Source: Acidobacteriota bacterium
GTDB taxonomy: Bacteria > Acidobacteriota > UBA890 > WLXD01
Assembly (NCBI GenBank): GCA_965205505.1
Contig: CBDBHB010000009.1
Span: 192,001 to 256,000, forward strand
Direction: 5' to 3'
Length of the DNA stretch: 64,000 nucleotides
The notes under the pieces are model-generated. The model was not told where the DNA came from, made no database searches, and saw only the letters and a list, made by a program, of their open reading frames with translations. The position numbers and the translations under genes are program-made. Positions 1 through 64,000 of the stretch are shown here, piece after piece. Within the stretch, counting starts at the first letter, position 1. Each line of letters begins with the position of its first letter.

Positions 1-627
1 GCCCGGAAAGAGACTGCCGCCATCGAAGTCGACCTCGACTGTGTGGTGGCTGCCCGCGGCCACGACGTTCTTGAACACCACGCGCCCGGCGCCGCTCTTG
101 GCGACCTTGCCGCTGCGAGTACCGACCTCTTCCCGCTTTCCCTTCTTGTCGACGGCGTACAGCGTGACGGTCATTCCCTTGGGTACGCCGCGGGGAGACC
201 GGTATTCTTCATCGGTGATATTCACCGACACAGCAATCTCACGGCGGCCCACCCGAGTCAGCGTTTCGGGCAGGTCAGCCGTCCACGTCGGGAGCTTCTT
301 GCCAGTCGTCTTGGAACGGACCGTAAGAAAATCGATTACAGCGGTCCCGTTGCTGGATGTGCCGGCAGCTAACGCGCTTCTCAGGCCGTCCGGGGGGATC
401 CTGCCGTGCCGCAAGACGCCAAATCTGCGTAGGCACGTTTTGTAGGCAGTCTTGCGGCTCGGGTCGACAAGCTCACACATGATCACGATGAGCTTGAGAT
501 CCTCGCTCAAGCTTGGATCGTCAAGAAGCCCAAGCCCCACGTCCCCGCACGCCGACAGAGTCAGCGCGAGCGCGATGCAGACAGCTGCCACCGCGACGCT
601 GTTTCGGGTATATGCCGTTCCCTCCAT
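1..627 (-). CDS. Putative lipoprotein, runs off the window edge (absent from the ORF track)
   Basis: Hand translation from ATG at 627: MEGTAYTRNSVAVAAVCIALALTLSA-CGDVG...; lipobox LSAC; GGAGG RBS upstream; no stop before base 1. Confidence 0.7.
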   Translation of the reverse strand, partial: MEGTAYTRNSVAVAAVCIALALTLSACGDVGLGLLDDPSLSEDLKLIVIMCELVDPSRKTAYKTCLRRFGVLRHGRIPPDGLRSALAAGTSSNGTAVIDFLTVRSKTTGKKLPTWTADLPETLTRVGRREIAVSVNITDEEYRSPRGVPKGMTVTLYAVDKKGKREEVGTRSGKVAKSGAGRVVFKNVVAAGSHHTVEVDFDGGSLFPG

Positions 628-744
628 GCTCACCCTCCGCTTTTCGGGGTTCAATTCCCGCCGACCTCTCCTGTTGATGCGAATCGTGACGTGCCAACGC
701 ATGAGGCACCATCCGAGGTCTCAGCGCTAACTTTAGCAACGTTG

Positions 745-845
745 GTCAGTAGTATAAAAGCTAAAACTATCTTGAAGAAACTCAAGACAATTTTTTGGAA
801 CTGATCGTACTTGTATCTATGTTTTACTATGTTTATCTACGCAAT
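745..845. promoter_or_regulatory. AT-rich intergenic tract upstream of the lipoprotein gene
   Basis: Visibly AT-rich (agtataaaagctaaaactatcttg...ttttactatgtttat) in a high-GC background. Confidence 0.35.
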
Positions 846-911
846 GGCGGGCTCAGTTCAGGCTGGAGCAGCTCAGAATCGGATGACGCCCTCTACGACA
901 CCGTCGGTTCG

Positions 912-1496
912 CTATTCCAAGCTAACGAACAGGCCGTCAACCCAGGCAACGAAACCGTTCTCCAACCGAACTAGATACCAGTAGCGCCCCGCGCCCATTG
1001 AGCGCCTTAACACGATCACCCCCTGCGCTGCCGCTATTACGCTCGTGATGCGGTCTTCTCGCCTGGCTTCCGGGGCCGTGTAGAGCGGAGAACGGGCGTC
1101 GAGGGTCGCTCTGGCGTCAAACGCCTCGCCGTGGTCGACTTCTACTTGGGGTTCGGCGTTGTGGAGCCTCAGGTTTTCGCAACCTTGGGCAGCGCCTCTG
1201 TCACAGGCCTGTCGATACAGCTCGACCGCGCGCGACAGGTTCACGGCTACGCCGATGCCGTTTGCGTACATGGTGCCGAGACTGTTGCAGCCGCTGCCAG
1301 CGCCTCCGTCACAGGCCTGTCGATACAGCTCGACCGCGCGCGACCGGTCCTCGGCCACGCCCCTGCCGGCGTAGTACATGCTGGCGGCATTGAAACAGCC
1401 CATGGCCGAGCCTTGCGAGCAGGCTCGATTGAAGAGAGCGGCCGCAGTTGGATAGTGCAGTGTCACGCCACGCCCGGAGTAGAAGTCGCCACCCAA
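912..1496 (-). CDS. Sel1-like repeat protein with C-terminal SH3-like segment; 5' end apparently lost
   Basis: 36-aa repeats GCxxLGxMYxxGxGVxxDxxRAVELYRQACD; C-terminal WYLVRLENGFVAWV; begins mid-repeat with no signal peptide. Confidence 0.75.
   Translation of the reverse strand: MGGDFYSGRGVTLHYPTAAALFNRACSQGSAMGCFNAASMYYAGRGVAEDRSRAVELYRQACDGGAGSGCNSLGTMYANGIGVAVNLSRAVELYRQACDRGAAQGCENLRLHNAEPQVEVDHGEAFDARATLDARSPLYTAPEARREDRITSVIAAAQGVIVLRRSMGAGRYWYLVRLENGFVAWVDGLFVSLE
1190..1344. repeat. Near-identical 47-bp duplication inside the Sel1 repeats (1190-1236 and 1298-1344)
   Basis: cagcgcctc(t/c)gtcacaggcctgtcgatacagctcgaccgcgcgcgac twice, 108 nt (36 codons) apart, one mismatch. Confidence 0.9.
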
Positions 1497-1578
1497 AGTT
1501 TGACACTCGGATGCGGTCGAGCAACTCGGTAGGTTCGGGGCAATCTGGGCAGCAGCGCGAGCATCTCGGATCTTCAGT

Positions 1579-1983
1579 ATGCCCGGCGGTTTTCCGACCC
1601 GAGGGCACGACTTGAAGTTCGAGACGGCCGGAGAGCACGTCGTCCTCTGCTTCGCGCACCCGGAGATGGAAGCCTACATCGTGATCACCGACAGCCCCTA
1701 CGCGGCGGTGAGCAGCGATGAGGGAACCTTCGAGATGCAAAATGTGCCTTCAGGCGCCTACACCGCGCGAGTCTGGAACGTCGACGAGGCACGCCGTGGT
1801 ACGAGATCGGTGACCATCGACGGCGCCCTGACCGAGATCGATCTCACGGAGCCTCGGATTGATTCGAGGCCGAAGACCACTTGCTGCTCGGGATCAAGAG
1901 AGCGTAACCCCGAGGACAAACCTCGCGCCGATGAGTTTTGGCGGCGCTTGAGGTCCGATGAGGACAAGCCTGCGTCGGGTTGA
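1579..1983 (+). pseudogene. C-terminal remnant of a cupredoxin/carboxypeptidase-regulatory-like domain protein
   Basis: CxxHPEMEAYIVITDSPYAAVS..GTFEMQNVPSGAYTARVW; N-terminus missing. Confidence 0.6.
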
Positions 1984-1992
1984 AGCAACGTC

Positions 1993-2268
1993 CTACACCT
2001 CGATCTGCTCGCTGGCCTTCCGCACGTCGTCCTTGGTGATGCCCATGTAGGTGAGCAGTGACCCAGGTGTCCTGTGCCCGAGCTTGCTCTGGATAACGGC
2101 CATGGGAATGCATCCATCCAAGGCAGCTCGCCCCCAGGCCTTCCGCCAGGAGTGGGGTGAGTAGGTAGGCTTTCGGGTCTTGGCTTGCTGCACCTCGAAG
2201 GAGTTCTTGACGCCTCGAGGTCCGACCGCATCGCCGACCTTGATGGAAAGCAAGTCGGATGCTCTCAA
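1993..2268 (-). pseudogene. Tyrosine recombinase/integrase remnant
   Basis: RASDLLSIKVGD (box I), SPHSWRK (HxxR), LGH and catalytic-Tyr-like TYMGI compressed into 91 aa. Confidence 0.7.
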
Positions 2269-2355
2269 TGCCCAGTTCGGCCCGGGGTGTCTCGAAGCTT
2301 TCCCTGACCTCGAAGCATGTCTTGGACAAGTCGGACCTTTGCGACCTGGATGTAG

Positions 2356-2499
2356 TCAGCTCCCGTAGAGTCGGTGGAGTTGCTCAGCACCGTTGCCAAG
2401 GAACTCATCGATAGAGCGCCGAACAATTTCCAAGACGGACAGGCCTGTTTCAGCTGTCAACGCCTTTAGCCTCCTTGTTTGCGGCTTCGTTAGGTCCAG
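2356..2499 (-). pseudogene. Ribbon-helix-helix (CopG-like) regulator remnant
   Basis: Hand translation LTKPQTRRLKALTAETGLSVLEIVRRSIDEFL; no usable start codon. Confidence 0.55.
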
Positions 2500-2597
2500 T
2501 TCAGCACGACCTGCACTTGATCCCTACGGATCGTGTTGTATGTGGTGAAGAGGAAACGGCTGCCATCCGGATGCACATCGTAGCTCAGCAAGTGATC
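2490..2597 (-). pseudogene. C-terminal scrap of a Ser/Thr kinase-TolB-like beta-propeller protein
   Basis: Hand translation SYDVHPDGSRFLF...QVQVVLNWT*, resembling the YDVxPDGxRFL...VVLNW ending of such proteins. Confidence 0.55.
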
Positions 2598-2696
2598 CGA
2601 GAGCGGTGAAGTCAAGCCTCCCCTACCGTAGAACAAGATCTGGGGGCAGGTCAGGAAATTGCCGGACACGCACCCCGTAGCCGTGGGACCGAGTCG

Positions 2697-4314
2697 CTAC
2701 GAGGCCGCCAGTCGCTGGCGAGCGGCCGGCTCATCGTTGATGGATCGGACTAGCTCATCCAAGGGCAGTGGGCGCCCCAACAAGAAACCTTGAACCTCCC
2801 CGCAGCCGCATTCTCTGAGGAAGTGTAGCTGCTCCAGATCCTCCACGCCCTCGGCGATAACCTGTATCTGCAATGCCGCTGCCATCGCGATGATCGCCCC
2901 AACGATAGTCGCGTCCTCGGAATCAGTGACCAGATCCTTGATGAAGGATTGATCGATCTTCAGATGATCGATGGGGAATCGCTTTCAGGTAGCTCAACGA
3001 CGAGTAGCCGGTGCCGAAATCATCGAGGGCAATCTTGAGTTTGAGCTGCTTGAGCTGTTGCAGGGCACGATCGGTGCATTGGTCGTCCTCCATGAGCACA
3101 CTTTCAGTGAGCTCGATCTCAAGGTGCTCCACCGGGTAGGCCGTATCTTGTAGTGCAGCCCTGACACTATCCACGAATTCGGGGCAACGGAACTGCGCCG
3201 CCGAGATGTTCACCGAGAGGCGAAGAGGTTCTCTTCCCTGCTCGTAGAGCTTGTGCCAGTCGGAACAGGCTTGGCGCAGCACCCAATCGCCGATGTCCAC
3301 GATCAACCCGATCTCCTCCGCGATCGGCACAAACTCTAACGGAAAGACCAAGCCGCGCGTCGGGTGATTCCACCTCAGCAGAGCTTCCACACCGGTGAGG
3401 TCGCCGTCGCGAATCGAGAACTGCGGTTGGTAGTGCAGCACAAACTGGTTCTGCTCGAGGGCCTGGTGCAGTTCGTGCTCGAGGGAAAGGCGTTGCAAGG
3501 TGCTCGCGTTGAGCGACGGGTCGAAGAAGTGAAAGCTGGCACCACCGCGATCCTTGGCTGCGTACATGGCGGCGTCAGCGTTCTGCAGCAAGGTCTCCGC
3601 GCTGTCCCCGTCGCGCGGAAACAAGCTGATCCCAATGCTGGTGCTGACGTGAAGATTTCTGCCATCCACTACGAACGGGCGCGAGAATATTTTCTGGATG
3701 CGTTGAGCCACACGCGCCGCGTCCGCTTCCCGCGTGACGTCTTCGAGCAGGACGATGAACTCGTCGCCACCGAAGCGCGCCACCGTCGGATTCGGAGCAG
3801 GCTTGACAACTCTGGCGACCACATCCTCCAACCGGACGCAGACGACCAGGCGCCGCGCGGTCTCCGCCAGCAACTCGTCGCCCGCTGAGTGCCCGAGCGT
3901 GTCGTTGACGTTCTTGAACCGATCCAGGTCGAGGAAAAGGCACGCAACCCGCCTCCCGTGGCGGCGCGATCGAGCGAGTGCCTCCTCAAACCGGGCTTCC
4001 AGCAAGCACCGGTTTGGCAGGCCGGTCAACGTGTCCCGATGCGACCCAGTCATCATCAGAATCGGTATGCTCGCGTGTTGCTTGGACTGACGCACGCGAC
4101 GACAGACCTCGAAACCATCGATGCCGGGCATCACCACGTCGAGCACCAAGAGGTGCGGGTAGTGCTCGTCCAGAAGCGTCAGTGTGGTCGATCCATCGGC
4201 CGCCTCCTCGACGCGCACACCCAGAGGCTCGAGCGCCTCGCGAGACAGAATGCGGACGGTCGGGTCATCGTCAGCGACTAGAACGATGGGGCTGTCGTCA
4301 GTCAATGCGCTCAT
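2697..4314 (-). pseudogene. REC-GGDEF-EAL diguanylate cyclase/phosphodiesterase, frameshifted
   Basis: REC (VLVADDD), GGDEF, EALLRW, DDFGTGYSSL; removing one base near 2984 restores YLKRFPIDHLKIDQSF and joins ORF 2697-2885; REC runs abruptly into DTLTGLPNR, suggesting an internal deletion. Confidence 0.85.
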
Positions 4315-6368
4315 GCGGCCTCCATCGCCGCAAGTCGAGCCTTGACCACATCGAGCTCACGTGCCAGAAGCGTCAGCTTGACATCGGCAGCATCGATCTC
4401 GGTTGCACACCCCATGGCCTCGAGTTCGGCACACAACGCCACGACTTGGGTTGCCCCAACGTTGGCACTGCTAGATTTCAGAGAGTGCGCCGCCTCCGCT
4501 AGACCAACGGCATCTCCGGCAGCGACGGCTGTGTCCAGATCGACCATCAGGGCTTCGGTCGACGACAGGTAGGTTTCGGTTATTCGTTTAAGGACGTTTG
4601 GTTGGCCGTCACGCTGCAGCGCCCGGATCTCGTCCAGGATGTTTTCGTCTATGCAGTCCCCGTCGCTCCGATTCGTGCGTGTGTCGGCTGCTGGCGCATC
4701 GTCGTCGGGATCGTTTCGTCGCGGCGCTGGTACTGCACCTGAAGCACGCCGCTCGTCGCCGGTCGCACGGATCAGCACGTCGCACAAGGCCTGCTGATCG
4801 TACGGCTTGGCGAGGTAGTCATCCATGCCAACCGCAAGGACTTTGTCCCGGTCGCCGGCCAATGCGTTGGCAGTCAGCGCGATGATCGCAACGTGATTAC
4901 TGCTGCCGGATTCCATTTTGCGAATCCGACGCGTCGCTTCATAACCATCGACCAGCGGCATCTGGCAATCCATCAGCACAGCGTCGAAATCACGAAGCTT
5001 GAAACGGGACACGGCTTCGGCGCCGTTGGCGGCCACTTCTACCTGGCAACCCAAGTTCCCGAGCATGACGCGCGCCACCTCCATGTTCACCACGTTGTCC
5101 TCGGCCACGAGGATTCTCAGGCCTAGGTCCTGCGTGTCGGATCGCGGTTCGGTAGTTTCGGCGCGAGCCGGTTTGCGCTCGCGGCCCATAGTCTCCACCA
5201 AGACGTTGAATAGGTTGGATTGGCGAATTGGCTTGGTGAGGCAGCGCCTGACGCCCGCTTGCAACACCGCCTGTTGATTAAAGCTCGCCCCAAGCGAAGT
5301 GGAAGTGAGCATGACCAACGTAGTCCCGGCGATCGAGGGATCCGCCTTGATGTACTTCGTCAGCTCGAGGCCATCCATCTCGAGCATGTTCATGTCGAGC
5401 AAGACGAGATCGAAGGGTGTGCCCTCGCGGGCCGCCTCTCGGAGCAGGTCGAGCGCCTTGAACCCATCGTCCGCCGACTTGTTGAACATGGTCCACGCAT
5501 CGGTCTGATGCTCGAGGATCCGAAGATTGGTCTCGTTGTCGTCCACAAGCAGGACGCGTACACCTTCGAGGACCCGTTCGCAGCGGCGGGCGTCGGCCAT
5601 CACAGCAGCGACCCGGACGCGGACAGTGAACCAGAAGGTCGTACCCTCGCCTTCGCTGCTGCGAAGACCGATATCCCCGCCCATCGCGCGGCTCAGCTGT
5701 TGCGCGATCGTGAGTCCGAGGCCGGTGCCGCCGAAGCGGCGCGTCGTCGAGCCGTCGGCTTGCGAGAAAGCATCGAAGATACGGCCTTGCGCTTCGGGCA
5801 GGATGCCGATCCCCGTATCGCGTACCTGGAGCAGAATCGTCGCCTCGCCATCCGAGAGGTCACGGGTGCTAGCAGTGACCACCACTTCTCCCTCTGAAGT
5901 GAACTTGATAGCGTTGCTGACGAGGTTGATCAGCACCTGGCGTAGCCGCCCTGGATCGCCGATGGTCACACGCGGGGTGTCTTCGGCAACGTGACATATG
6001 AGCTCGAGTTTCTTTTGGTGGGCTGTCGCCGCGAACGGCGCTACGGCTGCTTCGATCGTCTCCCAGAGGTCGAACTCGACTTCCTCCACCACCAATTTGC
6101 CGGCTTCGATCTTCGAGAAGTCGAGAACGTCGTTAATGATGTCGCGCAGGGCCTCGCCGGATTGGCGTACCGTACGAGCGAAGCTCTCTTGCTGCTCGGT
6201 GAGCTTCGTGTGCAGCAACAAGTCCGTCATGCCTAGAACGCCGTTCATGGGCGTGCGGATTTCGTGGCTCATCGTGGCCAGAAAGTCCGATTTGGCTACG
6301 TTGGCCTCCTCGGCGTGTTTCTTGGCCTCGGTTATCTGGCGATCGCGGGTTCGGATCTCGACGAGCAT
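4311..6368 (-). CDS. Hybrid histidine kinase HisKA-HATPase-REC-REC-HPt, sensor/TM region deleted
   Basis: SHEIRTPMNG, NAIKFT, GGTGLGL, two REC domains, AHSLKSSS; only a HAMP tail (IGAFNEML) remains upstream. Confidence 0.85.
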   Translation of the reverse strand: MLVEIRTRDRQITEAKKHAEEANVAKSDFLATMSHEIRTPMNGVLGMTDLLLHTKLTEQQESFARTVRQSGEALRDIINDVLDFSKIEAGKLVVEEVEFDLWETIEAAVAPFAATAHQKKLELICHVAEDTPRVTIGDPGRLRQVLINLVSNAIKFTSEGEVVVTASTRDLSDGEATILLQVRDTGIGILPEAQGRIFDAFSQADGSTTRRFGGTGLGLTIAQQLSRAMGGDIGLRSSEGEGTTFWFTVRVRVAAVMADARRCERVLEGVRVLLVDDNETNLRILEHQTDAWTMFNKSADDGFKALDLLREAAREGTPFDLVLLDMNMLEMDGLELTKYIKADPSIAGTTLVMLTSTSLGASFNQQAVLQAGVRRCLTKPIRQSNLFNVLVETMGRERKPARAETTEPRSDTQDLGLRILVAEDNVVNMEVARVMLGNLGCQVEVAANGAEAVSRFKLRDFDAVLMDCQMPLVDGYEATRRIRKMESGSSNHVAIIALTANALAGDRDKVLAVGMDDYLAKPYDQQALCDVLIRATGDERRASGAVPAPRRNDPDDDAPAADTRTNRSDGDCIDENILDEIRALQRDGQPNVLKRITETYLSSTEALMVDLDTAVAAGDAVGLAEAAHSLKSSSANVGATQVVALCAELEAMGCATEIDAADVKLTLLARELDVVKARLAAMEAA

Positions 6369-6916
6369 TTCGTTGAAGGCGCCGATGCGGTCCGTTCCGC
6401 GACCTTCAGGAGCTGAGAGCGGAACACAAGCCCCGCACGCTCGCCAGCCTGGCGATTGATCTCGAAGCGCACTTTGTTCCTGCGAACGAACAGACGTACC
6501 ATCCCGCCGGCATTGGAGAACCGATCGAACTCGGCCACCGTAAGCACACCGAAATCCCGGACTGCGGCAAGCACATCGTCGACACTCTCCCGGTGAGCTT
6601 GCCCGATGAACAAGATATGCATGCTCCGCAGCGCATCCAGATCGTCAGACTGCCGCACTTGTATCGTGCGTCCCCCAGCCTGCTTGCTGTCGTAGGCGGC
6701 GATGGCCCGGCCGAACGACGCGTCGCCCAGAACGCCCACAAGTAAGCTGTTGTTCTCGTCCACGAATGCCTCCGCCGGCCAGTCAACGAACTTCGCGAGG
6801 TTGTTAAGGCAGGCTGCCTTGATTTGCTGTTCGCGGTTGGGATCGTCTTGGCCGCTCACTGTTTCTGCGGGGGAGAGTAAGGCCGTAGCCACCAACGCGA
6901 CTATGATCTGTTTCAT
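6332..6916 (-). CDS. YfiR family (DUF4154) periplasmic protein; native stop lost
   Basis: Signal peptide; EQQIKAAxLxNLAKFVDWP, VLTVAE, VRFEIN, SQLLKVA. Confidence 0.85.
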   Translation of the reverse strand: MKQIIVALVATALLSPAETVSGQDDPNREQQIKAACLNNLAKFVDWPAEAFVDENNSLLVGVLGDASFGRAIAAYDSKQAGGRTIQVRQSDDLDALRSMHILFIGQAHRESVDDVLAAVRDFGVLTVAEFDRFSNAGGMVRLFVRRNKVRFEINRQAGERAGLVFRSQLLKVAERTASAPSTKCSSRSEPAIAR

Positions 6917-6929
6917 CGTCTCGCCCCCC

Positions 6930-8009
6930 CTAGAAGGTCCAGCTCCAGGCGGCCATCAAGTTGAGGCCGGACTGGAGCTGCGGGCCACGGAGGTTCTGAT
7001 ACAGGGGGATGCCCGCCCGGAACCCAAGGCGATTGCCATCGAGCGCGCCGTTGGGTGCGAACAACTGGATGCCAAGCGACAGTTCGATGCGCTCGCCAGC
7101 GCGCAGGAGCGGGTCGGCCGTAGGCACCATGGCGGGATTCAGCGCGGCATCCGCACCGTCGATGTTTCCCCAGAAGAACCCGTCGACCTGCACGGCAGGC
7201 CCGAGGGAATCGAGCCAGCGCCAGGCCAGTCGCGTGGTAGCGTGCAGTTCGTTGCCGAGGCGATAGCCATTGTGGTTGTGTCCGAGCCGCAGGATACCCT
7301 TGGCTTCGGCGGCCCACGAGAAGCGCTCGCTCTCGCCGAGGTAGCTGACACCGGGGCGCAGGTCGAACGTACCGGAACCGAGCTGCATCGGATACGGCAA
7401 GCGCATATTGCTGCCGGCGGGCGTGTCTCCGCGCACATCGATCGACCCGGTCGGCACGCTGACCCCGCCATGCAATAGGACCAGGTGCGGGTCCCGGGTA
7501 ACGTCCGCGACGGCTGTGTAGGTGCCGCCGAGCTGGATGTCCCCGAAGCCTTCAGCGCGAGTCGTGAAACGCATGCCCCCTCGGGTGAGGTGGTCCATCG
7601 AGATGCGCCGGTACGGCGCCATAACGCCAACCGTCAGGTCATTTGAAGGCGCGTACATCAAATGGACCATATGCATTCCCATGTCCATCCGAGTCGGCGT
7701 CACCATGAAGCTCTGCAGCACTTCAGAGGGTGCCAGGCGCGTTCACCCGGAACGGTTGTCCTGCATGTGCATGGCCATGTAGCTGTAGCCGATCATCACC
7801 TCCTCGGCGAGGTGGGTATGGGTACCGAGAACGTTCACCTGCAGAACGTCAAGATCTAGAAGTTCGTCAAGCGTGAGGTTGGCGAACTCGTCCTCCGGGG
7901 CCTGGCTCTGCTCGGGCTTTTCATTTGACTTCTGACTCTGGGCCAGCGCTCCCGCGGGTGTGAGGAGCAACGCCAGCAGCATCGCGATAGCCGATACGTT
8001 AGGCATCAA
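6930..8009 (-). pseudogene. Met/His-rich outer-membrane beta-barrel (transporter-like) protein with an in-frame TGA at 7743-7745
   Basis: ORFs 7743-8009 and 6930-7721 share a frame (NRSG*TRLAPSEVLQ); signal peptide; MHM..MY, YPMQLGSGT; ends WSWTF. Confidence 0.7.
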
Positions 8010-8074
8010 TGGGCTCTCTCCTCATTGTTCGCATCGTCCCTACGGTGCCGGATGTGCGCGCAGTTAAGGCTATC

Positions 8075-8235
8075 CATAGACTACTATAGATAAGATAACG
8101 AGTTAAAAGATAGATAAATAGTTTAATAATATTGTGTAGTCTCTATATATTGTCTTAACGTATTAAAAATATCTAAATATCGGTAATAATAAGTATTAAT
8201 CGTTTTCCGACGCAATCAGAAGATAAAATTCACTT
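8075..8235. promoter_or_regulatory. Strongly AT-rich non-coding tract upstream of the YfiR operon
   Basis: tagataaatagtttaataatatt...tattaaaaatatctaaatat... Confidence 0.5.
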
Positions 8236-8526
8236 GCGGCTGTTTTTGTCCGTTTCTAGCCGTCAAAAGTTTACCGTGACCTGGCGAAGTCACCCCGACG
8301 CGCAAGGAAGCCATCAGCCCGATTTTTCCCGGGACGTTGCGAACACTCGGATTTTGAGCAGACGAAGCGCCCTACCGATACTGTCAAGTTAACTCGATTA
8401 TGATCGGCTGAAGCCTCTTGACCGGACGTGAAACGCCCGCAGGATAAGGAATTTGCGGCTCACGGATCACGCGTTTCTCGTCGATTTCGAGTTAAAACTT
8501 GACAGTACCCAAGGGGCTGTCGTTCG

Positions 8527-8546
8527 TATATGTTGATAGACATATA
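8527..8546. promoter_or_regulatory. Palindromic putative PadR operator
   Basis: TATATGT-N6-ACATATA about 50 bp upstream of padR; TTGACA at 8499-8504. Confidence 0.55.
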
Positions 8547-8595
8547 TGCTGTTCGACGAATAGTCTGCGCCCATTCGGCGAAAGAGGAGCCCTGA

Positions 8596-8967
8596 GTGAA
8601 CGCACCCAACCGTAACTCGACTTCGGCCGCCGAGTTTCTGCCGCTGTCGGCGCGCGACTTCTACATCCTCTTCTTCCTCGCCCAGGGCGAGCGGCACGGC
8701 TACGGCCTGGTCAAGGCGATCGACGCGCACAGCGATGGTGCGGTGCGACTCGACCCCGCCAACCTCTACCGGGGGATCCAGCGATTGGTCGCCACGGGCC
8801 TGGTGGCCGACGGGCCGTGTCGAGCCACCGGCGACTCGCCACGCGAGCGCCGCTACTACCGCATTACCGAGCTCGGCCGCGAAGTAGTGGCGGCGGACGC
8901 TGTCCGCATGCGGGATCTCGTCGTCGCGGCAGCCGACAAGCGCCTCATTCCCGACTCCGAGGCCTGA
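8596..8967 (+). CDS. PadR family transcriptional regulator
   Basis: ILxxLAxGERHGYG, LYRGIQRL, RRYYRITELG. Confidence 0.9.
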   Translation: MNAPNRNSTSAAEFLPLSARDFYILFFLAQGERHGYGLVKAIDAHSDGAVRLDPANLYRGIQRLVATGLVADGPCRATGDSPRERRYYRITELGREVVAADAVRMRDLVVAAADKRLIPDSEA

Positions 8968-8968
8968 G

Positions 8969-11677
8969 ATGCGGCCGCAGCCACCATTCCTCGAGATCTC
9001 CGCTCGGCTCTATGGCGCGTTGCTGCGGCTGCTTCCGGCCCCGTTGCGACGGGTGCGTCGCGCCGAGATGATGGAGCTATTCCGCGACCTGGTTCGCGAC
9101 GGCTACGGGCGCGCTGGGGCGCGCGGAGCTCTGTTGGCAGGGGTGCGCTGCTGCACCGGACTCGTACGAGTTGCCGCCGCCGAGCGACTGCGGCGACCCG
9201 ACCGAAATCCGCTCCGAATCGACACAGACTCGATGCTCATCCGTGTCCTCGGCGACCTGCGCCTGGCAGCCCGAACCCTGCGCCGCACGCCCGGTTTCAC
9301 GCTCGTGTCGGTGCTTACCCTCGCCCTCGGCATTGGCGCCACCACGGCGATCTTCAGCCTGGTCTATGGCGTCGTGATCCAGGGGCTGCCGTACGACGAG
9401 GCCGAGAACCTCGTGTTCATCGACCACAAGGCTCCGGTGGTGGGCTTCGACAGCGGTCTCGGATCGGGGCCCGGCCTGTACTGGCACTATTCGCGGTACG
9501 CGGAGTCGATTGAGCAGATTTCCTACTCGGAGCTCTACGAGGTAACGATTACGGGCGAAGGCCTCGAGCCGGCGTTGGTGTGGGCGGCGGAGGCAACCTC
9601 GGAGCTGTTTTCCGTGTTTCGGATCCGCCCTTTGCACGGCAGGCTCTTCACGGCCGACGATGACGTGCCCGACGGCGAACGGGTGGTGATCCTGAGCCAC
9701 GCTTACTGGCGGCGTCACTTCGGTGGCGACCCGACGGCGGTGGGCCGGGATCTCGAGGTCTCGGGGCGACGCTACCCGATCGTCGGCATCCTGCCGCCCG
9801 ACTTTCGCTACCTAAGCGTCGTCGAGCTCTTTCTGAGCAACCGCACGGACTTCGCCAACAACTTCGGCGGTTTCAACGGGCAGTCGATTGCGCGGGTGAA
9901 GGCCGGCACGTCGCTCGAGGCGCTGCGTATGGAGCTCGACCGCCACCTGGCGCAGATCGAGCGCAGCTATCCCGACCCCGCCATCACCACCATGCTGCGC
10001 GAGGCCGAGATCGGCGCCGTGCCGATCGACCTCAGAGCTTGGATCGTCGGACCCGTGGAGCAGCTTCTGTGGATTCTCATGGGTACCGTCGGCTTCCTGT
10101 TGCTGATCGCCAGCGCCAACGTCGCCAATTTGTTTCTGGTGCGCGCCGAGGGGCGCCATCGGGAGATCGCCGTGCGCCATGCGCTCGGCGCTAGCCGCGG
10201 CCAGGTGCTGCGGGGCTTCCTGGCCGAGAGCCTGTTGCTGTCGGGCATCGGGTGCGTGGCCGGTGTGTTGATCGCCAACGTGGGCGTTCAGTTCCTCCTG
10301 GGTAGGATCCCATTCGTTCTGCCCCGCGCCGAAGAGGTCGGAGTCAACGCCGTCGCGCTGGCCTTCGCGGTGGGCATCTCGATCGGATGTGGCCTCGTGT
10401 TCGCCTGCCTCCCGGTGTTGCGCGAAGGCGCCAACATCAACGACGTGCTGCGCGACGGCAGCCGGACCAGCACGGTGGGCGGGGCGCGCGTGCGCACCCG
10501 TCAAACGCTGGTCGTCGCCCAGATCGCGCTGTCGCTAGTGCTGCTGTCAGGTGCCGGGTTGATGGCGCGCAGCTTCGCCCGGCTGGCCGCCGTGCATCCG
10601 GGCTTCGAGTCAGGCAACGTGTTGACGTTCCAGCTTTCCCTGCCGGGCTCGCGCTACGCTGGCGACGTCGAGGCCGCTGCCTTTCACGATGCCCTGCTCG
10701 ATCGTCTGCGGGTTTTTCCGGGGGTCACCCAAGTGGGTGCGGTGCGAGACTTGCCGCTAACCTGGTCGGGCGGTGGGGACATCCTGATCAAGGAGAGCGA
10801 TCCTCCTGTCGACGGCGAGCTTCCGCCGATCATCTGGATGAACCGGGCCGCGCCCGACTACTTCAACACCCTGCGGATTCCCCTGATCGCCGGACGCACG
10901 ATCACGCGGGCCGATCACGACGAGGCGCGCCCGGTGATCGTCTTGAATCAGTCGGCGGTCGACGTTTTCTTCGCCGGCGAGAACCCGGTCGGCGAGCGTG
11001 TGGCCATCGGAATGGAGTACGATCCACGATGGCTCGAAGTGGTCGGCATCGTCGGTACCACCAAGCAGGAGACTCTGAGGGAGGTCCCGACCCCGATTGG
11101 ATTCTTGAGCATGGTCGAGGAGGGCTCAAACAGCGCGCGGCAGATGTCGTACGTGATCCGGGTGGATGGCGATCCCCTCAGTCTCGGTGAGGCGGTGCGC
11201 GCTGCGGTGCGCGAGGCCGATCGCGATCTGCCGATCATCCGTATGCGGAGCATGGCGCAGGTCGTCACCGAGGCCGGCGCTCCGATGGCGTTCACCATGG
11301 TCCTGCTGGGCCTCGCGGCGGGCCTCGCCGTGCTGCTGGGCAGCATCGGCGTCTACGGTGTGATCTCGCACATCGTCGGGCACCGCACCGGCGAGATCGG
11401 CATTCGCATGGCGCTCGGCGCCGCCGGGACGAACGTACGTCGAATGCTGCTACGCGAGGGCGCCGCGGTGGCCGCAATCGGGCTGGGTCTCGGGCTCGCC
11501 GGTACCTTCTTGCTGGTCCAGACGATGGAGTCGCAACTCTACGATGTCGATCCCTTCGATCCGCTAACGCATGCAACCACCAGCCTGGTTATCCTCGGCA
11601 TCGTCCTGCTGGCAACCTGGATACCCGCACTGCGCGCGTCGCGCATCGAGCCGGTGGTGGCGCTGCGGGCGGAATAA
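8969..11677 (+). CDS. ADOP-type duplicated MacB/FtsX ABC permease
   Basis: LTLALGIGATTAIFS, two FtsX halves (REIAVRxALGA, EIGIRMALGA), ends PVVALRAE. Confidence 0.9.
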   Translation: MRPQPPFLEISARLYGALLRLLPAPLRRVRRAEMMELFRDLVRDGYGRAGARGALLAGVRCCTGLVRVAAAERLRRPDRNPLRIDTDSMLIRVLGDLRLAARTLRRTPGFTLVSVLTLALGIGATTAIFSLVYGVVIQGLPYDEAENLVFIDHKAPVVGFDSGLGSGPGLYWHYSRYAESIEQISYSELYEVTITGEGLEPALVWAAEATSELFSVFRIRPLHGRLFTADDDVPDGERVVILSHAYWRRHFGGDPTAVGRDLEVSGRRYPIVGILPPDFRYLSVVELFLSNRTDFANNFGGFNGQSIARVKAGTSLEALRMELDRHLAQIERSYPDPAITTMLREAEIGAVPIDLRAWIVGPVEQLLWILMGTVGFLLLIASANVANLFLVRAEGRHREIAVRHALGASRGQVLRGFLAESLLLSGIGCVAGVLIANVGVQFLLGRIPFVLPRAEEVGVNAVALAFAVGISIGCGLVFACLPVLREGANINDVLRDGSRTSTVGGARVRTRQTLVVAQIALSLVLLSGAGLMARSFARLAAVHPGFESGNVLTFQLSLPGSRYAGDVEAAAFHDALLDRLRVFPGVTQVGAVRDLPLTWSGGGDILIKESDPPVDGELPPIIWMNRAAPDYFNTLRIPLIAGRTITRADHDEARPVIVLNQSAVDVFFAGENPVGERVAIGMEYDPRWLEVVGIVGTTKQETLREVPTPIGFLSMVEEGSNSARQMSYVIRVDGDPLSLGEAVRAAVREADRDLPIIRMRSMAQVVTEAGAPMAFTMVLLGLAAGLAVLLGSIGVYGVISHIVGHRTGEIGIRMALGAAGTNVRRMLLREGAAVAAIGLGLGLAGTFLLVQTMESQLYDVDPFDPLTHATTSLVILGIVLLATWIPALRASRIEPVVALRAE

Positions 11678-11681
11678 CCGT

Positions 11682-11856
11682 CTAGCAGGCCGTGGTGAAA
11701 GTATGGTGGGTCTGGTTACGGCGACAGGGGGTTGCGCGCGTATGCTGCGTCGTTCCTCGTCAACGATGGGGTAACCATCGTCTCCTCCTCTCTCCTTGCC
11801 TCCACTTCGCAAGACCCTGTCGCCAGACCCACCACACTTTCACCACGGCCTGCTAG
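11682..11856. mobile_element. 175-bp MITE-like element with about 33-bp terminal inverted repeats bounded by CTAG
   Basis: ctagcaggccgtggtgaaagtatggtgggtctgg ... ccagacccaccacactttcaccacggcctgctag; no coding capacity; related ends at 42029, 48514-48558, 55036-55078. Confidence 0.75.
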
Positions 11857-12029
11857 CTGCCTGCGCTCGGGATGGTGGCTTGGCGCCGGCGCAGTCGATA
11901 CAGCCCGTACAGCCCGATCACCACCGCTGCGAGGCTGGTTACTTGCGGCACCGGCGGGCCACCAGCCCACAGGTAGAGCCGCGGGTCAGCACGGAAGAAC
12001 TCGTTGACGAACCGAATCGCGCCGTAGTG
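11853..12029 (-). pseudogene. C-terminal remnant of a prolipoprotein diacylglyceryl transferase-like gene
   Basis: Hand translation YGAIRFVNEFFRADP...QVTSL (Lgt RFxxEFxR motif); its TAG stop lies in the MITE CTAG. Confidence 0.6.
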
Positions 12030-12731
12030 GCATTCGATCTGCGGATGCCAGCGGAAGACGAGCTGGCGCTGAGCGCCGACACGCAGCTGTCACCTCACCT
12101 CGCCTGGCACTTCCCGCGCCAGGCCGACTTCTATAACCAGCGCTACCTCACCTTCCGCCACGCCGATGCCGAGGAGCGGCGACGGTGGATCGCCTCACTC
12201 CGCCGGCTGGCCGCCAAGCTGACGTTCAAGTACGGGCGTCGACTGCTGTTCAAGTCGCCGTTGCACACCGCCCGCGTGCCCCTCTTGCTGGAGGCCTTCC
12301 CCGACGCCCGATTTGTCCATCTTCACCGCGATCCCTATCGCGTCTACCAGTCGACCCGCTACATGGAGCTCGAGGTGGAGCCGTTCTACCGTTACCAACG
12401 CGGTCGTCCGGACACCCTCGAGGATCGCATCCTCCGACGCTACCGCCTGCTGTACGAGGCGTACCTGAGCGACCGCGCACAAATACCCGCCGGGCGCCTG
12501 GTAGAGGTCGGGTTCGACGCGCTCGAGAGGGAGCCGATGGCAACTCTGGAGCACGTCTATCGGGGCCTGCAGATACCGGGCTTCGCCGCCGCGATGCCCG
12601 CGCTGGAACGCTACCTGGCATCGGTGCGTGACTATCGCAAGAATGTCTACGGCAAGCTCGACGCCGACGCCGCAGCGCGCGTGCGGCAGCAATGGGGCTT
12701 TGCCTTCGAGGCGTTCGGCTACCGGCGCTAG
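12027..12731 (+). pseudogene. Sulfotransferase, 5'-truncated
   Basis: PAEDE, LLFKSPLHTAR, FPDARFVHLHRDPY; N-terminal PAPS loop absent. Confidence 0.75.
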
Positions 12732-12779
12732 CGCGATCCGGAAGGCCAGTGCGCCTCCGCCGCCGCCGATGATTGCGCG

Positions 12780-13533
12780 CTAGTCCGGCGTCCCGAACTC
12801 CCGGTTCGAGCCTGTTCGGTTCCCGCTTCTCTCCATCGCGAGCACCTCGAACTTGTACGCAGTTCCGGCGTCCAGGAACTCGGGTGGGACGGTGATGGTT
12901 GTTGTCGTGGGTGCCAAGTCGGCGGAGAAAGTGCGCCCATTGCTTGTATTCCAGATCGTCACGCAATAGCCGGTGATTCTGCTGCCGGGTGGGTTTGGGA
13001 CCCGTTGCCACTGGAAGATGGCCCAATTCGGGTTCACTAGCTCTCCCGGAGCCGGAAAGTCGATTTGAGGCGCACCTGGAAGCGCGTGGGTCAACCTCGA
13101 CTTGCCGTTCAGCTTCTTTCCTCCCGTCGTCGTCCCCCTGAACTTGTACTCGCCTTCGGGGAAGAGCGCCAGCAGCTCCTCGAGCGTTTGTACGTCGAAC
13201 GACGGCTCGGCGCTCTCGAAAAAGAGATCGGTGATGCCCTGCACGCCAATGGCGCCGTCCGCCGTTACGTCGAACAGCGTAGTGCCCTCCGGATCGGTAA
13301 GGCTCATCGAGTCAACCCTCGCCGTCGAGGAACAGTTGGATCCCGGCATCTCCGTCGGTGTCGTTGATCTGGATGAAGATGGCGCTATCGTTCAACCGAA
13401 TCTTCGCCGCGCGCCGCGTCTCCGTCTGGCCCGGCGTCTTGCTTGTCGCACCTGCGCCCAACAAACCCATCGCGAGCGCTGCACAAATCAGCATCAACCT
13501 GATCCGTCCGATACATGAGCCCTCTGTTCGCAT
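12780..13533 (-). pseudogene. Secreted protein with C-terminal FN3-like domain, frameshifted near 13312
   Basis: Signal peptide and INDTDGDAGIQLFLDGEG in one frame; SMSLTDPEG...YKFEVLAMERSGN in another. Confidence 0.65.
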
Positions 13534-13674
13534 CACAACCCCTTTGGTTCTCAGCCCTGCGATTGACAAAGCGACGGCCTCTCCGGCTCGTCGAGGGCGC
13601 GAGTCAAACACAGATCGGCGGCACCCTCCAGAGATCCACCAGACGCGGCGGCCCGCGAAGATCGACGCCCGACG

Positions 13675-14460
13675 CTACATCGCCGTGGTGCTGAGCCCCG
13701 CGTCGACGTAGTGCACTTCGCCGGTGACCCCCTTGGCGAGGTCGGAGAGCAAATACAGGCCGGCGGCTCCGACGTCGTCGGTGTCGACGTTGCGGCGTAG
13801 CGGCGCCCGCTCCGCCATGGCGGCAAGCATTCCCCGTAGTCCCGAAACACCGGAGGCGGCGAGCGTCTTGATGGGGCCGGCGGAGATGGCGTTGACGCGG
13901 ATGTTCTTCTCACCCAGGTCCAGCGCCAGGTACCGGACGGCGGCCTCGAGCCCGGCCTTGGCGATACCCATGACGTTGTAATTGGGGACTGCCTTGACGG
14001 AGCCGTAGTAGGTCATCGCCACGATGCTGCCGCCGTCGGTCATCAACGGCTCGGCCTTGCGGGCCAGCAGCAGCAGCGAGTACACGCTGATCTCCATCGC
14101 CTTGAGGAAGCCCTCCCGCGAGGTGTCGATGGTGCGCCCCCTGAGGTCCTCGCGCTCGGCGTAGGCGATGGAGTGCACCAGGAAGTCGAGGCCGCCGAGG
14201 CCGTCTTGCACCTGGACGAAGGCGTCGTCCACCTGGGCCTCGTCGGTGACGTCCATGGGCACCAGCACGTCGCTACCGATCGACTCGGCCAGCGGCTGCA
14301 CGCGCTTGAGCAGCGCGTCGCCCTGGTAGGTGAACGCCAGTCGTGCCCCGGCCGCGGCCGCACGGCGGGCGATGCCCCAAGCAATCGACCGGTGGTTGGC
14401 CACGCCGACGATCAGGCCCTTCTTGCCGGCCAGGAGGTCGGTTGCCGGGATGTCGCTCAT
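13675..14460 (-). CDS. fabI: Enoyl-ACP reductase
   Basis: [37 protein letters not shown]. Confidence 0.95.
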
Positions 14461-14469
14461 TGCAGCTCG

Positions 14470-14583
14470 CTACTTCTTGGAGCCGCTGGTCTGCTTCTTC
14501 TTACTCGTGGCCTTCGGCCGCTTCTTGCCGTGCGAGCCCATGAATATCTTGCCGCGCTTGGTGCGCGGGTCACCCTTACCCAA
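14470..14583 (-). CDS. thx: 30S ribosomal protein bTHX, 37 aa (absent from the ORF track)
   Basis: TTG start, AAGGAG RBS; MGKGDPRTKRGKIFMGSHGKKRPK... matches the THX pattern GKGDxxTxRGKI..G..GK.RP. Confidence 0.9.
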   Translation of the reverse strand: MGKGDPRTKRGKIFMGSHGKKRPKATSKKKQTSGSKK

Positions 14584-14808
14584 GGTGGTTCTCCTTGTCG
14601 GTCGTTAATGGCGTGGAACCAGCCCGGGAAGGATAGCCGATAGGGTCAGCATCATGCTCGCGCCGGGCGCGTTCGTGATCCAGACCGACGGATCGTTGGT
14701 GTCCCTCGGTGAGGAAGCGAGTCTACCGGAAGAGCCCGGCGCGGTGGGAGTAGCAGCGAGGCAGGTTAGTCCTCTCGTGTTGCGTGGACGCGGACGCTCT
14801 GCCTCGGG

Positions 14809-15429
14809 TCAGATGAGCGGCGGCAGCAGGAACCAGCTACGCGCCTTGTAGGCCTCGAACTCCGGGTAGCGCGCCAGCGAGCGATCCTTTTTGAGCATGT
14901 TGGGGATCCACACCGCCACCAGGAACAGCGCGATCACCAGCAGCGGCAGCCAGTGCATGGCGAGCAGCCCGAAGCCCAGGTAGATGAGCAGCTCGCCCAG
15001 GTAGTTGGGGTTGCGGCAGCGGGCCCAAAGGCCGGTGTGCACCAGCTGGTCGGGGCGCAGCTGCAGCGCGATGTTCTTGTGCATGTCGGAGGCGAAGTGC
15101 AGAAACACGCCGAAGCCCCACAGGGCGACGCAGGCGGCCACGTACCAGGGCGGGGGCGCCACGCTGCCTGAAGTCACGATCCACGGCGCGATCCAGTAGA
15201 GCGACAGCCCAGCCCAAATCATCAGGCCGTACACCACAGAGCTGCGCTCCTCCCAGCTCTTGTCGGGAAAGGTGCGGCTCTTGCAGACCCACAGCAGGCC
15301 GTAAGTGCCATGCAGGGCGAGATAGATCCACGCGGCGAGGTGATCCCAAGAGGAGTGCCAGGCCATCATGCCAAGGACGGCGGGGCCGGTGATGACTTTG
15401 TGGGTGTCGATGAAGTGGCGTTGTCGCAT
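14809..15429 (-). CDS. DUF1295 / steroid 5-alpha-reductase-like membrane protein
   Basis: Multiple TM segments; SDxxK and GLWARCRNPNYLGE. Confidence 0.8.
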   Translation of the reverse strand: MRQRHFIDTHKVITGPAVLGMMAWHSSWDHLAAWIYLALHGTYGLLWVCKSRTFPDKSWEERSSVVYGLMIWAGLSLYWIAPWIVTSGSVAPPPWYVAACVALWGFGVFLHFASDMHKNIALQLRPDQLVHTGLWARCRNPNYLGELLIYLGFGLLAMHWLPLLVIALFLVAVWIPNMLKKDRSLARYPEFEAYKARSWFLLPPLI

Positions 15430-15434
15430 CTGGC

Positions 15435-15742
15435 CTACTTCAGCGCGATTCCCGGAATGTAGTTGATCTCGCCGGTGTCGCGCTCCTCGAGCAGGTAAGT
15501 GAACACGGGTCCGGACCTGGAGATCTTGGCGTCGACGTACAAGTCATCCACCTGGCCGCGGCTCGCCAGGCGGCTCGGGAACTGAACGCTCGCCGTCTGG
15601 TTCGGCTCCACCATCACGGTCTTTGAGAACACCCGGTCGCCGTTGCCGACCCCAGCACCATCACGACTGCCAGCAGAAGCGCCCGCGCCGCGGTCGCGCT
15701 CCGTTTGCGGCCGGCGCGGAAGGTTCGTTCACCGTTCACCAT
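15435..15742 (-). pseudogene. Collapsed secreted-protein gene (signal peptide joined out of frame to the C-terminus)
   Basis: MVNGER...RALLLAVVMVLGSATA in one frame; ...PVFTYLLEERDTGEINYIPG in another. Confidence 0.45.
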
Positions 15743-15944
15743 GGAACCCGGTGCGTTCACTGTTCACCTCACGTGCTCTCGTCGGTCATCGGCGACGCTG
15801 CGATGGCTCGGCAAGGATAGCCGATCCTGCCGCGCCACCTCAGATGCCAGGTAGAGATCCTGGACAAGGCCGCGGGTCTTTGTTTGGATGCCGCATCGTG
15901 ACGATGGCTAGAGCGACCAGCGCAACCGACGGCGGGTGCCGACC

Positions 15945-17393
15945 GTGATCCGAACCGGCGAGCAGTACATCGAGTCGATTCGCGACGATCGCGAGGTGTG
16001 GATCGACGGCGAGCGGGTCGACGACGTCGCCACGCATCCGGCGTTCAAGCCGATTGTCGACGTGCGCGCGCGCATCTATGACATGGCGCATGACGAGCAG
16101 TACCGCCAGGTGATGAGCTACGTCGACGACGACACGAACGAGACCAACGCCATCGCGCTCAAGCTACCGAAGGAGGAGCAAGACTGGCGCGACAAGCGCC
16201 GCGCGGTCGACACGGTGATGCTGGAGATCGGTGGCGTGGTAACTCGGGTCGGCGACGAGACCATCGGCGAGATGTGGTTGTTGTTCGACGGCAGCGATGT
16301 GCTCGCCGAGATCGATTCGCAGTTCGCCAGCAACATCGAGCGGCACATCCAGCACGCGCTGCGTGGCGATGCGTTCCATGTGTCGGCCAACACCGATCCG
16401 AAGGGCGACCGCTCGAAGGCGCCGCAGGACCAGGATCCGGACATGCTGCTGCACGTGGTGCGCGAGACCGATGCCGGCATCGTCGTGCGGGGCGCCAAGT
16501 ACGAGACCGCGTCGGCGTACTCGAACCAGGCTTTCGCCAAGCCGACGATCGCCAACTGGGGCGATGCGGAGCTGTCCGACTACGCCGTTGGCTTCATCGT
16601 GCCGATGAACGCTCAGGGCCTCAAGCACCTGTGCCGGTCGAGCTTTGCCGAGCGCGGCTCAGCAGTCGACTACCCGATCGCCAGTTGCTTCGACGAGGTC
16701 GACACGTTGATGATCTTCGACGACGTGCTGATCCCGTGGGAGGACGTGCTCTTCCACCGTCACACGCGCGCCGCGGTCTTCATTCGCGCCACGCTGCATC
16801 GCTATAGCGCCTTCCCCTTCGTACAGCGGATTCTGACGATCGCCGACCTGTTGATCGGCACGGCGCTGTTCAATGTTCGACAGACCGGCACCGACAAACA
16901 GCAGGCGGTGCGCGAGAAGCTCGCCACGATGGCCTGCTATCGAGAAGGGATCAACGCCCACCTGACGGCATCGATCGCGCTCGGTGAGCGCAGCCCAGCC
17001 GGTCTGATGATGCCCAATCAGTCGCTGCTCTACACCGGCCGTGTGCTGGCCTGTAGCCAGCTCCCCGCCATGGTGCACCTCGCCCGTGAGCTATGCGGCG
17101 GCCAGATTTGCGTCACCCCCGACAGTCGATCGTTCGCCGCAGCCGAGATCGGACCGTGGCTGAAGAAGTACTACAGCGTCAACGAGAACTGGGTTGCGGA
17201 GGATCGCCGCAAGCTGCTTGCCTACGCGCGCGATCTGATCAACTCCGACCACGCCGGACATCGGGTGACCTTCGAGCTGTTCGCCCAATCGCCGCCGTTC
17301 GCACACCTGGCTGCCGTCTACAACAACTTCGACTTCTCTGGCCCGCTAGATCTAGTCAAGAAGGCGGCCGGGTTGTCTGATCAAGTGTCGTAG
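15945..17393 (+). CDS. 4-hydroxyphenylacetate 3-hydroxylase (HpaB) family flavin-dependent monooxygenase
   Basis: IRTGEQYIESIRDDREVWIDGERV, DPKGDRS, GIVVRGAK, FDEVD..IFDDVLIPWE. Confidence 0.88.
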   Translation: MIRTGEQYIESIRDDREVWIDGERVDDVATHPAFKPIVDVRARIYDMAHDEQYRQVMSYVDDDTNETNAIALKLPKEEQDWRDKRRAVDTVMLEIGGVVTRVGDETIGEMWLLFDGSDVLAEIDSQFASNIERHIQHALRGDAFHVSANTDPKGDRSKAPQDQDPDMLLHVVRETDAGIVVRGAKYETASAYSNQAFAKPTIANWGDAELSDYAVGFIVPMNAQGLKHLCRSSFAERGSAVDYPIASCFDEVDTLMIFDDVLIPWEDVLFHRHTRAAVFIRATLHRYSAFPFVQRILTIADLLIGTALFNVRQTGTDKQQAVREKLATMACYREGINAHLTASIALGERSPAGLMMPNQSLLYTGRVLACSQLPAMVHLARELCGGQICVTPDSRSFAAAEIGPWLKKYYSVNENWVAEDRRKLLAYARDLINSDHAGHRVTFELFAQSPPFAHLAAVYNNFDFSGPLDLVKKAAGLSDQVS

Positions 17394-17398
17394 CCCAC

Positions 17399-17833
17399 AT
17401 GAGCCATCTGAGGTTGCGCAAGTTCAACACTCGCGACACCTATCCCGACCAGGATCTCGACAACGACCTGTGCCAGGTTGTCGTCGCCGGCAACATCGTG
17501 TTCCTGCGCGGGCAGGTGGGCACCGATCTGGATGGCAACACCGTGGGAATCGGTGATTGTGCCGCTCAGGCCGATCAAGCGATGCGCAACGTCGCTCAGC
17601 TGCTTCAGGAAGCTGGCAGTGAGCTGGCCGATGTTTGCAAGATCACCGTCTACCTCACCGATCGGGACTACCGAGGGCCGGTGTATCGCACGATCGGTCG
17701 CTGGTTGAAGGGCGTCTTTCCGGTGTCCACGGGGCTCATCGTCGACGGTCTCGCGTCGACCGATTGGCTCGTCGCGATCGACGTCATTGCGGTGATTTCG
17801 GAGACCCAGATCGCCGACGGCGCAGACGGATGA
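17399..17833 (+). CDS. RidA/Rid family protein
   Basis: RGQVG, QAMRNV..LL..AG, KITVYLTD, FPVSTG. Confidence 0.88.
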   Translation: MSHLRLRKFNTRDTYPDQDLDNDLCQVVVAGNIVFLRGQVGTDLDGNTVGIGDCAAQADQAMRNVAQLLQEAGSELADVCKITVYLTDRDYRGPVYRTIGRWLKGVFPVSTGLIVDGLASTDWLVAIDVIAVISETQIADGADG

Positions 17834-18501
17834 CGATGTCGATCGCGGCTCGTTGCTCGCGCACTGGAATGGTCGGGGTGACGGTGTCGTCGTCGAGCAT
17901 CTGTGTGGCGGCTCGCTGCGCCTTCGTGCGCGCTGGTGCCGGCGCCGCCCTGAGCCAGAACATCACCGATCCGAGCCTCGGTGAGCGCGCTCTCGATCTG
18001 CTGGAGCAGGGGAGGGATGCCGAACAAGCGCTCGGCGCCGTGGTGGACTCCGCTGAGCACGCCGCCTGGCGGCAGCTGGCCGTTGTCGACACGGCCGGCA
18101 GGGTGGCGCACTTCAACGGCGAACGTACGTTGGGGCTACACGCGGCGGCGGAGGGGAGGAACTGCGTCGCGATTGGCAACCTGCTGGCCGACGATCGAGT
18201 CCCCGCGGCGATGGTCCGGGGCTTCGAGTCGGCCAACGGTCATCTCGCAGCGCGGCTGCTGGCTGCCATAGAGGCGGGTCTGGCAGCAGGTGGCGAAGAG
18301 GGCCCGGTGCGCTCCGCCGGGCTGCTGGTGGCCCACCAGGTATCGTGGCCAATCGTTGATCTGCGCGTCGACTGGGACACCGACCCGGTACCGCAGCTGG
18401 GAGTTCTGTGGCGTGAGTACGAGCCGCAACTGGAATCCTATGTTACCCGTGCCCTGGACCCGAGCGAGGCACCGTCGTACGGCGTGCCGGGCGATCCCTG
18501 A
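17830..18501 (+). CDS. DUF1028 Ntn-hydrolase-like protein
   Basis: MTMSIAARC, RQLAVVD, GNLLA, AGGEEGPVRSA, DLRVD; ATGA overlap with the Rid gene. Confidence 0.88.
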   Translation: MTMSIAARCSRTGMVGVTVSSSSICVAARCAFVRAGAGAALSQNITDPSLGERALDLLEQGRDAEQALGAVVDSAEHAAWRQLAVVDTAGRVAHFNGERTLGLHAAAEGRNCVAIGNLLADDRVPAAMVRGFESANGHLAARLLAAIEAGLAAGGEEGPVRSAGLLVAHQVSWPIVDLRVDWDTDPVPQLGVLWREYEPQLESYVTRALDPSEAPSYGVPGDP

Positions 18502-18504
18502 CCG

Positions 18505-18627
18505 ATGCTGATGCGCCCGCTGGGTCACCTCAACGTGCTGTCGCCGCCGTTGATTCTCACCCTCGAGCAGATCGACACGATCTTCAGGGTCCTGCGTTCA
18601 TGCGGCCTGGCCGTAGACAAGAGGTAG
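18505..18627 (+). pseudogene. C-terminal remnant of a class III aminotransferase
   Basis: Hand translation LMRPLGHLNVLSPPLILTLEQIDTIFRVLR. Confidence 0.65.
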
Positions 18628-18629
18628 CA

Positions 18630-20321
18630 ATGAGCATGCTTCGAGCACACTCGTCCGTTGCGCTGGCAGTCTTGCTTTTCACCGTTGCCTGCGCCGATGC
18701 GCCGGATCCGGCTGACCTGGTGCTCCGCAACGGGGCCGTCTACGCGGTCGTTGCCGCCCAACCGTGGGCCGAGGCGGTGGCGATCGGTAACGGTCGGATC
18801 GTTGCCGTCGGCTCGGACCAGGAGATCGACTCCTTGATCGGTCCGGATACCACAGTCGTCGATCTCGAGGGCAAGATGCTGCTGCCTGGTTTCGGCGATT
18901 CGCACGTACATCCGGTTGATAACCGCGGCTGCAATGTGCGCGACATCGTCACCCTCGATGCCGTCCTGGCCGCCATCAGCGACTGTGCCTCGCAGGGAGG
19001 GCAGGACGAGTGGATTCGCGGCGGCGGTTGGGCGCTCTTTCTTTTCGATCAGGCCAACCCGCACAAGTCGGTCCTCGACGAGATCGCCCCGGGGCGCCCG
19101 ATCATCCTCACATCGCAGCACGGCCACTCCGCCTGGGCGAGCTCGCGCGCCCTCGAGCTGGCCGGGGTCACGAAAGACACGCCGGATCCGGAGAACGGCC
19201 GCATCGAGCGTGATCCGGCCACCGGAGCGCCTACGGGCACGCTGCACGAGTCGGCCAGCCGGCTGGTCTACGAGCACATTCCGGACCCGAGTGACGAAGA
19301 GCGTACCGAGGCTCTGAAGCGCGGGCTACAGCTGGCCAACAGCCTCGGCATCACCTCGTTTCAGGATGCGGGCGGGGGTCGGGAGTCGCTGCAAGCCTAT
19401 GCGGCGTTGGAATCACGCGGCGAGCTGACGGTCAGGGCGATCACCGGACTGCGCATCAACGCCGCAGATGGACTCGACAATGTGGCTCGTGTGGTCGGCT
19501 TGCGCGAGGAGTTCGGCGGGGAGCGCTTCAGGCCGACGAGCGTGAAGATCGGTGGTGATGGCTTGATCTACAACCACACCGCGGCCCTGCTCGAGCCGTA
19601 CGCCGATCGTCCAGACTTTCGCTGGCATCCCAACATCGCGCCGCAGGAGCTCAACCCGCTGGTCGCGGCACTCGATGCGGAGGGGTTTCAGGTACACATT
19701 CACGCGGTCGGCGATGCGACGGTGCGCTACGCGCTGGATGCCTTCGAGCATGCACGCGAGGTAAACGGCTCACGCGACGCGAGGCACCACATCGCCCACA
19801 TCGACCTGGCGCACCCCGACGACTTCTCGAGGTTCGCGGAGCTGGGCGCGATCGCCAACTTCCAACCGATCTGGTCGCAGCGCGACGAGATGGTGATCGA
19901 CCTCATCGAGCCACGCATCGGGCCGGAGCGCACGCGATGGGTGTATCCGGTCGGCGCGATCGTCAAGGCCGGGGGCCGAATCGCCTTCGGTAGCGATTGG
20001 GGGGTGTCGTCGATGAATCCCCTCGAGGGCGTGCAGGTGGCGGTTACGCGCCGGGGCCTGAACGCCGGGCCCGGTGAGCCCTTCAACGAGGAGGAGCTGG
20101 TCGATCTGGAAACCGCCATCGCTGCCTACACGATCGATGTCGCCTATCTGAACTTCTGGGAGCAAGAGATCGGCACCATAGAAGCCGGCAAGTACGCCGA
20201 TCTCGTGGTCCTCGATCGCAACCTGTTCGATATTCCCGCGGAGGGGATCCACCAGGCGCGCGTCCTGCTGACCCTTCTGGAAGGGGGGGCCGTGTACGAG
20301 CATGAATCCTGGCGCTGGTAG
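18630..20321 (+). CDS. Amidohydrolase-3 (YtcJ-like) lipoprotein
   Basis: Lipobox TVAC; PGFGDSHVH, HIHAVGD, HHIAH, FGSDW, GKYADLVVLD. Confidence 0.88.
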   Translation: MSMLRAHSSVALAVLLFTVACADAPDPADLVLRNGAVYAVVAAQPWAEAVAIGNGRIVAVGSDQEIDSLIGPDTTVVDLEGKMLLPGFGDSHVHPVDNRGCNVRDIVTLDAVLAAISDCASQGGQDEWIRGGGWALFLFDQANPHKSVLDEIAPGRPIILTSQHGHSAWASSRALELAGVTKDTPDPENGRIERDPATGAPTGTLHESASRLVYEHIPDPSDEERTEALKRGLQLANSLGITSFQDAGGGRESLQAYAALESRGELTVRAITGLRINAADGLDNVARVVGLREEFGGERFRPTSVKIGGDGLIYNHTAALLEPYADRPDFRWHPNIAPQELNPLVAALDAEGFQVHIHAVGDATVRYALDAFEHAREVNGSRDARHHIAHIDLAHPDDFSRFAELGAIANFQPIWSQRDEMVIDLIEPRIGPERTRWVYPVGAIVKAGGRIAFGSDWGVSSMNPLEGVQVAVTRRGLNAGPGEPFNEEELVDLETAIAAYTIDVAYLNFWEQEIGTIEAGKYADLVVLDRNLFDIPAEGIHQARVLLTLLEGGAVYEHESWRW

Positions 20322-20385
20322 ACGCGACCACAGGGATACGACCCGTTTCCGAGGCCGGTTCACCGGACACGAAGGAGGTGCCGCA

Positions 20386-21924
20386 GTGAAGCATATGCCC
20401 GCACCAGCCCTGGCGATCGGATGGGCCCCAGTGTGCGCGTTCGTCTTGTTCCTCCCCCATATCGCGAGCGCCCAGCAGACAGAGCCTGTTTCGCGCCTCG
20501 AGTCCGCCGACTGTGTCACCGGGGAGCTGGTCGACGCCAACGCCGACTGCTACCTGTTCTTCGGCCAGGAGGATCGCGACGATCCCAACGGCACGATCGT
20601 CGAGCTGCCGGTGGCGGTGATCGCGCCCGACCGCGAAGGCGATGTCCCGAGCCCCGATCCAAAACCTGACCCTCTCTTCTTCTTCCCGGGCGGGCCGGGG
20701 CTGTCCCCGATGGACAACTTCGACTGGATACGCGGCGATACCGGGAATCGCCCGCTGGTGCTGATCGATCACCGCGGCTTCAGGTATGCGAAGCCGACGC
20801 TTGTTTGCCCCGGCAGAACCATCTCGCCGTATCAGAACGAGCTGTCGCCGGTCATGGTCGCGTCCACCGACACCATGGAGCGGCTGCGCCTCCACGCCGA
20901 GACGGTGCAGCGGTGTTACGAGAAGCTCGTCGACGAGGGCATCGACGTGGCGAAGTACAACGAGTACGACATCGCGCGCGACGTCGACGAGATCCGCCAG
21001 CTGCTGGGCTACGGCAAGGTCAACATCTACGGCTACTCCACCGGCGCCGGGAGCGTGCTGGCGTACCTGCGCTACTACCCCGACAGCGTGCGCGCGTTTG
21101 TGCTCGGGGCGCCCTGGTTCGGCGAGTATCGCAACCGCGCCGCGATCGATGAGTTCTACACCATCAAGCAGATGTACACCGACATCCTGGGCCTCTGCGT
21201 TGCCGAGGATCCGCCCTGCCGCGAGCTGCTTCCGGCCTGGTATTACGCGATCGACCGCGCCCGCCGGGCGCTCGATGCCCGGCCCTACATCAAGACCGTG
21301 CAGACCGAGGATGGCGGGACAGTGACCCTGACCTTCGACGGCGTTGCCCTGATCGCCAAGATCTATCGCCGCTTCTCGGATATCTATATGAAGCTGCCCA
21401 ACGTGCTGGCGCGAGTACAGAGGCACGACTATTCGGCGCTCGACGATTTCTTTGGCACCGATCGCTGGCGCCAGGTGTCTGCCGACGATGTCGACGATCG
21501 GCAGCCCTACGGCTACTACCTGGCCCACATCTGCGGTGACATGGGGGTGAACCGGCCGACCGAGGAAGACGTCGTCGCCATGCTCGAGCGCGAGCCGGCC
21601 CTGGTGGCGTTCGAGGACAACAAGATCTGCGCCTGGTGGGGGGTGGACGGTGCCGTGCCGCCGGAGCACAACGATCGCTTCTACTCCGACGCTCCAGGGC
21701 TGTCGCTGCACGGCCAGGTCGACTCATGCTGCACCACCCGCTGGGGCCACTACTTGGCGCGGACGATGCCCAACCTGCAGATCGTCGAGTTTCAGGCACT
21801 GGGTCACGGCTTGCCGGGGGAGTGCCGGCCGCAGGTGATCTCGAGCTTCCTGAACGACCCGCATACCGAGGTCGATGATAGCTGCACCGACGACGTGCCG
21901 CTGGGTCCCTGGGTCTACCAGTAG
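20386..21924 (+). CDS. Secreted alpha/beta hydrolase (TAP-like peptidase family)
   Basis: GGAGG RBS and GTG start; FPGGPG, DHRG, GYSTG nucleophile, C-terminal GH. Confidence 0.8.
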   Translation: MKHMPAPALAIGWAPVCAFVLFLPHIASAQQTEPVSRLESADCVTGELVDANADCYLFFGQEDRDDPNGTIVELPVAVIAPDREGDVPSPDPKPDPLFFFPGGPGLSPMDNFDWIRGDTGNRPLVLIDHRGFRYAKPTLVCPGRTISPYQNELSPVMVASTDTMERLRLHAETVQRCYEKLVDEGIDVAKYNEYDIARDVDEIRQLLGYGKVNIYGYSTGAGSVLAYLRYYPDSVRAFVLGAPWFGEYRNRAAIDEFYTIKQMYTDILGLCVAEDPPCRELLPAWYYAIDRARRALDARPYIKTVQTEDGGTVTLTFDGVALIAKIYRRFSDIYMKLPNVLARVQRHDYSALDDFFGTDRWRQVSADDVDDRQPYGYYLAHICGDMGVNRPTEEDVVAMLEREPALVAFEDNKICAWWGVDGAVPPEHNDRFYSDAPGLSLHGQVDSCCTTRWGHYLARTMPNLQIVEFQALGHGLPGECRPQVISSFLNDPHTEVDDSCTDDVPLGPWVYQ

Positions 21925-21942
21925 GCTGCGGCCGCCCGGGCA

Positions 21943-22030
21943 CCAACGTTCAGCGTTCACCCTCGCCAACGTTCAGCGTTCACCCCGAGGGCGCGGTCGG
22001 CGCCGCGCACAGGCGCGTTCGGCGTTCACC
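21943..22030. repeat. Short intergenic direct repeat
   Basis: ccaacgttcagcgttcaccc at 21943-21962 and 21966-21985; partial copy at 22016-22030. Confidence 0.75.
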
Positions 22031-22976
22031 GCAGCAGTGCCCCGAGCACGTCCGGCACGTTGGTGAACATGCCGTCGACGCCGATTCCGATCAGTCGGCG
22101 CATCTCCTCGGGATCGTCGACCGTATAGGGGTGCACCACCAGGCCGCGCTTATGCGCGTCGTCGAGCAGCGCCTGGTCCACGTCGCTGTGGTGCGGCCCG
22201 AGCCCGTTGGCATAAGCGGCGACCTCGCTCAGCTGCGAGCGGATGCTGGCGCTGGTCTCGCGCCAAGGGGCGAGTTGCACTCGGGGTAGCGAGGGCTCTA
22301 GGTCGCGTAGCTTGAGCAAGCTGTCGGGGCTGAACGATTGCAAGATTACCGTATCGTCGTTGGGCGACGCTGGCACCAGGTCGAAGGCGCGCAGCAGCCT
22401 CAGTAGCTCCTCCTCCATGCCGGGTGCGGCCTCGGGGTTCTTGGTCTCGATGTAGAAGCGGGCGCGGCCCGCATAGCGCTCGAAAATCGACTCGAGCGTC
22501 GGGATACGCTGCTCGACGAACTCGGGGCGGGCCCGATCGGGGTGCTCCTCGTTGAACCATGCTCCGGCATTGCAGCGCTCGAGCTGCGCATGGCCTTTCT
22601 CGATGACCGCACCGGTGCAGTCGCTCGCCGGGCCGCGTGCGGTGCGGTCGAGGGTGTCGTCGTGCATTACCACGAGCACTCCGTCGGCGGTCATCTGCAA
22701 GTCCTGCTCGAGGTAATCGGCGTTCATCTCCAGCGCTAGATCCCACGAGGCGAAGGTGTGCTCCGGGGCGTAGGCGGAAGCGCCGCGATGGGCAATGTTG
22801 ATGACCGGTCGGCTCGTCATGACGCTCGTCGTTGTGCCGTTGGCATCGTTGCGGCTCGTTGCGTCGGGGGGTGTGCAGCTGATAGCGACGGTCGCCGCGA
22901 TCAGGGGCAGGGCCAGCCTAATCGATTGGTGCCGATGGCTCGGCCGCGGCGCGGCAAATGGCGTCTTCATCGACAC
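22026..22976 (-). CDS. glpQ: Glycerophosphodiester phosphodiesterase, lipoprotein
   Basis: IAHRGASAYAPEHT, YLEQDLQMTADG..HD, IETK, QSF, GMFTN. Confidence 0.9.
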   Translation of the reverse strand: MSMKTPFAAPRPSHRHQSIRLALPLIAATVAISCTPPDATSRNDANGTTTSVMTSRPVINIAHRGASAYAPEHTFASWDLALEMNADYLEQDLQMTADGVLVVMHDDTLDRTARGPASDCTGAVIEKGHAQLERCNAGAWFNEEHPDRARPEFVEQRIPTLESIFERYAGRARFYIETKNPEAAPGMEEELLRLLRAFDLVPASPNDDTVILQSFSPDSLLKLRDLEPSLPRVQLAPWRETSASIRSQLSEVAAYANGLGPHHSDVDQALLDDAHKRGLVVHPYTVDDPEEMRRLIGIGVDGMFTNVPDVLGALLR

Positions 22977-22977
22977 C

Positions 22978-24252
22978 TCAGAACCGGCTCACGTCGCGGC
23001 CGAACGCCAGCGTGGTGAGCCAGTCGAACACCACCAACACCTTGTTGCGCACGCTTACCAGGCGAGTCCAGTACACCGAGCGCCAGAGAACCCAGCTTGC
23101 GAAGCCGCGGCCCTTCACGTTCGGCAGATCGGCGAGCGCCCGATGCTCGCCGACGTAGGCCAGCATGCCGAGGTGGCGGAATCGGAACCGTTTCTCCGGG
23201 CGCCCCGCGGCCATGCGGTTGAGGTTGCCGGCGAGATACTTGCCCTGTTGCTGGGCCACCTGAGCGGTGGGGGGCAGCGGGTCGCCGTCGATCGCGGCGC
23301 AATCGCCGAGCGCCCAGACGTTGTCTTGGCCCGGAACACGGAGCGTGGCTCCCACCAGCAACCGCCCGTTGGGCGACTTCGCCCAGTCGAGGCCGTCGAT
23401 CAACGGTGCCGGCGCGTTGCCGGCCGACCACACGGCGAGTCCGTAGGCCAACCGCTCGCCGTTGTTCAGGGTCACGGCGTCGGCGTCGATCGCGGTCACC
23501 GGTGTGTTGGTTCGAACATCGATGTCCTGGCGTCGGAAGCGGCGTGCCGCGAAGCTGGACAAGCTGCGATCGAACGCGCCGAGAATCGATCCCGAAGATT
23601 CCAGCAGCGTGATGCTAACGTGATCCACCGTGCTGCGGAACCAGCGGTGCAGGTCGGCGTCGATGAAGTCGTGCAGCTCGGCAGCAAACTCCACGCCGGT
23701 CGGGCCGCCGCCGATAACTACGAAGTGCAACAGTTGCGCCCGCGCCTGCGCGTCGATGCCGGGCCGGCTGGCGCGTTCGAGTTGCTCGATGATGCGCTGC
23801 CGGATGGCGCGCGCGTCGGGCAGGTCGCGCAAGAACAAACAGTGCTCATGGACTCCCGGCACACCGAACGTGTTGTTGCTCGCACCCACAGCGACGACGA
23901 GATGGTCGTAGCCCAGGTCGAAGCGATACCCGTCGCTCATGGCCTCGCACTGGATGTGCCGCGCCTCGGGTTCGATGGCCTCGCAGGCCGCCTGATAATA
24001 GGTGAGCTCCCGCACCGAGCGAATCGGCTCGATGATGCTGCGGAACTCCACCGTGCCCACGGTCGTGCTGGGCAGCAGCGGCGTGAACAGGAAGTAGTTG
24101 CGCGGGCTGACCACGGTGACGTCGAAGTGTTTGCGATCGAGCCGTCGCACCACCTGCATGGCCCCGAAGCCGGTGCCCAGGACCACGACGCAAGGCTTGT
24201 TCGCTGCGCTCAGCGGGCTCAGGTCAGCACGTAGTAGATGACGTAGAGCCAC
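22978..24252 (-). CDS. ndh: Type II NADH dehydrogenase (true start uncertain, probably near 24210)
   Basis: VVLGTGFG, YFLFTPLLP, GGGPTGVE, LGDCA..PPTAQVAQQQG. Confidence 0.88.
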   Translation of the reverse strand: MALRHLLRADLSPLSAANKPCVVVLGTGFGAMQVVRRLDRKHFDVTVVSPRNYFLFTPLLPSTTVGTVEFRSIIEPIRSVRELTYYQAACEAIEPEARHIQCEAMSDGYRFDLGYDHLVVAVGASNNTFGVPGVHEHCLFLRDLPDARAIRQRIIEQLERASRPGIDAQARAQLLHFVVIGGGPTGVEFAAELHDFIDADLHRWFRSTVDHVSITLLESSGSILGAFDRSLSSFAARRFRRQDIDVRTNTPVTAIDADAVTLNNGERLAYGLAVWSAGNAPAPLIDGLDWAKSPNGRLLVGATLRVPGQDNVWALGDCAAIDGDPLPPTAQVAQQQGKYLAGNLNRMAAGRPEKRFRFRHLGMLAYVGEHRALADLPNVKGRGFASWVLWRSVYWTRLVSVRNKVLVVFDWLTTLAFGRDVSRF

Positions 24253-24368
24253 GAGAACAGACCATGGATGACCGCCCAGAGCACCGAGTGGTGCTGCGTG
24301 AACGAAATGGCAATCGCCAGGGCAGAGCCGAAGCTAACGCCGTGCTTGGCGGCGTCGGATCCTTTCAT
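24219..24368 (-). CDS. 49-aa small membrane protein (absent from the ORF track)
   Basis: AGGAGGAGG RBS; MKGSDAAKHGVSFGSALAIAISFTQHHSVLWAVIHGLFSWLYVIYYVLT. Confidence 0.8.
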   Translation of the reverse strand: MKGSDAAKHGVSFGSALAIAISFTQHHSVLWAVIHGLFSWLYVIYYVLT

Positions 24369-24377
24369 GTTCCTCCT

Positions 24378-24419
24378 CCTGTTGCCGTTAACCCTCGACC
24401 TGTTGCCGTTAACCCTCGA
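24378..24419. repeat. Perfect 21-bp tandem duplication covering the TrmH stop codon
   Basis: cctgttgccgttaaccctcga twice. Confidence 0.9.
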
Positions 24420-25170
24420 CCGTCAGCGCGTACATCAGGATGGAGCCGGCGACGGCGGCGTTGAGCGAGTCTATGCTGCCGGTCATGGGAATCGCGATGC
24501 GCCGGTCGGCGGCCGTCCGGATCTCTTCGCGCGCACCGCGTGCCTCCCTGCCGATGACCAATATCCAGCCGCGTCGCGGGGGCTCCGCCGCTTCACCGTT
24601 GCGCTCTGCCACCAGCAGGTCGAGGTGACGCGCCGAGCGCCAGGCGTCGAGCTCGGGCCAGCTGGCGCGCAGCATCGTCACCCGAACGATGCTGCCGGCC
24701 GAGGCTCGCACCACCTTCGGATTCCAGGGGTCGACCGTGCCGTCGAGTGCCACCACCACGCTCACCCCGAAGGCGGCAGCGGAGCGCACCAAGGCCCCGA
24801 GGTTGCCGGGGTCGCCGATCGCATCGGCGACCAGCACCCTGGTGGCTTTGATGGCCTCGAGGCTCGCCGAAGGCTGCTCGCAGCCCAGCAACACCCCTTG
24901 GGGCGACTCGGTGTCGGCCAGCTCGGCAACGTCGGCATCGGTGGCGTCGATGATTTGCACGCGGGCGCCCTCGAGCCGTTCGATCAGCTTCACTCCGGCC
25001 GGCTGGGCGTGCAGGCGTGGCGACACCACCGCGAAGCGCACCCTGGCGCCGGCGTCGAGCACCTCGGACGCGCAGCGCACGCCCTCGGCGAGGAACATCT
25101 GCTCACGCTCGCGCGTCTTGCGGCGGCGTAGACGTCCGATCAGCAGCCGTCGGCTACGGCTCAGTTCCAT
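24409..25170 (-). CDS. TrmH/SpoU RNA 2'-O-methyltransferase
   Basis: DPGNLGALVRSA, VIGREARG, IPM..DSLNAAVAG. Confidence 0.9.
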   Translation of the reverse strand: MELSRSRRLLIGRLRRRKTREREQMFLAEGVRCASEVLDAGARVRFAVVSPRLHAQPAGVKLIERLEGARVQIIDATDADVAELADTESPQGVLLGCEQPSASLEAIKATRVLVADAIGDPGNLGALVRSAAAFGVSVVVALDGTVDPWNPKVVRASAGSIVRVTMLRASWPELDAWRSARHLDLLVAERNGEAAEPPRRGWILVIGREARGAREEIRTAADRRIAIPMTGSIDSLNAAVAGSILMYALTVEG

Positions 25171-25183
25171 AGTTTCCTTGTAT

Positions 25184-25202
25184 TACTTTGAAATACAAAG
25201 TA
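25184..25202. promoter_or_regulatory. Palindromic operator-like site
   Basis: TACTTTG-N5-CAAAGTA between divergent genes. Confidence 0.5.
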
Positions 25203-25283
25203 CTCTTAGTTCTTCCAACGGATATAGATCGATACCGGCGTTACTCTCATCGCTCGCGCCGGACGTTGTCACGGAGGTTTCTC

Positions 25284-25718
25284 ATGAGCAAGCTGGATCC
25301 ACGCTGGGTTCGTGCCGGCGCGGTCTACGTCGGGGTAGTGGTTGTGGTGGTGATGGTGGCCTGGGTCGGCCTGTTCCCGGGAACCGGCGAGCGCTTCCCC
25401 GGCGATCCGCCACTCGGACACCCGTACCGCGTCTCTATGGCGGCGGTCGTGCTATCGCTCGCGGTTGGACTCGGTGGTCTGTGCGCGTGGATAGGCTCCT
25501 CGGCGCACAGCTGGATGATGGGCTTGGCCGCCCTAATGCTGGGCGGCATCGTCACCGGCGCGTTCCTCGGCTTGGCGCCGTGGATTCTGTATCCCCACGA
25601 CCAGTACCCGGTCGCGTTCATGTGGTTGGTGGCCGGGGCGCCGACGGGATTTCTCAGCTGGCTGGCCGGGAGCGTTCTACTCGGCCTGCCTTGCGATTCC
25701 GTAACCGATCTCGCCTAG
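25284..25718 (+). CDS. Hypothetical membrane protein (about 4 TM)
   Basis: GGAGG RBS before ATG at 25284; hydrophobic segments. Confidence 0.6.
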   Translation: MSKLDPRWVRAGAVYVGVVVVVVMVAWVGLFPGTGERFPGDPPLGHPYRVSMAAVVLSLAVGLGGLCAWIGSSAHSWMMGLAALMLGGIVTGAFLGLAPWILYPHDQYPVAFMWLVAGAPTGFLSWLAGSVLLGLPCDSVTDLA

Positions 25719-25793
25719 TGTCCTGACTCACGACAGGGTCGGTGACGAACGGCCGACTCTTGGCATTGCCTCGGTAACTCAGCCGAAGCCCCT

Positions 25794-28484
25794 TCAGGAG
25801 CGGAGCACGCCCACCGGGCTGACACTGGTCGCTCGACGCGCAGGGATCCACGCCGCCAGCAAAGCGATCGCAAGGCCGCCGACGCCGACGCCGATGAACA
25901 CTGCGGGATCGGTAGCAGAGACGCCGTACAGCAGCGAGCTCATCAGTCGCGTGGCGGCGAAGGCGGCGGCGAGCCCGATGGCGGCTCCGAGAGCCGCAAA
26001 CATCAGTCCCTGGGCCAGCACCATGCGCTGGATCTCTTTCTCGCGGGCGCCCAGGGCCATGCGAATGCCGATCTCTCGGCGGCGCTGCCCAACGGAGTAC
26101 GACAGCACGCCGTAGGTGCCGATGGCCGCCAGCAGCCCGGCCATGGAGCCAAAAGCGACGAGCAGCACCATTGTGAACCGAGTATCGGCCATGCCGACGC
26201 CGATGGCGCGTTCCAGAGTGCGCACGTTGAAGGCGACGAGCAGTGGGTCGATCTCGGCTATCTGGGTACGGATCGCGGTCATCAGGCCCGGTACATCGGC
26301 GGAGGTGCGCACCAGCTGGAACATGCTCCAGCGACGCTCGGCGAACTGTGTGTGGCTGAAGTACACCTTGGGGGTGGGCGATGACGAGCGCTGTCGTAGC
26401 AGCGTGTCGCCGACGATGCCGATGATCTCGCCGTCGTGACCGCCGGATCTGATCGTCTCGCCAATCGGGTTCGCTCCAGGTCCCTAGCCGTCCGCAACCG
26501 CCGCCTCGTTGAGATACACCGCCCACGGTGCGTCCAGCGTATCGTCCGGACCGAAGCGACGTCCCGCCAGCAGTGGGATTCCCACCAGGTCGAGATAGTC
26601 GCCCGAGATGACGCGGATGTTGGCGAGGTGGTAGTCCCAGCCCGAGTCGCTGTTCGGGTCGGCCACCCCGTACCCCCAAATGTTGTAGGTGCCAGTGACT
26701 GGCAGCCATTGAACCGCGCCGACCGCATCGACGCCGGGGATGCTAGCGACACGCCGTCGCAGCTCCTGGTAGAAGCCCTCACGTTCTTGCGCCGTGTCGT
26801 ATCGGGCCTGCGGCAGCCGTAGCTCGAACGTCGTAACGCCGCTCGGATGCACGCCGGTCTCACGAGTCTGCAGCAGCCAAAAGCTGCGCATCATCAGGCC
26901 CGCCCCGATCAGGAGCACGAGCGCCAACGCGACCTCGCTCACCACCAACGCGGACCGCATGCGGTTGGTGCCCCGGCTGCCGCTGTTGCCGCGGTCGTCC
27001 TCGCGCAACGCCGTCTCGAGGTCTTTCCCGGCGCTGCGAAAGGCGGGGACCAGGCCGAAGACGGCGGTTGTCAACAGTGAAGTGGTGAGCGCGAACGCCA
27101 GCACTCGCATGTCGAACGACATGTCGTTGATGAGCGTGAGGGACTGCGGCGCGAGGCGCAGCAAAGCGCGCGTCATCATCGCCGCCAACGCAACGCCCAG
27201 CACGCCACCGATGAGCGCCAATACGAGGCTCTCGGTAAGCAGCTGCCGAACCAGGCGCAGTCGCCCCGACCCGAGGGCGGCGCGGATGGCGAGCTCCTTG
27301 CGCCGCGTCATGCCGCGGCCGATCAGCAGGTTGGCGACGTTGACGCAGCCGATCAGCAAGACCAGCGCGGTGGAGCCGAGCAGCACCCAGAGCATCGTGT
27401 TGGCGTTGCCCACCGAGTCCTCTTGCAGCGGTTGGATCCATGCATAGCGTCCGTCGTTCGACTCCGGATACTGGCGCGCCAGCTCTTCGTCGAAGGCGGT
27501 GAGCTGCTGTTGCGCCTCGGCCAGCGTCACTCCGGGAGCGAGTCGACCAACGACCGTCATGTAGTGGTTGTCGCGCACGTTGAAGCCGCCGGGCGTCATG
27601 TCGTGTGGCACCCACACGTCGACGTCGTCGCCCACCAGATCGACGAAGGTAGCGGGCATGACGCCGACGATCTCCCAAGCCTCACCATCGAGCGTGACCG
27701 TGCGGCCGACGATCTCAGGATCACGTTCGAAGAGGTTCCGCCACAGTCGTGCCGACAGGATCACCACTCGGGAGTTGCCGTCCTTCTCGGAGCGCTCGAA
27801 CACCCGCCCGGTCATCGGACGCAAGCTGTAGACGTCGAAATAGTCCGATGTCAAGTAAAGTGCAGAGATTCGTTGCGGTGCGCCCTCGCCGGTGAGATCA
27901 AAGCCCATGGGGCCGTAGTTCCCCATCCCCGCCAGCGACTGGAACGTGCTCAGCTGATCCCGGTAATCGGCGTAGTCGAGGGGCGACACAACGTCGAAGT
28001 TTGTCGGGGCGCTCTCGAAGCCACCGCTGCGCGAGTAGTACTGATACACCCGCACCAGTCGGTCGGGCTCCGGGTAATCGAGCGGGCTCAGCAGCACTCC
28101 GTTAACTACCGAGAAGATGGCGGTGTTGGCGCCGATCGCCAGCGTCAGCGTGGCGATTACTACGAAGGCGAACAGCGGCTCGGCCAGCAGGCCGCGCACC
28201 GCAAACCGAATATCCGCTACCAGGTTGCCGATCACGTTGTGCTCACGACGGGGATCTCTCGGTAGACCGCCGCCCAGGCCGGCGGCCGGAAGCTTGCAGG
28301 CGAAGGCGATCGTCTGACGCCAGTACCACAACCAGGCTCGCAGCCTGCCGTGGGTATGTCGCAGGTGCTGGAATTCTTCTTGCAGATCGCCGAGCACGTC
28401 GCGTCTCGACGGTGGCGGCAGCAGTCAGGTGACGAGCGCCGTCGCCAGGTCCGGCGTCTTCCCGTCGCGTGCACGCCGGCTCAC
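25794..28484 (-). pseudogene. ADOP-type permease interrupted by two in-frame stops
   Basis: One frame from GTG 28484 to 25794 with TGA at 28425-28427 (LVT*LLP) and TAG at 26484-26486 (DG*GPG); permease motifs on both sides. Confidence 0.85.
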
Positions 28485-28801
28485 AGTTCTTCTTCCAGGC
28501 CCTGCCACATCGACAACAGCGCGTCGCGCGAGCCGCGCAGGCGTTCCATGGCGTCGGGCTCTAGCGCGAAGAAGCGCTTCGCTCGGCCGCCACGCTCAGC
28601 GGTCGGCTCGCCGAGCCGCGACGTTACCAGCCCCTTTGTCTCCAGCCGTTTGAGCGCCACGTAGACGGCCGCGTGGCTAGCCCGACGCCCGGTTCGGTCG
28701 CCGATCTCGGCGATGATCGGCACTACGTAGGCGTCGTCGCCAAGCCGCGCCACCGCCAGCATCACCAGCTGCTCGAAGTCGCCGAGCGAGTCGCGTCCCA
28801 T
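28481..28801 (-). CDS. PadR family transcriptional regulator
   Basis: LGDFEQLVMLAV, VYVALKRLETKG, RGGRAKRFF. Confidence 0.9.
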   Translation of the reverse strand: MGRDSLGDFEQLVMLAVARLGDDAYVVPIIAEIGDRTGRRASHAAVYVALKRLETKGLVTSRLGEPTAERGGRAKRFFALEPDAMERLRGSRDALLSMWQGLEEEL

Positions 28802-28807
28802 CTGATT

Positions 28808-28850
28808 ATCCTAGCAAAGTAAGGATCGATTTCCTTGCAATGCTAGAGAT
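28808..28850. promoter_or_regulatory. Tandem imperfect palindromes, putative PadR operator
   Basis: atcctagcaaagtaaggat and ttccttgcaatgctagagat immediately upstream of padR. Confidence 0.5.
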
Positions 28851-28862
28851 ACAAAACCGTGA

Positions 28863-30233
28863 ATGCAAGTCGGAGCGTGTCGCGGGATCGGCGATTGCAT
28901 GGACGCTATTCGGCGGGCGAGAGTGTTCTTCGATACGATCGGCCGCATGATGCAAACGGCCGACCCAGCGAAGCTCGAGCGCCTCCCCCCGAGGCTGGTG
29001 CCGGGCCTGTACCTGGCGGGCGCCCACATCGCGCTGATCACCGCGTTCTCGATGCTCGCCTGGCGGCCGGGCATCCTGGCGGGCTTTTTCTATCACCCCC
29101 AGGCGATGACGCTGGTTCATCTGGTCACGCTGGGTTGGATCACCGGCTCGATTCTGGGATGGATCTACATGGTCGGGCCGATTGCGCTGCGCACACCGAT
29201 CGCCGCTCGGCGCACAGACATCGTGGCGTGCGCTCTTTTCCTGACCGGTGTGGCTGGGTTGGTGAGCCACTTCTGGCTGAATCGCTACAACGGCATGCTG
29301 TGGTCGGCGGGCATGTTGCTGCTCAGCATCGCTTTTGTCGCTTGGCGTGTGCTGCGCGCCGTGCTGCCGGGGACGATGCCGCGGCCGATCAAGCTCCACA
29401 TCGTATTGGCGTTTGTGAACATGCTGGTGGCTGGAATCTGGGGAGCGCTCACCGGCCTCGAGAAGCTCCAAGTCGATGCGGTGCCGGGCCATATTCTCGC
29501 AAACGTGTTCGCGCACGCCCATCTCGCGGCGCTCGGCTTTGCAACGATGATGGTGATCGGGCTCGCCTATCGGCTTCTGCCGATGATGTTGCCCTCGGCA
29601 GTGCCGCCGGAGCGGGGCCTCTACGCCAGTGCCTGCCTGTTGGAGATCGGTGTGCTGGGGTTGTTCGCCGGCCTGATAACCGCGAGCCGATGGACCGGTG
29701 CGTTCGCTGTGCTGAGTATTCTGGGGATCGTCGCGTTCGCCTCCAGGGTGGCGTGGATGATCCGATCTCCGCGCCCTGCCCCCAAGGCGCTGGTCAAACC
29801 CGACTATGGGGTGCTGCATGCGATGCAGGCGATCGGCTACCTGGCGCTCAGCGCGACGCTCGGCATGGCGCTGTTGTACATGCAGCCATCGGAGACCGAG
29901 CTGCGGCTGATGCCGGTTTATGGCTTGCTGGGTCTCGTAGGCTTCCTGTCGCAGATTGTCATCGGCGTGGCAACGCGAATCCTGCCGCTGGTCACCTGGC
30001 TCCAGCAGTTCGTGCGGTACGGACAGAAACCAGACATTCCCTCGCAGTACGCCATGATGGGGCGGCGCGTTCAGGCCGCCAGCTTCACCCTATGGACGCT
30101 CGGCGTCCCGGTGCTCGCCGTGGGCCTCATAACAGGGAACGAGATGGCCATCTCTGTCGGGGCCGCGGCGTTGGCGGCGGCCACGCTGCTGGTTGGCATG
30201 AACGTTGCGCGGGTACTACGGTACGCCTTCTGA
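28863..30233 (+). CDS. Polytopic membrane protein with conserved-looking His residues (heme-copper oxidase subunit I-like fold possible); start probably nearer 28947
   Basis: About 12 TM segments; HLVTLGW, HAHLAALGF, YRLLPM. Confidence 0.6.
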   Translation: MQVGACRGIGDCMDAIRRARVFFDTIGRMMQTADPAKLERLPPRLVPGLYLAGAHIALITAFSMLAWRPGILAGFFYHPQAMTLVHLVTLGWITGSILGWIYMVGPIALRTPIAARRTDIVACALFLTGVAGLVSHFWLNRYNGMLWSAGMLLLSIAFVAWRVLRAVLPGTMPRPIKLHIVLAFVNMLVAGIWGALTGLEKLQVDAVPGHILANVFAHAHLAALGFATMMVIGLAYRLLPMMLPSAVPPERGLYASACLLEIGVLGLFAGLITASRWTGAFAVLSILGIVAFASRVAWMIRSPRPAPKALVKPDYGVLHAMQAIGYLALSATLGMALLYMQPSETELRLMPVYGLLGLVGFLSQIVIGVATRILPLVTWLQQFVRYGQKPDIPSQYAMMGRRVQAASFTLWTLGVPVLAVGLITGNEMAISVGAAALAAATLLVGMNVARVLRYAF

Positions 30234-30239
30234 CCGCCA

Positions 30240-30995
30240 CTAGTAGCTCCAACTCCTCAGGAGCTGCTGAAACGCCAGCATTGCCATGAGCGACAACGTG
30301 AGCGACACGGCCACCACCTGGGCGGATGCTTGCTCTAGCGCGTCAGGCACTAGCTCGGTGAACACCAGCCACAGCATTGCTCCGGCAGCGAAGCCGAGCC
30401 CGACCGGCAAGAATGGGCGAAAGGTCAGCACGAACAAGAAGGCGGGAACGGCCATGAGCGGCTGAGGGAGGCTCGAGAACACACTCCAGCCGGCAGCGCT
30501 CCACGGTTTGACGCCGCGCGGTACGAGCACGAGGCTGATGGCGAGCCCTTCGGGGATGTTGTGAACGGCGATTGCCGCAGAGATGAACACGCCGAGTGCG
30601 TCGCTGCCGCCGTAGGCGACGCCGACGCTTACGCCCTCGGCAACGGAATGAAGCGTCATCGCGCCGACTACAATCAACGCTTTGGTGGCGTCGGCACCGC
30701 GCACTTGTCCGATCTGCAGGTCGCGACCGCCCCCGCTCAGAAGCCGACGGCTCGCCGCCATGAACACCAGTCCGGCGAGAACGCCGACGAACACGCGCAT
30801 CGTGCTCAGTGGCATGCCCTCGTTGATGAGGCTATGGCTCGCCGCCACCATGAGACCGGCCGCTGCGGCGTTGGAGGCACCCAGCCAACGGCGCGCCAGC
30901 CCGGCGACGAAGAAGAACGGAATAGCCCCGAGGCCCGTTGCCAGCGCCGTGAGGAAGGCGGCGAGGAATACCGTCCACGCGTTGATCTGCAGCAT
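30240..30995 (-). CDS. ZIP family divalent metal transporter (ZupT/GufA-like)
   Basis: ATGLGAIP, TLHSVAEG, AVHNIPEG, FAAGAM. Confidence 0.9.
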   Translation of the reverse strand: MLQINAWTVFLAAFLTALATGLGAIPFFFVAGLARRWLGASNAAAAGLMVAASHSLINEGMPLSTMRVFVGVLAGLVFMAASRRLLSGGGRDLQIGQVRGADATKALIVVGAMTLHSVAEGVSVGVAYGGSDALGVFISAAIAVHNIPEGLAISLVLVPRGVKPWSAAGWSVFSSLPQPLMAVPAFLFVLTFRPFLPVGLGFAAGAMLWLVFTELVPDALEQASAQVVAVSLTLSLMAMLAFQQLLRSWSY

Positions 30996-31128
30996 GGTCT
31001 CGTCGATTGCTGGCTTGCGGCCGTGGCAACTCTCGCGGTCCGCGAGGATCGTAGGCGCTGCGGGATGGCCGCGACTCCGCCGCCGTGGACATCGGTGAGG
31101 TCGTTGAAGGCGTGGTGATTTCTTGAAA

Positions 31129-32541
31129 CTACATAGCGACGGGCTCGCCGGCAGCGTCCACCATGGGTAGCCCGGCGGCCGCCCACGCGCCCATGCCGCC
31201 GGTCACGTTGCGAACGTGACGGAAGCCGTTGCGCAATAAGACGCTGCAGGCAGTGCTTGATCGAGTCCCAACGGCGCAGAGCACCGACACGCGACTGTCG
31301 ATGCTCAGCTCGAGCTCGTCGATCCGGTCGGCGAGGAACTTGAAGTTCATGTAGTGGGCACCGTCGACGTGTCCGGCGTCCCACTCCGAGGTCTCGCGCA
31401 CGTCGAGCACCTGCATCCCGCCGCCGTTGGACAGCGCCGAGGCAAGCTCGTGGACGCTCATCTGCGGCAACGTCTCCTGCGGGCGCCCGGCGCGCAGCCA
31501 GCTTCTCATGCCACCGGCCAGATGCCCCTCGACCCGAGAATCCAGCCCCAGGAAAGCCATCGCGTGGAGGGCGCGGTCCGCCGCCTCGGCGTCGTCGGTG
31601 ACCAGCAGGATCGGCACGTCGGGTGGGATCACCCAGCCGACCCGCTGTTCGAACTCGGAGCTGCTCTGCAAGATGCTCATCGCGCCCGGAACGTGCCCGC
31701 CGCCGAAAGCGGCCGCCGATCGGGTGTCAATCACGAGCCGGCTGTCCTCGGTTAGCTCGGCAAACTCGTCGGCGCCCAGGGGGCGGGCCCGGGGCGGGTC
31801 CATCGTCAGCGGCCTTCTGCCCTGGTTGATCGCGACGATGTTCTCGATGTTGGCGGGGCGCGGCGGCTGGTCGGTGTTCATGTACGCGACAAACGCGTCG
31901 CGATTCTCGAACTGCAGGGCCGCGTTGTTGCGCTTCTCATACCCGACCGTGGTGACAACCTTGCCACTCGTTACGCGTCCTCACGTCGAGCCCGCTACAT
32001 GCCCCGGATAAACCTCGACGAAATCGGGGAGGTCACGGAACCGAGGTAGCGCCTCATCGAAGAGCGTTCGTGCCCCGTCCTCGCCATCCTGTGCGAGGTC
32101 CGGCCGCGATAGGTCGCCGACCAGCACGAAATCTGCCGTCAGCAGGCACCACGGGTCGGCGCCACGGTCGTGATCGAAGACCAGCAAGTTGATTTGCTCT
32201 GGTCGATGCCCGGGAGCATGAAAAATCTCCAGGGTCACCTCGCCCAGGGTAAGCCGGTCACCGGGTGCGACCCGCGTAGCCTCGTAGGTGATCTCGGCGA
32301 GCTCCGGCAGCACCAGCTCGCCGCTGCACGCGGCAGCCAGACGTCGCGCTCCGGACACGTGGTCCGCGTGGCTGTGTGAGTCGATGACGTAGCGGATGCG
32401 TGACGACTTGGACGCCGCCATGTGCAGATAGGGGTCGACGTCCCACAGGGGATCGAAGACGGCACACTCGCCGCTGGCCGTCGAGCCGACCATGTAGGTG
32501 ACACAGCCCGTCTCTCGCCTCAGGATCGACTCGAACCACAC
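31129..32541 (-). CDS. CstB-like persulfide dioxygenase (MBL fold) plus tandem rhodanese domains; probable selenoprotein, 470 aa, Sec at codon 187
   Basis: ORFs 31981-32541 and 31129-31881 share a frame and are joined by YPGHVAGST*GRVTSGKVVTTVGYEKRNN; HSHADH, PGH, GD; rhodanese CAVGTRS. Confidence 0.8.
31945..31980 (-). promoter_or_regulatory. Putative bacterial SECIS element
   Basis: mRNA GUGGCA-AGGU-UGUCAC hairpin (31967-31952) starting 13 nt after the UGA; possible lower stem GAC.CGU/ACG.GUC. Confidence 0.65.
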
Positions 32542-32700
32542 AACGCTCCTCCGATATCGGGTCCAAAACTAGGCGAATAGTACAGCCCCTTGCCTCGGAG
32601 CCTACCAAGTCGCCTCCGATACCGAGGTTTTCCAGGCTCATGCCGAGCCTTCCGATACACGCCGGATGACTTCACCACGGCGAACAACTACGGTGGCCAC

Positions 32701-33477
32701 ATGACGGGTTTCATAGCGCGTTCAGCTTCTGAGCCCCTGCCAGGCGCAGGGCGACTGGTTGCGGGCCTGACGGTGGTTCTCGCCGTCGGCTGCCAAGCGG
32801 ACACGGACCCTCGGCGCGACGCGTCTTCCGTCCCGTCGTCAGAAACGGGCACCGTCGAGGGAGTTGTCCGGCTAGCCGGCGCCACGATCCCTGAGCCGAC
32901 GCGAGTACGAAACACCACCGATCCCGAGCTGTGTGGCGAGGCCCAAAGCCTGGAGGATCTCCTCGTATCAGCCGTCGACGGTGGTATTCGCAACGTGATC
33001 GCGGCGCTGCTCGACGTGCCCCCAGACTAGATCCCTGCTCACCCCGCGGAGCGGCTGGTGCTCGACAACCGGGGCTGCCGCTTCGTTCCGCACGCCGCGG
33101 TTCTTACCGTAGGCAGCACGATCGCCGCTACCAACAGTGACGCGGTACTCCACACCGAGCATTTTTACGGTGCCCACAGCGTCAACATGGCGTTGCCGTT
33201 GATGGGAATGAGCATCGATACCGTGGTCGCGGAGGAGGGGATGATCATCGTCAAGTGCGACGTACACGGATGGATGCAGGCGTTCATCAGGGTCGACGCG
33301 CACCCGTTTCACGCCGTTACGGATGCGGCCGGCGTCTTCCGTATTCCTGAAGTTCCGCCGGGCACCTACCAGCTAGAGCTCTGGCACGAGAAGCTGGGCC
33401 AGCAAACAGTCTGGGTCGAAGTAGAAGCAGGGAGCACCGAGATCGTCGAGGCGCGGTTTTCGCAGGAGAGCCGCTGA
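32701..33477 (+). pseudogene. Cupredoxin/carboxypeptidase-regulatory-like lipoprotein with an in-frame TAG at 33028-33030
   Basis: Lipobox AVGC; LDNRGCRFVPH, KCDVHGWM, VPPGTY..WHE; ORFs 32590-33030 and 33058-33477 share a frame. Confidence 0.75.
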
Positions 33478-33505
33478 ACTCTCAAGCGCGACAGGAGGCA
33501 CATCG

Positions 33506-34237
33506 ATGTTGAGGCTGAGCTCGTACATGACCATGGTGGCCGCCTTGATGGTGGGCGCTCCGGCGCATCTGGCGACGCAGGAATCGACGCCGCGTCAGCA
33601 GCCGGGCGCGGAGATCACCCTCTATGCGCCGGAACAGCACGATCTCTACGACGGACGCTTCGTCCTGTCGGCGGGGCGTGTCCACCAGGTCGGGCAGCTC
33701 GACGAAGCGCCGGGGTGGGATCACATGGGGAATGACGCGGCGAGCGTTCGCGCGGTGGACGGCACCGTCGAGATCGACGTAGACGAGATCAACAACAACG
33801 GGCGCTTCTCGGCTCGCCTCGACCTACCGGAGGGTGAGTTGGTCGTGAACATGGACCGCTTTCACGAGTTCAATCCGTGCCAGGACGGCGGCGTCGCGGC
33901 GTACCTGTACGAACACGGCGACTCCGGGTGTGGCGATACGAACTGGCCGAAGACCTTTATCTATGTGGCCGGCTGGGGTTACGGCCATGCGACGCTCAAC
34001 GGCGAGCGTATCTACGACGAGTATCAAGTGCACTTCATGGTCACCCAGGGGATGCGCGATCGACAGACCTTGGAGGTCAACTATCCGCTGCTCAACAAGC
34101 GCTCATCGGCAGGCGCGGTGAATCCGGCCGTGCAGCAGCTCGACTTCTTCATCCGCAGCCCCGAGGTAGATGCCCGCAACAACCCGACTCGCGAGGTGTT
34201 CGACTACTTCTTCGCCATGGAGGTCACCTGGAAGTAG
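33506..34237 (+). CDS. Hypothetical secreted protein
   Basis: AGGAGG RBS, signal peptide, typical GC3 codon usage. Confidence 0.7.
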   Translation: MLRLSSYMTMVAALMVGAPAHLATQESTPRQQPGAEITLYAPEQHDLYDGRFVLSAGRVHQVGQLDEAPGWDHMGNDAASVRAVDGTVEIDVDEINNNGRFSARLDLPEGELVVNMDRFHEFNPCQDGGVAAYLYEHGDSGCGDTNWPKTFIYVAGWGYGHATLNGERIYDEYQVHFMVTQGMRDRQTLEVNYPLLNKRSSAGAVNPAVQQLDFFIRSPEVDARNNPTREVFDYFFAMEVTWK

Positions 34238-34369
34238 GCCGACACGCGGTCGGCGAGTGAGTCGCCGAGTGCACCAAAGCGTCCGAACACCCGCTAACCA
34301 GACGCCAGGGTAGGCGTGGAATTCGCGGGCTGGTTGGTTCAGCGACCGACGCGCCCATAGAATCCGCCT

Positions 34370-34879
34370 ATGGCGGTTTTCGAACCACTCTTCGCGGCGC
34401 TGAACGCGGCCAACGTGCGTTACGTCGTGGTAGGCGGGCTCGCCGTGGTGCTGCACGGCCATGCGCGGTTGACGGTCGATGTCGACCTTATCGTCGACCT
34501 CGACCCCTTCGAGGCGGCCAAGGCCATCGAAGTCCTCGCCGCATCGGGACTGCAGCCGAGGCTGCCAGTCGATGCAAGTGACTTTGCCAACGCGACGGTT
34601 CGTGACGCGTGGGTCCGTGAGCGGGGAATGAAGGTGTTCTCGATGCTCGATCCCAACAACCCGATGCGCGTGGTCGACCTGTTTGCGGAGCATCCGATCC
34701 CGTTCGATGAGCTATGGGAGGGCTCCGTCGAGTTTGACCTGCGTGACACGATCGTACGAGTCGTATCGATTCCTCACCTGATCCGCTTGAAGCGCTTGGC
34801 TGGTCGACCACAGGATCAGGCCGACATCGCGCAGCTCGAGGCTATCCTCCGCGCCCGCCGAGCGAGCGACGATGGTTGA
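34370..34879 (+). CDS. Nucleotidyltransferase-like protein
   Basis: YVVVGGLAVVLHG..RLTVDVDL; LIRLK..AGRPQD..DI. Confidence 0.8.
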   Translation: MAVFEPLFAALNAANVRYVVVGGLAVVLHGHARLTVDVDLIVDLDPFEAAKAIEVLAASGLQPRLPVDASDFANATVRDAWVRERGMKVFSMLDPNNPMRVVDLFAEHPIPFDELWEGSVEFDLRDTIVRVVSIPHLIRLKRLAGRPQDQADIAQLEAILRARRASDDG

Positions 34880-35051
34880 CCGTCCAGACTGCATGGAATC
34901 ATGGGACGCGAGCTGGGAAGGCACGCAACGCCAGCATCTGGAAGCCACAATCACGGCTACGCCGGAGCAGCGTTTGGCCTGGCTCGAGGAGGCGCTACAG
35001 CTGGCCTACTTGTCGGGTGCGCTTGACGAGCCGCGGGCGAAGCCCAAGTAG
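34872..35051 (+). CDS. 59-aa partner protein of the nucleotidyltransferase (absent from the ORF track)
   Basis: MVDRPD...WEGTQRQHL...TPEQRLAWLEEA; overlaps the NTase stop. Confidence 0.6.
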   Translation: MVDRPDCMESWDASWEGTQRQHLEATITATPEQRLAWLEEALQLAYLSGALDEPRAKPK

Positions 35052-36349
35052 TCGATTGCCACACCCGCCATCGCCCGTACTCCTACGATGAGCGCGTCGT
35101 CGTTGACGTAGAAGTTGGGCGAGTGATTCGGGGCCGCGTCATACGGGCCGACGCCCTCCTTGTTCACGCCGAGCACGAAATAGAAGCCGGGGACGCGCTC
35201 CTGAAAATAGGAGAAGTCCTCGGCGCCCATGATGAAGTCGAGTTGCTTGACCCGGCCGGCCGCGGCGCGCTCCAGGGTAGGCAGCATGCGCTCGGTGAGC
35301 TCCGGGTCGTTGTAGGTGACCGGGACGCCGGGGCGCAACTCCACCTCCGCTGTAGCGCCCGAGCTCTCGGCCACCGCTACGGCGGTGGTGCGGATGCGCT
35401 CGAGAAATTCCTCGCGCATGTTGGGATCGAAGGTGCGGATGGTTCCGGTCATCTCGACGAAGTCGGGGATGATGTTGCCACGCACGCCACCGTGGATGCT
35501 GCCGATCGACACCACGGCGGGGGCCTTGGTGATGTCGAGCTGGCGGCTGGGAATTGTCTGTAGCGCCGTGATCACCTGAGCCGCGGCGATCACCGGGTCG
35601 ACACCGCGCCACGGCGACGAGCCATGCGTTTGCCGGCCGATGACCTTTATATAGAGTGCGTCGGAGGCGGCCAGGGCGCCGCCGGATCGATAGCCTAGCG
35701 AGCCGCTCGCCTCGGGCCATACGTGCAGGCCGAAGATCGCCTCGGGGGCGCCGGGGCCGTCGAGCACGCCTTCTTCGAGCATGAGCGCTGCTCCGCCCTT
35801 CTCGCCGCGCGGCGCGCCTTCCTCAGCAGGCTGAAAGAAAAACTTCACCGTTCCCGGGATCGACTCGCGCACCTCGGCGAGCGCCGCGGCAGCGCCCATG
35901 AGGATGGCCACGTGGGCATCGTGACCGCAGGCGTGCATGATCGGCACCTCGGCGCCGTTGTACTCGCCCGTGGCCTGTGAGGCGAAAGGCAGCCCGGTCA
36001 TCTCCTTCACCGGCAGGCCGTCCATATCGGCGCGTAGTGCCACCACGGGGCCGGGACGCCCGCCGACCAGCGTGCCGACGACGCCGGTGTGGGCGATGCC
36101 GGTATCCACCGAGTCGAGCCCGATCGCGCGCAGGTGCTCGGCTACCTTGGCGGCGGTGCGGTGCTCGCGGTTCGAGAGCTCGGGGTGCTGGTGGATATCG
36201 TGGCGCCACTCGATCACCGACGGCATGAGCGACTCGATGATGGCGTCGAGCTCTGCGCCGTCCTGGGATTCGGCGTCGGCGACCCTAGCGGCGACGACGA
36301 CGATGGACACGAGCATAAAGACGATGAGAACACGAGTAGATGGGCGCAA
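35006..36349 (-). CDS. Secreted M20D amidohydrolase
   Basis: HPELS, ALRADMD, MHACGHDAH, FQPAEEG, AEDFS, NHSP. Confidence 0.92.
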   Translation of the reverse strand: MRPSTRVLIVFMLVSIVVVAARVADAESQDGAELDAIIESLMPSVIEWRHDIHQHPELSNREHRTAAKVAEHLRAIGLDSVDTGIAHTGVVGTLVGGRPGPVVALRADMDGLPVKEMTGLPFASQATGEYNGAEVPIMHACGHDAHVAILMGAAAALAEVRESIPGTVKFFFQPAEEGAPRGEKGGAALMLEEGVLDGPGAPEAIFGLHVWPEASGSLGYRSGGALAASDALYIKVIGRQTHGSSPWRGVDPVIAAAQVITALQTIPSRQLDITKAPAVVSIGSIHGGVRGNIIPDFVEMTGTIRTFDPNMREEFLERIRTTAVAVAESSGATAEVELRPGVPVTYNDPELTERMLPTLERAAAGRVKQLDFIMGAEDFSYFQERVPGFYFVLGVNKEGVGPYDAAPNHSPNFYVNDDALIVGVRAMAGVAIDYLGFARGSSSAPDK

Positions 36350-36370
36350 TGGAATCTCCGTAGCTGGGGC

Positions 36371-38683
36371 TCAGAAGCGCAGCAGATGAGTCAACTTTAC
36401 GATGATCGTCCGGTCGATCAGGTCGGCGTCGTGCGCCAATCGGCTCTCGTTGTACACCACGAACAGGTCGGCCCCCGGCGTATGGATGAAGTTGAGCCGG
36501 ACGTTGGACAGCACCTGATCGGTCTGATTGTCGTACTGGACGAGGGCGGCAAGGAACAGGCGGGTGCTGAAGTCGTAGGAGATCCGTGATCGCAGCAGAT
36601 CGGTGACGAAATCACCCTGCGGTAGCTCGACGTCGTTGCGGTTCCAGGCGGCGGTGATCGCCAGGCGGGGGCCGAGACGAGCACCGCCCGTGAGGGTCAG
36701 GTTCTTGCGTGTGCCTCCGAAGAAGCCGCCCCACGTGTAGGTGATGCTGCCGTCGACGGTGCGGCTCGGATCGCCGACGATCTCGAAGCTGTACTCGTTG
36801 AAGCGATATTCGCCCGGCGGAATGACCACCCCGCTGACGATCTCGAAGGGCATGTCGAGGCGCTCGAAGACGCGATTGTGGGTGGGCCCGATGATGTCAC
36901 CGCGGCGCAGGAACACGTCCCAGTCGAAGTGCCAACGGCGCGACAACAGTTGGCCGGTCCGATCGGTTACGAGGTCCAACGTAGCGTGGGGGTTCATGTT
37001 GCGGATCCACTCGGCTTGCGGGTAGGGGGTCCACATCGCCTCCCCGTGATAAGCGCGCAGGCCGGTGCGGTTGACGAAGCCGAGCTCCGGATTGAAGTCC
37101 TCGCCAATCTCCAGCGCCGATCCCTTGACGAGCCACCCGGGCGTGGCGTGCTCGAACCGAACCTCTCCGGCCCAGGAGGCATCGTCCAGCTCTGGAGTAG
37201 CGGTCTGCATCCACCATCCATCGACCGTCGTCTGCGGCGTGATAGCCCAGCGCCCGTCGACGCCGTAGGTGCGGTTGTGGTCACCACCGCCCGCCTCCCG
37301 GTTGGTGAACAGCATGCCGAAGCTCGAGCGACTGCCGAGATCACGTCTGAGTCGCACGACGCTGTGGTTGGCCGACGCCACCCCGGCGATGCTGGTTGTT
37401 TGTAGCGACAAGACCCCACCCGACCACGGCCCGATCTTGCCGGTCAGGCGGCCACCGCCGATGATCGGCACTTCGCGATTGTCGGGCGACACCCCGATGC
37501 GCCGCGAGTGGAAGCCGATCACCCGCGGCGTGCTGCCGAGCTGAAATCCAACACCGCCACCACCGCCGCCGCCGCCCGTTCTGCCGAAGTTGAACAATCC
37601 GGCGTTTTCCAGGAAGAACTCGCGTTTCTCAGGGAAGAACAGCGGGAAGCGCGTTAGGTTGATCTGCACGTCATCGGCCTCCACCTGGGCGAAGTCGGTG
37701 CTCAGCGTGCCGTCGAACGTCAGGTTCGGGGTGATCCCCCACTTGACGTCGACGCCGGCATCGCCCGACGCGTTGGTAACGTGACCGCCGCCGGCCCCTA
37801 GGTTGGGGTTACGTAGGACGGTCGACGCGTCGCCAAGGGCAAAGGGCTTTACCTGCAGGTTGCGCGGCGAAGCCAGCTGCTCCATTCCCACCAGCATCCC
37901 CGAGTGCGACAGCCGGGTGGCGTTGTACTGCCGGGGCACTGGGGCCCAGTACGCTTCTTCGCCGTTGCGAGGGATACCGCGTCGGAAGTTGATTCCCCAC
38001 GCGGTGGTGTTTTCCGGATCGAAGCGTAGCGACCAGAACGGGATGGCGATCTCCACCGACCAGCCCTCGGGGGTGATGCGGCCGGCAGCCTCCCATACCG
38101 CGTCCCAGCTGGCCTCGAACTGCTCGACGTTACCTCCGAAGCTCGATCGACCTCCTTCACCGACGATTTGCGCGTCGAACTTGGCTCCCAGCGCGTTGGT
38201 CTCGAAGTAGTAGCCGTTGCGGTGGTCGTGATACGTGTCGAGCGTCAGCACGAAGTGATCGTTGGAGCGCGAGCGCTCATCGCGGCGCAGCACGTTGGCG
38301 ACGATCCGCTCGGGCGCACTGTCGTACATCATGGCGGCGACGTAGAGCTTCGACTCGTCGTACAGCACCCGTACCTCGGTGCGCTCAGTGACCGGCTCCC
38401 CCTCGTTGGGTGTGGACTGGGTGAACTGCGTGAGCAGGGTCGCCTGTTGCCAGGCCGGGTCGTCGAGCCGCCCGTCGATTCGGGGCGGCAGCGTCGTCGA
38501 CTGCGCGGCTACCTGGTAGTTGGCGTCGGCCGCGGTAACCGACTGATCGGCTGATTGGGCCGACGTTGCCGGAGCCGGCGCGGCGCAAAGAACCACCAGG
38601 GCGGCTCGAAGGATCGCCACTGCGGGCGCCGTCGCGTACCGGTTCCTCGATTGTTGCTGACCTCGGACTACGTACCGTCGCAC
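36371..38683 (-). CDS. CBM9-like plus DUF5916 outer-membrane protein
   Basis: IDGRLDDPAW, GWSVEIAIP, DFAQVEAD, FFPEKREFFLE; C-terminal F. Confidence 0.85.
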   Translation of the reverse strand: MRRYVVRGQQQSRNRYATAPAVAILRAALVVLCAAPAPATSAQSADQSVTAADANYQVAAQSTTLPPRIDGRLDDPAWQQATLLTQFTQSTPNEGEPVTERTEVRVLYDESKLYVAAMMYDSAPERIVANVLRRDERSRSNDHFVLTLDTYHDHRNGYYFETNALGAKFDAQIVGEGGRSSFGGNVEQFEASWDAVWEAAGRITPEGWSVEIAIPFWSLRFDPENTTAWGINFRRGIPRNGEEAYWAPVPRQYNATRLSHSGMLVGMEQLASPRNLQVKPFALGDASTVLRNPNLGAGGGHVTNASGDAGVDVKWGITPNLTFDGTLSTDFAQVEADDVQINLTRFPLFFPEKREFFLENAGLFNFGRTGGGGGGGGVGFQLGSTPRVIGFHSRRIGVSPDNREVPIIGGGRLTGKIGPWSGGVLSLQTTSIAGVASANHSVVRLRRDLGSRSSFGMLFTNREAGGGDHNRTYGVDGRWAITPQTTVDGWWMQTATPELDDASWAGEVRFEHATPGWLVKGSALEIGEDFNPELGFVNRTGLRAYHGEAMWTPYPQAEWIRNMNPHATLDLVTDRTGQLLSRRWHFDWDVFLRRGDIIGPTHNRVFERLDMPFEIVSGVVIPPGEYRFNEYSFEIVGDPSRTVDGSITYTWGGFFGGTRKNLTLTGGARLGPRLAITAAWNRNDVELPQGDFVTDLLRSRISYDFSTRLFLAALVQYDNQTDQVLSNVRLNFIHTPGADLFVVYNESRLAHDADLIDRTIIVKLTHLLRF

Positions 38684-38708
38684 AACTCACCGAGGAGCCG
38701 GACGATCT

Positions 38709-40430
38709 TCAATCCCCGCCGTCCAGCAGCTTGTCCATCTCGTCGGTGAGGCCGGTGATCTGCCAGCGAATCAGCGCCATGGGCATTTGCCCGGCGGCGA
38801 AGAGCTCGTCCATGAAGTCGCGCATGTCGAAGTCGTCGCCGAGCTGCAGGGCGCGATCGGCAACCAGCGTCTGGAACTGCATCACCCCGGTGTTGTAGGC
38901 CATCTCGTATCCCGGTCCGCGCACGGCGTCCTTCTTGTGATCCCAGGTGTTGTAGTTGGCCGCTGCGTTCCACCAGTCGCTCTCGTCCAGCGTGGTCGAT
39001 CCGTACACGCTCATCTCGGCGTCGTAGCGGTTCCAGCCCTCGTAGTCGAGCTCGCCGGCCCAGAACCTCAGCGATCCCATGGCGCGGGCGCCACGGTTGG
39101 CGGTGGCCAGGTGGATGAGCTCCCGCACCCGCGGTTGGTCGTCGAGGATACCGGCGTGCATGAACGCCTGCCCCAGGCTGTCGGCAACGCCCTCCCGGCG
39201 TGGGTGGGTCATCTCGTGCAGGCGGCGGGCGGCGCGGATCGGCGACAGACCGGTTTCCGGTCGCAGCGCATCGAGCTGATGGCCGAGGTGCTCGTGAATG
39301 ATTCCGGCCAGGAAGTTGCGCGGACGGGCCGACGGCGAGGCCGGCGGTCTCGGCGGATAAGCTGCGTAAGCGGCCGCGAGATCCTCGGCTGAAATAGTCA
39401 TGAACGAGCCACCGAGCAGGAAGCGCCGTAACTGATCCTCGGCCACGTGGTGGCGTTGGACGTACTCGGCTGCCGTCTGGGCGGGCTGGAGCCGCGGCAG
39501 GCCCTGGTTCCGGTATTGCTCGAGCTTCAGCGTGGTCACACCGCGCTCGTACTCGCGGCGTCCGAGCGTCCAGGCCTCCTCCCAGGTATGGGGAACCAGC
39601 CAGACGTTCTTCAGCCACCAGTTGAAGTTGTCGACGCCGAACCCCACCGAGCCCTGCATGCGCTCGAGGTTGTCCTCCACCCAGGTCCGATAGTCTTGCA
39701 CCGCCGCCCAGGCGGCCTCGGTCTCGGCCACCAGATCGGGGTGGTGCTCTTGCATCTGGGCCACCATGGGCTCCAGCAGCGACCCCTCCTCGGCGATCGC
39801 TCGCAGCACGATCAGCCCCAGATCACGCTTGGCTTCGGCGACGATGATGTTGGCTTTGCCCTGCGCCAAGACCTGCGGCAGTGCGCGCAACCTCACGCGA
39901 TAGGCTTCGACCTCCTCGTCGCTGAGCGGGAATTCTGGCGTTCCCGTGAACCCGAGCTCTCCCCAGCCGGGGCCTTCGGGCACCGCCGGCCGGTCCGAGA
40001 AGGCGAAGTACGGGGTGCTGGTTCCGGTGGACGAGCCCCAGTAGTGGAACGGGCTGGTCACCCACGGCTTCATCACCCGATGGGTGAACTCCACCCCGTT
40101 CATTTCGGCCCGGACCAGGTGATAGTCGACCTGCTCGGAGATCGACCAGTCGGTCACATCGAACGCCGCCAGACGCTGTTGCTGCGCGCGCAACTCCTCG
40201 TAGATGCGAGCCATCGTTGCCGGCGAATAGTCGGGAACGCCGTCGACGAGACCCGGTTCATTGAGCTGGCGAAACTCCTCGAACAGGGTTACCAGGTCGT
40301 CGTAGCTGCCGCTACCTGGGGCTCCGGCGGCGGCAGCCGTCCCGACCTGTTCGGCCTCCTGCGGAGCACCGCAGGTGATGAGGAGTGGCACGAGGACAAC
40401 TACGGCGGCTAAGCCGGAATGTGGGCGCAT
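38709..40430 (-). CDS. DUF885-like lipoprotein (metallopeptidase-like)
   Basis: Lipobox LITC; QVDYHLVRAEMNG, HExxGH, EG; C-terminal FMDELFAAGQMPMALIRW. Confidence 0.7.
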   Translation of the reverse strand: MRPHSGLAAVVVLVPLLITCGAPQEAEQVGTAAAAGAPGSGSYDDLVTLFEEFRQLNEPGLVDGVPDYSPATMARIYEELRAQQQRLAAFDVTDWSISEQVDYHLVRAEMNGVEFTHRVMKPWVTSPFHYWGSSTGTSTPYFAFSDRPAVPEGPGWGELGFTGTPEFPLSDEEVEAYRVRLRALPQVLAQGKANIIVAEAKRDLGLIVLRAIAEEGSLLEPMVAQMQEHHPDLVAETEAAWAAVQDYRTWVEDNLERMQGSVGFGVDNFNWWLKNVWLVPHTWEEAWTLGRREYERGVTTLKLEQYRNQGLPRLQPAQTAAEYVQRHHVAEDQLRRFLLGGSFMTISAEDLAAAYAAYPPRPPASPSARPRNFLAGIIHEHLGHQLDALRPETGLSPIRAARRLHEMTHPRREGVADSLGQAFMHAGILDDQPRVRELIHLATANRGARAMGSLRFWAGELDYEGWNRYDAEMSVYGSTTLDESDWWNAAANYNTWDHKKDAVRGPGYEMAYNTGVMQFQTLVADRALQLGDDFDMRDFMDELFAAGQMPMALIRWQITGLTDEMDKLLDGGD

Positions 40431-40653
40431 GGCGGCGGGTCTCCCTGTGGGGGTGGGGACGCCGCTAACTATACGCCCTCAAGATGACAATCTCACCGCC
40501 AGGGTTGAGAAGCTTTCGGTTTAGCGTCGGCGGCTATCCGTCGGCCGGCGATCATGAATCCAACGATGAGTCAGAATCCTCCCCAAACAAGCCCAGAGAG
40601 CGGACCATTGGGCCACACTACCCGCCCCGGAGACGAAACTGATGTCGGAGACG

Positions 40654-40870
40654 ATGGCGACCAAGACGGTCGAACAAACGATCGAGATCGAGGCCTCACC
40701 GGACGAAGTCTGGCAGGCGATCAGCACCGCGGAGGAGGGCGGGCGCCTACAGCCTCGGTGTCTGGTTGTCGCTCTACGGCGTCGCGGAGCCCCGAGCCGC
40801 TGAGCTCGAGTCGAGCCTGAAAGTGAAGCTCGACGCTTTGTTCGAGCCCGTTGAGATCGGACGGGCGTAG
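40654..40870 (+). pseudogene. Collapsed SRPBCC/AHSA1-like gene
   Basis: MATKTVEQTIEIEASPDEVWQAIST joined out of frame to a C-terminus ...GVWLSLYG...LDALF. Confidence 0.55.
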
Positions 40871-40873
40871 GTA

Positions 40874-41635
40874 TCAGGCGCGGAACGCGTAGAGCGCCAC
40901 CGCCACGGCAGTGGCGAGGTTGAGGCTCGACACGCCTGGGGTCATCGGGATCGCGATGCGATGCTCGGCGCGCTGCAGCATGTGTTGGCTCAGGCCATGA
41001 CGCTCAGGCCCGAAGGCGAGGATCGGCCGTGCCGGTGGTCGAAAGCTCGAGATCGGCTCACCTTCCGGATCGAGGGCGACCACCGGTCTCGAGGTCTCGG
41101 GTAGCTCATCGACGCGCGCTGAGGGTAGGGCGAACTGCAAGCCCGCCGCGGCGCGCACCGCCTCCGGGCTCCACGGGTCGTGCTGTCCGGTGGTCAACAG
41201 GCCGCTAGCGCCGGCGGCGGCGCCGACGCGCACAGCGGCGCCGAGATTGCCCAGGTGCGCCGGCTGCTCGAGAAACACCAGAGGCGCGTCGGCGGCGCTG
41301 TTGGCAAGCGTGACCGGGTCCACGGCGCGGCGACGGGCGATCGCGACAAGGCCGGTGGGATGCGGCAGCGGCGCGAGCATATCGAACTCGGCTTCCGGTA
41401 GCTCGTCCGCCTCGGCGAGCTGCGCACGAACATCCGGGGCCAGCTGCTGAGCCAGCGCATTGATCTCGCCACCACTCTTTGCGGCCATCTCGATGATCAA
41501 GGCCTCGAAGCGGATGGCGTGCTTGACGGCATGGAATCCCTCCAGCACCACCAACTCGGGGTCTCGGCGCGCCGCCCGATAGCGTTCCATACGCGTTGTC
41601 CGGGGCGTCTTTTGATCCGGTTGAGGCTTGCTCAC
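40874..41635 (-). CDS. Second TrmH/SpoU RNA methyltransferase
   Basis: LEGFHAVKHA, GNLGAAVR, FGPERHGL, IPM..SSLNLATAV. Confidence 0.88.
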   Translation of the reverse strand: MSKPQPDQKTPRTTRMERYRAARRDPELVVLEGFHAVKHAIRFEALIIEMAAKSGGEINALAQQLAPDVRAQLAEADELPEAEFDMLAPLPHPTGLVAIARRRAVDPVTLANSAADAPLVFLEQPAHLGNLGAAVRVGAAAGASGLLTTGQHDPWSPEAVRAAAGLQFALPSARVDELPETSRPVVALDPEGEPISSFRPPARPILAFGPERHGLSQHMLQRAEHRIAIPMTPGVSSLNLATAVAVALYAFRA

Positions 41636-41642
41636 CGGTGCC

Positions 41643-41996
41643 TCATGAGGCGCCGCCGGTGCCTCTTCGCGCCATCCACAACAGCACGGCCGAGACGAAG
41701 TACAGCAGGTTAGCCAGTCCGATGCCGGCGAAGATGCTCGACGTTCCGAGCATGTAGATCCCGACGGGCACGAACGACACAACGAAGGCGATCAGCAGCA
41801 CGATCGGACTCGCGGCAACCGATCCGCCGATCGCGATGATCGCGACCGTGATCATCGTCAGCGCCACCAGAAAACCGCCGGTGTTGCCGGTGGTGATGAT
41901 GCGCGAAGCGAACATCATCCAGAGGGCGATAGCCACTGTGCCGGAGGCCAGACCCGTAGCGCGGCCGACCCGATGAGCAACCTCGCTTGCGGACAT
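41643..41996 (-). CDS. Hypothetical membrane protein (about 4 TM)
   Basis: Hydrophobic ORF in line with the TrmH gene. Confidence 0.6.
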   Translation of the reverse strand: MSASEVAHRVGRATGLASGTVAIALWMMFASRIITTGNTGGFLVALTMITVAIIAIGGSVAASPIVLLIAFVVSFVPVGIYMLGTSSIFAGIGLANLLYFVSAVLLWMARRGTGGAS

Positions 41997-42028
41997 TCCC
42001 AGACGATATCCTCCGTCGCCGGAGGCCA

Positions 42029-42083
42029 CTAGCAGGCCGCGGTGAAAGTGTGGTGGGTCTAGCGACAGGGACTTGCGAAGTGG
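42029..42083 (+). repeat. Solo copy of the MITE right-type end
   Basis: ctagcaggccgcggtgaaagtgtggtgggtctagcgacagggacttgcgaagtgg matches the reverse complement of about 11802-11856. Confidence 0.85.
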
Positions 42084-42104
42084 TGGGCCTGGTTGCAGCT
42101 GAGC

Positions 42105-42572
42105 TCAGTGAGCCCGCGGCGGGTACTCGAGCAGCCCGGTGTGCGCGATCAACTTCCAGTCACTGCCGACCTTGCTGTAGATCTTCCCGGCGCGCCCGAG
42201 CCAGTGGAAGTCGTTGCCGTCGGCGTGGCGCCAAAGTGTGTCGACATCGACCACCGCGAGCGCGCCGTCGGCCTCGCTCGAAACCACGATGCGCAGGGTC
42301 TCGCGCCGGTTGTGCACCAACTCGTGAGTGTCGAACAGTGCCTGCCATCCTCGCCTCCAGCGCACCTCGTCGTAGCGACCCCACTCGAGTACCCAATCCA
42401 TCGGGTCGTGCGCCTGAGCATGCGGCGGCCAGGGCCACACCATGTCGGGGTGCAGGATCGACATCAGCAGCTCGACGTCCTGCGTGTCCCAGGCGCGGGT
42501 CTCTCGATCCACGAGCTCGCCGATCGCGGCGACGGCTTTCTTTTGCTCGCTGCTGTCGTCTTCCACCATCAC
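42105..42572 (-). CDS. SnoaL/NTF2-like protein
   Basis: AWDTQDVELLMS, C-terminal WKLIAHTG. Confidence 0.75.
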   Translation of the reverse strand: MMVEDDSSEQKKAVAAIGELVDRETRAWDTQDVELLMSILHPDMVWPWPPHAQAHDPMDWVLEWGRYDEVRWRRGWQALFDTHELVHNRRETLRIVVSSEADGALAVVDVDTLWRHADGNDFHWLGRAGKIYSKVGSDWKLIAHTGLLEYPPRAH

Positions 42573-42614
42573 AGCTCCCGTCGAACTCTTCTGCCTTGAC
42601 GACCGCCCTTCATA

Positions 42615-45029
42615 TCACTCGGTTCGCAACACGGTCATCGCGTCCAGGCGCATGGCCCGCCGGGCGGGCAGATAGCTGGCGGTCAGGCTCACGGTGAGCA
42701 GCACGCTCGATATGGCGATGAACGTCATCGGGTCGGTGGGCGCGACGCCGAACAGGAACGCGGCGAGCAGCCTGGTCAGCGCCAGCGAGCCGGTCAGACC
42801 GAGCGCCAGCCCCACCAGACTCAGACGAGCTCCCTGCGTCAGGATGAGCTTGGCGATGTGGCCGCGATCCGATCCGAGCGCCACGCGGATTCCGATCTCG
42901 TGCGTCCGCTCGCCGACGGAGTGCGATACCACGCCATACAGTCCGAGCATCGCCAGCATGCCGGCGACGCTCGCGAACAGGCCGACCAGAGCCAGCGCGT
43001 ACCGGTTCGGTGCCAGCCTGGCGTCTACGTAGGCAGCCATCGTTTGTACTTCGGCCATCGGGATCTCCGCGTCCATGTTACGCAGCAACTCACGAATCGG
43101 ATCGACCAGCGCGAGCGGCCGGACCTGACTCCTGACCACGAAATCGACCTCCCAGTCGACGCACGACCAGTTGCGCGAGTCGAAGTAAATCGTCTCCATG
43201 GGTGCCTCGCGCAGGCTCCGGTAGCGCACATCGCCCGCCACGCCGATGACCTCGAACTCGGTCAGGCCGCGTCCCCAGGGGTCGGCCTGCACGAGCCGCC
43301 CGACGGGATTCTGCCCCGGCCATGAGCGCTCCGCTAGCGCCCTGCTGACGATGGCGACCTCCGCAGCATCGGCCAACTCGAAGCTGCGCCCGGAACGGAT
43401 GGGAATGCCCACGGTGGCGAAGAAGTCGGGCGTTGCGAGCCGGTACTGAGACGGAGCCCGATCCTCCTCGGTGACGTCGCCGGCGACGTACTGCCCGCTC
43501 CAAATGTCGGTGAGCGGCAGGGGCCAGATCACCCCGGCCGAGGTGACTCCCGGGAGCGACTTGATGTGTTCCTCGAGCTGGCGATGGAAGCGACCGGGCC
43601 CGTCTGGCCATTCGTATCGCGCGCCAGGCAGCGAGATCGAGAACGTGAGCAGCTGTGTGGTCTGGAATCCGGGGTCGACGCTCCGGAGCCTCATCAAGCT
43701 CGCGGTCAACAGTCCCGCGCCGATAAGCAGGACTACGGAGAGCGCGATCTGCACGACCACCAGCGCGTCGCGTAGGCTCCCGGCGCGAGGCGTGCTGCGG
43801 TTACCGGTAAGTCGGGTCACGAGCCCCGTCCTGCCGATCATGGTGGCCGGTGCCAACCCGAACACCAGCGTGCATACGAGCGTTGCAGCGAGCGCGAAGC
43901 CGAGCACGCGCGGATCCACCGCGACGGCATCCAGGCGCGGCAGCCCGTCCGGACGCAAGCTCGCCAGCAAGTCGGTTGTCGCCACGGCGAGCGTGGTTCC
44001 GATCGCGCCTCCGACGAGGGTGAGCACGAGCGCTTCCGACAGCAGCAGTCGTACGATGCGGCCGCGCGGCGAGCCCAGCGCCAGTCGAAGCAACATCTCG
44101 CGTTGTCGTCCCTGGGCGCGCACCAGCATCAGGCCGACTATGTTGGCGCAAGCGATCAGCAACACGAACCCGACGGCCCCCATCAGCAGCAGCAACGTCG
44201 GGCGAACGTCGCCGACGACGGTCTCGAGCAGCGGCGCCACCGTCATGTCGAAGCCGGCCTCTCGGTATTCGGAGTGCTCCTTACGCACCTGGGCGGCGAT
44301 AGCGCCCATCTCGTCGCGTGCCTGCTCGATGGTGGCGTCGTCGTGCAGCCTGCCGAACACCTTCAACAAGCTGAAGCTCAGCCCGGTGGCGTCCCACACG
44401 TCACCGTTGGCCCAGACGTTGTCGGGGAGCTTCCAGATATCGATTCGGCGCGGCGAGCTCCAGACGCGCAGGCGGAAGTCGGCCGGCAGCACTCCGATGA
44501 TCGTGTAGGGGACCCCGTCGAGCGCGACGACCTTGCCGATCGCATCCGGCTCGCCCGCGAAAGTCGTCTGCCAGAGCCGGTGGCTCAGGACGGCGAGGCC
44601 GGGCGGGTCGTTCGCGGCGAACAGCCGCCCGTGGACAGGGCTCACGCCGAGCATCGAGAAGGTGTTGTCGGACACCCAGCCCACCTGCGCCTGCACCGGC
44701 GTCGGCACGCCCGAGAGGTTCTGCTGGATGTTGCGCACCGCCGCCACCTCGACGAGTGTGTCGCTGCTCGCCTGAATGCGGCGGAAGATGCCTCCGGAGT
44801 GGTTGCTGTCGTAGACTCCGTCGGAGGGGTAGTCGGCCCCGATGTGCACCAGTCGGTCGGGCTCGTAGTACTCGAACGGGCGCAGCAACACGGCGTTGAC
44901 GACGCTGAAGATCGACGTGTTCATGCCGATGCCGAGGGCCAGCGTGAGCACGATGACCAGCGAGGTGACCGGGGTGCCCAAGAGCGCTCGGACCGCATGG
45001 CGCAGGTCCTGTAGAACGGAGGCCATCAT
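42615..45029 (-). CDS. ADOP-type permease; N-terminal prefix (from 45273) is frameshifted, core intact from the ATG at 45029
   Basis: QDLRHAVR, LTLALGIG..IFSVVNAVLL, EIGIRVALG, ends MTVLRTE; prefix LLRLFPAKFR..HGDEI lies in another frame. Confidence 0.85.
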   Translation of the reverse strand: MMASVLQDLRHAVRALLGTPVTSLVIVLTLALGIGMNTSIFSVVNAVLLRPFEYYEPDRLVHIGADYPSDGVYDSNHSGGIFRRIQASSDTLVEVAAVRNIQQNLSGVPTPVQAQVGWVSDNTFSMLGVSPVHGRLFAANDPPGLAVLSHRLWQTTFAGEPDAIGKVVALDGVPYTIIGVLPADFRLRVWSSPRRIDIWKLPDNVWANGDVWDATGLSFSLLKVFGRLHDDATIEQARDEMGAIAAQVRKEHSEYREAGFDMTVAPLLETVVGDVRPTLLLLMGAVGFVLLIACANIVGLMLVRAQGRQREMLLRLALGSPRGRIVRLLLSEALVLTLVGGAIGTTLAVATTDLLASLRPDGLPRLDAVAVDPRVLGFALAATLVCTLVFGLAPATMIGRTGLVTRLTGNRSTPRAGSLRDALVVVQIALSVVLLIGAGLLTASLMRLRSVDPGFQTTQLLTFSISLPGARYEWPDGPGRFHRQLEEHIKSLPGVTSAGVIWPLPLTDIWSGQYVAGDVTEEDRAPSQYRLATPDFFATVGIPIRSGRSFELADAAEVAIVSRALAERSWPGQNPVGRLVQADPWGRGLTEFEVIGVAGDVRYRSLREAPMETIYFDSRNWSCVDWEVDFVVRSQVRPLALVDPIRELLRNMDAEIPMAEVQTMAAYVDARLAPNRYALALVGLFASVAGMLAMLGLYGVVSHSVGERTHEIGIRVALGSDRGHIAKLILTQGARLSLVGLALGLTGSLALTRLLAAFLFGVAPTDPMTFIAISSVLLTVSLTASYLPARRAMRLDAMTVLRTE

Positions 45030-45269
45030 TTCGACTCCACCGCCGGCGGCGGTACGGGGATACTTGGGGCGTTGGCGGCGATACCGCGCGCGGACGCGGT
45101 GCGCCGATCGCAGGAGATCGATCGTGGTCTCGCACCAGAGCGCAGCACCGTGCCCGTCGCGTCGGGCAGCGTTGGCGCTCGACGGCCACATCGTGGCGGA
45201 TCTCGTCGCCGTGCAGGCGCCGGAACTTGGCGGGGAACAGGCGCAGGAGTACGCCCAGATACCAGTCGC

Positions 45270-45617
45270 TCAAGCGCGCGATCCCGACTCGGGGAGGAGG
45301 TTGTTGGAGCGAGCGAACCGCACAATCTCGTCGAGACGCTCGAGCTCTGCCGCAAGCTCCGCCTGGCCGCCGGGAGTGAGCCGGTAAACTTTGCGCCGGC
45401 GCTCGGCAGGCTCGCCAACCACCTCGATCCAGCCGGCCTCGAGCATCCGATGAAGCGCCTCGTACAGCGTTCCCGGGCCGAGCCTCAGGGCGCCGTTGGT
45501 GACCGTCTCGACGTCCTGGCGGACGGCGTAGCCGTGGCGATCACCGCGTGCCAGAGTCAGCAGAATGTGCAGTGTTGCCGGCGTGAGCGGGGTGTGGGAT
45601 TCGTCGGAGGGTTGCAC
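45270..45617 (-). CDS. PadR family transcriptional regulator
   Basis: HILLTLARGDRHGY, GPGTLY, RRKVYRLT. Confidence 0.9.
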   Translation of the reverse strand: MQPSDESHTPLTPATLHILLTLARGDRHGYAVRQDVETVTNGALRLGPGTLYEALHRMLEAGWIEVVGEPAERRRKVYRLTPGGQAELAAELERLDEIVRFARSNNLLPESGSRA

Positions 45618-45629
45618 GAGCGTTCTCTC

Positions 45630-45666
45630 TATAGATCGTCCACCGATATATCGGTGACCGATTATA
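45630..45666. promoter_or_regulatory. Overlapping palindromes, putative PadR operator
   Basis: Perfect caccgatatatcggtg at 45641-45656 within ATCG-N5-CGAT tandem sites. Confidence 0.55.
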
Positions 45667-45791
45667 CGGTTTGCCCCATTCGTGGCGCAAGTGATCTCGG
45701 CTACGCCGGCGGATCCGTGCCGCCGGCCATCCTCGCCGAGGTGCGGGGCAAGTTGGCGGCGCTGATCGGATTGTGAGTTTCCGTGGCTGAG

Positions 45792-46490
45792 TCAGCCGCG
45801 GTCGGCGATCCGTAGGAAGTTGGCCATCAGTCGATCGGCGAGGTGGAAGCGGGCAGCTTGCGTGTCGGCGCACCGCTGGACAATGACATCAGCACTACCG
45901 CCGAATTCCTGCAGCTCATCGTCGTAGGCCTCGACCCACGCCGCCGCCTCAGCGGCGGAGGTCTCCAGGTGGAACTGCACGCCAACCTGGCGCCCACGGC
46001 GGAACGACTGCTGGCCGCCATCGAGACCCCGCACGACCACGACTCCGTCGGGCGGCGGATCGAAGGTATCGCCATGCCAGTGAAACACGGGGAATCGCGA
46101 CGGGAGCCCCGCAAGCAGCGGGTCCGCAGCGGTGTCCTCGACAACCTCCACCTCGTAGACCCCGAGCTCGCGGTAGCCTTGAGGACGCGCGCTGCCGCCC
46201 AGAAGGCTGGCGAGTATCTGCCCGCCGCAGCACACGCCGAGGCAGGCGACGTCCTGGTTGATGGCTTCGCGCAGGAAGGCGAGCTCGGTGCGCAGGAACT
46301 CGTGATCATCGGCATCGTAGGCGCTGATCGGTGTGCCGCCGACGAGAATCGCGTCCCAGGTGTCGTCGGCGGGAATCTCCGCGCCGGAATAAGGATGCAC
46401 CAGCCGACTCTCGACGCCATTGGTGTCGAGGTACTCCGCGTATCGACCGAACGTCTCAAGCTCGCAATTCTGCAGCAGCAGCACGCGCAC
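45792..46490 (-). CDS. Class I glutamine amidotransferase
   Basis: LGVCCGGQ, FHWHGDTF, GVQFHLE. Confidence 0.88.
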   Translation of the reverse strand: MRVLLLQNCELETFGRYAEYLDTNGVESRLVHPYSGAEIPADDTWDAILVGGTPISAYDADDHEFLRTELAFLREAINQDVACLGVCCGGQILASLLGGSARPQGYRELGVYEVEVVEDTAADPLLAGLPSRFPVFHWHGDTFDPPPDGVVVVRGLDGGQQSFRRGRQVGVQFHLETSAAEAAAWVEAYDDELQEFGGSADVIVQRCADTQAARFHLADRLMANFLRIADRG

Positions 46491-46527
46491 CGAGCCCCCT
46501 AGCCTGTGAGCGGCCCGTCGGTGACCA

Positions 46528-46730
46528 TCAGCCGCTCGCCATCTGCTCGACGACCATGTCGCCGAGCTCGTCGGTCGGTATGGCGCCGGCGCTCAGCGAC
46601 ACGATGCGTTCAGTGTTCACCAGCACCGCGATTGCCGCCTCGATCGCCTTGGTTCTCGAACACCGGGTGCTGCACATAGACGTCCTCCGTGTTTTCGCGC
46701 ACGATCACCATGTCGATGTCATCGGGCCCC
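46528..46730 (-). pseudogene. Collapsed isopropylmalate/isocitrate/tartrate dehydrogenase gene
   Basis: DIDMVIVRENTEDVY followed almost directly by a C-terminus AIEAAI...TDELGDMV. Confidence 0.65.
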
Positions 46731-46836
46731 GTCTCCCGCGATGACGGCGACACGATGCGCTTGAGCCAAGAGCTTCTCCCGTTGACGATGAGTCGAGCAG
46801 CGTAATCTTGCCGCGGCGAGGCGCCTGGCCCGCCTC

Positions 46837-48069
46837 CTACCGCGGCACTAGCCGGCCATTCCGTACCCAGATGTCGCCGTCGACGGTGACCGTGGCGTCG
46901 ACGAAGAAGTTCCAGCGTACGAACCCACCGCCGACGTTGCCGCCGAGCTCCGAGTTGTCGCCCAGCGACAAGCGGACCACCCCCGCGCCATACCCGTAGT
47001 CGGGGATCCAGGGGGCGTCTTCGGGGATGGCCAGCAGCGGGTTGAAGCCAAGCGCGAACTCGCGGAACGACCTTGCCGAAATACCGCCTCGTTGCAGCAC
47101 GGCCTCGGCGGCCTCGAGCCCGCTATCTGCAGAGGCCGACACCACCACACCGTCGTGGAAGGTCAGCACCAGCCCCTCGGCAATGGTGCTGTTCCACATC
47201 GATGGCGGGAAGGCGACGGTGCCCTGCACGGTGTCCTCGAGCGGCGCGACGCGGATTGCGCCAGCCGGGAGCTCGATCTCGCGGTCGATGAGGTTGCGCG
47301 CCTGTGCCGCGCGGACGGCAGAGGCGTCGCCGTCCTGGCGCGTTACTGGCCGATCGCCGATGCGGAACCGTAGATTGGTGCCTGCCGGGGTGGTGACCGT
47401 GATCTCGGCGTTGCGTATTGCCGCTTCGAAGCTGCGCTGCACGGCAGAGAGTGCCGCGTAATCGGTATCGCGCAACACCCGCGCGTAAAGAGCGTCGACT
47501 TCGGCATCGACCTCGCGCAGGTTGCCAGATAGGGCGTAGGCGCCCGGCCAGTGGAAGTGGATCGTGCGTCCGCGCCCCTGCCACAGCACATCTTGCATGG
47601 CGGCATAGACGAGGTCGGCCGGGGTGGTGTCGGGTAGCATTATCGCCAGATCGACGTCTGTGAGTCTCTCGATCAGCCGCGCTCGCGGCAGGCGCACCAG
47701 GCTGCGGGTGAACTCGGTGGGGTCTCCGACCGATGCGCGGCCTGAGGCGAGGATTGCGCCGAGATCGGTGCCCCCGGCCGAACGGATGCCGCTGCGCAGG
47801 CGGGGAACCAACGCATCGAAACGACCCGGCCGTGCGACCAGCAGCACTCGCTCGCCCTCTTGCAGGTCCGTGCGCCTGAGGATCTGCTCGGCGATGGCCG
47901 CGACATCGGGTTGCGGTGGCGGTGTGGCCGCGCCCGCCTCGCCCACGGTTGCCGCGGCCCAACTCGTCGAAGTGCCCAGCGCCACCATGCACGCGACAGC
48001 GCGGATCGGCCGCGCCGTCGGCAGCTGGCTGTTCCGTGTCGTCGATCGACGGGGTCTGATGTTTTGCAC
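46837..48069 (-). CDS. Secreted aminopeptidase-like (M29-related) protein
   Basis: [32 protein letters not shown]. Confidence 0.7.
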
Positions 48070-48128
48070 GGCAAGTCGACTGTTACGATCGCCCGACCGT
48101 CAAACGTGCAGATAGAGGGCGATCGACG

Positions 48129-48500
48129 ATGGAATTGGGAGCGTTTTCCGTCAGCTTGACGGTAAAGGACCTGCAAGCATCGCGTGAATTCTACGAGAAG
48201 CTCGGGTTCGAGACTACCGGCGGCGACGAGTCAGAGAGCTGGTTGATTCTCAAGAATGGCACCTGTCTGATCGGGCTGTTCCAGGGGATGTTCGAGAGAA
48301 ACATCCTGACGTTCAATCCAGGGCTCGGCCACGCTGCCGAGCAACTCGAGGAGTTCACCGACGTGCGCGAGATCCAGGCCAAGCTCAAGGAGCAGGGCTT
48401 GGAGATCGAAGAGGAGACCGACGCGGACGGCGAAGGGGCGGGCCACATCAGACTGTTGGATCCCGACGGCAATCCCGTGCTGATCGACCAGTTCTTCTAG
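48129..48500 (+). CDS. VOC/glyoxalase family protein
   Basis: [28 protein letters not shown]. Confidence 0.88.
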
Positions 48501-48513
48501 TCCGGCTCCCTGG

Positions 48514-48558
48514 CACCGCGGCCTGCTGGCAGGCCACACTTCCACCGTGGCCTGCTAG
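48514..48558 (-). repeat. Degenerate MITE-family end
   Basis: Reverse complement ctagcaggccacggtggaagtgtgg...agcaggccgcggtg; the CTAG includes the nitroreductase stop. Confidence 0.65.
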
Positions 48559-49115
48559 GGCAGCTGACGCCACAGCCCGTCGAGATCGCGGCTCCGGGCA
48601 CGCTTGGTGGGCCGGTCGGCCGGCACGCCGACCCAGATGAACGCCACAATCTCTGCGCCATCCGGATCGATCTCCAGGATGCGATAGGTATCGGATTGCT
48701 GGATCACCTTGCTGGTGCTCCACTTCGACCCCACGCCCTCGGAGTGCAGCGATAGCATGAAGTTCTGGATGGAGCAGGCGATGGCGGCGTAATCCTCGCG
48801 CGCGATCACCGGGTCCGACTCGAGCGCCTGCGACACCACCATCAGATGCGCCGGGTCAAGGAACTTGGCGCGGATCACCTGGCGCAGCCGCTCGCTATCG
48901 CCCAGCTTGGCGACCTTGAGCCGCAGGGCAATCTTGCTCAGCTGCTCGCGCGTCTGCGCTCCGACGCTCACGAACCGCCATGGCTCGGTCATGCGGTGGT
49001 TGGGAGCAGCGAGCGCGGCTTCGAGGGCGCGCTCGACGGAGCCCTCGGGAACCGATCCCGGTTTGTACTTGTGAACCGTGGTGCGCGTCTTGAGCGCTTG
49101 TTGAACCTGGTTCAA
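48555..49115 (-). CDS. Nitroreductase family protein
   Basis: RTTVHKY, AAPNHRMTEPWRF, QNFMLSL..GVGSKWST. Confidence 0.88.
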   Translation of the reverse strand: MNQVQQALKTRTTVHKYKPGSVPEGSVERALEAALAAPNHRMTEPWRFVSVGAQTREQLSKIALRLKVAKLGDSERLRQVIRAKFLDPAHLMVVSQALESDPVIAREDYAAIACSIQNFMLSLHSEGVGSKWSTSKVIQQSDTYRILEIDPDGAEIVAFIWVGVPADRPTKRARSRDLDGLWRQLP

Positions 49116-49654
49116 TGGGCGGTTTCTTTCAGCCTCGCGGCGAACTGCTTGCGCAGCTTGGCGAGCTTTGGGCCGATCACCACCTGGCAGTACCGCATAC
49201 CGGTGTTCCGCGCGTAGTAGTCGTGGTGGTAGGTCTCGGCGGCGTAGAACGTGTCGAGGGGTGCCACCTCGGTAACGATTGGCTGCGGGAAGACGCGCTC
49301 GGCTTCGAGTCGAGCGATGATCTCCGTCGCCAGCTCACCTTGCTCCGGGGTCTCGTAATAGATCGCCGACCGATACTGGGTGCCGACGTCGGCCCCCTGC
49401 CGGTTGAGGGTCGTCGGATCGTGGAGGCCGAAGAAGACCTCGAGGATCTCGCCGTAGGAGATGATCTCGGGGTCGAACTCGACGCGGATGACCTCGGCGT
49501 GGTTCGTGGATCCGGCGCAGACCTCCTCGTAGGTCGGGTCCTCAGTGTGGCCGCCAGCGTACCCCGACGTAACTGCCTCGACGCCCGAAAGCTCGCTGTA
49601 CACGGCCTCCAGGCACCAGAAGCAACCACCACCCAACGTCGTCGTTTCATTCAT
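49112..49654 (-). CDS. msrA: Peptide methionine sulfoxide reductase A
   Basis: GGGCFWC, SGYAGG, HAE, HDPTTLNRQG, QYRS, AETYHHDY. Confidence 0.95.
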   Translation of the reverse strand: MNETTTLGGGCFWCLEAVYSELSGVEAVTSGYAGGHTEDPTYEEVCAGSTNHAEVIRVEFDPEIISYGEILEVFFGLHDPTTLNRQGADVGTQYRSAIYYETPEQGELATEIIARLEAERVFPQPIVTEVAPLDTFYAAETYHHDYYARNTGMRYCQVVIGPKLAKLRKQFAARLKETAH

Positions 49655-49798
49655 GCTGTCAGGGTATCCGGTCCAGTGGCCGCAGTCTGCCTGTGGGCGA
49701 GTTCCTTTTCCCGCGGTGTGCAAGTTTGGTGCGTTGGTGCGTCTCAGGGTTGGTTCAGGACACTTCGACCCCCTCACCCGCACAACAGGAGACACACC

Positions 49799-52162
49799 AT
49801 GGCTCCCTTAGCTGGCACGTCACTGCGCCGGAAACAGTCAACCTGCCGCGTTTGGCGCCCGGCGCTCGTCGTGCTTCCGGCGCTCCTCGGAGCCGCCGTC
49901 GCCTCGCCAGCGACGATCCAGTCGGGCGGGCCCGGCGACGTTTCGATGCTGTTCGCGGCTCGAGTAGCAACGCCGATCCGCCTGGTAGTCGATCCGATGG
50001 TCGAGCGCGTGCGCAGCGAGGTCACCATCCGTATCGACGCGCGCACTCGTCTTGCCAGCTTCGAGGTGCTCGAAGAGTTCCGCAACAACGCCGGTCGCGT
50101 TCTCGAGGGCGATTACCTGTACGCGATTCCGCGCGGTGCGGTGTTTCACAATCTGTCCCTGTTCGCTGGCGAGAACGAGATGCGGGGCGAGATGCTGCAG
50201 GCCGAGCAGGCGCGGGCGATCTACGAGGAGATCGTACGAAAGCGTCGCGATCCGGCGCTCGTCGAGCTCGCCGGCCGCGATCTGATCCGCGCCCGCGTGT
50301 TTCCGATCGAGCCGGGCGATACGCGCCGCATCATCCTGCGCTATGCGCAGGTGCTGCCGCTGCTCGGCGACGCGCTGCGCATGCAGTTCCCGCGTACGGC
50401 CAGCGTGATGGATCTGCGCGGCGACGGCCCCCAGGGATTTCCGGAGCCTCGGGCGGATATCCGACGCGCAACGCCAACCGCCCCGGCTCTGGCATCGGCG
50501 GTGCACGTGCGCATAGAGCACGCCTCGATGTTGGGCACCCCGTATTCGCCGACCGATGCGATCGATGTTGTTCGTCGCGACGGCAGCCTGGTCGAGGTGC
50601 GCCTGCTCGAAAATGAGCGTCGTCCCGGTCGTGCCGCCTTCGAGCTGCTGCTGCCGCGGCTCGGCTCCACCATCGGCGCCAGCCTGCTGGCGCATGCTCC
50701 GGATCCCGGCAGCGAGGACGGCTATTTCCTGCTGCTGCTCAATCCGCCGGCGGCAGACACCACGGAGACCATCGCTCGCGACGTGTCGCTCGTGCTCGAC
50801 GTGTCGGGATCGATGGCGGGCCACAAGATCGAACAGGCGCGCTCGGCTCTCGAGCAGCTGCTACGCGGCCTGCGCCTGCACGACCGCTTCCGCTTGATCA
50901 CCTTCTCCAGTGCGGTGCGCTCGTACGAGCCGACTTACGTGTCGGCCAGTCCCGAGAATATCGCGCTCGCCATCGAGTACCTGCGCCGCGTACCGGCGGA
51001 TGGCAGCACCAACATCGATGGTGCGCTGCGCGCGGCGCTGGAGCCACAAGTGGCCGAGGGCCGGTTGTCGATGGTGCTGTTTCTCACCGACGGCCTGCCG
51101 ACAGTGGGCGAGACCGACCCGGTGCGGATCAGCGCCGCGGCGGAGCAGCTACGAGACGGCGAGAGAGTGTTTGCGTTCGGTGTGGGCGACGATGTGAACA
51201 CCTACCTGCTTGATCGTCTGGTGGAAGCCGGCCGAGGCACCGTCGACTATGTGCGCGCGGGCGAGAACGTCGAGAGCGCGGTTGCCGCGCTCGGCCGGCG
51301 AATCGGTGCCCCGGTATTGTCGGATCTGCGTATTGTCTCGGCACCGGCTACCATCGAAGACCTTCACCCGACTCCGCTGCCCGACTTGTTCCACGGTCAG
51401 GAGCTCGTGGTTACCGGCCGCTATCGCGGTGGCGGTGTCGGTAGCTTGGTGCTCGAGGGCGAGCGTGCCGGCAGGCGCGAGCGGTTCGCGTTCGACGTCG
51501 ACTTTCCACATCGGCAGCGCGACAACGAGTACGTGGCGCGGCTCTGGGCGTCGCGGAAGGTCGGCGCGCTGACCGCACAGTTGCGCCTGCACGGCCCGGA
51601 TCGTGAGCTGATCGAGGAGATCCGTACGCTGGGTCTGCGATACGGCGTGCTCACCGAGTACACTTCCTATCTGGTGCAGGAGCCCCATTTGGCCGATGAT
51701 CGCGAGGAAGCACAGCGTCGCGCCCGGCGTTTGGCTCGGCCCCCAGCCGAGCAGACCGGCGAGACGGCCCTGCGCCAGGCGCTGGTCAGCAGCCGATTGC
51801 GCGCTGCGGCGTCGGTGAGCGAGGCCGATGAAGTCATGGCGGCCGCACCGCTGGTGGGCGGTCGGGCGAGCAAAGCGTCGAGCTGGCGGCGGGCCGGGAG
51901 GCGGCTGTTCGTCGAAACCTCCGATGGATTGCGCGACGTGCGCGCCGACTCCGGGTTGCCGGCGATCAGCGTAGCGTCGTACAGCCACGATTGGTTCGAG
52001 TTGCAGCGACAGTTTCCCGGTCTGAAGCACGCCTTGGCGTTGGGTGAGAGCGTTATCATCGCGGGTGAGGGGTTGGTGCTTCGCATCGAGTCGGGCGGTG
52101 CCCCACTGGGTGTGGCCGACTGGTCGTTGCTGCGCCGCGCCTTTGCAGCCGAAGCTCGATAG
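49799..52162 (+). CDS. Secreted VIT + vWA domain protein
   Basis: AGGAG RBS and ATG at 49799; AxxIYEEIVR..RDPAL, MIDAS DVSGSM, FLTDG, FGVG, RLWA. Confidence 0.88.
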   Translation: MAPLAGTSLRRKQSTCRVWRPALVVLPALLGAAVASPATIQSGGPGDVSMLFAARVATPIRLVVDPMVERVRSEVTIRIDARTRLASFEVLEEFRNNAGRVLEGDYLYAIPRGAVFHNLSLFAGENEMRGEMLQAEQARAIYEEIVRKRRDPALVELAGRDLIRARVFPIEPGDTRRIILRYAQVLPLLGDALRMQFPRTASVMDLRGDGPQGFPEPRADIRRATPTAPALASAVHVRIEHASMLGTPYSPTDAIDVVRRDGSLVEVRLLENERRPGRAAFELLLPRLGSTIGASLLAHAPDPGSEDGYFLLLLNPPAADTTETIARDVSLVLDVSGSMAGHKIEQARSALEQLLRGLRLHDRFRLITFSSAVRSYEPTYVSASPENIALAIEYLRRVPADGSTNIDGALRAALEPQVAEGRLSMVLFLTDGLPTVGETDPVRISAAAEQLRDGERVFAFGVGDDVNTYLLDRLVEAGRGTVDYVRAGENVESAVAALGRRIGAPVLSDLRIVSAPATIEDLHPTPLPDLFHGQELVVTGRYRGGGVGSLVLEGERAGRRERFAFDVDFPHRQRDNEYVARLWASRKVGALTAQLRLHGPDRELIEEIRTLGLRYGVLTEYTSYLVQEPHLADDREEAQRRARRLARPPAEQTGETALRQALVSSRLRAAASVSEADEVMAAAPLVGGRASKASSWRRAGRRLFVETSDGLRDVRADSGLPAISVASYSHDWFELQRQFPGLKHALALGESVIIAGEGLVLRIESGGAPLGVADWSLLRRAFAAEAR

Positions 52163-52220
52163 CCGGAGTTGGGGTGCCGGGAGCCCGCCAGTCGGGCCCC
52201 TGGCGACCCAGGAGCAACGC

Positions 52221-52721
52221 GTGGATCTGGAACAGGTCTACAAGGAGCAGTACGGCCCCCTGGTCGGGTTCATCAACCGCAGGCTGGGGGACCTTGCGCG
52301 CTCCGAGGAACTGGCTCAGGAGGCCTTTGTGCGCGCCATCCGCAATCGACCCAACAACCCGCGAAGTTGGCTCTACACCGTGGCGGCCAACCTGGTGCGC
52401 GACGAGGGGCGGCGCATCGCGGTGCGGCGACACCACCTGCGCCTGGTGGTGTCATCGGTGACCGACGAGGCGGCCGCCGACGAGGAACTGGTGCGGCGAC
52501 AGCGACAGGAACGGATTCAAGCTGCGCTCGCCGAGCTTTCTGAGCACGACCGGCATGCACTGATGCTCAAGGAAGAGGGTTTCTCGTACGACGAGATTGC
52601 AGAGCGGCTTGGTCTGTCAGCGGGGTCGATGGGCACGACGCTCGCACGAGCGCGTAAACGACTGTCAGAGGCGTGGGATCGTCAACAACAACAACGAGGA
52701 GCGAGCGATGCCGCACGTTGA
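52221..52721 (+). CDS. ECF sigma factor
   Basis: EELAQEAF, SWLYTVAAN, GFSYDEIAERLG, LARARKRL. Confidence 0.9.
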   Translation: MDLEQVYKEQYGPLVGFINRRLGDLARSEELAQEAFVRAIRNRPNNPRSWLYTVAANLVRDEGRRIAVRRHHLRLVVSSVTDEAAADEELVRRQRQERIQAALAELSEHDRHALMLKEEGFSYDEIAERLGLSAGSMGTTLARARKRLSEAWDRQQQQRGASDAAR

Positions 52722-54039
52722 CGAGGGAGGGATGCATGCCTACCTGGACGGCGAGTGCACGGCGGCCGAGCGCATCGCGTTGGAGGACCACCTGCGTGGG
52801 TGCGAATCGTGTCGCTCGTTGATTGAGGACGCCGCCGCAACCAGGTCGCTAGCCGCGCAGCTGGTGGGCGAGCTGGCGCCCGAGGTGGATGCACCCGGGT
52901 GGCATGAGATGCTCGATCGGGCCGGGCAAAGCGCCTTGCAGGCACCGCGATCACCGCGCACCTGGCGGCGTGATCTCGCCTGGGCGGCAACGCTAGTGAT
53001 GGCCTTCGGGCTCGGTTGGCAGGCCAACCGAGAGTTCGCGCCCGGGGCGTCGAATCGGCCAGGGGAGATTCGCCTGGCCGAACCGGCGCAGAAGCAGGGC
53101 GCGGAGCTCACCGAAGGCACCTTGGCGCCGCCCACCAGCGCAGTCGGGCCGGCGCCCGACGACCGCTTCGAACGGTCGTCGCGGGTGAACGAACCCGCGC
53201 CGTCGCTAGCCGCCGTGGCTGACGAGGCGGCCGACGACATCGCCGCCGCGCAGCCAGCCCGCCGCGCAGAGCGGGCCGCAGCGCCCGAGCCGCTGTCAGC
53301 AGCGGCTCGATCCGTAGTTGGTGCCGAGGAAGGTCTGCGCGCCGCCGCTCGCCCAGACGAGTCTGTCTCGGGCGAGGTGCGTGGCGGTGCCCTGGTAGCG
53401 GAGCTCCAGGAACGGAGACTCGCGCTGGCAGACCGCGAGGAAGATCGACTCGCGGCGGGGCGCCTGCCGGCACCACCACAAGCGATCGCCTCCGCGGGTA
53501 TCGCTCGGCCCCCGTCGGAGGCCGAAGCGGCCGTTGCCGTTCGCGATTTTCGTGCGAGCGACGAACTGGCCTCGAGGAACGAGCTGACCGCGAGCAGCGA
53601 GCTGGCCGCAATTGACGCGCTGGCCGCCGAGGACTGGCTCGGCGCCCCACCTTTGCAGCTGGTCGGCACCGGCACGGTGGACGTGTCAGTGGGTCCCGGG
53701 GGCGGGCTCCCCGACGCGGCTCGTGGTCGCCCGGTGTTGCGGTATCGCTATGTGCTCGAAGGCGGTGCTCAGGTCACGCTGTTGCAGCAGTACGTAGGAT
53801 CGATGGCCGACGAGGCGGCAGATCTCGATGTCGTGGATGCGTCTGAGGAATTCCGTCAGCTCGAGGCTCCGCGACGCCAGGGCTGGCGCGCCAGCTCTAG
53901 CCTGGAAGACGCCGTGTTCAGTGTTCACCCGGATGGCGACTACATGCTGCGCTGGCAGGATCGGCTCGGCTACCTGGTGTGGCTGCGCGGCGATACCGAC
54001 GAGGCCAGTCTGCGTCGACTGGCTGCCGCAGTGCGCTAG
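52708..54039 (+). CDS. Zinc-finger (zf-HC2) transmembrane anti-sigma factor
   Basis: HLRGCESC, one TM segment ([15 protein letters not shown]), long low-complexity periplasmic region. Confidence 0.85.
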
Positions 54040-54041
54040 CG

Positions 54042-54472
54042 CGCTGGCGACGACCATCGGCGGCGGCATGGGCCTGTTGCTGATTCTCGTCGTGATGCTG
54101 CGGGGCGGAGATCCCGCCGCGCTGCTTACCTTGCTGACCGGTGAGACGGGCGCCGCCACGACGCCGGCATCGCCGCCGACCGGCGGCGACGACGAAGTGG
54201 GTGACTTCGTTGCCCATGTGCGCGGCGATACCGAGGTCGCCTGGGGCGTTTGTTCGCCCGCTCCGGAGAGCGCTACCCGGCGCCGACCCTGGTGCTCTAC
54301 AACGATTCAGTGCAGTCGGCCTGCGGCTTCAGCAGCGCCGCTACGGGTCCCTTCTACTTGTCCCGGTGATCAGAAGGTGTACCTCGACCTGTCGTTTCTG
54401 CGCGAGCTGCAGCGCCTCGGTGCGCCCGGCGATTTCGCCTTCGCCTACGTCATCGCTCACGAGGTCTGCTAG
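54042..54472 (+). pseudogene. YpfJ-like neutral zinc metallopeptidase remnant
   Basis: SACG..ATGPFY and [24 protein letters not shown] split across frames; truncated at both ends. Confidence 0.8.
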
Positions 54473-54477
54473 GACGT

Positions 54478-54810
54478 CTAGCGTCGATAGTTGGCGCCCA
54501 CGATCCCGGCAAGCAGCCACAAGAGCCCGTAGAACGCGTCGTGAAGGAACCCGCCTCCGAGCGAGCCGACGAACGTCGGCACGGCGAACGCCAGACCCCA
54601 CAGCCAACGTGGCGCGCTCAGCCTCACCGACAAGAACTGCGCCATCCCTAGGGCGACGACCGCGATGACGACTGCGATCGCGAGCTCGACCAGCACTCCG
54701 ATCAGGTGCGCGATGCCGAGGAGCGAGTGGGCTAACGCGCCGAACAGCAACAGCACCACTACCCCGAGTACGGTAACGAGCGCCCCCTGCGAGCGCTGTG
54801 GTGCGGTCAT
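54478..54810 (-). CDS. Hypothetical membrane protein
   Basis: GGAG RBS; hydrophobic segments. Confidence 0.55.
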   Translation of the reverse strand: MTAPQRSQGALVTVLGVVVLLLFGALAHSLLGIAHLIGVLVELAIAVVIAVVALGMAQFLSVRLSAPRWLWGLAFAVPTFVGSLGGGFLHDAFYGLLWLLAGIVGANYRR

Positions 54811-54893
54811 GTGGCTCCATCGCGTCGGTGTTTCAGGTTGTCAGCAGTGTACCCCTCGCCGCGCTGGCTCTGAACCCGCTTGGTTCGCGGTAT

Positions 54894-55008
54894 CTAGTGC
54901 AAGTGTCTCTAACTTGGCCTTACCACGATTGACCTTCTGGATGATGTCCTCGGCGCAGGCCGTCCATACGAAGGGCTTGGGGTTGTCGTTGGTGTGCTGG
55001 ACGTAGTG
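54894..55008 (-). mobile_element. IS630 family transposase 3' end remnant
   Basis: Hand translation HTNDNPKPFVWTACAEDIIQKV; ends gagacacttgcactag. Confidence 0.75.
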
Positions 55009-55035
55009 TCAGGCCGCCTTCCATCTGGCCCCAAC

Positions 55036-55078
55036 TCGCCGTAACCAGACCCACCACACTTTCACCACGGCCTGCTAG
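55036..55078 (-). repeat. Solo copy of the MITE left-type end
   Basis: Reverse complement ctagcaggccgtggtgaaagtgtggtgggtctggttacggcga matches 11682-11724. Confidence 0.85.
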
Positions 55079-55207
55079 AGTCATGACCTCTTCCGCTTCA
55101 TCTGTCCTCCTGCTTGGAGGACGACGGTACACCGATTTCCTAAACATCAACCTGGCACCGTTTTCGGGGTTTGGGTCAATCGGGTCCGGCGCTATAACTC
55201 TGCAACC

Positions 55208-56707
55208 ATGACAAGACTCGGGATCTGCCTGGTCGTCGTATCGTTAGCGCTCGTGTCGCCATCGGGTAACGTCACTGGACAGCACGCTGGCCGCCACCGC
55301 CTGATCGGAACCGGTGAGCTGATCGCCCCGGACGGTCGGGGACGATGGCAGGGGTTCACGTCGGAGCTGTCGCCCGAACAGCGTGCGGTGCTCAGCTCCG
55401 ACATCACCGCGGCCGAGTACGCGAGGGTCCACGCTGCGCTCGACGCGTACGAGCGCACCTACGGGTTGCCGCCGGCAACCAAAACTGACATCTCGACCCG
55501 CTACCCCTTTTACCCGCAGGCCGGGGTGCACGAAGGCGACCTGTTCTTTTCTGGCTTCGTCGACCTGGACCCGACTCAAGGAGATGCCGCCATCTTGGAT
55601 TGGAATTGCACCGACTACACCTATGATGGGCACCAGGGACACGACTCTGACGTGCGGAGCTTCGCGTTCCAGGACATCGGGGTGCCGATCTACGCCGCGC
55701 TGGACGGACGCGTGGTCGCTGCTCAGGACGGTAATCCCGACCGCTCGACGACGCTGACGTACAAGCCCGCCAACTACGTCATCATCAGCCACGGAGGCGG
55801 TCAGCTGTCGCTGTACTGGCACATGCGCAAAGGCAGCGTCGCGGTCAAGATGGGCGATGACGTCGTGGCCGGGCAGAGCATCGGCATGACGGCCTCGAGC
55901 GGCTACAGTACCGGACCGCACCTGCACTTCGAGACCTGGGTGAAGCGGTTTGTCATCGAGCCGTTCGCAGGCCGCTGCAACCCGGGCGCCAGCGGCTTCG
56001 TCAAGCAGCTCAAGTTCAAGCGCAACACCTACCTGTTCGACGCCGGGATCACCCACGAAGAGCTCCGTACGCTAACCGATGACGAGCTGCCGCCCGAGCA
56101 ACTGCCCTCGTCGGGCCAGTTTCAGACCGACGATGAGTGCCTCTACATCTGGTTCCTGCTGCAGAACCTACCGGCTAACAGCATCCAGCGGGTGGTGTTC
56201 CGGCGGCCCAACAACTCCGTCGCGTTCGACACTGGCGCGCGTAAGCTCGGCAACATCGAGTTTTCCCACCAAAGCTGGTGGAGGCAGCGCTGGATCGTCA
56301 ACGGCATGCGCGTCTTCACCGGCACCTGGAAACTCGAGCTGCACGTCAACGGCAAGAAGCTCGCCACGATGCCCTATGAGGTCATGACCAAGCGGGATCC
56401 CGAACTGAACCGGGCGCCGGTGGCGCTCAAGAGGGTCAGGTTTCGCAACAAGCCGAAGGCCCGCAGAGTGCCGTTGTGCGAGATCAAGTACCCGCTGGTG
56501 ACCGACGACCCCGACTACGACGTCGTCTCGTACCAGTACGTATGGAAAGTAGACGGCAGGGTCGTACGCGACGTCACCATCGCAGCGCACTCCGACGCCC
56601 TCGCCACCGACCTGTTCACCAAGGGCGACCGCCTAGAGTGCACCGTGACGCCGACGGTCGGCGATCTGCAGGCGGCCAGCAAGTCGGTCCGCTCCAAGGT
56701 GAGGTAG
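55208..56707 (+). CDS. Secreted M23 family metallopeptidase with C-terminal beta-rich domains
   Basis: YDGHQGHD, YWHMRKGS, STGPHLHFE. Confidence 0.85.
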   Translation: MTRLGICLVVVSLALVSPSGNVTGQHAGRHRLIGTGELIAPDGRGRWQGFTSELSPEQRAVLSSDITAAEYARVHAALDAYERTYGLPPATKTDISTRYPFYPQAGVHEGDLFFSGFVDLDPTQGDAAILDWNCTDYTYDGHQGHDSDVRSFAFQDIGVPIYAALDGRVVAAQDGNPDRSTTLTYKPANYVIISHGGGQLSLYWHMRKGSVAVKMGDDVVAGQSIGMTASSGYSTGPHLHFETWVKRFVIEPFAGRCNPGASGFVKQLKFKRNTYLFDAGITHEELRTLTDDELPPEQLPSSGQFQTDDECLYIWFLLQNLPANSIQRVVFRRPNNSVAFDTGARKLGNIEFSHQSWWRQRWIVNGMRVFTGTWKLELHVNGKKLATMPYEVMTKRDPELNRAPVALKRVRFRNKPKARRVPLCEIKYPLVTDDPDYDVVSYQYVWKVDGRVVRDVTIAAHSDALATDLFTKGDRLECTVTPTVGDLQAASKSVRSKVR

Positions 56708-56961
56708 GCGAATGCGCGAAGGGTAACGCGTCCTGAAGCGAAATCCTCTGGGAGCAACCCGCGGCCAGAAAGAAGGCGGGAGGAACCGTCGACGAAAGAA
56801 GATTACCTCGGAGAATCGCACCAGGCCTCAGCCCTGTTGACACCGGACCAGCGCCGAAATGTTAGATGGATGTTAGATCGTTGAACGTTCAGCTTGGAAC
56901 GTGAGCGTCGAGATCCGGCCTTTTGTCGGTTGGATCTCCTTTGTACAGAGCATCTTACGGG

Positions 56962-57018
56962 TAGTACCCAAGGAGGGACTTGAACCCCCACGGGCTTGCG
57001 CCCACTAGGTCCTGAACC
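56962..57018 (-). other. 3' half of tRNA-Leu(CAG); att-site duplication at an island boundary
   Basis: GGTTCAGGACCTAGTGGGCGCAAGCCCGTGGGGGTTCAAGTCCCTCCTTGGGTACTA: anticodon loop, long variable arm, T arm, 3' acceptor strand; no D arm upstream. Confidence 0.8.
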
Positions 57019-57932
57019 CTGGCGGTCGAATTTTGGCTGCTTCCGCCTCATTGCGTCTCGTCCCCTAACGCTAGCGGTCACAGTCGTTTACGCTGCTGGT
57101 GGAAGTGACGTCGATCCATCTCATTCTGGCTGGTTTCTGCTCGTCCTGTTACATCCGTGTTACCTAGGCGCGGCTCAGCGGAGCGCGTCAAGCCCGCTGC
57201 CGATGGCGACTCGGAGACTAGGCCTCACGTTGCGGAAGTTCGCCGTGCCTGCCAGCGAGAGGGGTGGAGCGGTGAAACCGAACCCAAGAAAAAACCGACC
57301 GATGACGGACATGCAAAGCAACTACGATCTTGAGTACTAAAAGCAGAAAACCGAAACCGACTCTGCGGAGCTGTCCGAGCTAGACTCCGGGGCTGACGGT
57401 TGGAAGGAGAAGCACGATCAGACCGTGAAAGCGGTGGAATGAGCTCACCGGCTTCCCCACGAAAAAACTATTCGAGAGGCTACGTCCAGAGTCTCTTCGG
57501 AGCGGATCTAGTGGCCGATTTCGGAGCGTACGCTGCCGAGATTTGGCAGAATCTACGCTGCGCACAAGCTCGCTCAGCTTCATGCTGACGCATGGGAATC
57601 GCATCCAACTCTGAGCGCGCACGATTCGCGGCCTTGGACATCAGCACTTGCGGTTGCACAGGAACGGCGAAGGTATCTTGCCGGTGGTCGTTCGACCCGG
57701 CGGCTTCGCGTGTAGCCTGTTGTCGGCATCGCGCCCTATGGCGAAGCTTTGACGGAGCACCGGCTCAAGGGGGCCCGCGCTTCGTGCGTTCAGTTGGAGT
57801 TTAACGGTAACGACGGGCGACGGGGGAACCCGAAGCTCACCGCTCGGCCCCCACGTCTTCGGAGAGGGGTGAATGGCATTCACTGGCCATGCGGTTGACA
57901 TCACCTACGATGGTGAGCCTTAGGGGCCGAAA

Positions 57933-58742
57933 ATGGATCCTAGGTCCCTCAAGGGAGGCCAAGTGATAAGTCCACCGAAGCGAGTCTCTGATCGTCTACG
58001 AGTGACCATTTCACGATTCCAGCGTGTCCTCCGTGCCGCCCGAGATCGCGACGTGAACGAGTCCGACACGGTGTTGATCGTGACGGACATGCTCGCCGAC
58101 GTGTTCGGCTTCGACAAATACGCGGAAATCACCAGCGAGCTGGCTATCCGGGGCACCTACTGCGACCTCGCCGTCCGGATCGACGATGTAGTCAACTACC
58201 TTATCGAGGTCAAGGCGATCGGCCTGGGCCTCAAGCAGTCGCACCTCCGGCAGGCCATCGACTATGGTGCCAACCACGGCGTTCCCTGGGTCGTGCTCAC
58301 GAACGGGCTTCGGTGGGAGATCCACCGTGTGCTATTCGAGCGCCCAATCGACCATGAGCTTGTGTGTGAAATCGACTTCCTTGAGCTGCGCCCTAGGAAC
58401 GCTGAAGACCAACAGAAGCTGTTCCTGCTCTGCCGCGAGGGTCTGGCTAAGGCGGCGATCGAGAAATTTCACAAGCACGTGCAGGTAATCAACCGCTTCA
58501 TGGTGGCGGCGATCGTCCGATCCGAGCCGTCGTTGAAGCTTATCCGCCGAGAGCTCCGCCGCGTGGCACCGGACACCAAGACGACAATCACCGAGCTCGC
58601 CGACCTGTTGCCGGAGGTCCTCAAGCGCGACGTGCTAGACGGCGACGAGGCCAAGGCGGCCGCCCGCAAGCTCAAGCGCGCCGCATCGCGCACACTGAGG
58701 AAGGCGACTCAATCTACTACAGTTAGTGAGACTGGCGACTAA
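57933..58742 (+). CDS. Type I restriction enzyme HsdR N-terminal (HSDR_N)-domain nuclease
   Basis: NESDT, E..IRGTYCD, IEVK, QAIDY, VLTNG. Confidence 0.8.
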   Translation: MDPRSLKGGQVISPPKRVSDRLRVTISRFQRVLRAARDRDVNESDTVLIVTDMLADVFGFDKYAEITSELAIRGTYCDLAVRIDDVVNYLIEVKAIGLGLKQSHLRQAIDYGANHGVPWVVLTNGLRWEIHRVLFERPIDHELVCEIDFLELRPRNAEDQQKLFLLCREGLAKAAIEKFHKHVQVINRFMVAAIVRSEPSLKLIRRELRRVAPDTKTTITELADLLPEVLKRDVLDGDEAKAAARKLKRAASRTLRKATQSTTVSETGD

Positions 58743-58790
58743 GCGGCGTTGGCCCAGCATCACTGCACCTCCCCGCCCTCCACTAGCCGG

Positions 58791-59402
58791 CTACGCGTCT
58801 CTCGACAGTCCCGACGCGATCAGACCGGTAGGAACGGCGACAACGCCAATCCCGAGCAGGACGACGATTCCCGTGAGCACCCGTCCTGCCGGTGTTACTG
58901 GGGTCACGTCTCCGTATCCGACCGTCGTCAAAGTGATAACGGACCACCACAGCGCGGCCGGGATGGGGCTGAAGGTGTCTGGTTGCACGTCGCGTTCGGC
59001 GTAGTACAGAGCGACAGCTGAGACGTAGAGCAGCATGCCAGTACCGACCGCGGCGGCAGCGAGTTCGTGGCGCACTGCGAAGACACCTCGTTTCAATCGG
59101 TTGAGCGCTGTTGCCCTCGACGTGAGCTTCAGCAGGCGCAGCAGCTTCAGCACCCCTGCGTCGAGCACCACGGCAAGAAGATCTGCCACGCCAGCTACGC
59201 TCACTACGTAGCGCCACTTCCTACTGCTCATCACGATGCGCAGCGCGTACTCGATCACGAACCAAACCCGCAACACAGCAGCCGTCATGCGTAATAGCGG
59301 TGCCGATTCTCCGACTGGCATCGTGCTCACCGTGAACTCGATCACAGATGCGGAGACGGCGAAAATCACAACTCGTTCGAACCAGATAATCCAACCACTC
59401 AC
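58791..59402 (-). CDS. Potassium channel (ion transport family)
   Basis: WWSVITLTTVGYGD selectivity filter; S4-like KLLRLLK. Confidence 0.88.
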   Translation of the reverse strand: MSGWIIWFERVVIFAVSASVIEFTVSTMPVGESAPLLRMTAAVLRVWFVIEYALRIVMSSRKWRYVVSVAGVADLLAVVLDAGVLKLLRLLKLTSRATALNRLKRGVFAVRHELAAAAVGTGMLLYVSAVALYYAERDVQPDTFSPIPAALWWSVITLTTVGYGDVTPVTPAGRVLTGIVVLLGIGVVAVPTGLIASGLSRDA

Positions 59403-59480
59403 CGCTCCACCCTCTCGTCCTCCGTGGCCGGGTCCTCGTGCACGCAGGTCGCGGCCGGCGCCAGGTTCGAGTGGCCCACG

Positions 59481-60090
59481 CTACCCGCAGTGGCCAAGCC
59501 CGCTCACCTTAGTTAGCGCAGCCACGACCAGGCCAACCCAGCCCAGAAATAGAATCCCAAGAAAACCGAGGCAACCCTCACTGAAGGTCACCTCATGCTT
59601 GCGCTTCTCTCGCAACTCGTCGAGCTTCAGCACGCAGCCGCTCATTCTCGTCCAGCAGGTCCATGACTTGGCGGCCGTCAAGCTGAACGTCCTCGGTCTC
59701 GTAGCCACGACTCCGCGCGGCTTTTTCCCGTCGAATGCGGATCGCCTCGGACTTGAGGCGGCGCTTTACTTCCGGGTCGCGTGATTGCACGTGGACCTCG
59801 ACGCCAAAGCGGCGAAGGTAGCTAGATCCTCATGAACGCAGGGCTGAACAAGAATAACAACATCGTGAAGTTCTTGTGCCTTCTCGAGGAGCTGGAATTG
59901 TCTCGTGACTTGATCAAGTCTGGCTTCGGACATCTTCAAGAAATCGATATGGTGAACGACTTTTATCATTTACCGCATCAGCTCATGGCGAGCGGACTAG
60001 AGCGGTTTATGAAATGCTACATAGTTATGGTCTATGATGGACAAAACGGTTCATACCCAGAAAGCGATTACGTACGCCAATTGACCCACA
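59481..60090. pseudogene. Unassigned gene fragments inside the island
   Basis: Short broken ORFs on both strands; the lower-GC fragment 59832-60090 is fused in frame to the porin ORF. Confidence 0.35.
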
Positions 60091-60149
60091 TCGGATTGGA
60101 TCGAGCGGGCTTTGTCCATACTCGTACATTACACGCGATCGGAGAAAAA

Positions 60150-61532
60150 CTCTTGGTGCAACTCTTTGCTACAACGCTCATCTTCGGGGTCAGCTCAATA
60201 AACCTATCGGTGACCCCTCCGCCGCAGATTTCGCCACCCCAATCGGTTAACACTCAGTCTCGGACGGAAGGCGAGTCGTTACGCGAATGCTCGCTGTGGC
60301 TTGAGTCGATGTCAAGAAAAACAAGCGCCGGACAGACTATCGTGACAGCGTCGGCCGCCACGTCCGCGCCCTCGGAAGTGGTCACGGTGCCAATTACTCC
60401 CGCTGACGAAGTCAGCCTCACTGGCATTAGTAAGGTGGTCTGTGTGCGGCCGGAGACAGTGACGGACGTCGAGTCGGCTGATGATCCCCCGGAACAAACC
60501 GCAAGCAACAGCAATCAGTCGATTAGCTTCACTGGTTTGCTGGATACGTATTTGACGTACAACACCAACGATCCAAACAACGGCCAGAACACACTCTATT
60601 ACACTAACCCGAGTTCGCGTGGTTTCGGTCTCAATCAGGTCAAGCTCGAAATCGACGCATCAAGTGGCGGCCCTATCGGTTTTCGTTCCGACATCTGGTT
60701 CGGTTCGGGTGCCCGTCTATTTCGCGATGGTCTAGAGCCAGGACCATTGGAGGATGTAATCAACTTGCAACAGGCTTATGGCTATTACAAGTTCGGCAAC
60801 GGTGCCGAGCTTGCCGTTGGTTTGTTCGGCACGATCGCTGGTCTCGAGGTCCCAGAATCGCACTTGAATTGGAACTACACTCGCGGCATTCTGTGGGCTT
60901 GGAACGAGCCCTTCTCGCACGTCGGTGCGAAAGTCAGAGTGCCCCTGAGCGACGCTTTTTCGGCCACTTTCATGCTCGTGAACGGCTTCGATAACGCATT
61001 CGATCAAAACTCTGGCAAGTCCTACGGCGTGCAGGGCTCGTTTGCGCCGAGCGACCGGTTTAGTACAACCCTCACCTGGATCCATGGTCCCGAGAACGAT
61101 CTGACCAACGACGGTTGGCTCAAGAACTTGAGCTGGAACGCTTACGGCCGTCTCCACGATCGGTTCGAGGGAGCGGTGAACCTTGACTATGTCCAAGCCG
61201 ACGATCCGGCTGGTGTGAGCTCCACATCTTGGGGAATGGGCGGATATACCCGCGTTCATCTTTCAGATCAGGTCCGCATTGCGAATCGCTTCGAGTTCCT
61301 TAACGATCAGGAAGCTCGTTCGACGGGTATCGAGCAGACCCTGAAGGAATACACGTTTACGTTTGAAGTGCAGCCGGTAAAGGATAATCCGCGCTTCCTA
61401 ACGCGATTTGAATATCGCCGTGACTGGTCGGATGTTGCCTTCTTCGGATGCACTGGCTGCGGCGCATCCGGTCTGAAGACCAACCAAAACACCTTCACGA
61501 TCGGCATGATGTGGAGATTTGGGAAGGTCTGA
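60150..61532 (+). CDS. Outer-membrane beta-barrel porin (BBP2/OmpL-like); start uncertain
   Basis: DTYLTYN, QQAY, GLFGTIAGLE, NWNYTRG, PFSHVG, RFEYRRD; hydrophobic leader near 60155. Confidence 0.75.
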   Translation, partial: LLVQLFATTLIFGVSSINLSVTPPPQISPPQSVNTQSRTEGESLRECSLWLESMSRKTSAGQTIVTASAATSAPSEVVTVPITPADEVSLTGISKVVCVRPETVTDVESADDPPEQTASNSNQSISFTGLLDTYLTYNTNDPNNGQNTLYYTNPSSRGFGLNQVKLEIDASSGGPIGFRSDIWFGSGARLFRDGLEPGPLEDVINLQQAYGYYKFGNGAELAVGLFGTIAGLEVPESHLNWNYTRGILWAWNEPFSHVGAKVRVPLSDAFSATFMLVNGFDNAFDQNSGKSYGVQGSFAPSDRFSTTLTWIHGPENDLTNDGWLKNLSWNAYGRLHDRFEGAVNLDYVQADDPAGVSSTSWGMGGYTRVHLSDQVRIANRFEFLNDQEARSTGIEQTLKEYTFTFEVQPVKDNPRFLTRFEYRRDWSDVAFFGCTGCGASGLKTNQNTFTIGMMWRFGKV

Positions 61533-61689
61533 TCAATAAGCTCGGCAGCGATGACGCAACCTGGTTCGGAAGCATCGGTGGGAGCATTGTTATGGGGGAT
61601 GTCCCACCGTCCGTTGAACTAAGGCGACGGTGCAGGTCGGGGAGACGATTCTCATGCACTCTGGCGTTGTTTCTCGAGGGTGATCCCAA

Positions 61690-62617
61690 GGTCACGTCCC
61701 GTCAAGTGGTGTACGAAGGTCACTGAGTCGATCCGTACTCATGCACTGATGGCGAGCAGATCCTCCTGTTCGGTTTCGATAGGGACGGGAAAGATGGACT
61801 CGGCAACGACCTCGAGGCTCATGTAGCGACGGGAGACGGCCCATTCGTCGTTCTGCTCGGCGAGCACGGCGCCGACCAGGGGGATCAGCGCCGATCGATT
61901 CGGGAAGCTCCCGACCACATCGGGTGCGTGGACGGACTTCCTTGTTGAGCCTTTCGAGCGGGTTGTTAGACCAGATCTGGCGCCACACGGGCTTGGGGAA
62001 GGCACTGGACGCCAAGAGCTATTCGCGGGCATTGCCGAGCAGCTCGGCCGCCTGTGGGAACCGTGTCTCGAGATGCTCGAGGACCTAGTCGAACTGAGCG
62101 TGGGTGCTCTCGGCATCTGGCTGCGCGAAGATCGAGCGCACTAGCGTGGCCACGGCCTGTTGCGCGGCCTTGGGCACCTTGGCCAGCAGGTTCACCATGA
62201 AGTGCGTCCTGCGCCGTTGCCAGCCTGGATCCAGGCAACGCTGCTCCGATCGCCCCCTTGAGCCCTTCGTGGGCGTCTGAGATCGCCAACTCCACGCCGC
62301 TCAGGCCCCGGCTCACCAGCGAGCGCAGGAACGCCAGCCATCCAGCGCCGTCCTCGGAGGTGATCACGTCCACGCCGAGCACCTCTCGGTACCCGGCGCC
62401 GTTGACCCCGATCGCCATCACCGCGGTGACATTGACCACTCGGCCACCCTCGCGGCTCTTGATCTGCATCGCGTCCAGCCACACGAACGGGTACGGGCCC
62501 GTGTCCAGAGTGCGGTTCCGGAAAGCGTCGACGCTCTCGTCCAGGCTCTTGGCCATCTCCGATACCCGCGACTTGGAGATTCCATCCAGACCCATCGTCT
62601 TGACCAGCTTGTCGACC
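61690..62617 (-). mobile_element. IS256 family element remnant, degraded and 5'-truncated by IS3
   Basis: GISKSRVS, WLDA, ISDAHEGL, SNNPLERLNKE, FPNR; frameshifts and a TAG near 62086; end tacaccacttgacgggacgtgac. Confidence 0.88.
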
Positions 62618-62684
62618 AGAGGTGGACCCCGAAATTCGGACAGCTTGCTAAGGTGGAATCCAGACCAAGGAGAAGGAGTCTGGA

Positions 62685-62969
62685 ATGCCACGGAAGAGAC
62701 GAAGTTATCCTGCTGAGCTGAAGGCGAAGGTCGCTTTGGAGGCGCTTCGGGAGGAAGCGACGATGGCGGAGCTGGCAGCCCGCTACGATGTGCATCCGAA
62801 CCTGATCGCCAACTGGAAGAAGAAGGCTCGGCAGAAGGTACTGGCCGGCTTCTCGGGCAAGCAAGAGCGGGATGAGGTCTCTCGGGAGGCGGAGATCAAG
62901 GAGCTGCGGGCGAAGATCGGAGAGCTCGTCATCGAGCGGGATTTTTTATCCAAGGTCTTCGGTCGTTGA
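62685..62969 (+). CDS. IS3 transposase OrfA
   Basis: KAKVALEAL, HPNLIANWKK, IGELVIERDFL. Confidence 0.9.
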   Translation: MPRKRRSYPAELKAKVALEALREEATMAELAARYDVHPNLIANWKKKARQKVLAGFSGKQERDEVSREAEIKELRAKIGELVIERDFLSKVFGR

Positions 62970-63853
62970 GCCGCGGCCGGAGAGTAGCGATGGTTGATCG
63001 CGACCACGCACGGGTCAGCATCGCGCGACAGTGCTGCTTGGTGTCGATCGCGCGCTCGTCGTTCTACTACGAGGGCAAGGGCGAGAGCCCGTTGAACCTG
63101 CGCCTGATGCGGTTGATCGACGAGCAGTTTTTGGAGACGCCGTTCTACGGCTCCCGTCAGATGAAACGCTGGCTACGTCGTCAGGGCTACACGGTCTCTC
63201 GCAAGCGGGTGCGCCGCCTGATGCGGCTGCTGCGGTTGCAAGCTATCTTCCAGCGGCCCAGGACGTCTCAGCCGCACCCGGAGCACAGGATCTATCCCTA
63301 CCTGCTGGGCGATCTGCAGATCACGCGACCGAACCACGTTTGGTGTGCGGATGTGACCTACATCCCGCTGCAGCGAGGTTTTCTGTACCTGGTTGCGGTG
63401 ATGGACTGGGCGAGCCGCAAGGTGCTGTCCTGGCGCCTGTCCAACACGCTCGATGCGAGCTTCTGCGTCGAGGCCTTGCAAGAGGCTCTCGAGCGCTACG
63501 GTGCGCCCGAGATCTTCAACACTGATCAGGGTAGCCAATTCACCAGCGTCGACTTCACCGACGCGCTCAAGGAGGCCGGCATTCGGATCTCCATGGACGG
63601 CACGGGCCGCTGGATGGACAACGTCTTCATCGAGCGGCTGTGGCGATCACTGAAATACGAGCAAGTCTATCTGTCAGAGTACGCGACTGGCTCCGAGGCT
63701 CGGGCCGGGATCGGCTGCTGGATGGACTTCTACAACGAGCGCCGACCGCACTCGTCGCTCGACGACCGGACGCCCGAGGAGGCGTACACTGACGACGGGG
63801 CTGAAAGGAGCCTGGGGCTACGCCCCGTCTCCTGTCAGCCCAAGGCAGCCTGA
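62966..63853 (+). CDS. IS3 transposase OrfB (DDE), -1 frame relative to OrfA
   Basis: WCADVTY, NTDQGSQF, DNVFIERLWRSLKYE, YN..RPHSSL. Confidence 0.92.
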   Translation: MSRGRRVAMVDRDHARVSIARQCCLVSIARSSFYYEGKGESPLNLRLMRLIDEQFLETPFYGSRQMKRWLRRQGYTVSRKRVRRLMRLLRLQAIFQRPRTSQPHPEHRIYPYLLGDLQITRPNHVWCADVTYIPLQRGFLYLVAVMDWASRKVLSWRLSNTLDASFCVEALQEALERYGAPEIFNTDQGSQFTSVDFTDALKEAGIRISMDGTGRWMDNVFIERLWRSLKYEQVYLSEYATGSEARAGIGCWMDFYNERRPHSSLDDRTPEEAYTDDGAERSLGLRPVSCQPKAA

Positions 63854-63923
63854 ATCATGAACCCGGATTCCACCTTAGCTGTGACCCAAACCTGTCCAAA
63901 GGATGGGGTCCACCTCTGTCACC

Positions 63924-64000
63924 GCCGAGCGCGACGTGCAACCAGACGCCTTCGGCTCCATCCCGGCCGCGCTGTGGTGGTCCGTCGTCACTCTGACGAC
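63924..64000 (+). pseudogene. Second K+ channel copy, cut by IS3 and by the window end
   Basis: AERDVQPDAFGSIPAALWWSVVTLT; 70 of 77 nt match the reverse complement of 58924-59000. Confidence 0.8.

What the first reader, a model, noticed from the sequence alone, without database searches (positions are those of the whole stretch)
31129..32541. Hidden selenoprotein: Sec-containing CstB-like persulfide dioxygenase-rhodanese with a SECIS-like hairpin
Seen: the MBL ORF and the rhodanese ORF are one reading frame broken only by TGA at 31981-31983 (PGHVAGST*GRVTSGK..TTVGYE). A GUGGCA-AGGU-UGUCAC stem-loop starts 13 nt downstream. Known: in PDO-rhodanese fusions such as Staphylococcus aureus CstB this position is the conserved loop Cys (PxHxAGSxCG) that handles the persulfide next to the iron site. 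The E. coli fdhF SECIS is a stem-loop about 11 nt after UGA with GU in its apical loop. Inference: UGA encodes Sec, giving a 470-aa enzyme with a Sec187-to-rhodanese-Cys (CAVGTR) relay for sulfane sulfur or selenium chemistry. The other premature stops in this window can each arise by a transition from TGG/CAG/CGA, whereas Cys-to-TGA needs a transversion, which sets this one apart from the background decay. I do not know of this family being characterised as a selenoprotein but could not check. No sel genes are in the window.
Basis: partly seen in the sequence, partly recalled or inferred. Interest (0 to 1): 0.9.

Follow-up and report, generated by a model that had tools for sequence, protein, structure and literature searches.

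The report
New selenocysteine persulfide dioxygenase-rhodanese enzyme
The apparent stop codon inside this sulfur-detoxifying enzyme gene is almost certainly read as selenocysteine, which points to a widespread selenium-containing form of the enzyme that is missing from the catalogues of bacterial selenoproteins that I could read.

Summary
One minus-strand frame (32541..31129, 470 codons) is interrupted only by TGA at 31983..31981, and a 6-bp hairpin starts 13 nt downstream.

It is not decay. All 11 orthologues in related genomes (61-100% identity, own genome included), 80 of 80 further genome loci and 66 of the 80 best metagenome loci carry TGA at this column. None carries TAA or TAG. More distant homologues all carry Cys there.

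The hairpin codons are the only conserved codons of the gene whose third positions never change. The hairpin meets all four constraints of the published bacterial SECIS model. It resembles the hairpins after the UGA of this genome's two formate dehydrogenase genes.

The genome holds selA, selB, selD and tRNA-Sec.

The Sec aligns with Cys201 of Staphylococcus aureus CstB. In CstB this loop residue carries the persulfide substrate, is S-sulfonated at the Fe(II) site and passes it to the rhodanese cysteine to make thiosulfate.

No persulfide dioxygenase or metallo-beta-lactamase-fold family appears in a 2026 catalogue of 119 prokaryotic selenoprotein families.

Selenium insertion and enzyme chemistry remain untested. 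Structural covariation in the hairpin was not found.

The parts
31129..32541 (-). Whole gene: GTG start at 32541, 470 codons, terminal TAG at 31131..31129. It is a CstB-like persulfide dioxygenase with a middle rhodanese-like domain and a C-terminal rhodanese domain.
   Evidence: The AlphaFold2 model has mean pLDDT 91.0 and pTM 0.87. Its best fold match is 3tp9, TM 0.88 over the full length.
31981..31983 (-). In-frame TGA read as selenocysteine (residue 187). It aligns with Cys201 of S. aureus CstB.
   Evidence: TGA stands at this column in 11/11, 80/80 and 66/80 loci. Cys stands there in 17/17 and 114/114 homologues.
31951..31968 (-). SECIS-like hairpin. The 5' arm (A)GUGGCA is 31968..31962, the loop AGGU is 31961..31958 and the 3' arm UGUCAC(C) is 31957..31951. 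There are six pairs in this genome, one of them G.U. The seventh, outer pair forms in 47 of 75 distinct relatives.
   Evidence: It meets the four bSECIS constraints quoted from PMC13188914 Fig. 2A.
31822..32541 (-). MBL-fold persulfide dioxygenase domain (about residues 1-240). H56-x-H58-x-D60-H61, H112, D137 and H181 are invariant, and a low-confidence loop bears G184-S-T-U187-G188.
   Evidence: Invariant columns in 65 sequences are listed. pLDDT for block 181-190 is 63.
31495..31782 (-). Middle rhodanese-like domain (about residues 254-349; boundaries approximate). It has no active-site cysteine.
   Evidence: Second rhodanese stretch in Pfam, alignment to 3tp9 and 3r2u and secondary structure of the model. 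The lack of a catalytic Cys is read from the sequence.
31177..31452 (-). C-terminal rhodanese domain (residues 364-455). The active-site loop is C422-AVGT-R427 (Cys codon 31278..31276), and R382 is also present.
   Evidence: Pfam PF00581, residues 364-455. C422, R427 and R382 are invariant in 65 sequences. They align with CstB C408, R413 and R370 (and passages of PMC12934615).

Best explanation
This is an intact gene for a selenoprotein. The UGA at codon 187 is decoded as selenocysteine by SelB and tRNA-Sec, directed by the hairpin that starts 13 nt downstream inside the coding sequence. The product is a 470-residue, three-domain enzyme of the CstB type: a non-haem Fe(II) persulfide dioxygenase, an inactive rhodanese-like domain and a catalytic rhodanese.

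The mechanism is inferred by homology with CstB. The Sec-Gly dipeptide sits on a flexible loop next to the iron. There it accepts sulfane sulfur from a low-molecular-weight persulfide, giving Se-S-H. That sulfur is oxygenated by Fe(II) and O2 to a loop-bound sulfonate. The loop then swings to the rhodanese site, where the persulfide on Cys422 attacks and releases thiosulfate.

Selenium in place of sulfur would make the loop residue a better nucleophile and a better leaving group.

Shown here: the conserved UGA, the Sec/Cys pairing, the constrained hairpin, the Sec machinery and the conserved catalytic residues. Inferred: Sec insertion itself and every chemical step.
For: Conserved UGA and Sec/Cys pairing:
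- TGA stands at one alignment column in 11 of 11 orthologues of 61-100% identity.
- It also stands there in 80 of the 80 best genome loci. By record title these are Chloroflexota 54, Gemmatimonadota 12, Acidobacteriota 10, Krumholzibacteriota 1 and unnamed 3.
- It stands there in 66 of the 80 best metagenome loci, although that query was an alignment of Cys forms.
- None of these 157 loci (150 after 7 duplicates) has TAA or TAG there.
- The frame stays open behind the TGA: 90 of 91 genome loci have exactly one stop in the matched region.
- Cys is found at the column in 17 of 17 distant genomic homologues and in 114 of 114 database proteins that cover it.

Hairpin:
- At least 6 of 7 pairs form in 91 of 91 genome loci and in 64 of 65 evaluable metagenome loci. 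The maximum is 5 of 7 in the 17 Cys-form controls.
- Among 168 conserved degenerate codons in 82 distinct genes, only 3 have an invariant third position. These are codons +5, +6 and +7, the 5' arm of the hairpin.
- The window of 6 codons with the least third-position variation, of 427 windows, starts at +5. The 11 orthologues give the same result.
- Six Cys forms with the same Ser-Gly-Lys peptide use other codons and lose the hairpin (L178, L187, L214, L218-L220).
- It meets the published bSECIS model: loop 4 nt, stem 6-7 bp, G at loop position 2, 19 nt from UGA to loop, -11.7 kcal/mol.
- This genome's FdhA and a second FDH-like gene have GUGGCC...GGUC-type hairpins at about the same distance after their UGA.

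Machinery and code:
- selA, selB, selD and tRNA-Sec(tca) are present.
- TGA is an ordinary stop here. It ends 10 of 25 long frames in the window, and selA, selB and selD have no internal stops.

Enzyme family:
- PDB matches are 3tp9 (E = 1.7e-68) and CstB 3r2u (E = 2.6e-55). U187-G188 aligns with CstB C201-G202, G184 with G198, C422 with C408, R427 with R413 and R382 with R370.
- The roles of those CstB residues come from PMC12934615.
- In related loci the gene lies beside a PhsA-like molybdopterin oxidoreductase (39 loci) and YeeE/TsuA-like thiosulfate transporter halves (26-27 loci).
Against: - There is no direct evidence of selenium insertion, translation or transcription.
- The hairpin shows no compensatory change on both sides. 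Five of 7 pairs never vary, and the observed pairing and covariation are matched by 168 of 500 shuffles. The one G-to-A change that coincides with U (L074, L084) is a single event.
- The hairpin's energy is not better than that of shuffled sequence.
- Rfam gives no match.
- One metagenome TGA locus (L210) has only 4 of 7 pairs, and one genome locus (L063) has a second stop.
- selA is present in 52 of 61 related genomes whether or not they have the TGA form, so co-occurrence does not discriminate. One TGA-form genome (G023, 69% complete) showed no selA.
- In the window itself the neighbours are a ZIP transporter and unassigned frames, not sulfur genes.
- The CstB mechanism rests on a preprint.
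Confidence: 0.88

Rival explanations
1. A conserved split gene. TGA is a true stop, so a 186-residue MBL fragment and a separate rhodanese protein are made. The hairpin would then serve translational coupling or mRNA stability.
For: Gene callers do split it. Database entries of 264-292 residues begin just behind the TGA (P0015, P0060, P0062, P0069, P0079, P0081). The hairpin lacks covariation.
Against: The 33 codons between the TGA and the next in-frame start (ATG, residue 221) are conserved as protein and belong to the PDO fold. Codon +3 is GTA or GTC in the 11 orthologues, which is not a start codon. A true stop would drift among TGA, TAA and TAG, yet 157 of 157 loci have TGA. The column is the invariant catalytic Cys in all Cys forms.
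Confidence: 0.04
2. UGA is read through as a standard amino acid (Cys, Trp or Gly), by near-cognate suppression or a local recoding signal, without selenium.
For: The sequence data alone cannot tell which residue is inserted. Cys insertion by the Sec pathway under selenium limitation is known from general knowledge (recalled, not checked here).
Against: The complete Sec machinery is present, along with other UGA-containing FDH genes that have similar hairpins. The hairpin fits the SelB-type bSECIS model. TGA works as an ordinary stop elsewhere.
Confidence: 0.05
3. A pseudogene: a nonsense mutation in a decaying gene, like other broken genes in the window.
For: At least one other gene in the window has an in-frame stop. 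This is TAG at 26484-26486 inside a MacB/FtsX-type permease whose second FtsX domain continues behind it.
Against: The same TGA is present in 150 distinct loci from at least four phyla, with open frames and conserved protein sequence behind it. Synonymous sites are constrained only at the hairpin.
Confidence: 0.01

Closest known systems
CstB of Staphylococcus aureus (PDB 3r2u; multidomain persulfide dioxygenase-sulfurtransferase)
   Same: Same three-domain order and fold (E = 2.6e-55; TMt 0.86). The same loop motif H-x-A-G-S-x-[C/U]-G-[K/R] is present. The Gly hinge, the rhodanese Cys and the two Arg of the positive 'wall' are conserved.
   Different: Sec replaces Cys201, encoded by UGA with a SECIS hairpin. 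Sequence identity is only about 29%. There is no cst operon context in the window. No biochemical data exist.
Alicyclobacillus acidocaldarius beta-lactamase and rhodanese domain protein (PDB 3tp9)
   Same: It is the best sequence and fold match over the full length (E = 1.7e-68, residues 14-460; TM 0.88).
   Different: It has Cys (AGSACG) at the column, 32% identity, and its function is uncharacterised.
SelTryp, the kinetoplastid selenoprotein with an MBL fold and two rhodanese domains (PMC1557815, passages read)
   Same: It is a selenoprotein that combines a metallo-beta-lactamase-fold domain with rhodanese domains.
   Different: It is eukaryotic. Its Sec lies in a C-terminal CxxU tail, not in the active-site loop of the MBL domain, and its SECIS is of the eukaryotic type. 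It is a different protein family.
Rhodanese-like selenoproteins, forms 1-5, in the 2026 catalogue (PMC13188914, Table 1)
   Same: They are bacterial selenoproteins of sulfur-transfer chemistry with Cys homologues.
   Different: There the Sec lies in the rhodanese domain's Sec-related motif (UxxS, UxxG, CxU, UxxxxU). Here the rhodanese keeps Cys and the Sec is in the dioxygenase domain.
SECIS elements of formate dehydrogenase genes (E. coli fdhF/fdnG type; this genome's own FdhA)
   Same: A short hairpin in the coding sequence begins 12-13 nt after UGA, with G followed by G or U in a small apical loop.
   Different: The loop is AGGU, and the stem sequence is specific to this family. Binding to SelB has not been tested.

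Membership tests
Bacterial selenoprotein gene (Sec-UGA with bSECIS) | In-frame UGA kept at the same position in orthologues, with an open and conserved frame behind it | tested here: met
   TGA at the column in 11/11, 80/80 and 66/80 loci. 90 of 91 genome loci have exactly one stop in the match.
Bacterial selenoprotein gene (Sec-UGA with bSECIS) | Homologues with Cys at the Sec column | tested here: met
   17 of 17 genomic homologues, 114 of 114 database proteins covering the column and 14 of 80 metagenome loci with TGC or TGT.
Bacterial selenoprotein gene (Sec-UGA with bSECIS) | Stem-loop that meets the bSECIS model: loop 3-9 nt, upper stem 4-16 bp, G in the first two loop positions, 16-37 nt from UGA to loop, MFE at most -7.5 kcal/mol (PMC13188914, Fig. 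2A legend) | tested here: met
   Loop AGGU (4 nt), 6-7 bp, G at loop position 2, 19 nt, -11.7 kcal/mol.
Bacterial selenoprotein gene (Sec-UGA with bSECIS) | Base pairing of the SECIS supported by compensatory changes | tested here: inconclusive
   No pair changes on both sides, and 5 of 7 pairs are invariant. Support comes instead from invariant synonymous sites and from loss of the hairpin in Cys forms.
Bacterial selenoprotein gene (Sec-UGA with bSECIS) | selA, selB, selC and selD in the genome | tested here: met
   all over the curated cut-offs. tRNA-Sec has anticodon tca.
Bacterial selenoprotein gene (Sec-UGA with bSECIS) | Selenium shown in the protein | not testable with these tools
   This needs 75Se labelling or mass spectrometry.
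CstB-type persulfide dioxygenase-rhodanese | MBL-fold PDO domain with conserved metal-binding His/Asp residues | tested here: met
   H56, H58, D60, H61, H112, D137 and H181 are invariant in 65 sequences. There are matches to ETHE1 and other PDO structures. Which residues bind iron was not determined here.
CstB-type persulfide dioxygenase-rhodanese | Three domains: PDO, rhodanese-like domain without Cys, and catalytic rhodanese | tested here: met
   (TM 0.88 to 3tp9, TMt 0.86 to 3r2u).
CstB-type persulfide dioxygenase-rhodanese | Cys-Gly dipeptide on the family-specific flexible loop (C201-G202) | tested here: met
   U187-G188 aligns with it, with Sec in place of Cys. The loop has low model confidence: pLDDT 63 for residues 181-190.
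CstB-type persulfide dioxygenase-rhodanese | Rhodanese catalytic Cys with two flanking Arg (C408, R370, R413) | tested here: met
   C422, R382 and R427 are invariant.
CstB-type persulfide dioxygenase-rhodanese | Genomic context with cstR, cstA and sqr | tested here: not met
   The window neighbours are a ZIP transporter, a PadR regulator and unassigned frames. Relatives instead have PhsA-like and YeeE/TsuA-like neighbours.
CstB-type persulfide dioxygenase-rhodanese | Thiosulfate as the sole product from two persulfides | not testable with these tools
   This needs an enzyme assay.
NCBIfam bifunctional sulfur transferase/dioxygenase Blh (NF040641) | Score over the curated cut-off | tested here: not met
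   33.5 bits against a cut-off of 625. No NCBIfam model reaches its cut-off, and no selenoprotein model fits.
SelTryp | Sec in a C-terminal CxxU motif | tested here: not met
   The C-terminus is ...GEPVAM, with no second UGA.

The most novel reading that the evidence does not exclude
This is the first selenocysteine-dependent non-haem-iron dioxygenase. The Sec itself carries the substrate, as a selenenyl persulfide (Se-S-H) that is oxygenated on the enzyme to a Se-sulfonate, an enzyme-bound intermediate not described before. Among the loci retrieved here, the Sec form outnumbered the Cys form of this subfamily in several soil, sediment and wastewater phyla. A bolder version is that the enzyme also handles selenium species, for example by making selenosulfate.
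Probability: 0.35. Interest if true: 0.8.

Novelty: new variant of a known kind. Interest (0 to 1): 0.68.

Why it matters
- **Annotation.** It would add a widespread family to the bacterial selenoproteome: 150 distinct loci here, from Chloroflexota, Gemmatimonadota, Acidobacteriota and Krumholzibacteriota. Gene callers now cut this gene in two, so sulfide-oxidation capacity and selenium dependence of these uncultured groups are under-annotated.
- **Enzymology.** It is a natural Sec-for-Cys swap at exactly the residue that a 2026 preprint identifies as the covalent substrate carrier of CstB. That gives a ready-made test of the mechanism and of what selenium buys in persulfide and sulfonate transfer.
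- **Methods.** It shows that a Sec/Cys column together with frozen synonymous sites can find bacterial selenoproteins that catalogue-based searches miss.

Tried and rejected
- **Rfam scan.** A scan of 31850-32050 at E up to 10 gave only a chance narK match on the other strand and no SECIS family.
- **Folding energy.** The hairpin is not more stable than shuffled sequence, so energy was dropped as evidence.
- **Covariation.** The count found no compensatory pair. I do not claim covariation.
- **GC3 scan for other interrupted genes.** The scan of the window was noisy and missed the target gene itself, so I draw no conclusion from it on how many genes are broken.
- **L043 and L048.** Their '1 TGA' proved to be their own terminal stops, not Sec.
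- **Rows left out:**
  - L045 and L047 match only residues 230-468 at contig ends and do not cover the column.
  - L049 (a 247-residue PDO-only form) and L063 (two stops) were left out of the tree.
  - L213 ends right after the TGA, so its hairpin cannot be judged.
- **Tree.** The tree is FastTree only, with several long branches. The 'one Sec clade with five nested Cys forms' is tentative, and no direction of change is claimed.
- **RNA evidence.** No RNA holder was listed for the gene.
- **Literature not seen.**
  - Haft and Tolstoy 2025 (PMC12013261) is not held. I saw its families only as listed in Table 1 of PMC13188914.
  - Deng et al. 2026 (Cell Rep) was not looked up.
  - Supplements are closed, so the family lists of BSepDB (PMC13326102) and candidate lists of deep-Sep (PMC12013277) were not seen and might contain this family.
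- **Basis of the 'not in print' claim.** Searches were. I read Table 1 of PMC13188914 in full. I ran word searches for lactamase, MBL, dioxygenase, glyoxalase, hydroxyacylglutathione or hydrolase in PMC13188914, PMC12013277, PMC2398784, PMC5029168 and PMC13326102.
- **Unpublished genome.** G047 is flagged as unpublished. Its locus L041 is one of the 17 Cys-form controls and one row of the tree. No conclusion depends on it.
Full report
**What is in the sequence**

The gene lies on the minus strand. From the GTG at 32541 to the TAG at 31131..31129 there is one frame of 470 codons. It is broken only by TGA at 31983..31981, residue 187, in the context PGHVAGST*GRVTSGK.

Pfam places a metallo-beta-lactamase domain in front of the stop and two rhodanese stretches behind it, the better one at residues 364-455. 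No NCBIfam model reaches its cut-off, and none is a selenoprotein model.

The closest solved structures are the Alicyclobacillus protein 3tp9 (E = 1.7e-68, residues 14-460) and S. aureus CstB, 3r2u (E = 2.6e-55). Both have Cys at the column of the TGA.

The hairpin GUGGCA-AGGU-UGUCAC is at 31967..31952, 13 nt after the TGA.

**Is the genome able to make selenoproteins?**

The window is part of a 5.98-Mb assembly of 9 contigs that is 96% complete. It holds the following, all above curated cut-offs:
- selA, in two identical copies
- selB
- selD
- a tRNA that ARAGORN calls tRNA-SeC with anticodon tca

It also has a formate dehydrogenase alpha subunit (1323 bits) with one in-frame TGA, and a second FDH-like gene with one.

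TGA is otherwise an ordinary stop. It ends 10 of 25 long open frames in the window, and selA, selB and selD have no internal stops.

**Comparative test: related genomes**

I searched 60 related genomes plus the window's own with the read-through protein, and 32 of the 61 had a match. All 11 orthologues of 61-100% identity, the own genome included, had exactly one TGA.

After extraction and alignment, the TGA stands at the same column in 11 of 11, and 17 of 17 more distant homologues (30-42% identity) have Cys there. Two loci were left out because they do not reach the column. Two apparent TGA cases among the distant homologues were their true stop codons.

**Comparative test: genome and metagenome collections**

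A scan of one genome per species found 102 relatives. The best 80 (54-68% identity) all have TGA at the column. By record title they are Chloroflexota 54, Gemmatimonadota 12, Acidobacteriota 10, Krumholzibacteriota 1 and unnamed 3. Seven duplicate the first set, which leaves 84 distinct genome loci.

A metagenome scan with an alignment of the closest Cys forms found 273 relatives. Of the best 80, 66 have TGA, 12 have TGC and 2 have TGT. No locus has TAA or TAG at the column.

**Comparative test: the protein database**

In the large protein database, 114 of the 114 listed homologues that cover the column have Cys. The closest Cys forms (52-59% identity) share the motif AGSTCGRVTSGK. Six entries of 264-292 residues begin just behind the TGA, which is what a gene caller makes of a Sec form. 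No full-length entry closer than 59% was listed, so the Sec forms appear not to be annotated whole.

**Comparative test: tree**

A FastTree tree of 134 rows puts the 90 Sec rows in one group with five Cys rows nested inside. It needs three changes of state. This is tentative, because support is moderate and some branches are long.

**The hairpin: what supports it**

- In 91 of 91 genome loci and in 64 of 65 evaluable metagenome loci, at least 6 of the 7 proposed pairs form. The 17 Cys-form controls reach at most 5.
- The sequence AGU GGC AAG xUU GyC AC is almost frozen.
- In 82 distinct genes there are 168 conserved degenerate codons. Only three of them have an invariant third position, and these are codons +5, +6 and +7.
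- The 6-codon window with the least third-position variation, of 427 windows, starts at +5. The 11 orthologues alone give the same result.
- Third positions just outside the hairpin vary freely.
- Six Cys forms that keep the Ser-Gly-Lys peptide use AGC, GGA or GGT, and AAA, and lose the hairpin.
- The element meets the four constraints of the consensus bacterial SECIS model quoted in PMC13188914 (section 5 read). The loop is 4 nt, the stem is 6-7 bp, G is at loop position 2, there are 19 nt between UGA and the loop, and the energy is -11.7 kcal/mol.
- This genome's two FDH genes carry GUGGCC...GGUC-type hairpins at about the same distance from their UGA.

**The hairpin: what does not support it**

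- There is no compensatory change on both sides, and shuffles reach the observed pairing and covariation in 168 of 500 trials.
- Stability is not better than that of shuffled sequence.
- Rfam gives no match.
- One TGA locus has a weakened stem (L210).

The case for the hairpin therefore rests on constraint at synonymous sites tied to the presence of TGA. It does not rest on covariation.

**Independent assemblies**

Contigs of four public runs from four studies cover the whole gene with 0-2 differences, and none is at the TGA. Some of these runs may be the source of this DNA, and contigs hide rare variants.

**What the protein does**

An AlphaFold2 model built on 65 sequences has mean pLDDT 91.0 and pTM 0.87. 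One of its two least confident stretches is residues 181-190, the loop with the Sec. The model matches 3tp9 with TM 0.88 over the full length and CstB with TMt 0.86. Other persulfide dioxygenases such as ETHE1 follow.

A 2026 preprint on CstB (PMC12934615; abstract and passages read) reports the following:
- C201-G202 on a flexible loop acts as a glutathione mimic 3.4 A from the Fe(II).
- C201 is persulfidated and then S-sulfonated in an Fe- and O2-dependent way.
- The sulfonate is shuttled about 27 A to the persulfide on C408 of the rhodanese domain, steered by R370 and R413, and thiosulfate is released.
- The C201A and C408A variants are inactive.
- G198 acts as a loop hinge.

In the alignment the window's residues match these one for one:

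| This protein | CstB |
|---|---|
| U187-G188 | C201-G202 |
| G184 | G198 |
| C422 | C408 |
| R427 | R413 |
| R382 | R370 |

All of these are invariant in 65 sequences.

The most likely reading is therefore the same reaction cycle with selenium at the carrier position. That is an inference. No assay exists.

Gene context in relatives fits thiosulfate chemistry. The neighbours are a PhsA-like molybdopterin oxidoreductase just upstream (39 loci), two YeeE/TsuA-like halves downstream (26-27 loci) and a TorD-like chaperone (36 loci). In the window itself the neighbours are a ZIP transporter and unassigned frames.

**Rivals**

- *A true stop with re-initiation.* This is unlikely. The next in-frame start is 33 codons on, the stretch between is conserved protein, codon +3 is not a start codon, and the stop never varies.
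- *Read-through as a standard residue.* Sequence alone cannot exclude this, but it ignores the Sec machinery and the SECIS-type element.
- *Decay.* The comparative data exclude it.

**Novelty**

The 2026 review PMC13188914 lists 119 prokaryotic selenoprotein families and subfamilies. I read its Table 1 in full. It has five rhodanese forms, each with the Sec in the rhodanese domain's Sec-related motif, and no MBL-fold or persulfide dioxygenase family.

Word searches for lactamase, MBL, dioxygenase, glyoxalase, hydroxyacylglutathione or hydrolase found nothing relevant in four further papers:
- deep-Sep
- the GOS selenoproteome paper
- Peng et al. 2016
- BSepDB

Five full-text searches brought up only SelTryp. 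SelTryp is a kinetoplastid protein with an MBL fold and two rhodanese domains whose Sec sits in a C-terminal CxxU tail.

Supplements and one key paper were not available, so prior mention in a candidate list cannot be excluded.

I rate this a new variant of a known kind: a known enzyme type and a known recoding mechanism, combined in a way not on record.

**Verdict**

My confidence that the UGA encodes Sec is about 0.9. My confidence that the chemistry follows CstB with Se as carrier is lower.

Noticed in passing
window 25797-28397 (minus strand), TAG at 26484-26486: A MacB/FtsX-type permease of about 867 codons is interrupted by one in-frame TAG. With X at the stop, a second FtsX domain is found behind it (residues 748-861).
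   Followed up: partly
L001 and L002 (own genome, contig C6, about 10.4-11.7 kb and 191.4-192.7 kb): Two selA copies give identical scores (516.6 bits each) on opposite strands of one contig. This could be a large inverted duplication or an assembly artefact.
   Followed up: no
L089 2-2965, L123 4790-5539, L134 1663-2304, L124 1371-2864 and their counterparts in other loci: In many Chloroflexota relatives the Sec-PDO gene lies in a conserved cluster. The cluster has a PhsA-like molybdopterin oxidoreductase upstream (39 loci), two YeeE/TsuA-like half-transporters downstream (26-27 loci) and a TorD-like chaperone (36 loci). Some loci also have a SulP-STAS-rhodanese fusion (11 loci) or a pyridine-nucleotide disulfide oxidoreductase (9 loci). 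All NCBIfam scores are below the cut-offs.
   Followed up: partly
L054 (own genome, contig C9, about 1.5419-1.5440 Mb): A second formate-dehydrogenase-like molybdoenzyme has an in-frame TGA (context ...CAATUHAPTV...) and a GUGGCC-GGUCU-GGUCAC hairpin. It lies about 22 kb from the main FdhA gene.
   Followed up: partly
G002, G003 (same genus) against G000, G004: Within the window's genus the Sec form is patchy. Two genomes have it (100% and 90% identity), two have only a distant Cys form (about 39-40% identity) and one (92% complete) showed no match. Nearly the same gene also occurs in four phyla, which hints at horizontal transfer.
   Followed up: no
L074 and L084 (Caldilineaceae records), codons +6 and +9 after the TGA: GGC to GAC (Gly to Asp) coincides with GUC at the pairing codon, which keeps an A-U pair in the stem at the cost of an amino-acid change. 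It is a single event in two close relatives, so it is anecdotal.
   Followed up: yes
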